Part shown: positions 1 to 45,252 of the stretch, piece by piece
How the letters are laid out: each line of letters starts with the position of its first letter
How positions within the stretch are numbered: position 1 is the first letter of the stretch
DNA from: a virus
Length of the DNA: 45,252 bases
Strand: one strand, 5' to 3'
IMG/VR virus record: IMGVR_UViG_3300027852_000010
The notes under the pieces: model-generated
Told to the model about the DNA's origin: nothing
What the model saw: only the letters and a program-made list of their open reading frames with translations
The model's database searches: none
Program-made: the position numbers and the translations under genes

Positions 1-127
1 ATTGGAGAATGGAGGGGATTAAAGATCTTGAAGATTCTTCAGAAGTTTCTGCTCAGACTGCTGCAAAGTTAAATAACTTAGGAACCTGGATGACAGCTAA
101 TAAGCCTTCTGATGAGGATGCAATTGC
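1..127. repeat. Terminal overlap identical to 45126-45252; the window is a circularly closed 45125-bp genome
   Basis: Direct comparison shows both ends carry the same 127-nt string (attggagaatggaggggatt...gatgaggatgcaattgc). An ORF reads through the junction in frame. Confidence 0.95.
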
Positions 128-482
128 ATTAAAAGAGTACGATATGAAACTGAGGGATAGTTGGAATAAGATTAACGTAGAGTTAAATAAACCTCCTGAA
201 GGGCGCGCAGAGAATCCACTGGCTCTGGCAAACTCTGCTAATATGATTGCTGAGGAGCTTGGAGAGACAGTGGCTACTGTGGTGTTCTCAGATCGTTTTG
301 TTATTCCTGGTATGGCATCTGATGTAAAGAAGGGTGCATATAAGATTGGGGAGTTAAAGAACCCTATGACAGGACAATCTATAACTATTAAAGAACTTCG
401 AGAGCAGGCTATTGCAGATAATATGAATCTTAATGAAGCCCTTCAAATTCTCTATATTCAGAAAAGACTTAAAAAGGATTAA
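3..482 (+). CDS. C-terminal part of a junction-spanning structural-operon protein (318 aa on the circle; N-terminal part at 44651-45125)
   Basis: The frame of track ORF 9-482 is continuous with the ORF starting at ATG 44651 once the 127-nt overlap is collapsed. The gene lies between small internal-type proteins and the giant protein. Confidence 0.75.
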   Translation, partial: WRMEGIKDLEDSSEVSAQTAAKLNNLGTWMTANKPSDEDAIALKEYDMKLRDSWNKINVELNKPPEGRAENPLALANSANMIAEELGETVATVVFSDRFVIPGMASDVKKGAYKIGELKNPMTGQSITIKELREQAIADNMNLNEALQILYIQKRLKKD

Positions 483-483
483 T

Positions 484-3400
484 ATGAGCTGGCTAACTGA
501 CGTACAAGAGCAAAATAAATCTTTAAAAATAGTTGATCCACAATCCACCTTCATTCAAAATTCAAACGTAGATTTGGGAGAATCGTCTGAGAGTTCTGAG
601 AGTTCTGAAGTTCCTGAAACTTCTAAATCCTGGCTGACTACTGTTAAAGATCAGGTTAAGGAAGAGACAGATAGGGAAACAGGATTTCAGAAAGGTATGA
701 GATGGCTTAAGGAAGATTCTTTTAGTGATACCGTAGATGTATTTGCAGGTGCGCATGAAGCTACGACACAACTTCTCTGGGGAGCTCTATCATTTGAGGC
801 GTCTATTGCAGCTGGTACTGCAAGAATGAGTTACGAGAAAGCTAGAAATTTAGTGGTAGGAGATAAACGTAAGAGATCTCCAGAGAAAGTATTAGAGAAA
901 GTTCAAGATACTCAGCATTGGCTACCTGGATTACTCCCTCCTCCTAAGACACAATTAGCTAAGAGTGTTTTAGAACCTGTAGGAGACGTATTTCATTGGC
1001 TCTTTACAGGACCTAGAAAGATTGGTAAGGATATGACGAAGTTCTATGGACCTAATGCTGGATGGCTTTCAGAACAGATTCTTACTTTAGGAATGTGTAG
1101 ACTTGGGCATATAGGTGGGAAAGAGTTATCAGGTAAAATTGGAGGGATGATTAAAGATGCTAAGGGGGCTAAAGCAAAGAAGGTTGCCGCAGAGTTAGAT
1201 GCGATTCTTAAAGAGGCCCAGGGATCTAAAACTCCATCTAAATATGATACAGCTTTTCAGAAGAAGGTCAATGAGTATGAAGCAATTCTTCAAGCAGAGT
1301 GGGAATTAGAAACTGCCAAGTATGAAGCAGGTTTAAAGACTTCTGAACTTGCCTCTGCAGATCCAGGTTACGTAAAGAGTGGTAAGCCTCCAAAACTTCC
1401 TAAGATTCCTAAGGGGCGTATTATAGAGTTTGCTGAAGCTGCTAAGGAAACTCCTGAATTATCTTTAGCTGAAAAACCTACTCCAATTAAGATGACCTTA
1501 GATACTATCAATAAAGCTAAGAAACGGCGAGAGAATCTTATAAAGAATTCTATACATAAAGAAGCTCCAGTAATGACTGAAAAAGTTACTTCTACCGATT
1601 CTGGTTATACAAAGAGTAATAGACCTCTAAAACTTCATAAGATCCCTAAGAAACCTACTAAAGAATTTATTGAACCTGTTAAAGAAACTCCTAAATTATC
1701 ACCGGTTGAGAAACCTAAAGCAGTTAAGATGACTTTAGATACCCTCAATAAGGCAAAGAAGCGTCGAGGTGGTTCTGTAAAAGAGCCTATTCTAACAGAA
1801 ACACAAGCAATGCTTAAGAGAATTCCTAAGTTTGAGGATACTATAGAGGCTTATAAGTATGCAGAATCCGTAACAAAAGAACAGATGAAGGATATAGAAC
1901 TTTATAGAGAACTCTCTCTAAAGAAAGTGAAAGATCTTAAAGCTGCTGGAGATATATCAGGAGCTTTTTTAGAAAGTCAGCATAGTCAGTTATATAGAGA
2001 GGTAATAGAGCGTTATAATAATGAGGGATCAGCTAAGCGGGAAGTTTCTAAACCTTTAGATAAAACTCCAGCTAAGCCTGAGATTGCTAAAGCTGAAATC
2101 AAACTTTCAGAAAGAGCTCAGGTAGAACAGGAGGCAAATTTAGAAACTGCCCAAGATATGGGAATCTATGATAATATTAAAGAGTTACTTGGGAAGAAAA
2201 AGACTTCTCGAGAAATTCTAACAGAACTTAAGAAGGGAGAATTTTTTGAAGCGGATTTAGAAGATTTTAAGCTTACTAAACGAGATGTTGTTTCTGCAAT
2301 TCAGGCAGTACGTATAGCAGAGTTTAAAGATCCTAAGGCTGTTAAGTATTTAGAAGCTTCTATTAAGAAGGAAGCTGAGAAGGTTGAAAAATTAAAGGAG
2401 ACTAAAAAATCTGCTAAGAAAGATAGAGTTAATCCTGAGACTGGAAGAGCTCCTGGAGTGCCTACGTTAAAACGAAAGTTTGATCTTGGAACTTCTGAAA
2501 TATTAGAAACATATAAAGCTCGCCAAAAGCCTCTAACTTCATCTGAAGGAAAGATTATAAAGACCCGAAGTATTGCAGAAAAGAATGCCAGAGATCAAGG
2601 TTTAATGGGAGAGCTTGTGCGAGATTCTTCTGGAAAAGGATGGATAGTTAAATCTACTGAAAAGATAACAAAGCCAAGTAATAATGAATTACAGAAACTT
2701 CAAGAAACTTGGGATAATATTTTAGATAAAGATCTTAAGAAAGAATCTGCATCAAAAGAATCTTATGACGCAACTACATGGGACGGTCTTTTAGATTTGA
2801 TTAAGAGTGAGAAGGGCTCTGTTAAGATTGATTCTGCAGCTGTAAAAAAGACTATTAAGAAGATTCTATGGAATGAGAAAGGGTCAATGAGACCTGATGC
2901 CTTTACTCTTCCTGCTACAGAAACTATAAAACTTTTAAAACGAGTTGAGAAGAGATTAGAAAAAACTAAGTATATAAGAAACTTTAATCATAATGAGAAG
3001 CAATTAGTTGAAGAATTAATGTATATGCATACTAAAGGAAAGTTTGATTTAGATGTTACTTATGGGAAGGGGGGAATTGAAAAGAGAGTAGGTTTTTCTC
3101 CTAAGCATAAGATGGATAAATTTCCTCAAACAGAAGATACATTAGCGGGGGATATTACGAATAGAAAATCTATTCCATTTGAAGACAATTCTATGAATTC
3201 TATCTTATATGATCCCCATTATTTAGTCTCCCCTACAGGAATAAAATCAAAAGGAATAATAGTAAATCGTTTTGGAGCTTCTCAGTCTCTTAATCATTTA
3301 TGGCAGATGCTTGATTTAGCATCCGAGAATCTTTTTGCGCTTCTTAAGCCAGGCGGAAAATTAGTAGTTAAGATTCAAGACGCTACTTATCATAAAACTA

Positions 3401-5877
3401 TTCAATCTACAAATGAGATGTATAATTTTTTAGTTAGATCAGGCTTTAAACCTACAGATAAATTCTATTATCAACCTAAAAGATATTTACCTATTTCAAA
3501 GAAAGCCCTAGCAGGAACTCAAAAACATGCCAAAAAAATAGTAACTGAATTTCAGGTATATGTAAAACCTAAGAAATATTATAAGCATCCTTCAACTAGT
3601 TTATTATCAAAGAATTATAAAAAACCTACTTCAATAGAAGAACCTATTATAAATAATGTTCTAAAGAGTATTATTAAAAGTGAACGAGGTGCTATTACAA
3701 TAGATCCAGTTGATTTTAAAAAGGCCGCAGACTTCCTAAAAACTAAAGGGATGAGTACGAAGAATGCTATTAAACTTCTCAAAGCCAGAGGAATCTCAGA
3801 TGAGCTTATAATAGGATATTATAAAAAGGATGGAAAATCCTTCATTCAAAATTTAAACAAAGAACCTGTGGAATCTCAATGGTTGAAGAAGGGGCAGAAT
3901 CCTGAACAACTTTTACCCGCCAGGAATCTTAGTAAGGGTAAGAAAGCCCCAGCAGTTTCAAGAGGCGATGCTAAGATTATCGAGGAAGCTCCTGATATAG
4001 GAAGACCTCTTTTTGGAGAAAAGATTAGACATATGGCTACATCAGAAGGTCTTATGACATCTCTTGGAAAGCCTATTAGAGATACCTTTCTAAGAAGAGC
4101 TATGAAGGGAGAGAAGCAAAGTTCAGATATCCAAAAGACTCTGTTAATGGAATCTCAGAAACTTAGAAAAACCTTACCATTCTGGAAAAGAGTGAAGAGT
4201 TCTAAACGGATAGATAATTATGCGATAAGTAGGCAGAAGAATGGAGCAGATCGATTAGAAGCTATGGGAGAGAAGATTGTCACAGAGCTTTCTCCAGCTG
4301 AGATGAAAATTTATAATAGAATGCAGGAAGTTTATAAAGATCTTTATGTTAAGATTAATAAAGTTCGTAAAGCTTCTGGGCAGAAAGAGTTTCCAGCTGT
4401 TAAGAATTATTCAACTTGGATACATGATCTTAGTAAGTTGAATGAACTTGAGAAAGTATCTATGTTTGGAAGACTTGAAAGTATTCAGAAAGGTTTAAGA
4501 GCTATTCAGAAACTTCCAAGTCAGATGGATAAAACAGGAAGAGCCCCAAGTATGAAGGGGCATGAGAAGTTTCGTGGAGGTTCTGATACTCCTGGATATC
4601 TTAAGTTAGATGCTTTTGAAAACTTTAATCAATATGTAATGATGGCAGGAGATGTGCTTGGGAAGACAGAGCCATTAGCATATCTGCATGAACTTCTTCA
4701 GCCTAAGTTTGAACTTTATAAGAACGCTCCGAATACTTATAACTTTCTACGAGAATGGTTAGATTATCAGAAGGGAAGTACTCCTGAAATGTTCATCACT
4801 AATCCTAAGACTAAGAGAACTATGGCAAAGCTTAGTGGAAATGTTGCAGTATCTTATATTACCTACGCTCCAAGAAGTGTTTTGGTACAGTTCTCATCTC
4901 TTAATAATAGTATTGCTGAGATAGGAATGCCTAAAATGGTTCAGGGAATTACTAAAAGTTTAAATCCTGGAGAGTTAAAGAGAGCCGCAAGGGTATCTAA
5001 TGCTCTTACAGTTAGAACTCCAGAGACAGCTATTACTGATGCGTTAGTTGGAACTCCTACATTTCCAGGGAATGTGGGAAAGCAGATTCATAAAGCAGGA
5101 AAAGCTGTAAAGAAAGTAGGAATTATTCCACTATCTATTGCTGATAATATTGTATCTTATTCTACATGGTTAGGAGCAGAAGCTTTAGGGAGATCTAAAT
5201 TTAAGAAATCTGCTGAGTATAAAAAACTTTCAGGTAAGAAAGCTGTTAAAGCCTTAGATAAATATGGAATAGATTTTGCAGATGATGTAGTTATTCGTGC
5301 CCAGGGATCTGCCGCAAAGAGTGCTAGAGCTCCGATTCAGAGGACTGCTGAAGGAAAGTTTATTACAACTCTTCAAACATTTACTATTGCTAACTTTGAT
5401 TATCTAACTCGGCATATATTAGGAATTAAGAATCCTGATATAACTAAACCTGAACAGGTGGCAAAGACTATGCAGTGGGTAGCTACATCTGCTTTAATTT
5501 CTCAAGGCTTTGATCAGGTGGGTTGGAGATCTCCAATACCTACTCCTATTAAGGCATATCAAGAATCTATGGAGCAGACTAAGGATAAAGTTAAAGCAAT
5601 TAAGAATGCCTCAACTGAGATATTGGAGTTTATTCCTATTTATGGAGGTAAGTATAAGTTTGGAAGTGAACTTTCTGGGGCAGTTATAGATCAGCTTGTG
5701 AAGCTTGGTAAGGGAGATATGACAGCTCTTCCAAGACTTATGGGAACTCCAGGTTTTTCAACTATACTTAAAGGATATAGAGCTTATGATAGAAACGGAA
5801 CAGCGGCTGATATTCTTATGGGAAGGTATATTAAGAAACCTAAGAGTTCTCGAAGTGGAGGACTCTCAGGCTTTTAA
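484..5877 (+). CDS. Giant 1797-aa virion/ejection-type polyvalent protein with an embedded amino-methyltransferase-like domain
   Basis: It is the last and largest ORF of the plus-strand structural operon. ATG 484 follows AAGGA and lies 1 nt after the previous stop, so the track start at 433 was not used. Motifs read: LDVTYGKGG, YDPHY (DPPY-like) and LLKPGGKLVVKIQD. Lys-rich internal repeats are present. Confidence 0.75.
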   Translation: MSWLTDVQEQNKSLKIVDPQSTFIQNSNVDLGESSESSESSEVPETSKSWLTTVKDQVKEETDRETGFQKGMRWLKEDSFSDTVDVFAGAHEATTQLLWGALSFEASIAAGTARMSYEKARNLVVGDKRKRSPEKVLEKVQDTQHWLPGLLPPPKTQLAKSVLEPVGDVFHWLFTGPRKIGKDMTKFYGPNAGWLSEQILTLGMCRLGHIGGKELSGKIGGMIKDAKGAKAKKVAAELDAILKEAQGSKTPSKYDTAFQKKVNEYEAILQAEWELETAKYEAGLKTSELASADPGYVKSGKPPKLPKIPKGRIIEFAEAAKETPELSLAEKPTPIKMTLDTINKAKKRRENLIKNSIHKEAPVMTEKVTSTDSGYTKSNRPLKLHKIPKKPTKEFIEPVKETPKLSPVEKPKAVKMTLDTLNKAKKRRGGSVKEPILTETQAMLKRIPKFEDTIEAYKYAESVTKEQMKDIELYRELSLKKVKDLKAAGDISGAFLESQHSQLYREVIERYNNEGSAKREVSKPLDKTPAKPEIAKAEIKLSERAQVEQEANLETAQDMGIYDNIKELLGKKKTSREILTELKKGEFFEADLEDFKLTKRDVVSAIQAVRIAEFKDPKAVKYLEASIKKEAEKVEKLKETKKSAKKDRVNPETGRAPGVPTLKRKFDLGTSEILETYKARQKPLTSSEGKIIKTRSIAEKNARDQGLMGELVRDSSGKGWIVKSTEKITKPSNNELQKLQETWDNILDKDLKKESASKESYDATTWDGLLDLIKSEKGSVKIDSAAVKKTIKKILWNEKGSMRPDAFTLPATETIKLLKRVEKRLEKTKYIRNFNHNEKQLVEELMYMHTKGKFDLDVTYGKGGIEKRVGFSPKHKMDKFPQTEDTLAGDITNRKSIPFEDNSMNSILYDPHYLVSPTGIKSKGIIVNRFGASQSLNHLWQMLDLASENLFALLKPGGKLVVKIQDATYHKTIQSTNEMYNFLVRSGFKPTDKFYYQPKRYLPISKKALAGTQKHAKKIVTEFQVYVKPKKYYKHPSTSLLSKNYKKPTSIEEPIINNVLKSIIKSERGAITIDPVDFKKAADFLKTKGMSTKNAIKLLKARGISDELIIGYYKKDGKSFIQNLNKEPVESQWLKKGQNPEQLLPARNLSKGKKAPAVSRGDAKIIEEAPDIGRPLFGEKIRHMATSEGLMTSLGKPIRDTFLRRAMKGEKQSSDIQKTLLMESQKLRKTLPFWKRVKSSKRIDNYAISRQKNGADRLEAMGEKIVTELSPAEMKIYNRMQEVYKDLYVKINKVRKASGQKEFPAVKNYSTWIHDLSKLNELEKVSMFGRLESIQKGLRAIQKLPSQMDKTGRAPSMKGHEKFRGGSDTPGYLKLDAFENFNQYVMMAGDVLGKTEPLAYLHELLQPKFELYKNAPNTYNFLREWLDYQKGSTPEMFITNPKTKRTMAKLSGNVAVSYITYAPRSVLVQFSSLNNSIAEIGMPKMVQGITKSLNPGELKRAARVSNALTVRTPETAITDALVGTPTFPGNVGKQIHKAGKAVKKVGIIPLSIADNIVSYSTWLGAEALGRSKFKKSAEYKKLSGKKAVKALDKYGIDFADDVVIRAQGSAAKSARAPIQRTAEGKFITTLQTFTIANFDYLTRHILGIKNPDITKPEQVAKTMQWVATSALISQGFDQVGWRSPIPTPIKAYQESMEQTKDKVKAIKNASTEILEFIPIYGGKYKFGSELSGAVIDQLVKLGKGDMTALPRLMGTPGFSTILKGYRAYDRNGTAADILMGRYIKKPKSSRSGGLSGF
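1360..1767 (+). repeat. Two diverged 171-nt (57-aa) direct repeats inside the giant ORF (1360-1530 and 1597-1767, period 237 nt)
   Basis: The aligned peptides are DPGYVKSGKPPKLPKIPK...KMTLDTINKAKKRR and DSGYTKSNRPLKLHKIPK...KMTLDTLNKAKKRR. Confidence 0.85.
3040..3580 (+). other. Methyltransferase-like domain within the giant ORF (approximate bounds)
   Basis: The motif order is motif I-like DVTYGKGG (3052), then DPHY (3211-3222), then LKPGGKLVV. This order matches gamma-class or RsmD-type amino-methyltransferases. Confidence 0.55.
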
Positions 5878-5879
5878 GG

Positions 5880-6233
5880 TTAATCGTTATACTTATTCTT
5901 TATCAGAGCTTTTAGGACAATCTTAAGATCCTCAGATGTCCATTCATTCTGAGTGTCAATAAGATTTATAAGATCTGCACTAAAGGTTCTGATAGACATT
6001 TTTTCTGTTTCTGTTTCTGTTTCTGTTTCTTCAATTACCGTACTTGATTCAAATTCTATCAGAAGATCTACTTCATGTTTAATCTTTAGAAGATCATTAT
6101 GTTTCTTTCTACAGAGTCTTTTAATAATACATCCCTCAAGAAATCCTAATCCATTCTTAGTACTAAACTCCGCAGGCTGAATAGTAAATTTCTTATAATG
6201 ATCTCCTCCAATCTGAATCTCAAGTGCACTCAT
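5880..6233 (-). CDS. DUF3310-like small phage protein with an internal (ET)4 linker
   Basis: The N-terminus QIGGDHYKKFTIQPAEF...FLEGCIIKRLCRKK resembles the DUF3310 signature. ATGA overlap with the upstream gene. Confidence 0.6.
   Translation of the reverse strand: MSALEIQIGGDHYKKFTIQPAEFSTKNGLGFLEGCIIKRLCRKKHNDLLKIKHEVDLLIEFESSTVIEETETETETEKMSIRTFSADLINLIDTQNEWTSEDLKIVLKALIKNKYND
6007..6030. repeat. (GTTTCT)4 hexanucleotide microsatellite encoding ETETETET on the minus strand
   Basis: Read directly from the sequence. Confidence 0.95.
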
Positions 6234-6802
6234 GATACCACTCCTCTTTTAATAAGTTCTTTATAACATCTATAAGTTGCCCGAATATCTTCTAAAGCAT
6301 CATGTGCCGGAAATTTTTCCTGAAATAAAAAGTGATAAAGCTCAGTAAGCTTCGGCCACTTATACTTATATTTACCAGGAATCTTACAAAGTTCTGTAGA
6401 AGATTTCATAGTACATATGATAGGAAGTTTCTTTAGAACTTCTATTTCATAGTTATCTTGATTTCGCGCCAGAAGAAATTCTACCATCTTAATGTCAAAA
6501 GATATATTATGTCCTATAATTATTTCTGCCTGACTAAGATAATATTTGATATTAGCAGCTATAAGATATTCTGGAATCCCTATATTATCTGCAACTTCTA
6601 CAGAAATCCCATGAACCCTTTCCGCACCAGGATGAATAACTCTTCCATCTGCCCGTATCATAAAACAACTTTGACTTTGAATCTTATTATCAACTTCTAA
6701 TATTATCCCTATCTGAATAACCCAGGCTTGATCAGGGTGATCTGCAGAAATATTTCCTTTCGGAAAGCCACTTGTCTCTGTATCAAAGAATAATTTTTTC
6801 AT
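6230..6802 (-). CDS. DEDDh 3'-5' exonuclease (DnaQ/RNase T-like)
   Basis: Motifs read: FFDTETSG (Exo I), IIGHNISFD (Exo II) and HDALEDI (Exo III, H-x4-D). SD AAGGAGAAG precedes the ATG. Confidence 0.8.
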   Translation of the reverse strand: MKKLFFDTETSGFPKGNISADHPDQAWVIQIGIILEVDNKIQSQSCFMIRADGRVIHPGAERVHGISVEVADNIGIPEYLIAANIKYYLSQAEIIIGHNISFDIKMVEFLLARNQDNYEIEVLKKLPIICTMKSSTELCKIPGKYKYKWPKLTELYHFLFQEKFPAHDALEDIRATYRCYKELIKRGVVS

Positions 6803-6803
6803 A

Positions 6804-7262
6804 CTACTTCTCCTTTAAGTTAAATGTTCTTACAGTTAATCGATCATTATTCATAGCAACTATCAATCTTGACTCTTCATCATAGAACTCATCTTCAGCA
6901 CAGACTATTTCTGAAATCCCCGCTAAGATAATAAGCCTTAAACAACTCTTACATGGGATACATGTAGATATGTATAAAGTACCTCCTTGGGTAGCTACTC
7001 CTCTATAAGCCGCCACTGCTATACACTTCGCCTCTGCATGAATAGCTGGACATACGTCTAAACCCTCTCCAGATTGATGCCCCAAAGATCTTTTGTAACA
7101 GGAATCTTTACACTTCGTATCATGCTGAAGAGTAGTATTCCATCCTTCAACTAAGAATGCTCCGGCAGAATCTGTAATTAGTACTCCTACTTTCCTACCA
7201 TGACATACAGAGCGTTTAGCAAGGTCCATAACATTCTTATAATAAAACTTATCACTGCTCAT
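6804..7262 (-). CDS. dCMP (deoxycytidylate) deaminase
   Basis: Zinc-binding motifs HAEAKCI and PCKSCLRLI at the spacing typical of the CDA/dCMP deaminase fold. Confidence 0.8.
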   Translation of the reverse strand: MSSDKFYYKNVMDLAKRSVCHGRKVGVLITDSAGAFLVEGWNTTLQHDTKCKDSCYKRSLGHQSGEGLDVCPAIHAEAKCIAVAAYRGVATQGGTLYISTCIPCKSCLRLIILAGISEIVCAEDEFYDEESRLIVAMNNDRLTVRTFNLKEK

Positions 7263-7465
7263 TTGAGATTTTTACCTCCAGTATTTACTAATGGTTTACT
7301 CACTTGAGACTTTGTTACAGATAGTTCTTTTTGGCGTAGCTTAAGTTCATTTGAAATTAAATCTAAGATATCAGATAAAACTTCTTTAATAATATCATGT
7401 TGAGATTGCCGAGAAGTTTTAATCCGCTTAATCTTTTCTCCTATCTTAACTAATTCTTTTTCCAT
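7259..7465 (-). CDS. Hypothetical protein (68 aa)
   Basis: SD TAAGGAGGTATAG lies before ATG 7465. ATGA overlap with the downstream gene. Confidence 0.7.
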   Translation of the reverse strand: MEKELVKIGEKIKRIKTSRQSQHDIIKEVLSDILDLISNELKLRQKELSVTKSQVSKPLVNTGGKNLK

Positions 7466-7475
7466 CTATACCTCC

Positions 7476-7787
7476 TTAAGAAATTAATATTTTAACATAT
7501 GATAATAGTTTCTGGTTAACTTTCTTAAACTGTTCTGAGATTTGATAAATCTTTATCATATCCTGAATAACTTCTGATATATCCAGTGGATGTGATATCT
7601 TCTTTAAGACCTCTGCTTGCATTAGCCATTCTTGATGTGCCGGAAGTTCCCATGTTAGATTTATATTATTCTCAAGATAATACATACATTTTGAAGTTTT
7701 CTCAAAAAGATTCATATCAGATTCATGAGAGCGTTCGCAGAAGATTGTATGTAAGATTTCTGCTAATTTTTTATTATCCTGAGACAT
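7476..7787 (-). CDS. Hypothetical protein (103 aa)
   Basis: SD AAAGGAGGTGAATAAGAT lies before the ATG. The gene sits in the operon between the NTPase and deaminase genes. Confidence 0.75.
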   Translation of the reverse strand: MSQDNKKLAEILHTIFCERSHESDMNLFEKTSKCMYYLENNINLTWELPAHQEWLMQAEVLKKISHPLDISEVIQDMIKIYQISEQFKKVNQKLLSYVKILIS

Positions 7788-7790
7788 ATC

Positions 7791-9011
7791 TTATTCACCT
7801 CCTTTGTTTGATTTTTGAACACAGTCATCAGGTTTATAGATTATTATAGTCTTCCCACGGGAACTTGAGACTGTATCTATAAAATCTGCTGTCTTTAAAG
7901 CTTGTAAGTATTCATCTAAATCTCCTTCACTCATATACATTAGAAATTCCTTCATTAATATATCCTTAGATACCTCCTCATTTATTGCAATAAAGTGCAT
8001 TAGACGTTTGAGATTTTCTGCCTTACTAAACTCCCCTGCATACTGAAAAGTTCTTGGCATTTTTACCTCAGTTTCTTCTAAGAAACGTATAGATTCTTTT
8101 AAGTGATCTTCTGTAATAATCATATCATCTGACTCAGCTGCAGACATTACCATGCTGAGTTTAAATAGATGTGTAGGACGTCTTTCCCAGTAATTCCCAA
8201 AGTGAATAGGATCAAGAGTGCTTTCTTCTGGATAGTTTCCATACCAATCTGACCAATATTGTAGAAAACCTTTAGTAACTTTAAAGTCCCCTCGTAGTGA
8301 TCTAATCTTTGTAAGATCCTCAATAAGATCTTTTTCTAAAGCTATTCCCTCTTCTGAGAGAGTGAAGAATGGACATACTATTCGCTTCTTTATTCTCTCT
8401 TCATATATAAAGATGATCCTACTTGTAAGACCTATTCCAATTGTTTCAGTTGACATTGTTTCTTTAATCTGATTAGGAGTTGTCGCCCCAATGAGAGTTA
8501 GGAAAACCCCTATAACTTCTTCTACATCTCTTGATATAGTTTCATATCGGAAGAGATCTAAGCAGTCATAGAAGTTACAGAGATTTGAAATTAACTCTTT
8601 GTTAGCAAAGCCTAGGAAGACTGCCAGTTCTGGAGAGAATGCTGTAACAGATGAGTGACTTTCAAAATAGCCTTCCTCAGAAGATTCCTCTGTATAAGTA
8701 CTCTCACTCATTCTTCTAATCAGAGCTTGAAGAGATGTAGTGTCACTGATAAGAGATATATTCATCTTATCAATAAACTTCCGAGCGAAAGCCATCGCAG
8801 TTCCTTTACGAGCTCTTCCTGGAGGAGCTACTAAAACCAGATAAAAGTTAGGATAGAAAACTAATGATCCCCAGTTTAATCTGCATTTTCTCTGAAGTGC
8901 TGAAGATATGACAGATACTCCCATCCATTCTTGAAATTTTGTAGGAGGCTCTGAATCATGACAATAGTGTACGTAACTTTTAAGCCAGTTTTTACAGAGT
9001 CTCTTAGACAT
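7791..9011 (-). CDS. Putative P-loop NTPase, DUF3987/D5-like replicative helicase candidate
   Basis: Motifs read: NFYLVLVAPPGRARKGTAM (deviant Walker A) and SRIIFIYEE (Walker B-like). The start overlaps the polymerase stop by 8 nt. Confidence 0.5.
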   Translation of the reverse strand: MSKRLCKNWLKSYVHYCHDSEPPTKFQEWMGVSVISSALQRKCRLNWGSLVFYPNFYLVLVAPPGRARKGTAMAFARKFIDKMNISLISDTTSLQALIRRMSESTYTEESSEEGYFESHSSVTAFSPELAVFLGFANKELISNLCNFYDCLDLFRYETISRDVEEVIGVFLTLIGATTPNQIKETMSTETIGIGLTSRIIFIYEERIKKRIVCPFFTLSEEGIALEKDLIEDLTKIRSLRGDFKVTKGFLQYWSDWYGNYPEESTLDPIHFGNYWERRPTHLFKLSMVMSAAESDDMIITEDHLKESIRFLEETEVKMPRTFQYAGEFSKAENLKRLMHFIAINEEVSKDILMKEFLMYMSEGDLDEYLQALKTADFIDTVSSSRGKTIIIYKPDDCVQKSNKGGE

Positions 9012-11499
9012 TATTAATCTTCTCCCAACTTAATTTTAGATTATTCGCAAGATCTTCTGAGAAATCTATATGAATACTTGTCTTTTTATTATCCTTATTT
9101 AAACTTCTTCCCATTGTTAAATCAGCAGGAATTGTAAAAGTTCTTTTATTATGAGTTGTCAGAGGTATCTCAAGACTCTCCTTAATAAGTTTCAGCATCC
9201 TGGCATGATCGTCCCATCCAGCATCTATAGGAATCTGAAAATCAATCTCATCATGAATCTGCCGCAAAAGTTCTACAGGTTTAAAGAGATCTTGATTATA
9301 ATAGATATAATTTATCCCTTTTTTATTTATAATATCTCCTACGGTTCCCTGTGGGATACAAGAATAAGCTTCTTTAAAAGTCTTATCAGCATTTCTTCCT
9401 GTTAAAGGACCAAGAAAAACTGTCTTCCTTCCCATTAGATTCTTAAGAATTCTAGTTGTCCTAAGACTCTTCCTAACATATGCTTGAAAAGATTGTTGAA
9501 CTCCTGGATAGAGCTTATGATAAGCATTATAAATTAGCTTACCATCCTTTTCTGGAATCTCATTTGCTAATGCAAAATTCTTATAACTCCAGTCATAGTT
9601 AAATCCGTGATTTGCTTTCTTTCCCCAGAATCTCCACTCCTGAGTCCCGTCCCCAATAGGTGCTAAATCTTCTACACTAATCTTATCTAAGTCATACCCA
9701 GCTCCATAGAAAGTCTTCATAATCATCCGGGCAGTTTTAGAATGTACATCTTCTTCAGTCTCAAAGCATCGAATCATTTCTAATATATCACCTACATAAG
9801 CTACGATTCTATTTTCGGCCTGACTAAGATCAAATGCGTAATAGATATATCCAGGATCAGGGATCAGAAAATCTTGTATATGATGAGGAAAATTCTGAAG
9901 ATTCGAACCACTTCCCCATAGATTCTTACTTGAGGAGATTCTACTATAACGAGTTCCTACAGGATTATAAGAACATCTGATACGTTTATCTTCATCTATC
10001 TTAGTTATATCAAGATAGGTAGATCTAAGCTTTGTAAGTTTTCTAATCTTCTGTATGATCTTAGCCTCTTTCCAGCCCTTACGAATTAATCTCTTCATAG
10101 CTAAATCATTATAAGTAGTCTTTCCCTTAGCTTTATAAGGAGTTATTCCCTTCTCATGAAAGAAATACTCATTGAGTTGCTTTGGACTTTTAGCATTTAG
10201 AGGTCTCCCTGCAATAGTATCAAGTTCAATCTGAGCTGCTTCTAATTGTTTTTTATGATCTTGTGCTGACTCTTCCATCTTAACAATATCAACTCTAATT
10301 CCCCGCTCCATCATATATACCAGGGGGGTTATTAAAGCTATTTGATTCTTGTAAGTATCTAGAATATTTAATTTAGTAAGCTCCTCTCGCTGTTTCGGAA
10401 AGGCTTCATCACAGATAAGGGCATCAGTTGCATTATATTTCCAGAACTTATAATACTGTCCGCCTCCAGCAAAGAATGCCTTACCATCTGCTTTGTAATA
10501 AGGATGATCTGTCCAAATAGACGTAATAAAATCTAACCCTTTAGAATAATCTGCCATAATCATCTGCTGAGCTACCATAGTATCATCTATATTAGAAGTT
10601 CTAATTCCATAAGTTCTTAGTAGGAAGTGATTATCAAATGTTAGATTCTGCCCACAGATCTTAATCTTAGGGTCTTCTAATATCTTCGCAATCAATCTCC
10701 ATATCTCAGCTTCTTGTGCTATCGTAAAATAATCTCCTTGATGATCTGCAAAAGGAATACATATTGATTGAAGGCCTACTGCAAAAGCAATACAACTTAT
10801 CTGCTTATATTCACGATTCATATATACTTCAATATCGTAACTAATTCTACTTCCTGAGAGACCTTTATTATAACAGAAATCTAAGAACCTCATTACAGTC
10901 TTAAAGTCAGGTTCAAGTTCATAAATTCTTTCTGTAGGTACTACAAGATCCTCAGTATAACTTTTTAAACGCTTCAGATCAAAGATAAGAAGCCTTCTGT
11001 TTAGATAATTATTCTTAGGAGGAATTATAGTAGCTGGATGTAATGTAGGGATAACTTTTCGACCAGGAATCAGAGTACAATCCAGTAGACTTCCTCTCCA
11101 TTTAGTTATTCCAGTTCTACCCGCCAGAATAAATAATGCGACTCCTCCTATAGCTAAGATATACTTAGTAGAAGTCTTAGATAATTCCCATTTAAGAAAC
11201 TCTATATACTCTTTCCCTCGTTCACTTATGATAGGTTCTGCTAATAGCCGAGAATTATTATAAAGCTGAATATAAGAATCCATAGGACGATCTAGATCCT
11301 TTATAATATTTGTTAGGTATATCAAAGGTCTGCTGATGTTAGCGGCTCCTAAGCAATCATCTAACTCTTTCCCAGCTTGTCCAACAAAGACTTGTCTACG
11401 TTTAACCTCTTCCCGTCCTGGCTGATCACTAACTCCTACATAAGGAGCAGTTATATTCTGAGACGGAGGAACTGTTGTATGTGATTTAGGAAGTTGCAA
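9004..11499 (-). CDS. polA: Family A DNA polymerase with 3'-5' exonuclease and an N-terminal family-4 UDG-like domain
   Basis: Pol motifs: A YYAFDLSQAENRIVAY, B RFWGKKANHGFNYDWS, C IHDEIDF. Exo motifs: SYDIEV, GQNLTFD, YNATDAL. N-terminal motifs: GVSDQPGREE...FVGQAGKELD and LHPATI. TTG start after AAAGGAGGG. Confidence 0.9.
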   Translation of the reverse strand: MQLPKSHTTVPPSQNITAPYVGVSDQPGREEVKRRQVFVGQAGKELDDCLGAANISRPLIYLTNIIKDLDRPMDSYIQLYNNSRLLAEPIISERGKEYIEFLKWELSKTSTKYILAIGGVALFILAGRTGITKWRGSLLDCTLIPGRKVIPTLHPATIIPPKNNYLNRRLLIFDLKRLKSYTEDLVVPTERIYELEPDFKTVMRFLDFCYNKGLSGSRISYDIEVYMNREYKQISCIAFAVGLQSICIPFADHQGDYFTIAQEAEIWRLIAKILEDPKIKICGQNLTFDNHFLLRTYGIRTSNIDDTMVAQQMIMADYSKGLDFITSIWTDHPYYKADGKAFFAGGGQYYKFWKYNATDALICDEAFPKQREELTKLNILDTYKNQIALITPLVYMMERGIRVDIVKMEESAQDHKKQLEAAQIELDTIAGRPLNAKSPKQLNEYFFHEKGITPYKAKGKTTYNDLAMKRLIRKGWKEAKIIQKIRKLTKLRSTYLDITKIDEDKRIRCSYNPVGTRYSRISSSKNLWGSGSNLQNFPHHIQDFLIPDPGYIYYAFDLSQAENRIVAYVGDILEMIRCFETEEDVHSKTARMIMKTFYGAGYDLDKISVEDLAPIGDGTQEWRFWGKKANHGFNYDWSYKNFALANEIPEKDGKLIYNAYHKLYPGVQQSFQAYVRKSLRTTRILKNLMGRKTVFLGPLTGRNADKTFKEAYSCIPQGTVGDIINKKGINYIYYNQDLFKPVELLRQIHDEIDFQIPIDAGWDDHARMLKLIKESLEIPLTTHNKRTFTIPADLTMGRSLNKDNKKTSIHIDFSEDLANNLKLSWEKINNV

Positions 11500-11511
11500 G
11501 TTCCCTCCTTT

Positions 11512-11534
11512 CTTTGTTTAAAATTTGAATGAAG
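11512..11534 (-). promoter_or_regulatory. 24-nt phage motif copy M1 (CTTCATTCAAATTTTAAACAAAG) upstream of the polymerase gene
   Basis: Read directly. Followed by AAAGGAGGGAAC and then the TTG start. Confidence 0.8.
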
Positions 11535-11536
11535 AA

Positions 11537-11716
11537 TTAATGTTTTAGTTCCCATTCTTCCACTTCTCTGCAATGATCTTCTAAAGCTTTTTGTTTAGCT
11601 TTAAGATATTCAGGAGATTTTACTATAAGCTTAATATAACTTTTATGAACATTTTCAGCAACTAAGATATCTGAGATACTTTCACGATTAAAATTATCTA
11701 CTTGGATAATCTTCAT
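11537..11716 (-). CDS. Hypothetical small protein (59 aa, below the ORF-track cutoff)
   Basis: Hand translation gives MKIIQVDNFNRESISDILVAENVHKSYIKLIVKSPEYLKAKQKALEDHCREVEEWELKH. SD AAGGGAATGTT is present. The ORF fills an otherwise empty 226-nt gap. Confidence 0.6.
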   Translation of the reverse strand: MKIIQVDNFNRESISDILVAENVHKSYIKLIVKSPEYLKAKQKALEDHCREVEEWELKH

Positions 11717-11725
11717 AACATTCCC

Positions 11726-13117
11726 TTAGAAATTCTTATGAATCTTAATGATATAGCTTTCAAAATACTCCTGACTAAGATCAAAGCCAATAGATACCAT
11801 GTTATTCTGAGCTGCAGCTATCATAGTATTCCCACTTCCTGCGAATGGCACAAGTACATTAGCCCCAGGAGCTGCAAATACATTCAGAATATCTTTTAAA
11901 AGAGCTACTGGGCGTTCAGTTGGATGTACTTTAGATTGAGCAGGGACAGGTTTATAGTTAAATACATTCACAGTTCCCCGTCGATTTAATTCAGGTACGC
12001 CTTTTCTGGCAAGAAAGAACATTTCATATCCCTTTCCGAGATCTCTATGAGGTTGCATAGTTTGCCCAGATATATTGGTAACTCCATCTTCAGTAACTTC
12101 TCCTTTTGCCCAGATTGCAGGCATTCTTTTATTTTTAAATCCTGCATTTATGAGAGTATTATGAACAGTCTCAAACCACGGATCAGGCCCGAACCAGCAG
12201 ACTAACCAACAGTTAGGTTTAAGGACTCTAAAACATTCAGTAAGTAAGTCTCTGAGAAAAGTAGGGTACTCATTCTTATCTACTTCATTATAACCAGTAT
12301 AAGAATAATCCTTCTTCTGATCTTCAAGATCTATTCCATACGGAGGGTCAATCTCAATAAAATCCATAGTAGAGTCTCCGATCTTCTTAACTCCCTTAAA
12401 AAAATCTTCTACATGATAAGATCCTATAAGTTTAGATTTCTTACTCTCCCCATCTCCCATAGTTTTCTTAAATTGTTTTGCATCATTTTTCTGTTGAATA
12501 ACTTTTTTAACGTGCTTAATAGCTTTCTGGGCATCATTTTTAGTTTTAAATTTACTCCAATCTATATCAGGTGTATTCTTCATCATCTTTGCAAGACTGA
12601 TATCTCCTGAAAGAGATCCTTTAGATTTCCCTGTCATATTTGAGAGATCTTGTAAAGACCAACCTGGAGCATCTTTTGCAGTAGATGTCTTAACCCCATG
12701 AATCTGCTGTTGGAGATCTTGAATATGCTCTTTAAGATTGCACTCTTCCTGCCAAGTAAAATCCTTTCGGTATAAATTCTCTGCAAATTCTAAGACTCTC
12801 ATTTGAAGTTCAGGAAGTTTTTCAGGATAATATCTACAGGAGATAACTTCTGACTGTTTTTTCTGATCACAGAGATGCTTAAGAGCAGCATATCGTCTAC
12901 CACCTGCAACAAGTTTATAAGGAAGCTCTGCGGAATCTAAGTTCTTCTGAACTGCCAGAGGCTGAATCAGGCCATCTTTATTAATTGATGCTGCAAGGGC
13001 TTCTAAGTTTCCAAGATCTTCTCTAAATCTTTTACCTACTTCTATCTGAGATAATTTTATATCTATTAATTCTATCTGACTAATCTTAGTATTCAGATTA
13101 ATTTTACTTCTCTCCAT
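11726..13117 (-). CDS. ParB-like nuclease domain fused to a beta-class N4/N6 DNA methyltransferase
   Basis: Motifs read: LIQPLAV...LVAGGRRYAAL (ParB N-terminal box), IEIDPPYGI (motif IV), VLKPNCWLV and VLVPFAGSGNT (motif I). Confidence 0.85.
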   Translation of the reverse strand: MERSKINLNTKISQIELIDIKLSQIEVGKRFREDLGNLEALAASINKDGLIQPLAVQKNLDSAELPYKLVAGGRRYAALKHLCDQKKQSEVISCRYYPEKLPELQMRVLEFAENLYRKDFTWQEECNLKEHIQDLQQQIHGVKTSTAKDAPGWSLQDLSNMTGKSKGSLSGDISLAKMMKNTPDIDWSKFKTKNDAQKAIKHVKKVIQQKNDAKQFKKTMGDGESKKSKLIGSYHVEDFFKGVKKIGDSTMDFIEIDPPYGIDLEDQKKDYSYTGYNEVDKNEYPTFLRDLLTECFRVLKPNCWLVCWFGPDPWFETVHNTLINAGFKNKRMPAIWAKGEVTEDGVTNISGQTMQPHRDLGKGYEMFFLARKGVPELNRRGTVNVFNYKPVPAQSKVHPTERPVALLKDILNVFAAPGANVLVPFAGSGNTMIAAAQNNMVSIGFDLSQEYFESYIIKIHKNF

Positions 13118-13370
13118 TCTTTTTCCCCTTTATCTTTAAAAGCTTCTGTAGTAGAGCTTGTTTTTCAATTGCACTTAGTTGTGTTAAGTCAGGTTTTATA
13201 GTTAGTTTCTTCTGTTTAGATTTCTTTCCCTTTAGCTTTGGCTTTTTCTGAGAAACTTTTACTTTTACTTTTTTGAATTGTCTTCTGAGGTTTCTGATAT
13301 TTCTAATATGTTCTCTGAGTTCCTCGTCTGAGAATTCAGATATACTTTTATATAAAGATCCTATATCCAT
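13104..13370 (-). CDS. Hypothetical Lys-rich basic protein (88 aa)
   Basis: SD GAGGATTAGCA lies before the ATG. The ORF overlaps the downstream gene start. Confidence 0.65.
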   Translation of the reverse strand: MDIGSLYKSISEFSDEELREHIRNIRNLRRQFKKVKVKVSQKKPKLKGKKSKQKKLTIKPDLTQLSAIEKQALLQKLLKIKGKKNGEK

Positions 13371-13372
13371 TG

Positions 13373-13576
13373 CTAATCCTCTGAGGCAAAATAATCATTT
13401 AGGTTAATTCTTTGAGATATTATATAAGATAAAGATTGCGTTCCATGATTCTTTGTCATATCTATAATCATATCGGTTAAGGCACTATAAATCTGTTGTC
13501 TCCAACCGAAAGGGAGTTTAGTCAAGAAATCTGACTGCTCTTGAGTGAGATCTATAGATAACCTTAACCGCTTCAT
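13373..13576 (-). CDS. Hypothetical protein (67 aa)
   Basis: Motif M2 supplies AAAGGA 9 nt before ATG 13576. Confidence 0.7.
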   Translation of the reverse strand: MKRLRLSIDLTQEQSDFLTKLPFGWRQQIYSALTDMIIDMTKNHGTQSLSYIISQRINLNDYFASED

Positions 13577-13585
13577 ATGATTTAT

Positions 13586-13609
13586 CCTTTGTTTAAAATT
13601 TGAATGAAG
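13586..13609 (-). promoter_or_regulatory. 24-nt phage motif copy M2 (CTTCATTCAAATTTTAAACAAAGG)
   Basis: Read directly. Confidence 0.8.
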
Positions 13610-13611
13610 AT

Positions 13612-14043
13612 CTAACGACCTGTAACAAATCTCTTAATACGATTCTGTTCCCCAAAATCTGGGTCATCCTGAATAGTTAGAAGAGCATCCGTTGTCTTCC
13701 CAATGAGATCTTCATAATCAATTCGTTGAGTGTAGTCAACTCCCAGAGCTTCAAAAAATTCTCGCAATTTCCAAAGGGTCGCATTCTTCTCTTTTTTATC
13801 CATATCTGAATGTAGAAGTGGAAGATAATGAGATATACTCTTAGCAAAATCCGCTTCCTTACATTCAATGATTTCAAATATAGGCATGATATAAGGATTT
13901 CCGCTGGAATTCTGACGAGTAACTTCACCGGAATCAGTAGTTAACCAATCTACCAACTTTAAAGTATACTCTCCATCATCAACTGCTTTTGGTTCTACTG
14001 CGTCTTCCAATCTTTCGTCTGTTAAATCAAGAAATGAACTCAT
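13612..14043 (-). CDS. Hypothetical acidic protein (143 aa), possible accessory or ssDNA-binding partner of the adjacent ATPase
   Basis: SD TAGGAGATTACT is present. The position next to the Sak4-like ATPase is the only functional hint. Confidence 0.7.
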   Translation of the reverse strand: MSSFLDLTDERLEDAVEPKAVDDGEYTLKLVDWLTTDSGEVTRQNSSGNPYIMPIFEIIECKEADFAKSISHYLPLLHSDMDKKEKNATLWKLREFFEALGVDYTQRIDYEDLIGKTTDALLTIQDDPDFGEQNRIKRFVTGR

Positions 14044-14055
14044 AGTAATCTCCTA

Positions 14056-14904
14056 TTAATTTTTAAGTTTAGTTTCTGTTTCTGTTTCAAGTTTATGGAT
14101 CAGTGGCTTATCAGAAGTCTCTAATCCTACCTTTTTCATAATCTTCTTTATATCTGGTTCTTCTATCTTATCTAATTTCCCTCCGCTTCCAAGTCTTGTG
14201 CCTACTTGAATACCGTAGACTGGTTTAACTAATAGTTCACGAGTCTCCGCTTTAAAATCTTTCATACGAAGATAATAAATTTCACTGAAAAGCGCCGGAA
14301 CTCTTTCCCGAAGTTTTCCAGTAATCATTATTCCAAGATCTCCTGTTGCATTTCCTTCCCTATCCTTAGGTTGGTCGCTATGTCCTAGTAAAATACAGTT
14401 ACAAGGAAGGGATAGAAACTTCCTCATATAATTCTCAATAAAAGCCATTTGAGGTAGCCAATCTTGTTCTCTTGGAGCTTCCCCTGGATTACGGTCTTTC
14501 TTCTTAAGAGCCGCTCTGCGAATAACTTCATACATTATAACTTGCGCCCAGGTAGTCATACTATCAATAGCAAAGGTTCCTATATGATCAAAGAAGTTCT
14601 TTTGATAGAGATAGTTAAAGGAGTCCTCCCAAAGTCTACAAGATTTAGGTTTAAATGGATCTTCAGATTCGTACTGAGTATCGGCCAGAACTTCCCCTGT
14701 GGCTATCATATCCTTAAGAACATCTGTTCCACCTGGATCAAAAGAGTGTACAAGGATAGGTTTCGGACAGGTTTTGAGGAGAGACGTCTTACCTACCTTT
14801 ATAGGTCCGTGAATTATAGCATTAAAAGTAGCATTACGAGGATCTTCCTCATACATTCTTCTTATCTTTTCTGCTTCTTTTTTAATTCTAAGTAAAGAAC
14901 TCAT
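14056..14904 (-). CDS. Sak4-like / AAA_24-type RecA-fold ATPase (recombination-associated)
   Basis: Walker A AIIHGPIKVGKTSLL, and ILLGHSD downstream. TAATG overlap with the upstream gene. C-terminal ETETET tail. Confidence 0.7.
   Translation of the reverse strand: MSSLLRIKKEAEKIRRMYEEDPRNATFNAIIHGPIKVGKTSLLKTCPKPILVHSFDPGGTDVLKDMIATGEVLADTQYESEDPFKPKSCRLWEDSFNYLYQKNFFDHIGTFAIDSMTTWAQVIMYEVIRRAALKKKDRNPGEAPREQDWLPQMAFIENYMRKFLSLPCNCILLGHSDQPKDREGNATGDLGIMITGKLRERVPALFSEIYYLRMKDFKAETRELLVKPVYGIQVGTRLGSGGKLDKIEEPDIKKIMKKVGLETSDKPLIHKLETETETKLKN
14072..14088. repeat. (GTTTCT)2.8 microsatellite
   Basis: Read directly. Encodes ETETET at the C-terminus of the ATPase. Confidence 0.9.
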
Positions 14905-15116
14905 TAAACCTCCTTAAAGTCTCTGATAATCTTTTCAAATAACTCTTGTACTTGATTCTTTCCCCAAATAATTTTAACTGATAATCGTTGAGAAAAAACT
15001 CTATGAAAATATTCCAAGAATAGCTTAAGTTCCGTAGGAGTTTCTGTTGTCTCAGTTGTCTCAGTTGTCTTAGTTGTCTTAGTTGTTTCTGTTTCTATAT
15101 TCATAATCATCTCCAT
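14904..15116 (-). CDS. Hypothetical protein with an N-terminal Thr/Glu repeat (start possibly ATG 15104)
   Basis: The upstream sequence ATGGAGATGATTATG places GGAGA 6 nt before the third ATG. The repeat reads TETTKTTKTTETTETTET. Confidence 0.65.
   Translation of the reverse strand: MEMIMNIETETTKTTKTTETTETTETPTELKLFLEYFHRVFSQRLSVKIIWGKNQVQELFEKIIRDFKEV
15040..15096. repeat. Compound tandem repeat: GTTTCT units flanking four 9-mers GTTGTCTYA
   Basis: Read directly. Confidence 0.9.
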
Positions 15117-15119
15117 CTA

Positions 15120-15347
15120 TTAATTATTTAAAAGTCCTATTTTTCCTGACCATCCTAAAAAAGTAAAGCCTCTACAAATCCAGTATTTATCATATTCTGC
15201 AATACTTTCTGGTAAGTTATTTTTAATATATTTAAAATAGTAAGTATCAAACCAAGATACAAAGTCTTCTGATTCATATGATTTTAGATAATTAGTATAC
15301 CAATCTTTGCCTACTTTTGACTCAGTTTTTTCTACACTCATAATCAT
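15120..15347 (-). CDS. Hypothetical protein (75 aa; start possibly ATG 15341)
   Basis: The GGAG of motif M3 abuts the first ATG and lies 6 nt from the second. Confidence 0.65.
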   Translation of the reverse strand: MIMSVEKTESKVGKDWYTNYLKSYESEDFVSWFDTYYFKYIKNNLPESIAEYDKYWICRGFTFLGWSGKIGLLNN

Positions 15348-15349
15348 CT

Positions 15350-15370
15350 CCGTTCAAATTTTGAATGAAG
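15350..15370 (-). promoter_or_regulatory. Phage motif copy M3 (CTTCATTCAAAATTTGAACGG), the variant whose core is closest to a perfect palindrome
   Basis: Read directly. Confidence 0.75.
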
Positions 15371-16372
15371 TTATAAGGATAACTCTACCTTAACAGGTTC
15401 CTCTAAAGGATTCCAGAAATCTATCGCAAATCCGATTGGAGGAGTTTCTGCATGTTGGAGAGGATTCGCCCATGAACGACAGAAATCATGATACTGACAG
15501 CCAAACCAGTTCGAACAACCTGTGGTATTCATAGGAAAAGATTGCATTATAGGTTTAGAGTCAGATTCTTCTGTGAGACTTTGAAGATTCAGATCTATCA
15601 TATCCAGCCACATTATAGCATTATTCAGCCACTGATTCATGATATCCTTATTATGATAAATAGGAACTTCCATATAGTCGAAGTGGCGAAAGGGATCTTT
15701 AGCATCAGTCTTTGGATTATCTTTTGTCTTTTTAAAGAAAGTTCCATCGATGATAACTCCCCTGACGTCTTCCGGCTGATAAAGACAATTCAGGACATGA
15801 TTATAAGTTCCAATTTGCATACTGAGATAGAATTGAAGTGTCCAGTTCCATGTATTAGATCCTGTCTTATGTTCCAGAGAGCTAATTCCATGACGATTCT
15901 TTATAACAGTATCCATCTTAAAACTGATCATGTGCGTCTCTGTCAAATTTACAGTTCCACCAATCTCTACCATAGGCTTATCTCCATGATAGACAAGTTC
16001 ATAATCTTGCATGAATTTCTCCCGCATTGTAGCATAATATGCGAGGGCAAGATAAGCTCTTGCAGGAGTCTTCGGCGTATATATCTCATCATCATCAGGA
16101 TCAATAAATGCCCGATAATATGGGAGAAAGTGGTTATAGAAGGCTTCTTTAATGGTAATCTTATTAAATCCATTTATATAAAGATAAGCTAAGGCCTCAT
16201 GCCAGGCAGATCCAAAGATTAGATGAATATTCGGGCGATCTAAGCGCCAACCGAGAGCATATTCAAAAAAATATTTCCTTGGACACTCCATAAAGCACTT
16301 TACTTTTGTAGAATCCTGGATATTCCACGTAGGGTGAGTTAGGATAGGATACCAAGCGTTAAGATCTATCAT
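15371..16372 (-). CDS. PD-(D/E)XK nuclease, Cas4/RecB-like exonuclease with a Cys cluster
   Basis: Motifs read: GSAWHEAL, MDTV...LEHKTG (D...ExK) and QIGTYNHVL (QxxxY). Cysteines: CFMECPRKY at the N-terminus and CSNWFGCQYHDFC at the C-terminus. Confidence 0.75.
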   Translation of the reverse strand: MIDLNAWYPILTHPTWNIQDSTKVKCFMECPRKYFFEYALGWRLDRPNIHLIFGSAWHEALAYLYINGFNKITIKEAFYNHFLPYYRAFIDPDDDEIYTPKTPARAYLALAYYATMREKFMQDYELVYHGDKPMVEIGGTVNLTETHMISFKMDTVIKNRHGISSLEHKTGSNTWNWTLQFYLSMQIGTYNHVLNCLYQPEDVRGVIIDGTFFKKTKDNPKTDAKDPFRHFDYMEVPIYHNKDIMNQWLNNAIMWLDMIDLNLQSLTEESDSKPIMQSFPMNTTGCSNWFGCQYHDFCRSWANPLQHAETPPIGFAIDFWNPLEEPVKVELSL

Positions 16373-16556
16373 AATCTCCTCCTAAGTTTATTAAAAGTTT
16401 GAAATCTCTTTCAAGATCCATTCTGATCTTTTTAATATCCTTAAAAGCTTTTATTATAAGGTTTTCTATAAACTCATACTTTATAAGATCCTTCTGAATA
16501 CGTTTTTTACAAAGTTCTATTTGATTATTTAATTCTTTTATATCCTTAGCCCCCAT
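16359..16556 (-). CDS. Hypothetical protein (65 aa)
   Basis: SD AGGAGACTGAAATT is present. The ORF overlaps the nuclease gene start. Confidence 0.65.
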   Translation of the reverse strand: MGAKDIKELNNQIELCKKRIQKDLIKYEFIENLIIKAFKDIKKIRMDLERDFKLLINLGGDYDRS

Positions 16557-16560
16557 AATT

Positions 16561-16890
16561 TCAGTCTCCTATTATCACTCTTTCGAGATATTTCTTTTTA
16601 TTATTTTTCTCAGTAAAGAGTAAAAGATTAAGTCTTTTATGCTTATTAGTTAATATAAACGCTGCTACCAGACAATGCATAGATAAACCTGATACAAGTA
16701 GATAATCATCTGGAGTACTTTTTGATAACACAGGCCAGAAGATTCTGTATGCTTGACTGGTAGAAAATTTTTGAAGATTATTTTTTGAGAGAAATACTAA
16801 ATCTCCAAAATCCTCTGCCGCAGAAAAATCATGAGTAGATTTATTTACTACATAAACTTTAGGTCTTTTAATCTGTGACAGTTTAATCAC
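16561..16890 (-). CDS. Hypothetical protein (about 109 aa; start codon uncertain)
   Basis: The track's GTG start directly abuts AAGGAGG. A CTG 9 nt downstream is also possible. Confidence 0.6.
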   Translation of the reverse strand: MIKLSQIKRPKVYVVNKSTHDFSAAEDFGDLVFLSKNNLQKFSTSQAYRIFWPVLSKSTPDDYLLVSGLSMHCLVAAFILTNKHKRLNLLLFTEKNNKKKYLERVIIGD

Positions 16891-16899
16891 CTCCTTTAT

Positions 16900-17256
16900 T
16901 TAGATATTTTTAAAAAGTTTTCGTTTCTTAAATTCAGCTTGCTTACCAGGATTCCAATCTGAGACTGGTCGAAGAAATCCTACTACTCTGGAATATACTG
17001 CACATGGTTGATAGTCTTGCAGAGTATTATTCTTTTCATAGCAAGATTCACATTTTAAAAAAAGTTTACGATCCTTTTCAGTTATTCCTATTTGAGGGCT
17101 AAATAATGCCCCTCCAGTAATAACTATCTTACCATCTTCTTCTATATCAGCATCAATACATACAGAGGATTTACAGTCATGACAGGTACCTTCAAATCTG
17201 ATTTTACTTGATTTTGCTTCCTTAAAGTATTCTTGCAATTCCTGTAATTTCATCAC
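16900..17256 (-). CDS. Stand-alone NrdD C-terminal-like glycyl-radical domain protein (118 aa)
   Basis: CHDC...CESC Cys pairs are followed by YSRVVGFLRPVSDWNPGKQAEFKKRK. This matches the class III RNR C-terminal signature R-x-x-G-[YF]-x...WN-x-GK-x-x-E. Confidence 0.7.
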   Translation of the reverse strand: MMKLQELQEYFKEAKSSKIRFEGTCHDCKSSVCIDADIEEDGKIVITGGALFSPQIGITEKDRKLFLKCESCYEKNNTLQDYQPCAVYSRVVGFLRPVSDWNPGKQAEFKKRKLFKNI

Positions 17257-17278
17257 TTTCCTTTTTGTTCATCTTTGT

Positions 17279-17464
17279 TTATACTTCTATTAATTCAATA
17301 ATTTTAGTACCATCTTTAAATCCAATAAACTCCCTCCCAAAGTGTAAATTACCATCTTGACGTTTAAAGCACTTATGATTTGGATGATATTCATGAATTA
17401 AAGTAAACGTGTTACCTGTCCTTTCCTTATATGTTTTAGATACTTTTAATTGATCTTCTCGCAT
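17279..17464 (-). CDS. Hypothetical protein (61 aa)
   Basis: SD AAAAAGGAAAATAA lies before the ATG. Confidence 0.65.
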   Translation of the reverse strand: MREDQLKVSKTYKERTGNTFTLIHEYHPNHKCFKRQDGNLHFGREFIGFKDGTKIIELIEV

Positions 17465-17515
17465 TTATTTTCCTTTTTGCTATTAAGCCATAACATATCA
17501 GATATATCTATCTGG

Positions 17516-17809
17516 TTATACAATCTTATTACCATGTCTATAAGGCCTAGTTTTATTAAAAGCATGTTTCTTTAATATTTCTGTCTCAAGATCAAATGCA
17601 TATCCCGCTGCCGCATCAAGTACTCTAATTGCTATGTCAGCCATCTCCTCTTTAAAGTTCTCATGATCATTATTTCTATATGCCTCTAATGCTTCTGAAA
17701 CTTCGGAATGTATAAGGCAAAGTATCTCCGGTACAGGTCTTTCTGTCTCCCACCATCCATGATCTTTTGAATTTTTATGAATCTCTTGTTGTAGTTCTGA
17801 TATATTCAT
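17516..17809 (-). CDS. MazG-like nucleoside triphosphate pyrophosphohydrolase (all-alpha NTP-PPase)
   Basis: Motifs read: EVSEALEAYR and EEMADIAIRVLD, the E-x-x-E and E-E-x-x-D acidic helices typical of MazG. Confidence 0.7.
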   Translation of the reverse strand: MNISELQQEIHKNSKDHGWWETERPVPEILCLIHSEVSEALEAYRNNDHENFKEEMADIAIRVLDAAAGYAFDLETEILKKHAFNKTRPYRHGNKIV

Positions 17810-17841
17810 ATTTATTTTCCTTTCGTTTAGTTTCCCGGTAT

Positions 17842-17864
17842 CTTTGTTTAAATTTTGAATGAAG
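17842..17864 (-). promoter_or_regulatory. Phage motif copy M4 (CTTCATTCAAAATTTAAACAAAG), 32 nt upstream of ATG 17809, which has its own separate SD
   Basis: Read directly. Confidence 0.8.
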
Positions 17865-17865
17865 G

Positions 17866-18114
17866 TTAATCAACAGTTCTGGTATCATTTTCTAAATCAC
17901 AATGAATAAGGAAGTCTATAATTCCTTTTAACTTCCTTGGTTTAAGTTTCGGGTTATTTCTTAATTTTTCTTCTTCTCTCCATGAGATATGATCAATATT
18001 TGCCTCAATTCTACGAATCTTCAGACCTGAGTCAGCTTCAAATTTAACGAGTGTTTTTAAGATATCTACTTCAATTTTGTTCTTAGCTTCTTTAATTTCT
18101 GCGATTGTTTTCAT
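17866..18114 (-). CDS. Hypothetical protein (82 aa)
   Basis: SD TAAGGAGAATATAGT is present. Confidence 0.7.
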   Translation of the reverse strand: MKTIAEIKEAKNKIEVDILKTLVKFEADSGLKIRRIEANIDHISWREEEKLRNNPKLKPRKLKGIIDFLIHCDLENDTRTVD

Positions 18115-18141
18115 ACTATATTCTCCTTATTAGTTAAAAGT

Positions 18142-19020
18142 TTATAAGATTCCTTTATACTCTGTCTCTGTTTCTACTGCATTTACTATCTCTTTAGCTA
18201 TCCCGAATCTGGGAGTTTGGTTACTTGTAAGATTTTGATAGGAAATTAGAAGAAACTTACCGATTACTGATTTTCTATTCTCCCAAATAATTTTTCGATC
18301 AGAGTGATTAAATTCTCCTGCTGATACTTTAAACTTAGTTATATCAAAACCTTGGCAGACAAAAGATCCTACCATCCCAGTATGTTCTCCAGAACCTTCA
18401 ATTATATCTATGATTTTATAAATATCAGTTTTCTTTGGCTTAAACTTTAATATAAAACGGGATCGTTTACGAACATATGGAGATTTAATATATCTAATAA
18501 TAATCCCTTCATAACCCTGTTCAAGAAAATAATTATACTGCTGCATTATTTCCTGTAAGGAATGGCAAGGTATACTTGGGACTAACTTAAGATGATTAAA
18601 AGAATATTTTTTAAAAAGATTTAACAGTTCTATTAATCGTTTAATCTGAGGTTTATCAGAAACAATATCAAATATATGGTAAGATATCTTATCTGAATCC
18701 TCATGGAAATTCTTAGTTCTACTTACGATACTATTAATTTTATCAAAGTCCCAGCCATGACTGTAGAGTTCTCCATCAAGTTCTATAATATTTCTAATGA
18801 TGCTTAGTTCTTTTTGAATGTGAGACATTGAGAGAATTATACGTTCAGTTGAGCTTAGAAGAAATGGTTCAATAGAAGTTCCTGGATTACATAAAGCTCT
18901 CATACGTTCTCCGTCAAGTTTTGGCTGAACTATTACTGGCCAGGACCAACCAAACTTAGGATTAAGAAGTCTACGTTCTTCAAAAGGATAGCAAAGTTGT
19001 ATTCCTGTTCTCTCTCTCAT
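18142..19020 (-). CDS. ATP-dependent DNA ligase (minimal, 292 aa)
   Basis: Motifs read: motif I VQPKLDGERM (KxDG), motif IV EGIIIR and motif V ILKFKPKK. ATGA overlap with the upstream gene. Confidence 0.85.
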   Translation of the reverse strand: MRERTGIQLCYPFEERRLLNPKFGWSWPVIVQPKLDGERMRALCNPGTSIEPFLLSSTERIILSMSHIQKELSIIRNIIELDGELYSHGWDFDKINSIVSRTKNFHEDSDKISYHIFDIVSDKPQIKRLIELLNLFKKYSFNHLKLVPSIPCHSLQEIMQQYNYFLEQGYEGIIIRYIKSPYVRKRSRFILKFKPKKTDIYKIIDIIEGSGEHTGMVGSFVCQGFDITKFKVSAGEFNHSDRKIIWENRKSVIGKFLLISYQNLTSNQTPRFGIAKEIVNAVETETEYKGIL

Positions 19021-19328
19021 ATTAGATCTTTCATGGCGAGTATATTAAGTGCCTTCTTATATTCTGAAGGACTTTGACAGATAGGTATGAGAGCTATCTC
19101 AATTGGAAGATAATCTGTATCAGGTAAGATGTAAAATTTTGATCTATGCTTTTTTAACCTGGTATGAGCAGCTTCTTCTTTGTGCTCAACAGCTTCCATG
19201 CTATTAATTGTCTTTAAGGCTCTTTTTTTATCAAAGACAAAAGGGCTTCTGAAATATTCAGTTGTTCTAAATGATTTCCAGTATATTCGATATTTTAGTT
19301 CCTGTTCCTGTTCCTGTTCCTGTTCCAT
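19017..19328 (-). CDS. Hypothetical protein (103 aa) with an N-terminal (EQ)4 repeat
   Basis: The ORF lies downstream of motif M5 and a leader hairpin. The SD is weak. Confidence 0.65.
   Translation of the reverse strand: MEQEQEQEQELKYRIYWKSFRTTEYFRSPFVFDKKRALKTINSMEAVEHKEEAAHTRLKKHRSKFYILPDTDYLPIEIALIPICQSPSEYKKALNILAMKDLI
19298..19326. repeat. (GTTCCT)4.8 microsatellite encoding EQEQEQEQE
   Basis: Read directly. Confidence 0.95.
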
Positions 19329-19341
19329 ATTATGCCTTATA

Positions 19342-19369
19342 ACAGGAAGACCCGTTAAGATCTTCCTGT
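19342..19369 (-). other. Perfect 9-bp stem hairpin (acaggaaga / tcttcctgt, 10-nt loop) between motif M5 and ATG 19328
   Basis: Read directly. There is no U-tract on either strand, so it is not a canonical intrinsic terminator. Confidence 0.6.
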
Positions 19370-19402
19370 AAACGAATTGAGGGTTAATAGTTATATAACA
19401 TA

Positions 19403-19426
19403 CCTTTGTTTAAAAATTAAACACAG
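19403..19426 (-). promoter_or_regulatory. Phage motif copy M5, diverged (CTGTGTTTAATTTTTAAACAAAGG)
   Basis: Read directly. Confidence 0.6.
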
Positions 19427-19429
19427 AAA

Positions 19430-19861
19430 TCAGCTTCCTTTTGCCTCCATAAGTTTTTCTATCATTGCATCCTGCTCTTCATCAGACAGTTCTTTGAAAT
19501 AGTTTTCAGTGGCTTTGTTCATATCTACAGGCAGACGTTCCATAGCAACTCCAGGATGGAATTTCTCAGCAAGTTCCAGAGGATCTCGGGAAGCTTCCAG
19601 ATAGCTTCTCATAACACTTTGAAGTTTGATCTTCATCTGAGCCTTGGCAAAACCGTATACCAATTCTTCCCCGAACTTATCAACCATATCTGCCATATCA
19701 GCACCGAAGTTATAATAAATTCTCGCTGACTTTTTGTTCTTTTTTGCGTCAACAGCAATGTATCCAGTGTTATCAGGATCTGGATTCGGCATATCACAGA
19801 TCTGCTCAATTTCAATTACTACGGTTTCTGCGGCTTCTGCGGCTTCTACATTTTCAGTCAT
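19430..19861 (-). CDS. Hypothetical acidic protein (143 aa) with its own sigma70-type promoter
   Basis: SD TAAGGAGTAAATT is present and promoter P4 lies 60 nt upstream. The sequence is rich in D and E. Confidence 0.8.
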   Translation of the reverse strand: MTENVEAAEAAETVVIEIEQICDMPNPDPDNTGYIAVDAKKNKKSARIYYNFGADMADMVDKFGEELVYGFAKAQMKIKLQSVMRSYLEASRDPLELAEKFHPGVAMERLPVDMNKATENYFKELSDEEQDAMIEKLMEAKGS

Positions 19862-19927
19862 AATTTACTCCTTATAAGAATTAAGATTAAAAAATTTAGT
19901 GACCAATTCACTCATTCAATTGGAACC

Positions 19928-19956
19928 ATTTTACACCATCTATAAACAGGTGTCAA
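19928..19956 (-). promoter_or_regulatory. Sigma70-type promoter P4: TTGACA-17 nt-TAAAAT
   Basis: The reverse complement of 19928-19956 reads TTGACAcctgtttatagatggtgTAAAAT. Confidence 0.7.
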
Positions 19957-19992
19957 TATCTATCGAGTAGTATAAAATCATAATGAAATTTA

Positions 19993-20286
19993 TTAGAATG
20001 AAACCTTTCCAAATTTCTGAGTCACTCTAGAATTTCTTATATTTATAAGTTCATCTAATATATGTTGTTGAGATTTATCAAAAGTTTTATTTACATAAAC
20101 TCTTTCAGTATAGTTTTTCTGATACTTCTTAGATTTTTCAGGAATTATCTTAACTTTTTTAGCTTTGATATAGAGATTTAATGCAAGTTTACGTTGTTCT
20201 GCTGCAAGGATATTTCTTTGATCTTTAGATAGTTTTGAGTTTTGAAGCTTATAAACTATTCTATCATGACGTTCTTGAGTATTCAT
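19993..20286 (-). CDS. Hypothetical basic protein (97 aa)
   Basis: SD GAGAGG is present. The ORF directly abuts the upstream stop codon. Confidence 0.7.
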   Translation of the reverse strand: MNTQERHDRIVYKLQNSKLSKDQRNILAAEQRKLALNLYIKAKKVKIIPEKSKKYQKNYTERVYVNKTFDKSQQHILDELINIRNSRVTQKFGKVSF

Positions 20287-20775
20287 TTAAGACCTCTCTT
20301 TTTTATGAAATCGTTTCCAGCATTCTTTCATATTATGATGATTTTTACACTTACTTATATCTGCAATCCAGTCACCGTTAAGATGATTGCAGGTATCTAC
20401 GAATCCTGGAATCTTATAGCAACGATCTTGATCTGTTCTTAATGGACATGCAAGTCTTTCAATAAAAGATGGACGTTTTCCTGCAAGAAATTCTTCATAA
20501 CTAACTCCCTCTTTATCCATATCAATCTCACCTACACCAGAAAGGATAATCTTACCGAGACCTATCTTATAACCAGTTCCTTTTTGATAGACTCTTTTAA
20601 TATCATTTATTTTCTTTATTCCTGTAAAATCTTTATATGAGTAAGAATATTCATAAGATCCAGATCCATTACATTGACTACATATAACAGCTACTCCCGC
20701 TCCTTCTGCAAAATCTGAATATAATCCAGTTCCTCTACAAGCTGGACATTCTATTAATTTTTTTATATGTTTCAT
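20287..20775 (-). CDS. DnaJ-type CxxCxGxG zinc-finger protein (162 aa)
   Basis: CPACRGTG and CSQCNGSG repeats plus a C-terminal Cys/His-rich tail. Confidence 0.7.
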   Translation of the reverse strand: MKHIKKLIECPACRGTGLYSDFAEGAGVAVICSQCNGSGSYEYSYSYKDFTGIKKINDIKRVYQKGTGYKIGLGKIILSGVGEIDMDKEGVSYEEFLAGKRPSFIERLACPLRTDQDRCYKIPGFVDTCNHLNGDWIADISKCKNHHNMKECWKRFHKKERS

Positions 20776-20776
20776 A

Positions 20777-21112
20777 TTAAATTCCTTTTTGTAGTTCTTT
20801 CTTTATATCTTCAATAGTTTGATCGACAGATATTTGATTAGATTCAATTGTCTGATGTTTAACTTTTCTTGCAGCATCTTTCCACTTTTGCTTAGAAAGT
20901 GATCTAGAATGAAAGAATGTCATGGCTTCTTCTATAGTCTGGAAAGATTCTATATCTGAATTCTTTACAATCTCTGACAGAAACTTAACAGCTTGTCTAA
21001 CCAGCCCACTTCGAGTTTCTGCCAGAGGAATGTTTTGAGATTCAAAAAATAATCCTATATTTGCGAGATCTATCTTACTACAACTGACAGATACTGATAA
21101 GTTCCGCTTCAC
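20777..21112 (-). CDS. Hypothetical protein (111 aa, GTG start)
   Basis: Motif M6 supplies AAAGGA 9 nt before the GTG. Confidence 0.65.
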   Translation of the reverse strand: MKRNLSVSVSCSKIDLANIGLFFESQNIPLAETRSGLVRQAVKFLSEIVKNSDIESFQTIEEAMTFFHSRSLSKQKWKDAARKVKHQTIESNQISVDQTIEDIKKELQKGI

Positions 21113-21121
21113 TTTAATTAT

Positions 21122-21145
21122 CCTTTGTTTAAATTTTGAATATAG
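21122..21145 (-). promoter_or_regulatory. Phage motif copy M6 (CTATATTCAAAATTTAAACAAAGG)
   Basis: Read directly. Confidence 0.8.
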
Positions 21146-21157
21146 GTTGATGTTTGA

Positions 21158-21230
21158 GAGCCGGTTCGCACCTTCAGAAATCCTGGCATTTGAAGTATTA
21201 TAGTGCGTATATTTAACGGCCAGTCGGCTC
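21158..21230. other. GC-rich nested-helix element in an intergenic gap (candidate structured RNA/DNA)
   Basis: Three nested pairings: gagccg/cggctc, cgcac/gtgcg and cttc..aaat/attt..gaag, around the loop cctggc. Confidence 0.35.
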
Positions 21231-21242
21231 GGTTTAGTTATG

Positions 21243-21647
21243 TTATTTATTTAGTTTCTGAAGTTGCTTTAGCTTTTTCTTAAGATCTGCCAAGCTCTGA
21301 TTTGACATAGATTCATCTTCTTTCTGCATGATAACATGTTGAATCTTTTGAATTTGAGTATTAGTCATGGCGATATCTTTTGCCTGTTTAGCTTCATTTA
21401 ACTTAACCTTAATAATATATTTTACAATCTCAAATTTTAGTTCCAGAATTGAACTTTTAGAACTCCTTTCTGTCACAAAGCTTTCTTCTTCCTCTAACTT
21501 TATATTCTTATTTAGAATCTTTGCCAGATCATCTAATGAGAAATTTTTAAAAGAGGCGGTTAAAGGAACATCCCAAAGATCTTCTACTGTTAAACTACCT
21601 TTGACAGATGCAAATCTTAATTTCATTCTACTTGCTTTTTCAAACAT
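21243..21647 (-). CDS. Hypothetical protein (134 aa from the second ATG)
   Basis: GGAGGAAAGTATT precedes ATG 21647 (MFEKASRMKLRF...), so the track start at 21662 is likely an upstream extension. Confidence 0.75.
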   Translation of the reverse strand: MFEKASRMKLRFASVKGSLTVEDLWDVPLTASFKNFSLDDLAKILNKNIKLEEEESFVTERSSKSSILELKFEIVKYIIKVKLNEAKQAKDIAMTNTQIQKIQHVIMQKEDESMSNQSLADLKKKLKQLQKLNK

Positions 21648-21664
21648 AATACTTTCCTCCATTG

Positions 21665-23677
21665 TTAGAAATTGATTTTAATAGTTCTTGAAAAATCTCC
21701 CCTGACTACACATAATATAGAGTTTTTTTGCGTAGAAGAGAATCCAAGCCCACTAAGTTGTTTAGAACTTTCTTTTACCGACATCTTAGATCCTAAGACT
21801 TCAAATACTTTTCTATGTTCCAGAAGATCTTCTTTTAAAAACTCATTGAAGAATCCTCTTACTTGCTTATCTGTCTTACATTTATTTAAGATAAAGAAAT
21901 AGTGTTTGTTTCCTGTGGCTTCTCCCCAATGATTAGGTGAGTTCATAATCATATTTACTTTATGAAAACTTCCTGTTGGTATATTCCAGATATCTTTATC
22001 TTTAGAAATACTCGGTAAAGTTGATAAAAATCTTATTCCATTCTTTCTAGTAAACTCAAAGTTAGCCACTTTAACTTTTTCTTTAACCTTTCTGTTATAG
22101 TTAAAAAAAGTTGACTTTCCCTCATAAGATAGCTCAATCTCAAATCCTGTATCTATATGCTCTCTTAACGTATAGTTAACTACAAAAATCTCATAAATTC
22201 CTTCAATCATTCTATTCTTATCTGTCCAAGCAATATTTTCTACTGCATTTCTAGAAGTTTTAGGGCCGTTAGGAGTTACATTCATATCTACATCAAGATA
22301 ACCAGTTGTTTTAGTATTTTTCCTGTTATCAAAGAATATATGATGACCTCCTTCTGGTTCTTTGATATGAAGATCAAGATCATCATAATTATACCATGCT
22401 AATGAACATCTGAGAATTGCATCTACATTCCCTCCAGCTTTCTTAACCTTTGCTTTAATAGAATCTGTTACATCTCCATTATAAGTCCATGAGAAGTTAT
22501 TATTCCATTTAAAGATATTTGAGGTATTAGGAGTTTCTGAAGTGATGAGACTCATAAGATTCTTTTCATGACGATTCTCAAAGAAGATTTTAATTTCTTC
22601 TGCTTTTGGCAGGATATCTTTAATGAAAGTTTGAATACTTACATTCTCTACATTATTTAGATTCTTAAACTTTTCAGGAGTATCTTCTACTAACTGATCA
22701 AAGATATTTTCTGATTGATAGGAAGGATTATTTGTAAAGAGAATATTATTTACTGAAATATCTGACTGAACTGCGAATCTTCGATGAAGTGCTGATTCAA
22801 TCCCAAGTTTTTTGATCTGCTTCTCTGCTTTTCGTACCATATCTTTAGTAATAATGGCGGAGGAGCGCTTATAATTAGTAGGAGCTACTTTAGATTCAAA
22901 CATCTGAACAGCATTATCTAAACTTACCCCTGTTGAGATATCTGATATGAGAGTTCCTATGACAGTATTTCTAAACTTAGCAATACTTTTTAATTTCTTA
23001 GAAACTTGCCAACAATAGTTATCCTTATCAGAAATTTCTATTAAGTCATATTCATTCTTACACTTAAGAAATAACTCAACTACTTTCTTATGCTCTGCTC
23101 CTCGATATATTGAGTTTTGATTTATAAGATCCAGAGCGGTATTAATAGCTTCTGTTGAGAATTCTTTTAGACTTCTTTCAAATACATTCTTATTACTAAT
23201 ATCATTTGAGATCTGAGTGCCGATAGAATTACTTTGCAGTACAAATCTTTTAGGTAGTTTTAAAAAGAAGTGATCCCAATAAATATGCTTACCATCTTCT
23301 AAGAACTGTATATCATTATCAGCTCCCAGCTGGTCTTCAAAATGATAGAATGGTGAGATAATCTTTGCTGACTTAACTAATTTTGCAAGAGCATTTGCAA
23401 CTGGTTGATATCTTCCACCAACATCTATATCCCAGATACTGATCAGCTTATTATCTCTAATTCCTACCATATTACCACAAGTTCTGATAAATGATTTGCA
23501 ACACTCACAGTCATGCTCAGTACGAGTTTTATATATCTCATTCGTACCGGGCAGAAAACTTCCGAGATATGTATCCCAGAGATTTTCCTTACTCACATCT
23601 GTCATAAACAGTGCATAAGTTTTCATACTTTCAAACTGTTCATCTACCTTCATCTTAAATTCGCTAAAGTTCTGCAT
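21665..23677 (-). CDS. Large hypothetical protein (670 aa) with an N-terminal HDCECC cluster and a TerD-like C-terminal segment
   Basis: Motif M7 supplies AAAGGGGGA before the ATG. The segment DDLDLHIKEPEGGHHIFFDN...GYLDVDMN resembles a TerD-type beta-sandwich signature, but the resemblance is weak. Confidence 0.8.
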   Translation of the reverse strand: MQNFSEFKMKVDEQFESMKTYALFMTDVSKENLWDTYLGSFLPGTNEIYKTRTEHDCECCKSFIRTCGNMVGIRDNKLISIWDIDVGGRYQPVANALAKLVKSAKIISPFYHFEDQLGADNDIQFLEDGKHIYWDHFFLKLPKRFVLQSNSIGTQISNDISNKNVFERSLKEFSTEAINTALDLINQNSIYRGAEHKKVVELFLKCKNEYDLIEISDKDNYCWQVSKKLKSIAKFRNTVIGTLISDISTGVSLDNAVQMFESKVAPTNYKRSSAIITKDMVRKAEKQIKKLGIESALHRRFAVQSDISVNNILFTNNPSYQSENIFDQLVEDTPEKFKNLNNVENVSIQTFIKDILPKAEEIKIFFENRHEKNLMSLITSETPNTSNIFKWNNNFSWTYNGDVTDSIKAKVKKAGGNVDAILRCSLAWYNYDDLDLHIKEPEGGHHIFFDNRKNTKTTGYLDVDMNVTPNGPKTSRNAVENIAWTDKNRMIEGIYEIFVVNYTLREHIDTGFEIELSYEGKSTFFNYNRKVKEKVKVANFEFTRKNGIRFLSTLPSISKDKDIWNIPTGSFHKVNMIMNSPNHWGEATGNKHYFFILNKCKTDKQVRGFFNEFLKEDLLEHRKVFEVLGSKMSVKESSKQLSGLGFSSTQKNSILCVVRGDFSRTIKINF

Positions 23678-23685
23678 AAATTCCC

Positions 23686-23709
23686 CCTTTGTTTAAAATT
23701 TGAATGTAG
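23686..23709 (-). promoter_or_regulatory. Phage motif copy M7 (CTACATTCAAATTTTAAACAAAGG)
   Basis: Read directly. It begins 1 nt after the fic stop. Confidence 0.8.
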
Positions 23710-24153
23710 TTATAAGTATCTACTGGCAGCTAAGGATTGATAATAGAATGCGTGCAGAAATCCTATACTATAATCTTTCCCAATCTTCTGCATATGCCAT
23801 GCCCAGATAGCTCTTCCACTTCTTCCATTTCCATCTGTAAATGGATGTAAAGATTCATATTTATTATAAAGTTCAAAAGAAGTTAAGTCTGTTTGGTTTA
23901 GAAGATTTTTAACCAATTCTGCCATATTAGGATTTCCATAAGGTGGGATATAATCTCCTACCCGAATATTCATTCCTATCTTATCTCGAAGAACTGCCCC
24001 TGGTTGATAGATATCTACGAATTGCTTTAGATCGTCTAATGTGATTATAGGTAGAGATACAAAACGTAAATGTTCTAAAATTTCTAAATGCTTAGGAGGT
24101 CTTATAATTCCATCAATCTCATTACTTTCCTTTATAAAAGCTTCTACTCTCAT
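23710..24153 (-). CDS. fic: Fic-domain protein (147 aa), putative AMP-transferase
   Basis: Canonical Fic motif HPFTDGNGRSGR. ATG 24153 is preceded by GGAGATTAT. The track's longer ORF to 24249 would read through motif M8 and a microsatellite. Confidence 0.85.
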   Translation of the reverse strand: MRVEAFIKESNEIDGIIRPPKHLEILEHLRFVSLPIITLDDLKQFVDIYQPGAVLRDKIGMNIRVGDYIPPYGNPNMAELVKNLLNQTDLTSFELYNKYESLHPFTDGNGRSGRAIWAWHMQKIGKDYSIGFLHAFYYQSLAASRYL

Positions 24154-24170
24154 ATAATCTCCATAAATGT

Positions 24171-24193
24171 CTTTGTTTAAAATTTGAATGTAG
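24171..24193 (-). promoter_or_regulatory. Phage motif copy M8 (CTACATTCAAATTTTAAACAAAG)
   Basis: Read directly. It lies 17 nt upstream of the fic ATG. Confidence 0.8.
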
Positions 24194-24215
24194 TTATGAT
24201 TATGATTATGATTAT
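24194..24215. repeat. (TTATGA)3.7 hexanucleotide microsatellite
   Basis: Read directly. Confidence 0.9.
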
Positions 24216-24361
24216 CTTCCCTGTCGTAGTTCAAGAGCAATCTGATCACGTTTAGATATCTTTTTCAAGAAATACTTGACATCTCCAATCATCCAGGTAT
24301 ATGATATGATTAGATAGCTGAAGACTGAAATAAGTATTAGGCTTTTTATAATTCTTCTCAT
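24212..24361 (-). CDS. Small membrane protein (49 aa, below the ORF-track cutoff)
   Basis: Hand translation gives MRRIIKSLILISVFSYLIISYTWMIGDVKYFLKKISKRDQIALELRQGR. ATGA overlap with the upstream small ORF. Confidence 0.55.
   Translation of the reverse strand: MRRIIKSLILISVFSYLIISYTWMIGDVKYFLKKISKRDQIALELRQGR
24276..24305 (+). promoter_or_regulatory. Sigma70-type promoter P5 (TTGACA-18 nt-TATGAT), antisense to the early operon
   Basis: Read directly: TTGACAtctccaatcatccaggtaTATGATatgatt. It shares the TATGATATGATT block with P3. Confidence 0.45.
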
Positions 24362-24510
24362 AATCCTTTCCTCTTGTTCATCTTAAAGGTTTTACTTCCA
24401 CATCTATGTGAGTAGTGATAACGATTGAGAGTTTTCCCAGTAGTACTTCTAACTTTCTGTGATAATAACCGTGATATAAACGCATATATTGATTTTTGAT
24501 TCTTACTCAT
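24358..24510 (-). CDS. Small basic protein (50 aa, below the ORF-track cutoff)
   Basis: Hand translation gives MSKNQKSIYAFISRLLSQKVRSTTGKTLNRYHYSHRCGSKTFKMNKRKGL. SD GGAGAGAAATAC is present. Confidence 0.55.
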   Translation of the reverse strand: MSKNQKSIYAFISRLLSQKVRSTTGKTLNRYHYSHRCGSKTFKMNKRKGL

Positions 24511-24566
24511 GTATTTCTCTCCTTTTTTATTAGTATAACTTATGATAATTAGGTTCTAATTTGAAG

Positions 24567-24583
24567 AATATCTCACAGATATT
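24567..24583. promoter_or_regulatory. 17-bp perfect palindrome AATATCTcacAGATATT in an intergenic gap
   Basis: Read directly. Confidence 0.5.
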
Positions 24584-24613
24584 ATCATCTGTAAGATATT
24601 CATTCATCTTATT

Positions 24614-24805
24614 CTATTTATTTCTCCTCTTATTAATAGGAAATGTGTACTTAACTAAACCAATTTCTAAGGCATCTTGTAATGATCCTTTAAAATTTAA
24701 AGCTAAGTCACTTAGTTCATCTTTAATTTCTCTTATCTTATATTTATATTCTCTACGATCTTCTAACAATGCTTTTATTATTTCTATATAGTCCGAGTTT
24801 TTCAT
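24614..24805 (-). CDS. Hypothetical early protein (63 aa)
   Basis: SD TAGGAGCTAAGGATT is present. Confidence 0.7.
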   Translation of the reverse strand: MKNSDYIEIIKALLEDRREYKYKIREIKDELSDLALNFKGSLQDALEIGLVKYTFPINKRRNK

Positions 24806-24821
24806 AATCCTTAGCTCCTAT

Positions 24822-25013
24822 TTATTCCATAGTAATTTTACCTGCTATAATCAAGCAGTGATCTACCCAGTCATTATAAGGTTCTACTTTAACAATTCTT
24901 AGCCACTTTTTATCATTGCTAAGTGGATCTTGAATATCCATAGATACCTCAATTTCAATCGTTGTGTTATCTGGCCAGTCTTGCAAGGCGGCTAATAACT
25001 CACTTTTAGTCAT
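24822..25013 (-). CDS. Early small protein, paralog B (63 aa)
   Basis: SD TAGGAGATAACT is present. The protein aligns along its full length with the product of 25023-25223. Confidence 0.75.
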   Translation of the reverse strand: MTKSELLAALQDWPDNTTIEIEVSMDIQDPLSNDKKWLRIVKVEPYNDWVDHCLIIAGKITME

Positions 25014-25022
25014 AGTTATCTC

Positions 25023-25223
25023 CTATTCCATTGTTACCCTACCTGCGTATAACAGGCAATGATTGTTAGGTTCTACGTTATCTATTACTGTTTCTATTTC
25101 TGCTATCTCAAACCATATCTTATCATGACATTTAGGATCATCTATGTCTATTGGTATAGACATTTCAATCTTCGCATTTTCTGGCCAGTCTTCTAACGCT
25201 TTTATTAATTCACTTTTCGTCAT
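25023..25223 (-). CDS. Early small protein, paralog A (66 aa from ATG 25223)
   Basis: GGAGGAAGTT precedes ATG 25223 (MTKSELIKALEDWPEN...). This is the first gene downstream of promoter P1. Confidence 0.75.
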   Translation of the reverse strand: MTKSELIKALEDWPENAKIEMSIPIDIDDPKCHDKIWFEIAEIETVIDNVEPNNHCLLYAGRVTME

Positions 25224-25284
25224 AACTTCCTCCATTGCTTATTATTATTATTACCTATAAAACCTATCTCACTTTCATAATCTC

Positions 25285-25313
25285 ATCATATCACAATTAT
25301 CACCAATTGTCAA
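25285..25313 (-). promoter_or_regulatory. Sigma70-type promoter P1: TTGACA-17 nt-TATGAT, with two GTGATA 9-mers in the spacer and -10 region
   Basis: The reverse complement reads TTGACAaTTGGTGATAATTGTGATATGAT. Confidence 0.75.
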
Positions 25314-25370
25314 TAAGATGCGATTCTAAGAGAGTTTTTATCCTCATTATTCGCTCTATTCCATTCCATT

Positions 25371-25394
25371 CTTCATTCATAATCCAAACGTAGG
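25371..25394 (+). promoter_or_regulatory. Phage motif copy M16, diverged and plus-oriented (CTTCATTCATAATCCAAACGTAGG), facing non-coding DNA
   Basis: Read directly. Confidence 0.5.
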
Positions 25395-25431
25395 TATGAT
25401 GACGTAGATCTGATGATGTAGGTATGGATGT
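25390..25431 (+). repeat. Three tandem 14-mers: GTAGGTATGATGAC, GTAGATCTGATGAT and GTAGGTATGGATGT
   Basis: Read directly. Confidence 0.8.
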
Positions 25432-25487
25432 GATCTGAATTCCGCTCAACTATCTTTGGCCCAGAGCTCTGCCTCCCTGATTGGTCT

Positions 25488-25514
25488 TATCACCAATATC
25501 ACCCATATCACCCA
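25488..25514 (-). repeat. Left iteron array: three contiguous 9-mers (TATCACCAA, TATCACCCA, TATCACCCA)
   Basis: Read directly. It is the inverted partner of 25764-25790. Confidence 0.9.
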
Positions 25515-25763
25515 CAGCCCCTCTCTTAGGTACAAATCCATTTAAATGTAGATTTGAGAATCTGTGTTCAATTGGTGAACATAGAGTGAGAGTAGATTCT
25601 CCTTCTTCCTTCCCCTTTTCCTTATATATATCTCTTAATAGGAGAGATAGGGGTTTAAGGGTTTCCTCTTTTATATATATTTCTAAGAACACCTATACCT
25701 ACCTAAGGACACCCTTACCCACCCTCCTGCGTTTGGGCACAATTGCCCCTAGGGGAGGGCCCA

Positions 25764-25790
25764 TGGGTGATACTAGTGATACGGGTGATA
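25764..25790 (+). repeat. Right iteron array: three contiguous 9-mers (TGGGTGATA, CTAGTGATA, CGGGTGATA)
   Basis: Read directly. It lies 249 bp from the left array, in inverted orientation. Confidence 0.9.
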
Positions 25791-25881
25791 CGCATTCATT
25801 CTTCGCTCTCACATCTCTCACCCTCAGCATAGCTCCGCGAGGGCCGGCCGGTAAGGATCAGCTCCGCTCTTCCACTCCGCT

Positions 25882-25904
25882 CTTCATTCACAATTTAAAC
25901 ATAG
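25882..25904 (+). promoter_or_regulatory. Phage motif copy M17, diverged and plus-oriented (CTTCATTCACAATTTAAACATAG), facing the 3' end of a minus-strand gene
   Basis: Read directly. Confidence 0.5.
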
Positions 25905-25968
25905 TTGGCATGTTTCAGACCAATCGCTTACTCATGGAGATCAGGAATATTATTAGTGATTAGTTTAC

Positions 25969-26376
25969 CTAAATCTCATCATCATCTCTATCTGTGATTC
26001 CTGTTCCTGCTCCCCGCTCTGCTTTAAGTGCCTCCAGCAATTCAATTTGCCTATCCAACTCAGCGTCAGTCATAGCGGCACTGGTAGCAAGTGCATTTGC
26101 GGCTTCCTGACTAACCATCACCCTCCAGCTAATTTCCTGCCCGTCATAGGTCTCTTTCAACCTTTTCTCATTCAGCTTTTTCATGCTTGGTCTGGCGCTT
26201 ACTTTCATAGCGTCCCATGCTTTTCTAACAAGCGTCTCAATTGGCATACCTTCAAAATCCACTATCGGGCATATAGCCGGATTCGTCGATTCATCTAACC
26301 GTACGTTAAAATAAGCGCTATGTACCAGATTCTTAATTCTACCTCCAACTATTTCTACCTTATCCCATTTACTCAT
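25969..26376 (-). CDS. Hypothetical protein (135 aa from ATG 26376), GC-richer than the genome background
   Basis: AAGGAGAACTATC precedes ATG 26376 (MSKWDKVEIVGG...). The gene has its own sigma70-type promoter, P2. Confidence 0.75.
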   Translation of the reverse strand: MSKWDKVEIVGGRIKNLVHSAYFNVRLDESTNPAICPIVDFEGMPIETLVRKAWDAMKVSARPSMKKLNEKRLKETYDGQEISWRVMVSQEAANALATSAAMTDAELDRQIELLEALKAERGAGTGITDRDDDEI

Positions 26377-26589
26377 GATAGTTCTCCTTATATCTCTTCT
26401 GCTCCTGCTCTCCATGAGTAAACGATTGACCTAACATTCCGTGTATGTTTAAGGACATGTCACCGTGGCTCACTCCTCACATCGTTACATGTGTCTGGTA
26501 GCGCTTCCCGATGAAAACATACAAACCTTATGACCGGCTAGCTTTCACCCACTCGGTATTTATCAAAGAACCTTCGTAATGTTGATTGC

Positions 26590-26618
26590 ATCATAGCATA
26601 ATTCACCCTAGTTGTCAA
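26590..26618 (-). promoter_or_regulatory. Sigma70-type promoter P2: TTGACA-17 nt-TATGAT
   Basis: The reverse complement reads TTGACAactagggtgaattatgcTATGAT. The spacer carries a GGTGAAT box variant. Confidence 0.7.
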
Positions 26619-26893
26619 ATACATGTATCTATATTCCCATAGATATCACTTATGATGGTTTATATTTCTCTCATAATATGTCTATCCACCGTGATATCCT
26701 ATAATAGGTTAGCTATATATGTAAACCAAAAGGGGGTAGATGGTTCTGAAATTCCCCAAACAACAATACTCACAAAATTTTCTAGAATCCCTAATGCCAC
26801 CATTCATAGGAGCTCTCCCGGGAGGGAGAGAGATCTCTGCAGAAGCCTTTTGGGCCAACTCTTCTATCCCTCTCATTCTTCCTTCAGCTATCT

Positions 26894-26914
26894 GCGTTTA
26901 AATTTTGAATGAAG
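26894..26914 (-). promoter_or_regulatory. Phage motif copy M9 (CTTCATTCAAAATTTAAACGC), about 520 nt upstream of ATG 26376
   Basis: Read directly. Confidence 0.7.
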
Positions 26915-26925
26915 GGCGTGGAATA

Positions 26926-26949
26926 GGAGATCGGGAGATTGGGAGATGT
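26926..26949 (+). repeat. Three tandem 8-mers: GGAGATCG, GGAGATTG and GGAGATGT
   Basis: Read directly. The array lies between motif M9 and promoter P3. Confidence 0.85.
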
Positions 26950-26991
26950 GAGTATGGTTATCTAAAAATTTCAACCATAAAATAATGCTTG

Positions 26992-27020
26992 TTGACAACT
27001 GCTTACAGTTATGATATGAT
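26992..27020 (+). promoter_or_regulatory. Sigma70-type promoter P3: TTGACA-17 nt-TATGAT, ending 6 nt before ATG 27027
   Basis: Read directly: TTGACAactgcttacagttatgaTATGATttaatcATG. Confidence 0.75.
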
Positions 27021-27026
27021 TTAATC

Positions 27027-27554
27027 ATGAGCAGAGATATGAAATATACGGATTCGAATAGAGTAAATGTGCGGAAAATGGCTCCAGGTAAATTTCGTAA
27101 AGTATACACCGTTGCTGAAATGAGCAGCAGACATCATGAGATTGCCAGGCTTTTAGTTCTTGGAATGTCTAATATAGATATTGGAAAGCATCTTGGGGTA
27201 ACACCGATGATGGTTTCTAATGTTAGGAATTCTCCAGTTGTCCAAGAACAGATAAGTTTTCTCAGTGCAAAGAAGGATGCTAAGGTATCACAGATTGCTG
27301 AAAAAATTGCTGAGACTCTCCCGAAATGTGTTGATTATTTAGCTGGAACTATTGATGATGAAGAGCTTAGTGGTTCTCTCCGAAGCAAGAATGCTTTTGG
27401 ACTTCTCGCTGCAGGTGGTCACGGAGCTACGAAGAACGTCAATGTTAGAGGAACTCATGCTATCCTCACTGCGAGTGATATTCAAGATATCAGAGAGCAG
27501 GCAGAGAACATTGGAGTATCTAATGGTTTCGTAATTGATGGAGATGATATTTAA
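27027..27554 (+). CDS. HTH DNA-binding protein, probable small terminase subunit (alternative: transcription factor)
   Basis: LuxR/sigma region-4-like HTH EIARLLVLGMSNIDIGKHLGVTPMMVSNV. The stop overlaps the TerL start (TAATG). Confidence 0.55.
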   Translation: MSRDMKYTDSNRVNVRKMAPGKFRKVYTVAEMSSRHHEIARLLVLGMSNIDIGKHLGVTPMMVSNVRNSPVVQEQISFLSAKKDAKVSQIAEKIAETLPKCVDYLAGTIDDEELSGSLRSKNAFGLLAAGGHGATKNVNVRGTHAILTASDIQDIREQAENIGVSNGFVIDGDDI

Positions 27555-29083
27555 TGGATAGTGATGTAAGAGATATATTAGTCAGATGTGCTTCGAATAC
27601 AGCTTTTCATTCTAAGTTCTTCTTCCCTGATATCTTTCGAACACCCTTTCATAATCTTCACAGAGAGATCTTAGATAAAGTAGATTCCCCAGAAGAAAGG
27701 GTAGTTGTAGCGGCTCCTCGAGGGATTGGAAAAACTTCCATTATGCTTTATGGTTTGGCCAGTCGTAATATCCTTTTTGAGCAGAAGAAATTTATCGTAT
27801 ATCTATCTAACAGTGCTGAGAATGCTGTGCTTCAGACTGACTCACTCAAGCATGAGCTTCTGAGTAACCCTTTGATCAGGAAATTTTTTGGAAGTATTAA
27901 GACCCGGAGAGTGGAAGAAGAGTATGAAGAGCAATTTTCAAAGAAGGCCTGGATAACTTCCGGTGGCACGATGGTTCTTCCACGTGGAATGGGGCAACAG
28001 ATTCGAGGACTCCTCTACCGTTCACGTCGCCCAGATCTTATTATCATAGATGATTATGAGGATAAGGATGAGATCATGAATGAGAAGATTCGAAAGAAGA
28101 ATAAAGAGCGTTTCTTTTCTGATGTCATGAAGTGCATATCTCGCTATGATAATGATTATAAGTTTGTATATATAGATACTCTCAAACATGAAGATGCTTT
28201 GCTTCAAGATCTTTTAGAAGCTTCTGAGTGGTCAGGAATCTGCCAAAGTGTCTGTGATGATGATTATAACTCACTTGCTCCAAGTTTCATGACTACTGAG
28301 GAAATTAAGAAGGAGGTTAAAGATCATGAAGAAAAAGGACTTCTTGATGTATTTTACAGAGAAATGCGGAATATCCCTGTGGCAAGTTCTAATGCTACTT
28401 TTAAAAAGGATTACTTCAAGTATTACCAGGAAGGAATTCTTCAGCTTACAGTTAACGTGGAAGAGCCTTCTGAGACATCTGCTGGAAAAATTGAGAAACT
28501 TCCGATAGATAATTTAATAAACTTCGTAATCATCGATCCCGCGAAAGAGGTTCAGATTCATAATGCTGATACTGCTATTGTAGGAGTAGGGGTCGATCGA
28601 ACCTCACAGGCGATCTTCATTCGAGATATAGTATCTGGAAAAATGTTCCCAGATCAAATTTATAAAGAAGCTTTTCAAATGATCTACCGCTTGAAGGCTC
28701 GAATTCTTGCTGTCGAAGTTACGTCCCTCCATCAGTTTATCTCACAGCCATTTCAGAATGCTATGAGGGTTGAGAATGTATTTGCAGAATACCATGAGCT
28801 TAAAGCTGTTGGAAAGAAGGAAGAGAGAATCTCAAGTATGGCTCCTTATTATCGGCAGGGTCAAGTTTATCATAATAGATTAGTCTGCGGGAAACTTGAG
28901 GGTCAGCTTATGAGTTTTCCTCGCTCAAAGCTTCTTGACATAATGGATGCAGTTGGATATATCCCTAAACTCTTAGATGATTTTAAGATGTATTTCGACC
29001 CTATATTCACTGATCCTGAGGTTGATGAGTTTCAAGATATCACTTATGATAAGTCCTTAAATTTCAAAACAAGAGCCTTGTAA
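27554..29083 (+). CDS. terL: Terminase large subunit
   Basis: Walker A VVAAPRGIGKTS, Walker B DLIIIDDYED, and RNase H-like nuclease acidic residues (FVIIDPAKE, DTAIVGVG). Confidence 0.9.
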   Translation: MDSDVRDILVRCASNTAFHSKFFFPDIFRTPFHNLHREILDKVDSPEERVVVAAPRGIGKTSIMLYGLASRNILFEQKKFIVYLSNSAENAVLQTDSLKHELLSNPLIRKFFGSIKTRRVEEEYEEQFSKKAWITSGGTMVLPRGMGQQIRGLLYRSRRPDLIIIDDYEDKDEIMNEKIRKKNKERFFSDVMKCISRYDNDYKFVYIDTLKHEDALLQDLLEASEWSGICQSVCDDDYNSLAPSFMTTEEIKKEVKDHEEKGLLDVFYREMRNIPVASSNATFKKDYFKYYQEGILQLTVNVEEPSETSAGKIEKLPIDNLINFVIIDPAKEVQIHNADTAIVGVGVDRTSQAIFIRDIVSGKMFPDQIYKEAFQMIYRLKARILAVEVTSLHQFISQPFQNAMRVENVFAEYHELKAVGKKEERISSMAPYYRQGQVYHNRLVCGKLEGQLMSFPRSKLLDIMDAVGYIPKLLDDFKMYFDPIFTDPEVDEFQDITYDKSLNFKTRAL

Positions 29084-29107
29084 CTATATTCAATTTTTAA
29101 ACATAGG
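29084..29107 (+). promoter_or_regulatory. Phage motif copy M11 (CTATATTCAATTTTTAAACATAGG), starting 1 nt after the TerL stop
   Basis: Read directly. Confidence 0.75.
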
Positions 29108-29110
29108 AAA

Positions 29111-29479
29111 ATGATTATGCTTTTTAAAAAAGATGATGATAGAAAGATTTCAAAATTCTCCACAGCATGGACTTCAGATGGTTCTGGTGATGCCACAGTT
29201 CTTCTTGCAGATTACAGTGGATATGAGATTGTAGCAGTTCAGACTGTTCCTGGAGAGGATGGAGATCTTGCCACAGACCTTCCAACTGCTGATTATAATG
29301 CGACTTTGATTGATGCTTATGGCATGGACTGGTTTTATGAAGAAGGGCTTGATCGAAGTGGAACAGTTGCTGAAGCTTTTTGTAAGGATGGTCAGATACC
29401 TTTCCCAGATTCCGCAACTCTTACTATTGATAGTGCTGGTGCGAGTAATCAAGGTATTGTTAATATCTGGATAGCTTAG
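29111..29479 (+). CDS. Hypothetical protein (122 aa; start may be ATG 29117)
   Basis: The AGGAAA of motif M11 lies immediately upstream. Confidence 0.7.
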   Translation: MIMLFKKDDDRKISKFSTAWTSDGSGDATVLLADYSGYEIVAVQTVPGEDGDLATDLPTADYNATLIDAYGMDWFYEEGLDRSGTVAEAFCKDGQIPFPDSATLTIDSAGASNQGIVNIWIA

Positions 29480-29487
29480 GAGAACTC

Positions 29488-30288
29488 ATGAGTGATTTTA
29501 CAATAGCTCCTTATACTGTATCCCCATTTAAAAGTGCTCCTTTTACGACAAACCCTTGGACTGGTATCTCTGCATTTGAGTTCACTAACACAGGTGCAAC
29601 TATCTCCCCAGTTATCACAGTAACCGGAACGCCTGAGATCCTTTGGACGTGGAGTGATGGCACAACAGATAATGTGGCTAATCCAGGAGTGAAGACGGTT
29701 ACTGGGACACATACATTACTGGTCACACCTTGGTCTGCGGTTACTATATTTAATTTTGAACTTCAGTTTGTATCAGATATTGTTCTACAAGAATGGGAGG
29801 GCTTAGAAGAACTACTTTTTAACAACAATTCTTTTTATAGTACTGTAACTACTTACGAATGGAGCGAGTTAACTGACTTACGATTGGACAATTGCCATAT
29901 TTCAGGTGTGTTTACTACATGGGAATGGGAAAATCTTGATAGGATATTTATACACGGAAATACTATTTCAGGTTCCTTTGTTTTTAGAAATTGGGATAAT
30001 TTGGTGCATATTCGGATAAATGAGAATAATATAACATCTTTTGAGGGTAGCTTACAAACACAAGTAAAAGCAACTCTATTTTATTTGCATAATAATAATG
30101 TTTCTTCCCAAACTAACATAGATAAAGTGTTATCTGATCTGCTTGTTAATGCTGCGGCTGCACTTAGATGGGGTTCTGCGGCTACTGTTGCCCTATCTGG
30201 AGCTAACATGTCAGCACCTTCGGCAGCAGGTATAGCAGATGCCGCAACATTGGTGGCAACATATGGTTGGACAGTAACTCACGAGTAA
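29488..30288 (+). CDS. Leucine-rich-repeat-like protein (266 aa)
   Basis: Periodic units of about 24 aa: WEGLEELLFNNNSF, WSELTDLRLDNCHISG, WENLDRIFIHGNTISG and WDNLVHIRINENNITS. SD AGGAGAACTC is present. Confidence 0.65.
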   Translation: MSDFTIAPYTVSPFKSAPFTTNPWTGISAFEFTNTGATISPVITVTGTPEILWTWSDGTTDNVANPGVKTVTGTHTLLVTPWSAVTIFNFELQFVSDIVLQEWEGLEELLFNNNSFYSTVTTYEWSELTDLRLDNCHISGVFTTWEWENLDRIFIHGNTISGSFVFRNWDNLVHIRINENNITSFEGSLQTQVKATLFYLHNNNVSSQTNIDKVLSDLLVNAAAALRWGSAATVALSGANMSAPSAAGIADAATLVATYGWTVTHE

Positions 30289-30301
30289 GGAGATAATAAT
30301 A

Positions 30302-30727
30302 ATGGCTGTACCCGAAGTAAAAATAGAAATAATAAAAGATAAATCTTTTTCTAAGACTCTTACAAAAGAAAAGTCTTGGAGATTAATTTATGATGACGCT
30401 GATGAAGTCACTCATCTCTTTGAAAGCTCAGGCGTAACATACACACCTGGTGTCATGAAGTGCTTCGAGACAAATGAAGAAGCTGGGGCAGAGATTGAGA
30501 GTAAGTACTTAAAATGTCATAAGGCTGTGATAAAAGATGAAGTTGTTGAGAGTTTAACAGAGCTTAAAACTAACACTGCAATAGCATTGAAAGCAGGAGA
30601 AAAGATATTTTACTCTGCTGATCTTGATGATTTTAAGGTATACGCACGTGAACAAAAGTTAGATATTGAGAAGGTCAGAGATATTTTATTTAAAGATGTT
30701 ATTAAGATGGCAACTGAGATAAAGTAG
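30302..30727 (+). CDS. Hypothetical protein (141 aa)
   Basis: SD TAAGGAGATAATAATA is present. Confidence 0.75.
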   Translation: MAVPEVKIEIIKDKSFSKTLTKEKSWRLIYDDADEVTHLFESSGVTYTPGVMKCFETNEEAGAEIESKYLKCHKAVIKDEVVESLTELKTNTAIALKAGEKIFYSADLDDFKVYAREQKLDIEKVRDILFKDVIKMATEIK

Positions 30728-30753
30728 GTAATTAAATGACAGTAATTAGAATT

Positions 30754-30770
30754 ATTTAAATTTGAATGGA
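30754..30770 (-). promoter_or_regulatory. Partial, reverse-oriented motif-like sequence (ATTTAAATTTGAATGGA)
   Basis: Read directly. It matches only the core of the 24-nt motif. Confidence 0.3.
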
Positions 30771-30788
30771 TACTGGGAGTTTACGACT

Positions 30789-31052
30789 ATGGATTGGAAG
30801 GAATTTTGTAGTTATTTTATTAGCGGGCTGTCTTTTCTTATAAATAAAATTCCTCATACATGTGAGGAGTGGACGAGTTTTTTCATAATGGTTACGGTTA
30901 TAGTTACATTTTTCTTTATAACACTCCCAAGAGCTCTGTTTACTAAGAGATATCTATATAAAAAAAGTAAGATAGCGGGAGCGGGAGATGATAAAGAAGA
31001 TACTCAGGATTTATTAGATGAAGTTTCAAGAACATCTTATAATAACTTTTAA
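30789..31052 (+). CDS. Holin candidate (87 aa from ATG 30789, two hydrophobic helices and a charged C-terminus)
   Basis: Hydrophobic helices FCSYFISGLSFLI and WTSFFIMVTVIVTFFFITLP. GGGAG lies 9 nt before the ATG. The gene sits immediately upstream of the amidase. Confidence 0.55.
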   Translation: MDWKEFCSYFISGLSFLINKIPHTCEEWTSFFIMVTVIVTFFFITLPRALFTKRYLYKKSKIAGAGDDKEDTQDLLDEVSRTSYNNF

Positions 31053-31075
31053 GATTCTATCGAGGAGAGCGAATA

Positions 31076-31627
31076 ATGCCATCTCAGATAATTATAGATC
31101 CAGGGCATGGGGGTTTAGATAACGGAGCTTCTTATGGTTATGAGGATGAGGATGATGCGAATCTTGCCATTGGATACTATCTCAATTACGAACTATCATT
31201 AGCAGGGATTAAGAATACTATGACTCGGGAGAAGGATGAAGATGTTTCTCTTGAGCAGCGTGTTATATTAGCTAATGTAAAGAACCCTAAATTATTCATA
31301 TCCCTTCACTGTGATGCTTTTCATGATCATACAGTCTCTGGAATGACAGTTCATGTTTATAGACACCCTTCAGCATTTGCTCTTTATGCTGCGAATATAA
31401 TAGTGTCTCAGTTAAAGTTAAATTTTCCTGATCAGAAGCATAGAGGGATAAAGAAGAGTAATTTTGAGGTACTTCGGGATACTACTATGCCAGCTGTCTT
31501 AGTTGAGTGTGAGTTCTTAAGTAACTTTAAGTCTCGAGAGTTTCTTAAAGAGCCTGAGAATAGAAGATCCTTAGCACGTGTTTTAAAAAATAGTTGTTTC
31601 AGTTATTTAGATTATCGAGGAATCTAA
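31076..31627 (+). CDS. N-acetylmuramoyl-L-alanine amidase (Amidase_3-type endolysin)
   Basis: Motifs read: IIDPGHGGLDNGA, SLHCDA and VLVECEFLSN. Confidence 0.85.
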   Translation: MPSQIIIDPGHGGLDNGASYGYEDEDDANLAIGYYLNYELSLAGIKNTMTREKDEDVSLEQRVILANVKNPKLFISLHCDAFHDHTVSGMTVHVYRHPSAFALYAANIIVSQLKLNFPDQKHRGIKKSNFEVLRDTTMPAVLVECEFLSNFKSREFLKEPENRRSLARVLKNSCFSYLDYRGI

Positions 31628-32151
31628 TGAATATACTAACAAATAATGAGATCCTTAATATTCCAGAAGAAGATCTTCCACTATTAGTTCTAAGCTTTAA
31701 TTACAGAAGTGTTATTTCATCTTTAATTAATATAAGAAAGAAATCTCACTATAACCATTTCATGATTTATCATAAGCCAGGATTCTTTGCTTCACAAGGA
31801 GCTTCTTTTACTGAGGAGCCTGTAGAAGATTATCTCACTCATCATAGATTAAAGTTCTGGCATAATCCTGAATGGACTTCTATAGATAAGAAACGGATGC
31901 AGAATCAGATTAAAAAATGGCTAACAGTTGGGAAGCTTAAATCAAGATATGATTGGATAGCTATTATAGGGCAGTTAATTGGAATTAAAAGTCTTCAAAA
32001 TCCTTATACACGAATCTGCTCTGACTATGCAGATATATTAGAAATTGCTGACCTTAATTATGATCTTTCTCATCCAGCTCCAAATGACGTTAATAATTGG
32101 TTGAAGAGTTATTCTATGTATCAAGTTTATGGTAGATACTTAGTGGATTAA
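31627..32151 (+). CDS. Hypothetical protein (174 aa), possible permuted papain-fold (YiiX/NlpC-like) peptidase
   Basis: TAATG overlap with the amidase stop. A His (NHFMIYHK) precedes a Cys (RICSDYADIL). The functional call is tentative. Confidence 0.4.
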   Translation: MNILTNNEILNIPEEDLPLLVLSFNYRSVISSLINIRKKSHYNHFMIYHKPGFFASQGASFTEEPVEDYLTHHRLKFWHNPEWTSIDKKRMQNQIKKWLTVGKLKSRYDWIAIIGQLIGIKSLQNPYTRICSDYADILEIADLNYDLSHPAPNDVNNWLKSYSMYQVYGRYLVD

Positions 32152-32152
32152 T

Positions 32153-32176
32153 CTATATTCAAAATTTAAACAAAGG
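32153..32176 (+). promoter_or_regulatory. Phage motif copy M13 (CTATATTCAAAATTTAAACAAAGG)
   Basis: Read directly. Confidence 0.8.
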
Positions 32177-32187
32177 AGATTGGAACT

Positions 32188-41159: not shown

Positions 41160-41594
41160 ATGATTCTATCATTAGGAGTAAGAACATCAAATGCTACAAT
41201 TAATGAAGCTGCTTGGGAGATTATTACTGGGGCGACTCCAGGAAGGGCAAAGCTTCTGGAGTTGGGAGTTTTTGTGGCAGCAGCTACAGCAACTACTGTA
41301 GGGTTAGGATTTGCAGCAGCAGCTGGAGTAACTCCTACAGCTCCTGTAGACTTTGCTCCAGAAGATTCTGATAATGTTTTAGCATCAGGAGTTGTCCAAT
41401 CTGCTCTTGCTTGGGGAACATCTCCGACATCTCCTGCAAAGTTTTTCAGACGTATTGCACTTTTAGCAACTATAGGAACTGGGGTTATCTGGACTTTTCC
41501 TAAAGGGTTAGTTATTCCAGTTTCAAGTAGTTTAGTTCTCTGGAATATTACAGCTAATCCAATTTTGGATGTCTATGCAGTAATAGAAATTTAA
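41160..41594 (+). CDS. Structural-module protein (144 aa, Ala/Gly/Thr-rich)
   Basis: The GGAGG of motif M15 lies 6 nt upstream. Confidence 0.75.
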   Translation: MILSLGVRTSNATINEAAWEIITGATPGRAKLLELGVFVAAATATTVGLGFAAAAGVTPTAPVDFAPEDSDNVLASGVVQSALAWGTSPTSPAKFFRRIALLATIGTGVIWTFPKGLVIPVSSSLVLWNITANPILDVYAVIEI

Positions 41595-41604
41595 GGAGTA
41601 GCTA

Positions 41605-42834
41605 ATGGCTTTTTGGGCAGTAAATTATACTCGAGGATCTGTATCAATAAATAGTTCTGTGAATCTTCCTCAGGAGAATTTAAAGACGCCGATTCCAAAA
41701 ACTTCTTTAGAGATTATCTTAGGATCTACTGGTGATGGAATTTCTTTTCCTGATGGAGTTAATAGAACAGCAGTAAGATCAGTCTCAGTTATAAGTTTTT
41801 ATTCTGGAACCCCAACTAACCCAGATTTAGCTATTTACTTTACATGGTTTAACTCTGCTATTGATGGACTGGCTGTTGGTTCTTATGGAGAGTTTAATGC
41901 TTCTATAAGCAGTAGTGAATCAGGATTAACTGTAGCATCCTATGGGGATTTCCCTCTTGCGTTAGTTATGGAGGAGGAGGGGACAGGTGCCCTGGCTGTA
42001 ACATCTACAGCTTATATCTATACTCAGTCTTCAGAGATTAACTGGATTAAATGGTCTGATATTGGAAATGTAGATTTTACAATAGACCGTGGAAGTGTCG
42101 CCGGAAAGGGAATGCTAGACTGGGCAGGAGTTGTATATAAAATCTTTCAGCTTGGGTTAAAGATTATAGTCTATGGGCAGAATGGTGTTTCTATTATGAC
42201 TCCTCATGGGATTAGTTTTGGATTACAGACTATTCATAGACGGGGGATCAAGGGACGTAATGCCTGTTTAGGGTTAGACTTTGAGCATTTCTTTATTGAT
42301 GATTTAGGAGACTTATATAGTATTAAAGATCAGCTTCAGTTTATTGGATACCGGGAATATTTATCTAAGCTTACAGATCCTGTTATGTCTTATGATCATT
42401 CTTCAGATCTTCTTTATATCTGTGATGATACTTATGGATTTGTCTATAACTCTAAGATTCAAAGTCTGGGAGAAGGGCCTATAAATATTACTGGAATTCA
42501 TAGACAAGATGGAGTTTCTTATATTGCTGCCCCTTCAGACATTTCAGTTCCTGTATTTGAGATATGGACAGATATTTTAGATCTTGGAACTCGAGAGGCT
42601 AAGGTTATTGAATCAGTTGAAATTGGGACAGACCTTACTGAGGATGTCTTAACGAATATAGAATTTAGAAATAATAAATCCTCAGTATTTCAGAGACTCT
42701 CATGGGAAGTCTGTAATCCTGCTGGAATTTCTTATCTCTTCTGTTATGGGGTAGAGTTCAGAGTTGGGGTGAGGTTAACATCTTTCGATTATCTTGAAAT
42801 AGATTATTTAAATATTAAAGGAAGAATTACATGA
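41605..42834 (+). CDS. Tail-associated structural protein (409 aa)
   Basis: SD TTAAGGAGTAGCTA is present. The call rests on size and position only. Confidence 0.7.
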   Translation: MAFWAVNYTRGSVSINSSVNLPQENLKTPIPKTSLEIILGSTGDGISFPDGVNRTAVRSVSVISFYSGTPTNPDLAIYFTWFNSAIDGLAVGSYGEFNASISSSESGLTVASYGDFPLALVMEEEGTGALAVTSTAYIYTQSSEINWIKWSDIGNVDFTIDRGSVAGKGMLDWAGVVYKIFQLGLKIIVYGQNGVSIMTPHGISFGLQTIHRRGIKGRNACLGLDFEHFFIDDLGDLYSIKDQLQFIGYREYLSKLTDPVMSYDHSSDLLYICDDTYGFVYNSKIQSLGEGPINITGIHRQDGVSYIAAPSDISVPVFEIWTDILDLGTREAKVIESVEIGTDLTEDVLTNIEFRNNKSSVFQRLSWEVCNPAGISYLFCYGVEFRVGVRLTSFDYLEIDYLNIKGRIT

Positions 42835-43280
42835 TAATAAAACTTACTCCTAAAGACATTGTAAGTCACTGGGAGATTATTAAGTACGCAATGGTTAGAG
42901 GGGACTTAATAACTCCAGATCAGCGGCCTGCAGTTTTAAATGGGATGCTCCATGATTTACTATGTGAAAGTGCTCAATGCTTTATGCGTTTTGATTCTGA
43001 GGTGCGAAAGATTCAAGCTATTTTAATTACTAAGATTCATCAGAATAAAAGAACTTTAGAGAGATTCTTATATATTCAATGTATCTATTCCTTTCTAATT
43101 GTGGATGAAAAGATCTGGCAAAGTGATTGGGATTTTGTAGCTGCTTTTGCGAGAAAAGTTAAATGTGAATCTATCAAAGCTAACTCTGCTAACCCTCGAA
43201 TCTTTGAGATATTAATGAAATTAGGAGTTAAAGAATCTTATCGAACATTCACTTATAATCTTAATAGAGGAGTTCTATAA
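42831..43280 (+). CDS. Hypothetical protein (149 aa)
   Basis: ATGA overlap with the upstream gene. Confidence 0.7.
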   Translation: MIIKLTPKDIVSHWEIIKYAMVRGDLITPDQRPAVLNGMLHDLLCESAQCFMRFDSEVRKIQAILITKIHQNKRTLERFLYIQCIYSFLIVDEKIWQSDWDFVAAFARKVKCESIKANSANPRIFEILMKLGVKESYRTFTYNLNRGVL

Positions 43281-44137
43281 TGAGTAGCGGGGGCGGTGGT
43301 GGTGGAGGAGATAGTACCAATGAGAATTTTATAAGATATGCTCCTTATGTTGAAGAGCATCATACAAACTTTTTAGATAGAGTAGCTTCATATGTTTCCT
43401 CAACTATCGGGGAATCTCCACATGAGGATTTAGAGGAACTTTCTATTGATGAATGTTTTCTAGGGGCTGGATTTTTATTATCAGATTTTCCTGCTCTCTT
43501 TGATATGTACGGAAAGTTTATGGCTGGACTGGATGTAGAAGTCTTAGCAGATCAAATGCTTGAGGCAGCAGTTGGTAATAATGTAATAGATAATTTAGTG
43601 GCTGCAGAAGCAGATTTATTAGACGATCATGTAAATACTAAGATTCTCCCAAAATTCTTAACAGGTATGAGAGATATAAATGCAGTTCTTTCCAGTACTT
43701 TTGTTATAGGTAAGGCAAATATTGCAGAGAGTCAGACTAAGGCAATTGAGAAATATAGTGGGGAGCTTAGATATAGAATGATCCCTGTAGCTCAAAGTCG
43801 CTGGGAGAGACATCTGGATTGGAATGAGAGAGTTATTAGAAATTACTCAGAGATTTTAAGATTCTATTTAGCAGCTCGAATAGATACCAGAGATCAAAAT
43901 CAGAAGTATAAAGTTAAAGATGCTCTGTGGCCTTTTACTGTTTTAGATTTTCAGAGAGCTGCATTAGGAGCTCTTCAAGGAGCCTCTAATTCTACAAGTA
44001 CTATGGAAGGAGAGGAACCCTCACAGTTAATGGGAGCTGTAGGTGGAGGTTTAAGTGGGGCAGCTGCTGGGTCTGTTTTTGGAGCCCCAGGGGCAATAGT
44101 TGGCGGCGTTTTAGGTGTCGCATCAAGTTTCTTATAA
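43280..44137 (+). CDS. Internal virion-type protein (285 aa) with a poly-Gly N-terminus and a Gly-rich hydrophobic C-terminus
   Basis: MSSGGGGGGGD at the N-terminus and GAVGGGLSGAAAGSVFGAPGAIVGGVLGVASSFL at the C-terminus. TAATG overlap. Confidence 0.65.
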   Translation: MSSGGGGGGGDSTNENFIRYAPYVEEHHTNFLDRVASYVSSTIGESPHEDLEELSIDECFLGAGFLLSDFPALFDMYGKFMAGLDVEVLADQMLEAAVGNNVIDNLVAAEADLLDDHVNTKILPKFLTGMRDINAVLSSTFVIGKANIAESQTKAIEKYSGELRYRMIPVAQSRWERHLDWNERVIRNYSEILRFYLAARIDTRDQNQKYKVKDALWPFTVLDFQRAALGALQGASNSTSTMEGEEPSQLMGAVGGGLSGAAAGSVFGAPGAIVGGVLGVASSFL

Positions 44138-44154
44138 AAGGAGGATAATTAATT

Positions 44155-44661
44155 ATGGGATTTATACCATCAGTACAAGGAGCAGGATCACCGTCAGATG
44201 CAGGTGGATTTTTTGATAACTTAATGAAAGGTTTAGGTGACGCTACTGAGGGGAAGCGAGATCAGTTAACTATAATAGCAGATCTTCTCGGGCAGCGAAT
44301 AGCCCCAAATAATGCTTTCGGTGGAATTGGAACTGCTATGACAAAATCTAAAATAGCCGGAGAGAAATTAGAAAGTGATCAGCAAGGTTCTGCAGGACTT
44401 TTGCAAAAGATTATTGAGAATCTCAGCAGTGGTTCTGATATGAATCAAGCAAGTTTTAAGAAAGATCCAAAGACAGGAGAGATTACTGTAAATGAAACTT
44501 CTGTAATGCCGAAAGAACTTGATAAGATTCCTCAGAAGCAGAAGGAGAAATCAGCGTCTACTTCAGACTTTCAGAAATCTTCTGATGTTTCCACTCAACC
44601 TATTCCTGGAAGTATGCGGGATCTATATAATACTTATTTAGGAGACTCTAATGGAGAATAA
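44155..44661 (+). CDS. Internal virion-type protein (168 aa)
   Basis: SD AAAAGGAGGATAATTAATT is present. Confidence 0.7.
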   Translation: MGFIPSVQGAGSPSDAGGFFDNLMKGLGDATEGKRDQLTIIADLLGQRIAPNNAFGGIGTAMTKSKIAGEKLESDQQGSAGLLQKIIENLSSGSDMNQASFKKDPKTGEITVNETSVMPKELDKIPQKQKEKSASTSDFQKSSDVSTQPIPGSMRDLYNTYLGDSNGE

Positions 44662-45252
44662 ACAGTTAGTAAATACAATCGGACTATCTCCTGCAGAACT
44701 TACATCTATAAGTCAGCAACAGATTTCAAGAGATCAGAATATAGTGGATCTTCTGGGAAAAGCTCTGACACATAAAGTGAGTTCTGCAAGGCAGATTTCA
44801 GACGCAGAACGAAATACTGCTTTAAATAAACTTACAGCTGCTCAGGTTAAGGAGCTTGACCCTGTTAATATAGAGTTTAAAGGAAAGCAGTTTCAGACTA
44901 CTCAAGGTAATATGACTCAGGCAATGCGGGATCTTAGAGAATCAGCTCTTACTGAAGCTCAGATTGAGAGATCAGAATATGAGAATTCTCCTATGCAAGT
45001 CTATATAGGAGGAAAACCTTTTAATCTCAGACGATATGAGTTTGACTCACTATCTAAGAACTTAATGAGACAGGAAGAACTTTCTCAGAATAAAGCAGCA
45101 GGAGATAGGGCTCAGCAAGAACAGGATTGGAGAATGGAGGGGATTAAAGATCTTGAAGATTCTTCAGAAGTTTCTGCTCAGACTGCTGCAAAGTTAAATA
45201 ACTTAGGAACCTGGATGACAGCTAATAAGCCTTCTGATGAGGATGCAATTGC
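44651..45252 (+). CDS. N-terminal part of the junction-spanning protein (continues at 3-482)
   Basis: ATG 44651 follows AGGAGACTCTA and overlaps the previous stop. The frame stays open to the window end and is continuous across the 127-nt overlap. Confidence 0.75.
   Translation, partial: MENKQLVNTIGLSPAELTSISQQQISRDQNIVDLLGKALTHKVSSARQISDAERNTALNKLTAAQVKELDPVNIEFKGKQFQTTQGNMTQAMRDLRESALTEAQIERSEYENSPMQVYIGGKPFNLRRYEFDSLSKNLMRQEELSQNKAAGDRAQQEQDWRMEGIKDLEDSSEVSAQTAAKLNNLGTWMTANKPSDEDAI
45126..45252. repeat. Terminal overlap identical to 1-127
   Basis: Direct comparison. Confidence 0.95.

Follow-up and report, generated by a model that had tools for sequence, protein, structure and literature searches.

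The question raised by this locus is whether a small phage protein resembling only the last portion of an anaerobic ribonucleotide reductase can have a function of its own, and on which enzyme it would act. The window, that is the whole stretch of viral DNA that was analysed (45,252 nucleotides, IMG/VR record IMGVR_UViG_3300027852_000010), holds on the minus strand, at positions 16900–17256, an open reading frame which according to both the ORF list and the sequence comprises 118 residues when counted from a GTG at 17256. An initial annotation, made from the letters alone, had described it as a stand-alone glycyl-radical domain (GRD) of the class III ribonucleotide reductase (RNR) NrdD and as a possible spare part for the host enzyme; the two cysteine pairs (CHDC and CESC) and the glycyl motif on which this rested are all present at that place, the start being probably an ATG that gives 117 residues. 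Indeed, we prefer the ATG at 17253 to the GTG because a Shine-Dalgarno-like AGGA, read directly from the sequence (17259–17262, minus strand), precedes the ATG by 5 nt. This spacing, together with the public gene call on the source contig (P0001, an identical protein of 117 amino acids), makes 16900–17253 on the minus strand the most likely coding sequence of the stand-alone NrdD-type glycyl-radical protein (117 codons plus stop), with the GTG as the alternative start. Residue numbers refer throughout to the 117-residue version beginning at 17253.

Profile comparisons confirm that residues 64–117 (16903–17064, minus strand) are homologous to the GRD of class III RNR. The Pfam model NRDD (PF13597) matches residues 64–115 with an E-value of 1.4e-10 and 41 bits (cutoff 26.2), the match covering positions 519–562 of a profile of 562, i.e. 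its last 44 positions, while the NCBIfam model TIGR02487 gives a local match only (E=5.6e-8). The NrdD equivalogs of NCBIfam match at their extreme C-termini only and with 12–32 bits, far below cutoffs of 326–585, and the ORF therefore carries an NrdD end-piece but is no NrdD. In agreement, a family profile built from 49 sequences, when compared by hhalign with 42 NrdD C-termini, reaches a probability of 99.9% (E=3e-31), the confident span running from the KCxxC motif, which falls on the CPxC of NrdD, through to the C-terminus. Also, 24 of the 31 residues from 83 to 113 (~77%) agree with the consensus of NrdD C-termini, CEVYSRVVGYLRPVSQWNxGKQxEFKDRKxF. The alignment against NrdD C-termini and GrcA models, which the initial annotation had proposed as a check, thus returns a significant NrdD match, above the gathering score in Pfam, and nothing on the other side: the Gly_radical model of the pyruvate formate-lyase (PFL) type, PF01228, has no match to the ORF in Pfam even at E≤10, and the GrcA model has none in NCBIfam. 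Zero matches were obtained when the single protein was searched by phmmer against PDB sequences, and NCBIfam, Pfam and PHROG hold no model dedicated to a stand-alone family of NrdD-type GRDs.

Four invariant cysteines (24, 27, 68 and 71) precede the glycine loop, and the second pair alone aligns with the CPxC of NrdD. Both pairs had been read as part of the C-terminal zinc-ribbon and glycyl-radical signature of class III RNR, which holds for the GRD with the second pair, as seen with Pfam and hhalign, and not for the first CxxC, which is specific to the family. The first putative zinc knuckle, C24-H-D-C27 (17173–17184, minus strand, codons checked), has both cysteines invariant and H25 retained in at least 90% of 22–23 homologs; in the same set C68 and C71 of the second putative knuckle, C68-E-S-C71 (17041–17052, minus strand), are invariant together with K67. 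The N-terminal module as a whole (residues 1–63; 17065–17253, minus strand) is conserved inside the stand-alone family, again over 22–23 homologs. Its ~63 residues, first CxxC included, have no confident counterpart in the 42 NrdD C-termini aligned by hhalign, which we have counted as a point against a spare-part role. Relatedness of this half to TFIIH C1_4 or MDF1 was considered and dismissed, the matches being weak, under cutoffs and attributable to generic zinc-knuckle likeness.

The predicted glycyl-radical finger loop, V86-Y-S-R-V-V-G92-F-L-R-P96, is encoded at 16966–16998 on the minus strand, with the Gly92 codon GGA at 16978–16980; the motif around Gly92 reads YSRVVGFLRPVSDWNPGKQAEFKKRK and the segment downstream of P96 reads WNPGKQAEFKKRK. 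When the family profile is aligned to the Thermotoga maritima NrdD (4coi), residues 612–646, EYMRIVGYLVPVSAFN..., are recovered with a weak match (E=0.015), in which the R89-V-V-G92-F loop falls on the RIVGY motif, whose glycine we take to be the radical-bearing Gly621. The phenylalanine in place of the usual tyrosine after the glycine had been pointed out in the initial annotation: it is present, and constitutes a minor variant, seen in 6 of the 125 short homologs compared and in 1 of 49 NrdDs. The C-terminal helix and tail, W100-N-P-G-K-Q-A-E-F-K-K-R-K-L-F-K-N-I (16903–16956, minus strand), correspond to the NrdD C-terminal tail, and within this segment W100, N101, K104, E107 and R111 are invariant among 22–23 homologs.

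An AlphaFold2 model built on a 22-sequence alignment has a mean pLDDT of 83.4, rising to ~90 over residues 10–50, and predicts in succession a helix (residues 3–13), a four-strand β-meander bearing C24 and C27, a strand-helix unit bearing C68 and C71, a β-hairpin and a helix at residues 102–110. The hairpin is formed by strands 85–88 and 93–96, with Gly92 at the turn. Foldseek searches of this model against the PDB gave no match at E≤0.001, in a comparison of an elongated domain of ~50 residues with chains of 600 amino acids; against BFVD the sole match was the homolog of the archaeal virus ANMV-1. In the P. copri NrdD the GRD corresponds to residues 676–739 and consists of a zinc site, a buried glycine loop and a tail crossing the protein surface. 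It is ordered in just one of the two monomers that form the dimer, and since it is disordered in some states it behaves as a mobile module.

We have analysed the remainder of the genome in respect to a possible partner enzyme. The window begins and ends with the same 127 bases, as expected of an assembly overlap, and the genome, of ~45.1 kb, is therefore complete, being either circular or terminally redundant. Scanning the other large ORFs with Pfam and PHROGs revealed neither an NrdD barrel nor NrdG. HMMs built ad hoc from the proteins of fetched loci (42 NrdDs and 58 NrdGs) and tblastn with four NrdDs as queries each returned, over the complete genome, the GRD ORF as the sole match. The absence of catalytic barrel and activase that had been noticed at the outset is thus borne out by these searches. 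Two CxxxCxxC motifs were tried as candidate NrdGs and set aside, since they lie antisense to real genes and have no NrdG HMM match. A 670-residue ORF (21665–23677) was likewise inspected as a hidden barrel; it is a full-length phrog_1735 protein devoid of NRDD, PDB or NrdD-HMM similarity, its domain, DUF8224, is absent from the other GRD-carrying contigs, and on these grounds it was rejected.

The phage has an SU10-like capsid module and a replication module comprising a ligase, a PD-(D/E)XK nuclease, an AAA_24 ATPase, a ParB-methyltransferase fusion, a UDG-PolA fusion, a DUF3987 primase-helicase and a dCMP deaminase; a Fic-domain protein was also identified in the Pfam and PHROGs scans. Among the neighbours assigned to nucleotide or DNA metabolism in the initial annotation, the MazG-like gene (17516–17809) and the ligase (18142–19020) are indeed close to the GRD gene, but the dCMP deaminase (6804–7262) is ~10 kb away. 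No match among phage genomes resulted from Megablast with 15 kb of the window, and a look-up of the sample accession for its habitat gave no result. Among named phages, Desulfofustis phage LS06-2018-MD01 comes closest, with 48% identity in the major capsid protein and 43% in the DNA polymerase and with a common order of modules, from which the host would plausibly be a sulfate-reducing member of the Desulfobacterota. This relative has no counterpart of the small-gene cluster (MazG-like, a 61-residue protein, GRD and Pam3_gp32-like) that in the window makes up the interval from ligase to nuclease, and the GRD gene is for this reason regarded as an accessory insertion. Such accessory status was also counted against the spare-part reading.

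The protein belongs to a broad family. All 22 close homologs have 112–132 residues, and in the phage collection the sole full-length relative is a 144-residue gene of ANMV-1, a virus of permanently anoxic methane-seep sediment, which its authors annotated as nrdD and took for a complete oxygen-sensitive RNR. A profile search of 1.84 billion representatives at 50% identity yielded 4326 matches at E≤1e-3, 549 of them at E≤1e-10. The best 150 of the 4326 are each 53–159 residues long (median 118); among them every one of the 147 representatives that span the site has Gly92, 148 of 149 have Arg89, and conservation is strong at K67, V91, R95, W100 and G103. Purifying selection acts on the gene: it differs from its relatives with pN of 0.17–0.34 and pS of ~0.8, at which synonymous sites are saturated (pN 0.17 and pS 0.80 in the comparison with L003), and the sole unsaturated pair, L092/L093, has a dN/dS of 0.24.

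The survey of phage databases for similar short ORFs and for their co-occurrence with nrdD and nrdG, suggested at the outset, was carried out on IMG/VR, where at least 578 stretches were confirmed; the best 80 of these were analysed with flanks of ±10 kb. They contain 74 viral short ORFs, of which 33 have at least 104 residues, 20 have 70–103 and 21 have fewer than 70, and an NrdD barrel or nrdG lies within ±10 kb of none of the 74. The shortest viral forms in this set (40–56 residues) consist of the glycine loop and helix alone, e.g. MITRQRCEVYSRIVGYIRPISQWNPGKKSEFKDRKVFKAR.

A distinct scenario resulted from the cellular genomes. One genome per GTDB species was scanned, giving at least 596 confirmed stretches, of which the best 80 were analysed, flanks of ±8–10 kb being examined for cellular and viral loci taken together; the counts that follow refer to these 80. 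Among 21 cellular ORFs shorter than 104 residues, 16 immediately follow an nrdD barrel and 17 adjoin nrdG, the order being nrdD, small gene, nrdG; these short forms come from Patescibacteria, Bdellovibrionales and Chloroflexota. Two arrangements are encountered. At seven loci (L028, L033–35, L039, L042 and L046) a complete NrdD with its own glycine loop is followed by an extra small GRD gene, whose 32-residue radical segment is 81–97% identical to that of the neighbouring NrdD, against means of 71–83% with non-cognate NrdDs. This cognate signal is modest and uneven, the small protein of L034 being nearer to the NrdD of L035 than to its own, and this counts against the spare-part reading. At about nine other loci the NrdD stops after the zinc site and its glycine loop is decayed or missing, so that the motif is kept only in the small gene. 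Such ends are seen in L036 (...STVYLKVVMAD*) and L041 (...EVFLKVGEEE...) as well as in L037, L038 and L043, and in L068, L076, L081 and L090 the loop is carried by an ORF of 50–69 residues. The split loci among L036–L043 are no frameshift artefacts, because their small proteins have a distinct zinc ribbon of their own. As an NrdD of this kind has no working glycine loop, its radical glycine must, judging from gene content, be supplied in trans only, and in some lineages the small proteins are, as far as these reading frames tell, the sole carriers of the radical glycine. Another candidate, L049, in which a stand-alone C-terminal fragment seemed to lie beside nrdG, was discarded on account of 900 masked Ns in the locus.

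The form of ~115 residues, to which the phage protein itself belongs, behaves differently. In metagenome-assembled genomes (MAGs) of Desulfobacterales, Thermodesulfobacteriota and Syntrophales, the ±8 kb around each copy among the best 80 of at least 596 stretches contain neither barrel nor nrdG. In the Desulfobacterales of this set the gene is solitary on contigs of 338–540 kb with housekeeping surroundings; although MAG binning may misplace viral contigs, these large contigs are unaffected. The synteny around the orphan copies takes several different forms, with neighbours that include AsmA, ribosomal protein S1, a methyltransferase and a peptidase S58, and the copy in an ANME-1 MAG (L011) sits within a virus-like run of small genes. 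The NrdDs of Desulfobacterota type that were sampled (L080, L088 and L089) are complete.

Taken together, we consider it probable that the phage GRD, once activated by host NrdG, supplies or replaces the GRD of host NrdD and thereby sustains the dNTP pool. In such a mechanism the gene would be expressed along with the phage genes for replication and nucleotide metabolism, and the host NrdG activase, a radical SAM enzyme, would take the Cα hydrogen of Gly92. The activated GRD would then dock in a host NrdD barrel whose own GRD is absent, quenched or oxygen-cleaved, placing Gly92 beside the finger-loop cysteine of the barrel, and ribonucleotide reduction could resume, so that phage DNA synthesis would be kept supplied with dNTPs; the anaerobic host would probably be a sulfate reducer. 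The idea of action in trans, or as a spare part, is strengthened by the homologs linked to nrdD and nrdG and by the orphan genes of Desulfobacterales, activation, docking and repair being steps that we infer. A structural point against the spare-part version is that an oxygen-cleaved NrdD would keep its zinc ribbon on the barrel, so that a replacement bringing its own ribbon must displace it or coexist with it.

The alternative nearest to this proposal is that extra copies of the GRD exchange with, or add to, the GRD of host NrdD irrespective of oxygen damage, raising the fraction of active barrels or serving hosts with a naturally two-component NrdD. We hold this to be rather unlikely, but it accords with the split loci, in which the glycine can be carried by the small protein alone (among the best 80 of at least 596 stretches), with the P. 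copri dimer, in which a single GRD is ordered, and with the origin of ANMV-1 in permanently anoxic sediment, where oxygen damage is improbable; the completeness of the three Desulfobacterota-type NrdDs argues against it, since a covalently attached resident GRD would need displacing. In computational analysis, oxygen repair and a general supply of radical subunits would look alike. That the free GRD would instead act as a decoy, titrating host NrdG or plugging NrdD barrels and so switching off host dNTP synthesis for takeover or exclusion, seems improbable to us. Titration of NrdG would likewise require a conserved glycine loop, and the phage does encode other host-manipulating genes, such as the Fic-domain protein, but it has no RNR of its own and yet needs dNTPs, the helix and tail past the loop are strictly conserved too, and family members inside cellular nrdD-nrdG operons, which at split loci are the sole glycine carriers, point to a productive role.

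A service to some other barrel, either a host glycyl-radical enzyme or a phage protein such as the 670-residue phrog_1735/DUF8224 product, appears very improbable. Glycyl-radical enzymes are abundant in Desulfobacterota, and the 670-residue protein has the size of an NrdD and no assigned function; however, the glycine loop and tail are nearly identical to NrdD C-termini and unlike GRDs of PFL type, with no PF01228 match at E≤10, and the operon partners of the homologs are nrdD and nrdG. Finally, a non-functional remnant, or a mis-called piece of a split or intron-interrupted nrdD, is effectively refuted. This outcome, which the initial annotation had itself named as damaging, had precedents in the split nrdD genes of phages T4 and phiAS4 and in the nrdD label given to the ANMV-1 homolog, but neither the complete genome nor the 74 viral loci (best 80 of at least 578) have a barrel nearby, the N-terminal 63 residues are not NrdD and not collinear with it, and at least 150 divergent clusters share a uniform length, an invariant glycine and purifying selection.

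As to precedents, the only validated spare parts are YfiD/GrcA of E. coli and Y06I (vs.6) of phage T4, both for PFL. The initial annotation knew of no NrdD analogue of GrcA, in agreement with a June 2026 review of glycyl-radical enzymes (PMC13450708), according to which spare parts are known for formate lyases only and their existence for other such enzymes is undetermined; the same question had been posed in an earlier JBC paper. A large RNR phylogeny left out all sequences below 400 amino acids, and surveys of phage RNRs have discussed split or intron-interrupted full genes and nothing else. Searches of the literature, with most subscription journals outside their scope, brought up neither an autonomous NrdD-type cofactor nor a split class III RNR. 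On balance, we lean slightly towards the wider view that these proteins form a large unrecognised family of NrdD-type cofactors, the first trans-acting or spare-part modules beyond PFL, with which viruses of bacterial and archaeal anaerobes keep the host class III RNR running by means of the host activase, and which in some Patescibacteria, Bdellovibrionales and Chloroflexota would be the obligate radical subunit of a two-component RNR. If this is true, the phage gene would represent a novel auxiliary metabolic gene of very low cost, in which 40–160 residues make use of the host barrel and activase in place of an enzyme of 700. The family also offers clonable spare-part candidates for class III RNR, an enzyme that anaerobes cannot do without, and the nrdD barrels without a glycine loop of their own, followed by an intervening small gene, are natural experiments on glycyl-radical delivery in trans. 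In addition, the annotation of the ANMV-1 homolog as a full oxygen-sensitive RNR is corrected.

Comparison with known systems helps to place the protein. The ten-stranded α/β barrel, the finger-loop thiyl cysteine and the substrate and effector sites of NrdD proper are not found in the 117-residue ORF, but it shares with the GRD of class III NrdDs (T. maritima 4coi, P. copri, phage T4) the CxxC, the buried loop xVYSRVVG[YF]LRP and the C-terminal helix and tail. It differs from these in being barrel-free, in placing the first putative metal half-site, CHDC, on a new β-meander where NrdD has CPxH, and in the spacing of the cysteine pairs, ~40 residues against ~10. Interrupted phage nrdD genes, such as that of T4 with its group I intron and the fragmented one of phiAS4, also give rise to short nrdD-derived ORFs in phage genomes; those, however, are adjacent pieces of one full-length gene, whereas the genome in the window is barrel-free and the N-terminus of its ORF is not of NrdD origin. 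The split class II RNR NrdJa/NrdJb of Pseudomonas aeruginosa and others, in which the C-terminal zinc-finger module is separate and encoded downstream of the barrel, parallels the cellular loci with split nrdD and small GRD; it differs in using AdoCbl and in that its C-terminal module carries redox cysteines and no radical.

The closest likeness in logic is to GrcA/YfiD and T4 Y06I, which are also small (~115–130 residues), barrel-less GRDs with an N-terminal extension. As with the ~115-residue form of Desulfobacterales, the gene of E. coli GrcA lies away from that of the enzyme, and Y06I provides the phage-borne version of a small stand-alone GRD; by analogy, the proposed action would be the same, an activase installing the radical and a damaged GRD being replaced. 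Unlike GrcA, the ORF is of NrdD type (C-terminus of PF13597) and not of the PFL type (PF01228), it has a putative four-cysteine zinc ribbon and an N-terminal half that is predicted to be folded where that of GrcA is disordered, and its presumed partners are NrdD and NrdG in place of PflB and PflA. Also unlike GrcA, in some cells a family member resides inside the nrdD-nrdG operon and appears to be obligate. We thus classify the phage protein as one that would follow a GrcA-like logic, with a different homology group, a putative zinc-ribbon architecture and a different presumed partner enzyme.

The archaeal virus ANMV-1 carries a 144-aa homolog of the window ORF (L001:12507-12941; KP703175, AJP62049.1), which is annotated as 'anaerobic ribonucleoside triphosphate reductase' and was taken in the original ANMV-1 paper as evidence for a virus-encoded oxygen-sensitive ribonucleotide reductase (RNR); the protein is the radical domain only. 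Stand-alone end-pieces of NrdD are also found in two Patescibacteria MAGs (L074:6846-7283 and L084:3450-3905), as proteins of 145-151 aa which match the last ~135 NrdD residues and consist of a Lys-rich N-terminus followed by the final barrel strands, the zinc site and the Gly loop. Neither a barrel nor nrdG is present within the two fetched loci, and with these proteins the types of NrdD end-piece that stand alone number four. The viral mini-ORFs of 40-56 aa are reduced further, comprising the Gly loop and the following helix and no zinc ribbon (L136:10028-10150, L144:4865-5017, L150:9989-10120, L155:10196-10318 and about 17 further loci among the best 80 of at least 578 viral matches). Neither nrdD nor nrdG lies inside ±10 kb of them, and those of L144-L146 are identical on three contigs.

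In the window, bases 1-127 are identical to 45126-45252, an assembly overlap indicating that the genome is complete, with a size of ~45.1 kb and a circular or terminally redundant form. The 670-aa protein at 21665-23677 (- strand), considered as a possible NrdD barrel and rejected, belongs over its full length to the uncharacterised family phrog_1735 / DUF8224 and gave no match in Pfam-A or among PDB sequences. The 1814-aa ORF at 433-5877 (+ strand) yielded no significant domain in the Pfam scan, its sole match (GIDA) being sub-threshold; its product is probably a giant protein of the virion, either structural or internal, and a similarly large hypothetical gene is found in the Desulfofustis phage LS06-2018-MD01 (15927-20660). 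Precomputed Pfam assignments identify a DNA polymerase A with an N-terminal uracil-DNA-glycosylase domain (9004-11499, -) and a ParB_N + N6/N4 methyltransferase fusion (11726-13117, -); a Fic/DOC-domain protein (23710-24249, -; E=3.4e-6) and an RCC1-repeat protein of the tail module (39434-40654, +) are also encoded.

In a viral family member (L092:468-821; …TEWYSMVVGYLRPV…) Met replaces the otherwise near-invariant Arg89, and the 802-aa full-length NrdD of human gut phage MT835493 (L002:3033-5441) bears an extra C-terminal glutaredoxin/NrdH-like domain (…TKTCPNCKMAKMMLDKAGIKY…) placed beyond the Gly loop. Among the best 80 of at least 596 matching cellular stretches, 11 of the 15 glycyl-radical domain proteins of 70-103 aa carry a Cys pair at their very end, beyond the radical helix (…ACCC, …CGC, …CC), an ending seen in about 1 in 20 viral copies (best 80 of at least 578), in none of the 44 NrdD C-termini checked and not in the window ORF. 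Small ORFs with such tails lie between nrdD and nrdG in L034, L035, L036 (7986-8249), L039, L042, L043, L046 and other loci. These Cys pairs of short cellular proteins look like the cysteine tails that serve as redox shuttles in class I and II RNRs.

Follow-up and report, generated by a model that had tools for sequence, protein, structure and literature searches.

Anatomy of the locus and its flanks

The element described here is a non-coding stretch of about 300 bp in a 45-kb phage genome, in which two arrays of short boxes face each other as mirror images; the window referred to below is the whole stretch of 45,252 nucleotides that was analyzed. The left array (25488-25514) has the letters TATCACCAA/TATCACCCA/TATCACCCA and consists of three 7-bp boxes at a 9-bp pitch, each of which reads TATCACC followed by a 2-nt spacer on the plus strand and GGTGATA on the minus strand. 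The right array (25764-25790, plus strand) has the letters TGGGTGATA/CTAGTGATA/CGGGTGATA and carries the boxes GGTGATA, AGTGATA, and GGTGATA at the same pitch, inverted with respect to the left array. The original prediction had described inverted triple arrays of 9-mers at this locus, and both arrays were recovered at the positions and with the letters that it gave. A scan for the pattern GTGATA-N3-GTGATA-N3-GTGATA returned two sites only in the window, one per strand, and the pattern occurred in none of 100 dinucleotide-preserving shuffles of the window. The single box GGTGATA is found 11 times in the window compared to 4.3 expected occurrences, and 7 of the 11 lie within the element or adjoin it. 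The pair of arrays is far beyond chance. The inverted repeat had been proposed as well, with its extent underestimated: its arms are 48 nt long (25488-25535 and 25743-25790) and 75% complementary.

Inward of the boxes, the left arm continues into a C-rich clamp (25515-25535; CAGCCCCTCTCTTAGG...), the symmetric partner of a G-rich palindromic clamp in the right arm (25743-25763; CCCCTAGGGGAGGGCCC). Two degenerate copies of an intergenic motif, recognized by comparison with the other copies of this motif, follow on the plus strand (25540-25584) and are aimed at the center of the element; the first reads ATTTAAATGTAG (25540-25551) and the second forms the small palindrome TGTTCAATTGGTGAACATAG (25565-25584). 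An inverted partner of the 3' half of the motif is present on the minus strand at 25726-25737 (CCTGCGTTTGGG on the plus strand, CCCAAACGCAGG on the minus strand). The center (25598-25680), a candidate unwinding region, contains a polypyrimidine tract, the hairpin TATCTCT-taatagg-AGAGATA (25629-25649), and two TATATATAT tracts (25623-25631 and 25672-25680) that represent two of just four such tracts in the window. Both the tracts and the hairpin had been noted before and were confirmed in the sequence. Among the GC-rich palindromes previously assigned to the core, gggcacaattgccc and cccctagggg are indeed located there, but ggccggcc is positioned outside of the element (25843-25850). The description of the core as AT-rich was overstated, since the GC content of these 249 bp ranges from 0.34 to 0.55 in segments of 100 nt, compared with a mean of about 0.36 for the window; the least stable 40-80-bp windows of the core fall into the 3rd percentile of the window with respect to duplex stability. 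The symmetry of the arms fades toward the center, and the center itself is non-palindromic.

The left flank carries a 19-nt copy of the intergenic motif (25371-25389) that lies on the plus strand, against the surrounding minus-strand genes, and is aimed into the element; it is directly followed by three tandem 14-mers (25390-25431). Both had been reported in the original prediction and were found. A second plus-strand copy in the right flank (25882-25900) is aimed away from the element, and direct repeats that bracket the element (25344-25393 and 25796-25904) correspond to copies of the same motif. The motif is an imperfect palindrome and is palindromic in the relatives; its role as a promoter is unproven, and it may not be a promoter at all. 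The leftward early genes are driven by a near-consensus sigma-70 promoter on the minus strand (25285-25313; TTGACA-17-TATGAT with TG ahead), whose spacer contains an additional GGTGATA box (25298-25304). The signature TGTCAAYAAG of this promoter is kept in all relatives, including Microcystis phage Mel-JY34. Overall, the control region around the element spans 1.8 kb and contains three sigma-70 promoters that are nearly identical, together with the intergenic motif in three extended copies.

Directly to the right of the element, in the window as in every relative, lies the gene for a conserved 135-aa protein (25969-26376, minus strand); a 148-aa version of this ORF was discarded, as the real gene starts at 26376 and encodes 135 amino acids. 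A 160-aa ORF with a TTG start codon runs through the element (25481-25963, plus strand), for which no family match was obtained, and in none of the nine relatives checked does a stop-free frame cross the element on either strand. A coding region was rejected on these two grounds, in keeping with the earlier statement that the region has no credible ORF. A tRNA or tmRNA was likewise considered and rejected.

Conservation of the layout and lineage-specific box letters

Homologous elements are present at the same syntenic position in eleven relatives, out to Desulfofustis phage MD01. These relatives span about 50-96% identity in the 135-aa protein; for MD01, the identity is 46% in the large terminase subunit (TerL) and 43% in the polymerase. 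The elements have a common order: an array, a C-clamp, a motif-like GTAGG block, an AT- or T-run center, a CCTAC block, a G-clamp, and an inverted array. Each array is made up of 3-8 boxes per side at a pitch of 8-9 nt, and in the loci of the relatives such arrays cluster solely in the element. C-run and G-run blocks occur in all of them, and every center contains (TA)n or T10-18 runs, including A4-6T10-18, where the window has its two 9-nt TA tracts. Equivalents of the internal motif copies (TTCAA..TGAACGTAGG) were found in relatives L135, L142, L144, L150, and L161, and CTACGTTT(AA) occupies the position of the motif partner at 25726-25737. One or two plus-strand motif copies flank the element in L139, L141-144, L150, L135, L151, and MD01. 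In L125 (TerL 36%) and L163 the layout is different or very degenerate, and Mel-JY34 possesses just a 41-nt inverted repeat around an A-run.

The original prediction had suggested a comparison of the boxes in related genomes; the layout is retained in the eleven relatives, and the letters of the boxes are lineage-specific. They read GGTGATA, GACTACC, GGTAACA, GGTTACA, TGTTAA, GAAAAC, or CRTACAAA, and between lineages the whole box is replaced, in both arms together. Within the lineage of the window, the boxes are invariant in six relatives, and the spacers vary and are non-complementary. A DNA search of the phage collection with the element region gave no match. When IMG/VR was scanned for three consecutive TATCACC-N2 units, 120 unrelated loci were returned, mostly 9-nt-periodic coding repeats in giant viruses; none of the 120 has DNA in common with the window, and none carries the phage motif.

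Protein sites and alternative functions of the element

The preference expressed earlier for iterons over an RNA helix is upheld by these comparisons: boxes stay invariant and spacers vary within a lineage, and both arms switch together across lineages. Between the arms, 118 of 126 positions of the box cores (94%) are complementary, but only 8 of 35 spacer positions (23%), which is the chance level. Because the cores are complementary, the spacers pair at chance, the interior lacks covariation, and an Rfam match is missing, we consider the boxes to be protein sites and neither a selected RNA nor a selected DNA helix; protein binding itself is deduced from the sequence. The repetition of identical units within one arm points to multiple sites for one protein, since a helix would not require such repetition, and the switching of whole boxes combined with a variable copy number suggests iteron behavior and co-evolution with a cognate binding protein. 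We see little chance that the element instead is the gene of a structured RNA, be it a non-coding transcript or a long hairpin that serves as a leader or processing site, with the arrays forming its basal stem and transcription coming from the 25371 motif on the plus strand or from read-through of the 135-aa gene on the minus strand. The folding energies of -106 kcal/mol for the plus strand (z -5.3 against shuffles) and -120 kcal/mol for the minus strand (z -6.8) speak for such an RNA, as do the promoter-like motif that is aimed into the element and the absence of a terminator between the element and its upstream gene. The non-Watson-Crick positions of the arms also favor wobble pairs on the minus strand (92 versus 58), but the plus strand is rich in C and T, which confounds this bias. 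Searches of Rfam gave no match at the gathering threshold and, up to an E-value of 1, one chance match to a snoRNA (E 0.7). The RNAalifold consensus of six elements retains the invariant boxes, the GC block, and one small hairpin, with a covariation term of +1.03 and a single compensatory pair. The spacers inside the putative stem pair at the chance level, the interior is unalignable even between phages whose neighboring protein is 95% identical, and pairing leaves the repeated identical units within one arm unexplained.

If proteins occupy the boxes, the element could be a site for packaging, a transcriptional control region, or the target of a DNA enzyme. A packaging recognition or terminus region, in the form of a pac site or a T7-like concatemer junction, is an unlikely reading. 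In this version, rings of the small terminase subunit (TerS) would sit on both arrays, as at pacL/pacR of SPP1 or the hexamers of P1, and TerL would cut the core; packaging would then begin with the rightward DNA, to which terS and terL belong, and the early promoter at 25313 would lead the way into the next host. In phage T7, two phage promoters of the same direction and arrays of short repeats flank the terminal repeat, and a pitch of 8-9 bp, as found in the arrays, approximates the spacing of neighboring HTH motifs on a TerS ring. The pac sites of SPP1 (pacL-pacC-pacR) and P1 (4+3 hexamers) consist of TerS-bound repeat sets around a center near the terminase genes (PMC6316719), a layout that the element shares. 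It marks the boundary that immediately precedes the earliest sigma-70 promoter, and terS/terL follow 1.24 kb downstream of it; the nearest characterized relatives of TerL are Mu-like, headful-type terminases, at just 22-26% identity; complete relatives assemble as circles or permuted contigs; and no fewer than eight metagenome contigs from relatives have a break point at most about 300 bp away from the element. These breaks, however, are scattered over the element and fall at homopolymer or (TA)n runs and at the inverted repeat, as is expected of assembly artifacts, and nothing in the sequence marks a cut site. Known pac sites overlap or abut terS, and those of SPP1 and P1 overlap this gene or its promoter; in the window, by contrast, the right array ends at 25790, terS starts at 27027, and one gene and three promoters lie in between. 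The LuxR/GerE-type HTH of TerS has one and the same predicted recognition helix, (T/S)PMMVSNVRNSP, in the window with its GGTGATA boxes and in L135 with its GACTACC boxes; since this helix stays constant when the box letters change, TerS is unlikely to be the reader of the boxes. The pac site that was originally offered as an alternative is weakened by this finding and is otherwise retained as a rival.

We regard as somewhat less probable than packaging that the element is a transcriptional control region, in which the arrays would serve as operators for a small phage regulator, e.g., of the ribbon-helix-helix type, that loops both arrays and controls the promoter at 25313 and the flanking motif copies in an early/late switch. 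Cooperatively bound tandem short boxes are typical of MetJ, Arc, and omega-type repressors, and the omega repressor binds WATCACW heptads, so that the arrays resemble sites of this kind. Consistent with control of transcription, the element is embedded in the 1.8-kb region with its three sigma-70 promoters and three extended motif copies, and a GGTGATA box occurs in the spacer of the early promoter in four of the five lineages that use TATCACC boxes. Yet L135 and L139, which have other boxes, lack a box in the promoter, and the arrays overlap neither the early promoter, which is at least 175 bp away, nor the flanking motifs, which are at a distance of about 90 bp. The family searches of the ORFs brought up no candidate repressor, and a simple operator model leaves the (TA)n/T-run center, the GC clamps, and the inverted motif copies unaccounted for. 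Hardly credible, in our view, is a site for a site-specific DNA enzyme, be it an attP with arm-type sites, a protelomerase target such as telRL of N15, or the remnant of a mobile element with inverted repeats at its ends. The inverted short-repeat arrays around a core of about 250 bp do resemble the arm-type sites of lambda attP, the long imperfect palindrome with its TA-rich center is reminiscent of telomere-resolution sites, and direct repeats bracket the element. These repeats, however, are motif copies at unequal distances from the two arms (130 and 6 nt) and therefore do not qualify as target-site duplications. The center is non-palindromic, whereas a telRL site would need a perfectly palindromic one, the element resides at one syntenic site in all relatives, and Pfam, PHROGs, and NCBIfam searches of the ORFs, which covered the late region in part, revealed no integrase, recombinase, protelomerase, or transposase. 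MITE, attP, and protelomerase-site readings were rejected after consideration.

The element as a candidate replication origin

The best-supported reading of the element, which we put at somewhat short of an even chance, is that it represents the bidirectional replication origin of the phage. An origin had been suggested in the original prediction, and it stands by architecture, through the MCM-like helicase of the phage and a layout of the SaPI type, so that its support is one of resemblance. The helicase (7791-9011, minus strand), a DUF3987 protein according to Pfam and a member of superfamily 6, is a candidate for loading at the element. Proteins with DUF3987 are considered replicative helicases related to MCM, with a winged helix-turn-helix domain at the C terminus (PMC4889955). 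Its AlphaFold2 model (pLDDT 87) matches MCM AAA+ helicases in Foldseek (E 2e-10) and ends in a predicted winged helix with the order alpha-beta-alpha-alpha-beta-beta (H-E-H-H-E-E). The C-terminal 100 or so amino acids are 29-63% identical between relatives, compared to 80-96% for the remainder of the protein. The winged helix could be linked to a box type in four pairs only, all of which differ, and its putative recognition helix is acidic (SEGDLDEYL), unlike a helix that reads sequence. The 135-aa neighbor of the element is a further candidate for the box-binding or initiator protein; its AlphaFold2 model (pLDDT 70) has no fold match in the PDB and no recognizable DNA-binding fold. The phage also encodes a polymerase A, a ligase, an exonuclease, and a Sak4-like protein; neither a primase nor a phage RNA polymerase gene was identified among the ORFs scanned. 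A search with the helicase found many contigs of 44-47 kb. A search with the 670-aa neighbor (phrog_1735) recovered distant phages only, without synteny, and PDB sequence searches with the 670-aa, 1814-aa, and 406-aa proteins were empty. Protein-primed inverted terminal repeats were dismissed because the polymerase belongs to family A and the contigs are circular.

The closest known layout is that of the origins of Staphylococcus aureus pathogenicity islands (SaPIs); their 6-12 iterons of five or six nucleotides are divided equally between the two flanks of an AT-rich center, where they face in opposite directions, and one self-loading helicase hexamer per side has been proposed, with Reps of the SaPIbov1 type being SF6/MCM-like (PMC9371898). 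The element shares with them inverted arrays of short boxes (3+3 to about 8+8 of 6-7 bp) around a (TA)n/T-run center, iteron letters that are specific to the individual element, and the MCM-like helicase encoded by the phage. It differs in that the boxes are contiguous at a pitch of 8-9 bp, that the core, with about 250 bp, is much longer and pseudo-palindromic, contains intergenic-motif copies as well as GC clamps, and in the window is not AT-rich overall, and that the SaPI origin lies directly downstream of rep, whereas the helicase gene is 16.5 kb away here. In satellite phage P4, ori and crr harbor multiple type I octamer iterons (TGTTCACC) that occur in either orientation and are read by the C-terminal winged helix of the alpha primase-helicase. 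In contrast to the element, the P4 iterons are split over ori and crr, which are 4.5 kb apart, alpha is an SF3 helicase fused to a primase, and there is no sequence homology. The primary origin of T7 consists of the promoters phi1.1A/B and an AT-rich tract, and phiOL/phiOR with short-repeat arrays flank its terminal repeat. Orphan promoter-like motifs at a non-coding region with TA-rich tracts, beside the earliest promoters for the host polymerase, recall this arrangement, and the motif copies at 25371 and 25565-25584, both on the plus strand, aim at the center as T7-type priming would require. Nonetheless, the T7 analogy drawn earlier proved to be weaker than stated: a T7-like RNA polymerase gene was not found among the ORFs scanned, the motif is an imperfect palindrome, and the core is not AT-rich overall; moreover, inverted iteron arrays are absent from the T7 origin, and the short terminal repeats of T7 are direct. 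In the oriS of HSV, the core origins of SV40 and papillomaviruses, and archaeal oriC (ORB), inverted initiator sites flank an AT-rich spacer, which leads to the head-to-head loading of two helicase hexamers, MCM in archaea. These systems involve unrelated hosts and proteins and one or two sites per side in place of contiguous arrays, and the viral origins (HSV, SV40/papillomavirus) are with 45-65 bp far shorter than the element.

The origin reading builds on the anatomy of the element, its conservation, the switching of its boxes between lineages, the lack of a coding or RNA-structure signal, and the fold of the helicase; what it proposes beyond these is that a protein binds the boxes, that the center melts, and that the helicase is loaded, possibly with a role for transcription. 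The lineage-specific 7-bp boxes (3+3 here, up to about 8 in relatives) would be bound cooperatively by a specificity protein encoded by the phage, possibly the adjacent 135-aa protein or the DUF3987 helicase through its variable C-terminal region. Once bound, this protein would seed one complex on either flank of the pseudo-palindromic core of about 250 bp, the two being opposite in orientation; the (TA)n/T-run center would be melted, and two hexamers of the MCM-like helicase would be loaded and travel away from each other. Transcriptional activation, or an RNA primer, may derive from the plus-strand and internal motif copies; priming of any kind is speculative, as no gene for a primase or a phage RNA polymerase was identified among the ORFs scanned. 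The control region that houses the element is divergent: two gene blocks and the GC skew run apart from it, and the gene blocks meet at about 5.9 kb, which splits the circle 44/56 when measured from the element. The minimum of the cumulative GC skew, a check put forward with the original prediction, is not at the element but at about 26900, 1.1-1.4 kb to its right, where gene orientation switches; since the minimum tracks this switch, it lends no independent support to an origin. Several observations speak against an origin: the helicase gene is distant, whereas the SaPI and P4 origins abut their initiator genes; the core is neither AT-rich overall nor the least stable DNA of the genome; and a location past the end of one transcription unit and ahead of the earliest promoter would fit a packaging or terminus site as well. 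It is an improbable variant, less so than a structured RNA, that the element acts as a dual-purpose hub, in which one lineage-specific box-binder licenses helicase loading and also marks the genome for concatemer processing or packaging; as part of this proposal, the flanking palindromic motif would be required in cis, as at the phiOR junction of T7 or the telomere-resolution sites of poxviruses. The switching of boxes between sister lineages would then constitute a code of replicon identity (incompatibility) among co-infecting relatives.

As an origin, its most likely identity, the element would be of an ordinary kind, in a phage family that is unstudied. To our knowledge, the origins and the loading mechanism of the DUF3987/MCM-like helicases, which are widespread in phages, are essentially uncharacterized; if the element is an origin, it would be the missing cis-acting partner of these enzymes. 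At least seven box variants at one conserved locus form a natural series, which could reveal the specificity protein by co-variation and show how origin-initiator pairs change their specificity. The element also accounts for the breaks of assemblies from this phage group at this locus and corrects spurious ORF calls in the deposited genome of MD01. Should it be a pac site or an operator instead, it would still be a well-defined protein-DNA recognition module of an uncultured phage family.

Genomic setting and anatomy of the element

The phage genome of about 45 kb has minus-strand genes between about 25.2 and 5.9 kb, coding for polymerase A, a DUF3987 protein, a ParB-methyltransferase, a Sak4-like protein, an exonuclease, a ligase and a dCMP deaminase, and plus-strand genes from 27.0 kb onward for the HTH-type small terminase subunit (TerS), the large subunit (TerL), portal, capsid and tail proteins. 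Among the ORFs scanned, none matched an integrase, a protelomerase or an RNA polymerase. The element lies in a 1.8-kb control region (25236-27026) whose single convincing gene encodes a 135-aa protein. Three near-identical, near-consensus sigma-70 promoters (TTGACA-17-TATGAT with a TG before) are present in this region, at 25285-25313 (minus strand; early promoter), 26590-26618 (minus strand) and 26992-27020 (plus strand). The terS ATG at 27027 is just 7 nt beyond the -10 element of the last of these, which suggests a leaderless terS mRNA. Among the minus-strand genes, that at 21665-23677 encodes a 670-aa protein of phrog_1735 (annotated function unknown), about 45% identical to proteins of Vi1-like, phiRSL1, phiCbK-like and Alteromonas AD45 phages; judged on size only, it is apparently missing from the annotation of Desulfofustis phage LS06-2018-MD01 (MD01). 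The gene upstream (23710-24249, minus strand) encodes a Fic/DOC-domain protein.

Inverted triple GTGATA arrays, as described in the original prediction, are present: three boxes at 25488-25514 (TATCACCAA TATCACCCA TATCACCCA) face three at 25764-25790 (TGGGTGATA CTAGTGATA CGGGTGATA). Triple GTGATA-N3 occurs at only these two sites in the window, on opposite strands; 100 shuffles gave no instance of it. The inverted repeat reaches inward to form 48-nt arms (25488-25535 and 25743-25790). We also recovered the two TATATATAT tracts, the small hairpin, the GC palindromes, the plus-strand motif copy at 25371 and three 14-mers; the ggccggcc sequence claimed to lie between the arrays is located outside the element. 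Nor is the core AT-rich overall, as had been stated, since its GC content is 0.34-0.55 per 100 nt compared to about 0.36 for the genome; its least stable 40-80-bp windows reach only the 3rd percentile of duplex stability. The region was said to hold no credible ORF, and we concur: a 160-aa TTG ORF across it is mechanical, lacks a family match, and every frame is interrupted by stops in the nine relatives checked. The 14-mers (GTAGGTATGATGAC, GTAGATCTGATGAT, GTAGGTATGGATGT) stand in tandem at 25390-25431, directly downstream of the motif copy at 25371, and their conservation in relatives is not obvious; GTAGGTATG is complementary to 25695-25702 within the element. Outside the element, three plus-strand GTGATA hexamers (24415, 24459 and 24471) cluster at 24415-24476 among small early ORFs.

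Layout and boxes of the element in related phages

Homologous loci were reached separately via TerL, TerS and the 135-aa protein; among deposited genomes, MD01 comes nearest (TerL 46%, polymerase 43% identical). The comparison with relatives that the original prediction had proposed revealed eleven elements at an identical syntenic position, in which the layout is kept and the box sequence is lineage-specific. From the left, their common anatomy comprises the leftward early sigma-70 promoter, a plus-strand motif copy, the left array, a C-rich clamp, a motif-like block TTCAA..TGAACGTAGG(TGGGTAG), a centre of (TA)n or A4-6T10-18, CCCACCTACGTTT, a G-rich clamp, the inverted right array, one or two further plus-strand motif copies, and the 135-aa gene. 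The boxes (left/right, plus strand) are TATCACC/GGTGATA in the window and in loci L139, L140, L142, L144 and L150 (3 + 3), GGTAGT/ACTACC in L135 (4 + 5), TGTTACC/GGTAACA in L149, TGTAACC/GGTTACA in L161 (7 + about 8), TTAACA/TGTTAA in L151 (8 + 6), TTTGTAYG/CRTACAAA in L162, and GTTTTC/GAAAAC in MD01 (5 + 5). Self-complementarity is significant in all elements (z 5-9), and the symmetry, strong in the arms, fades toward the centre.

In the MD01 deposit (OP947158.1, 42208-43537; L156 3709-5038), several small minus-strand ORFs, one termed "ligase", are annotated over the non-coding element; these calls, which look spurious, also overlie a 153-aa plus-strand ORF (L156:3857-4318) that shares synteny and weak similarity (hhalign E 0.012) with the 135-aa gene. 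Metagenome contigs from at least eight relatives (L121-L124, L137, L138, L140-L148) end at scattered positions no more than about 300 bp from the element, and two contig records of one phage, perhaps from the same reads, share an identical end base just past a T11 run. Most probably, assembly failed here at the inverted repeat and at the centre of low complexity; physical DNA ends are conceivable.

The intergenic motif and the 135-aa gene

The window has 14 copies of the 19-nt motif CTTCATTCAAAATTTAAAC, compared to 0.24 expected (549, 3840, 11516, 13591, 15352, 17846, 21127, 23691, 24175, 25371, 25882, 26896, 32153 and 37600); a copy typically occupies the whole gap from a stop codon to the following ribosome-binding site. 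Two plus-strand copies, 25371 and 25882, stand on either side of the element, opposed to the direction of the neighboring genes, and degenerate copies lie inside it at 25540-25551 (plus), 25565-25584 (plus) and 25726-25737 (inverted). Two copies are in frame within an 1814-aa ORF, and that at 37600 is antisense to late genes. The motif is an imperfect palindrome; its MD01 counterpart, GCTATGTCCCAAATTGGGACATAGC, is perfectly palindromic over 25 bp and stands at nine intergenic sites (L160: 249, 2251, 7688, 15474, 23059, 29970, 37113, 41281 and 42977), one of which flanks the MD01 element. For this motif, which had been labeled a phage promoter, a promoter role is unproven, as is, consequently, a T7-like transcription-primed mechanism at the element. 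Since the ORFs scanned gave no phage RNA polymerase gene, it may instead be a dimeric-factor site or an RNA hairpin.

The 135-aa gene adjoins the element in every case. In the window it occupies 25969-26376 (minus strand), with an AGGAG ribosome-binding site and the start MSKWDK; a 148-aa ORF is not the true gene. The protein has an invariant core, KKAWDAMKVSARPSMKKL, no match in Pfam, PHROG or PDB, and no recognizable fold. An inverted repeat surrounds the gene (25895-25946/26403-26452; 26 nt at 92% plus 20 nt at 80%), so that the 5' untranslated region could pair with the 3' one. Further repeat pairs are 25808-25825/26935-26952 and 25878-25909/26887-26918, and the segment around motif 25882 looks like an inverted motif-26896 copy fused to the 135-aa gene's leader.

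Candidate functions of the element

Within the TATCACC lineage, only the boxes and GC clamps are invariant, and the interior is mostly unalignable. Compared arm to arm, the 7-nt box cores are complementary at 118 of 126 positions, whereas the 2-nt spacers match at chance level (8 of 35). Since the unit is repeated identically within an arm, varies in copy number and is swapped wholesale in both arms between lineages, the sequences mark the boxes as presumptive multiple sites of one sequence-specific protein and not as a base-paired stem, in keeping with the iterons originally preferred over an RNA helix. That the element is a structured RNA is very improbable: an Rfam search gave no match, the RNAalifold consensus (covariation term +1.03) retains nothing but the invariant boxes, one small hairpin and the GC block, and the inverted repeat by itself trivially accounts for the favorable folding energies of both strands.

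Among described cis elements, the SaPI origin comes closest: its 6-12 iterons of 5-6 bp, half per side of an AT-rich centre and in opposite orientation, are recognized by the C-terminal winged helix of a helicase that loads itself. One hexamer is proposed to load on each side, and some SaPI Reps are SF6/MCM-like (PMC9371898). Because the window element follows the same logic, we favor, tentatively, a bidirectional replication origin of SaPI/MCM-type logic, a reading to which we give somewhat less than an even chance. The model of the DUF3987 protein (7791-9011; pLDDT 87) has MCM helicase subunits as top structural matches (E 2e-10) and a winged-helix-like H-E-H-H-E-E unit at its C-terminus. 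The predicted fold agrees with the published view of DUF3987 proteins as MCM-related SF6 replicative helicases with a C-terminal wHTH (PMC4889955), one member of which has demonstrated helicase activity (PMC11724360). Among close relatives, its C-terminal approximately 100 residues are 29-63% identical, compared to 80-96% for the remainder. The origin reading is weakened by the 16.5 kb between helicase gene and element, the acidic putative recognition helix of the helicase, the lack of a recognizable fold in the 135-aa neighbor, the only modest TA-richness at the centre of the window element, and the GC-skew minimum, which falls at about 26900 and follows the gene-orientation switch, not the element.

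A packaging or terminus site would fit the proximity of terS (1.24 kb), the earliest promoter directly beyond the element, the pacL-pacC-pacR precedent (PMC6316719) and the many contig breaks; it is nevertheless unlikely, as the contigs break at scattered points, which coincide with T-runs, (TA)n and the inverted repeat, and the predicted recognition helix of TerS, of the LuxR/GerE-type HTH, is identical across GGTGATA-box and GACTACC-box phages. An extra GGTGATA in the early-promoter spacer of four of five TATCACC-lineage phages speaks for an operator or looping region, but we consider this quite improbable, because the spacer box is absent from other lineages and the conserved centre is left without explanation. 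A site for a site-specific DNA enzyme is hardly credible: attP, a telomere-resolution site (telRL) and a mobile element or its remnant all fail, the cognate enzymes not being found among the ORFs scanned and the centre not being palindromic.

Judged by its sequence, the element is a real and conserved non-coding, putatively protein-binding pseudo-palindrome with lineage-specific iteron arrays. Homologues of the DUF3987 helicase are found by the hundreds on 44-47-kb contigs in public assemblies (hits P0100-P0140), so this is an abundant phage family with many complete genomes on hand for co-variation analysis.
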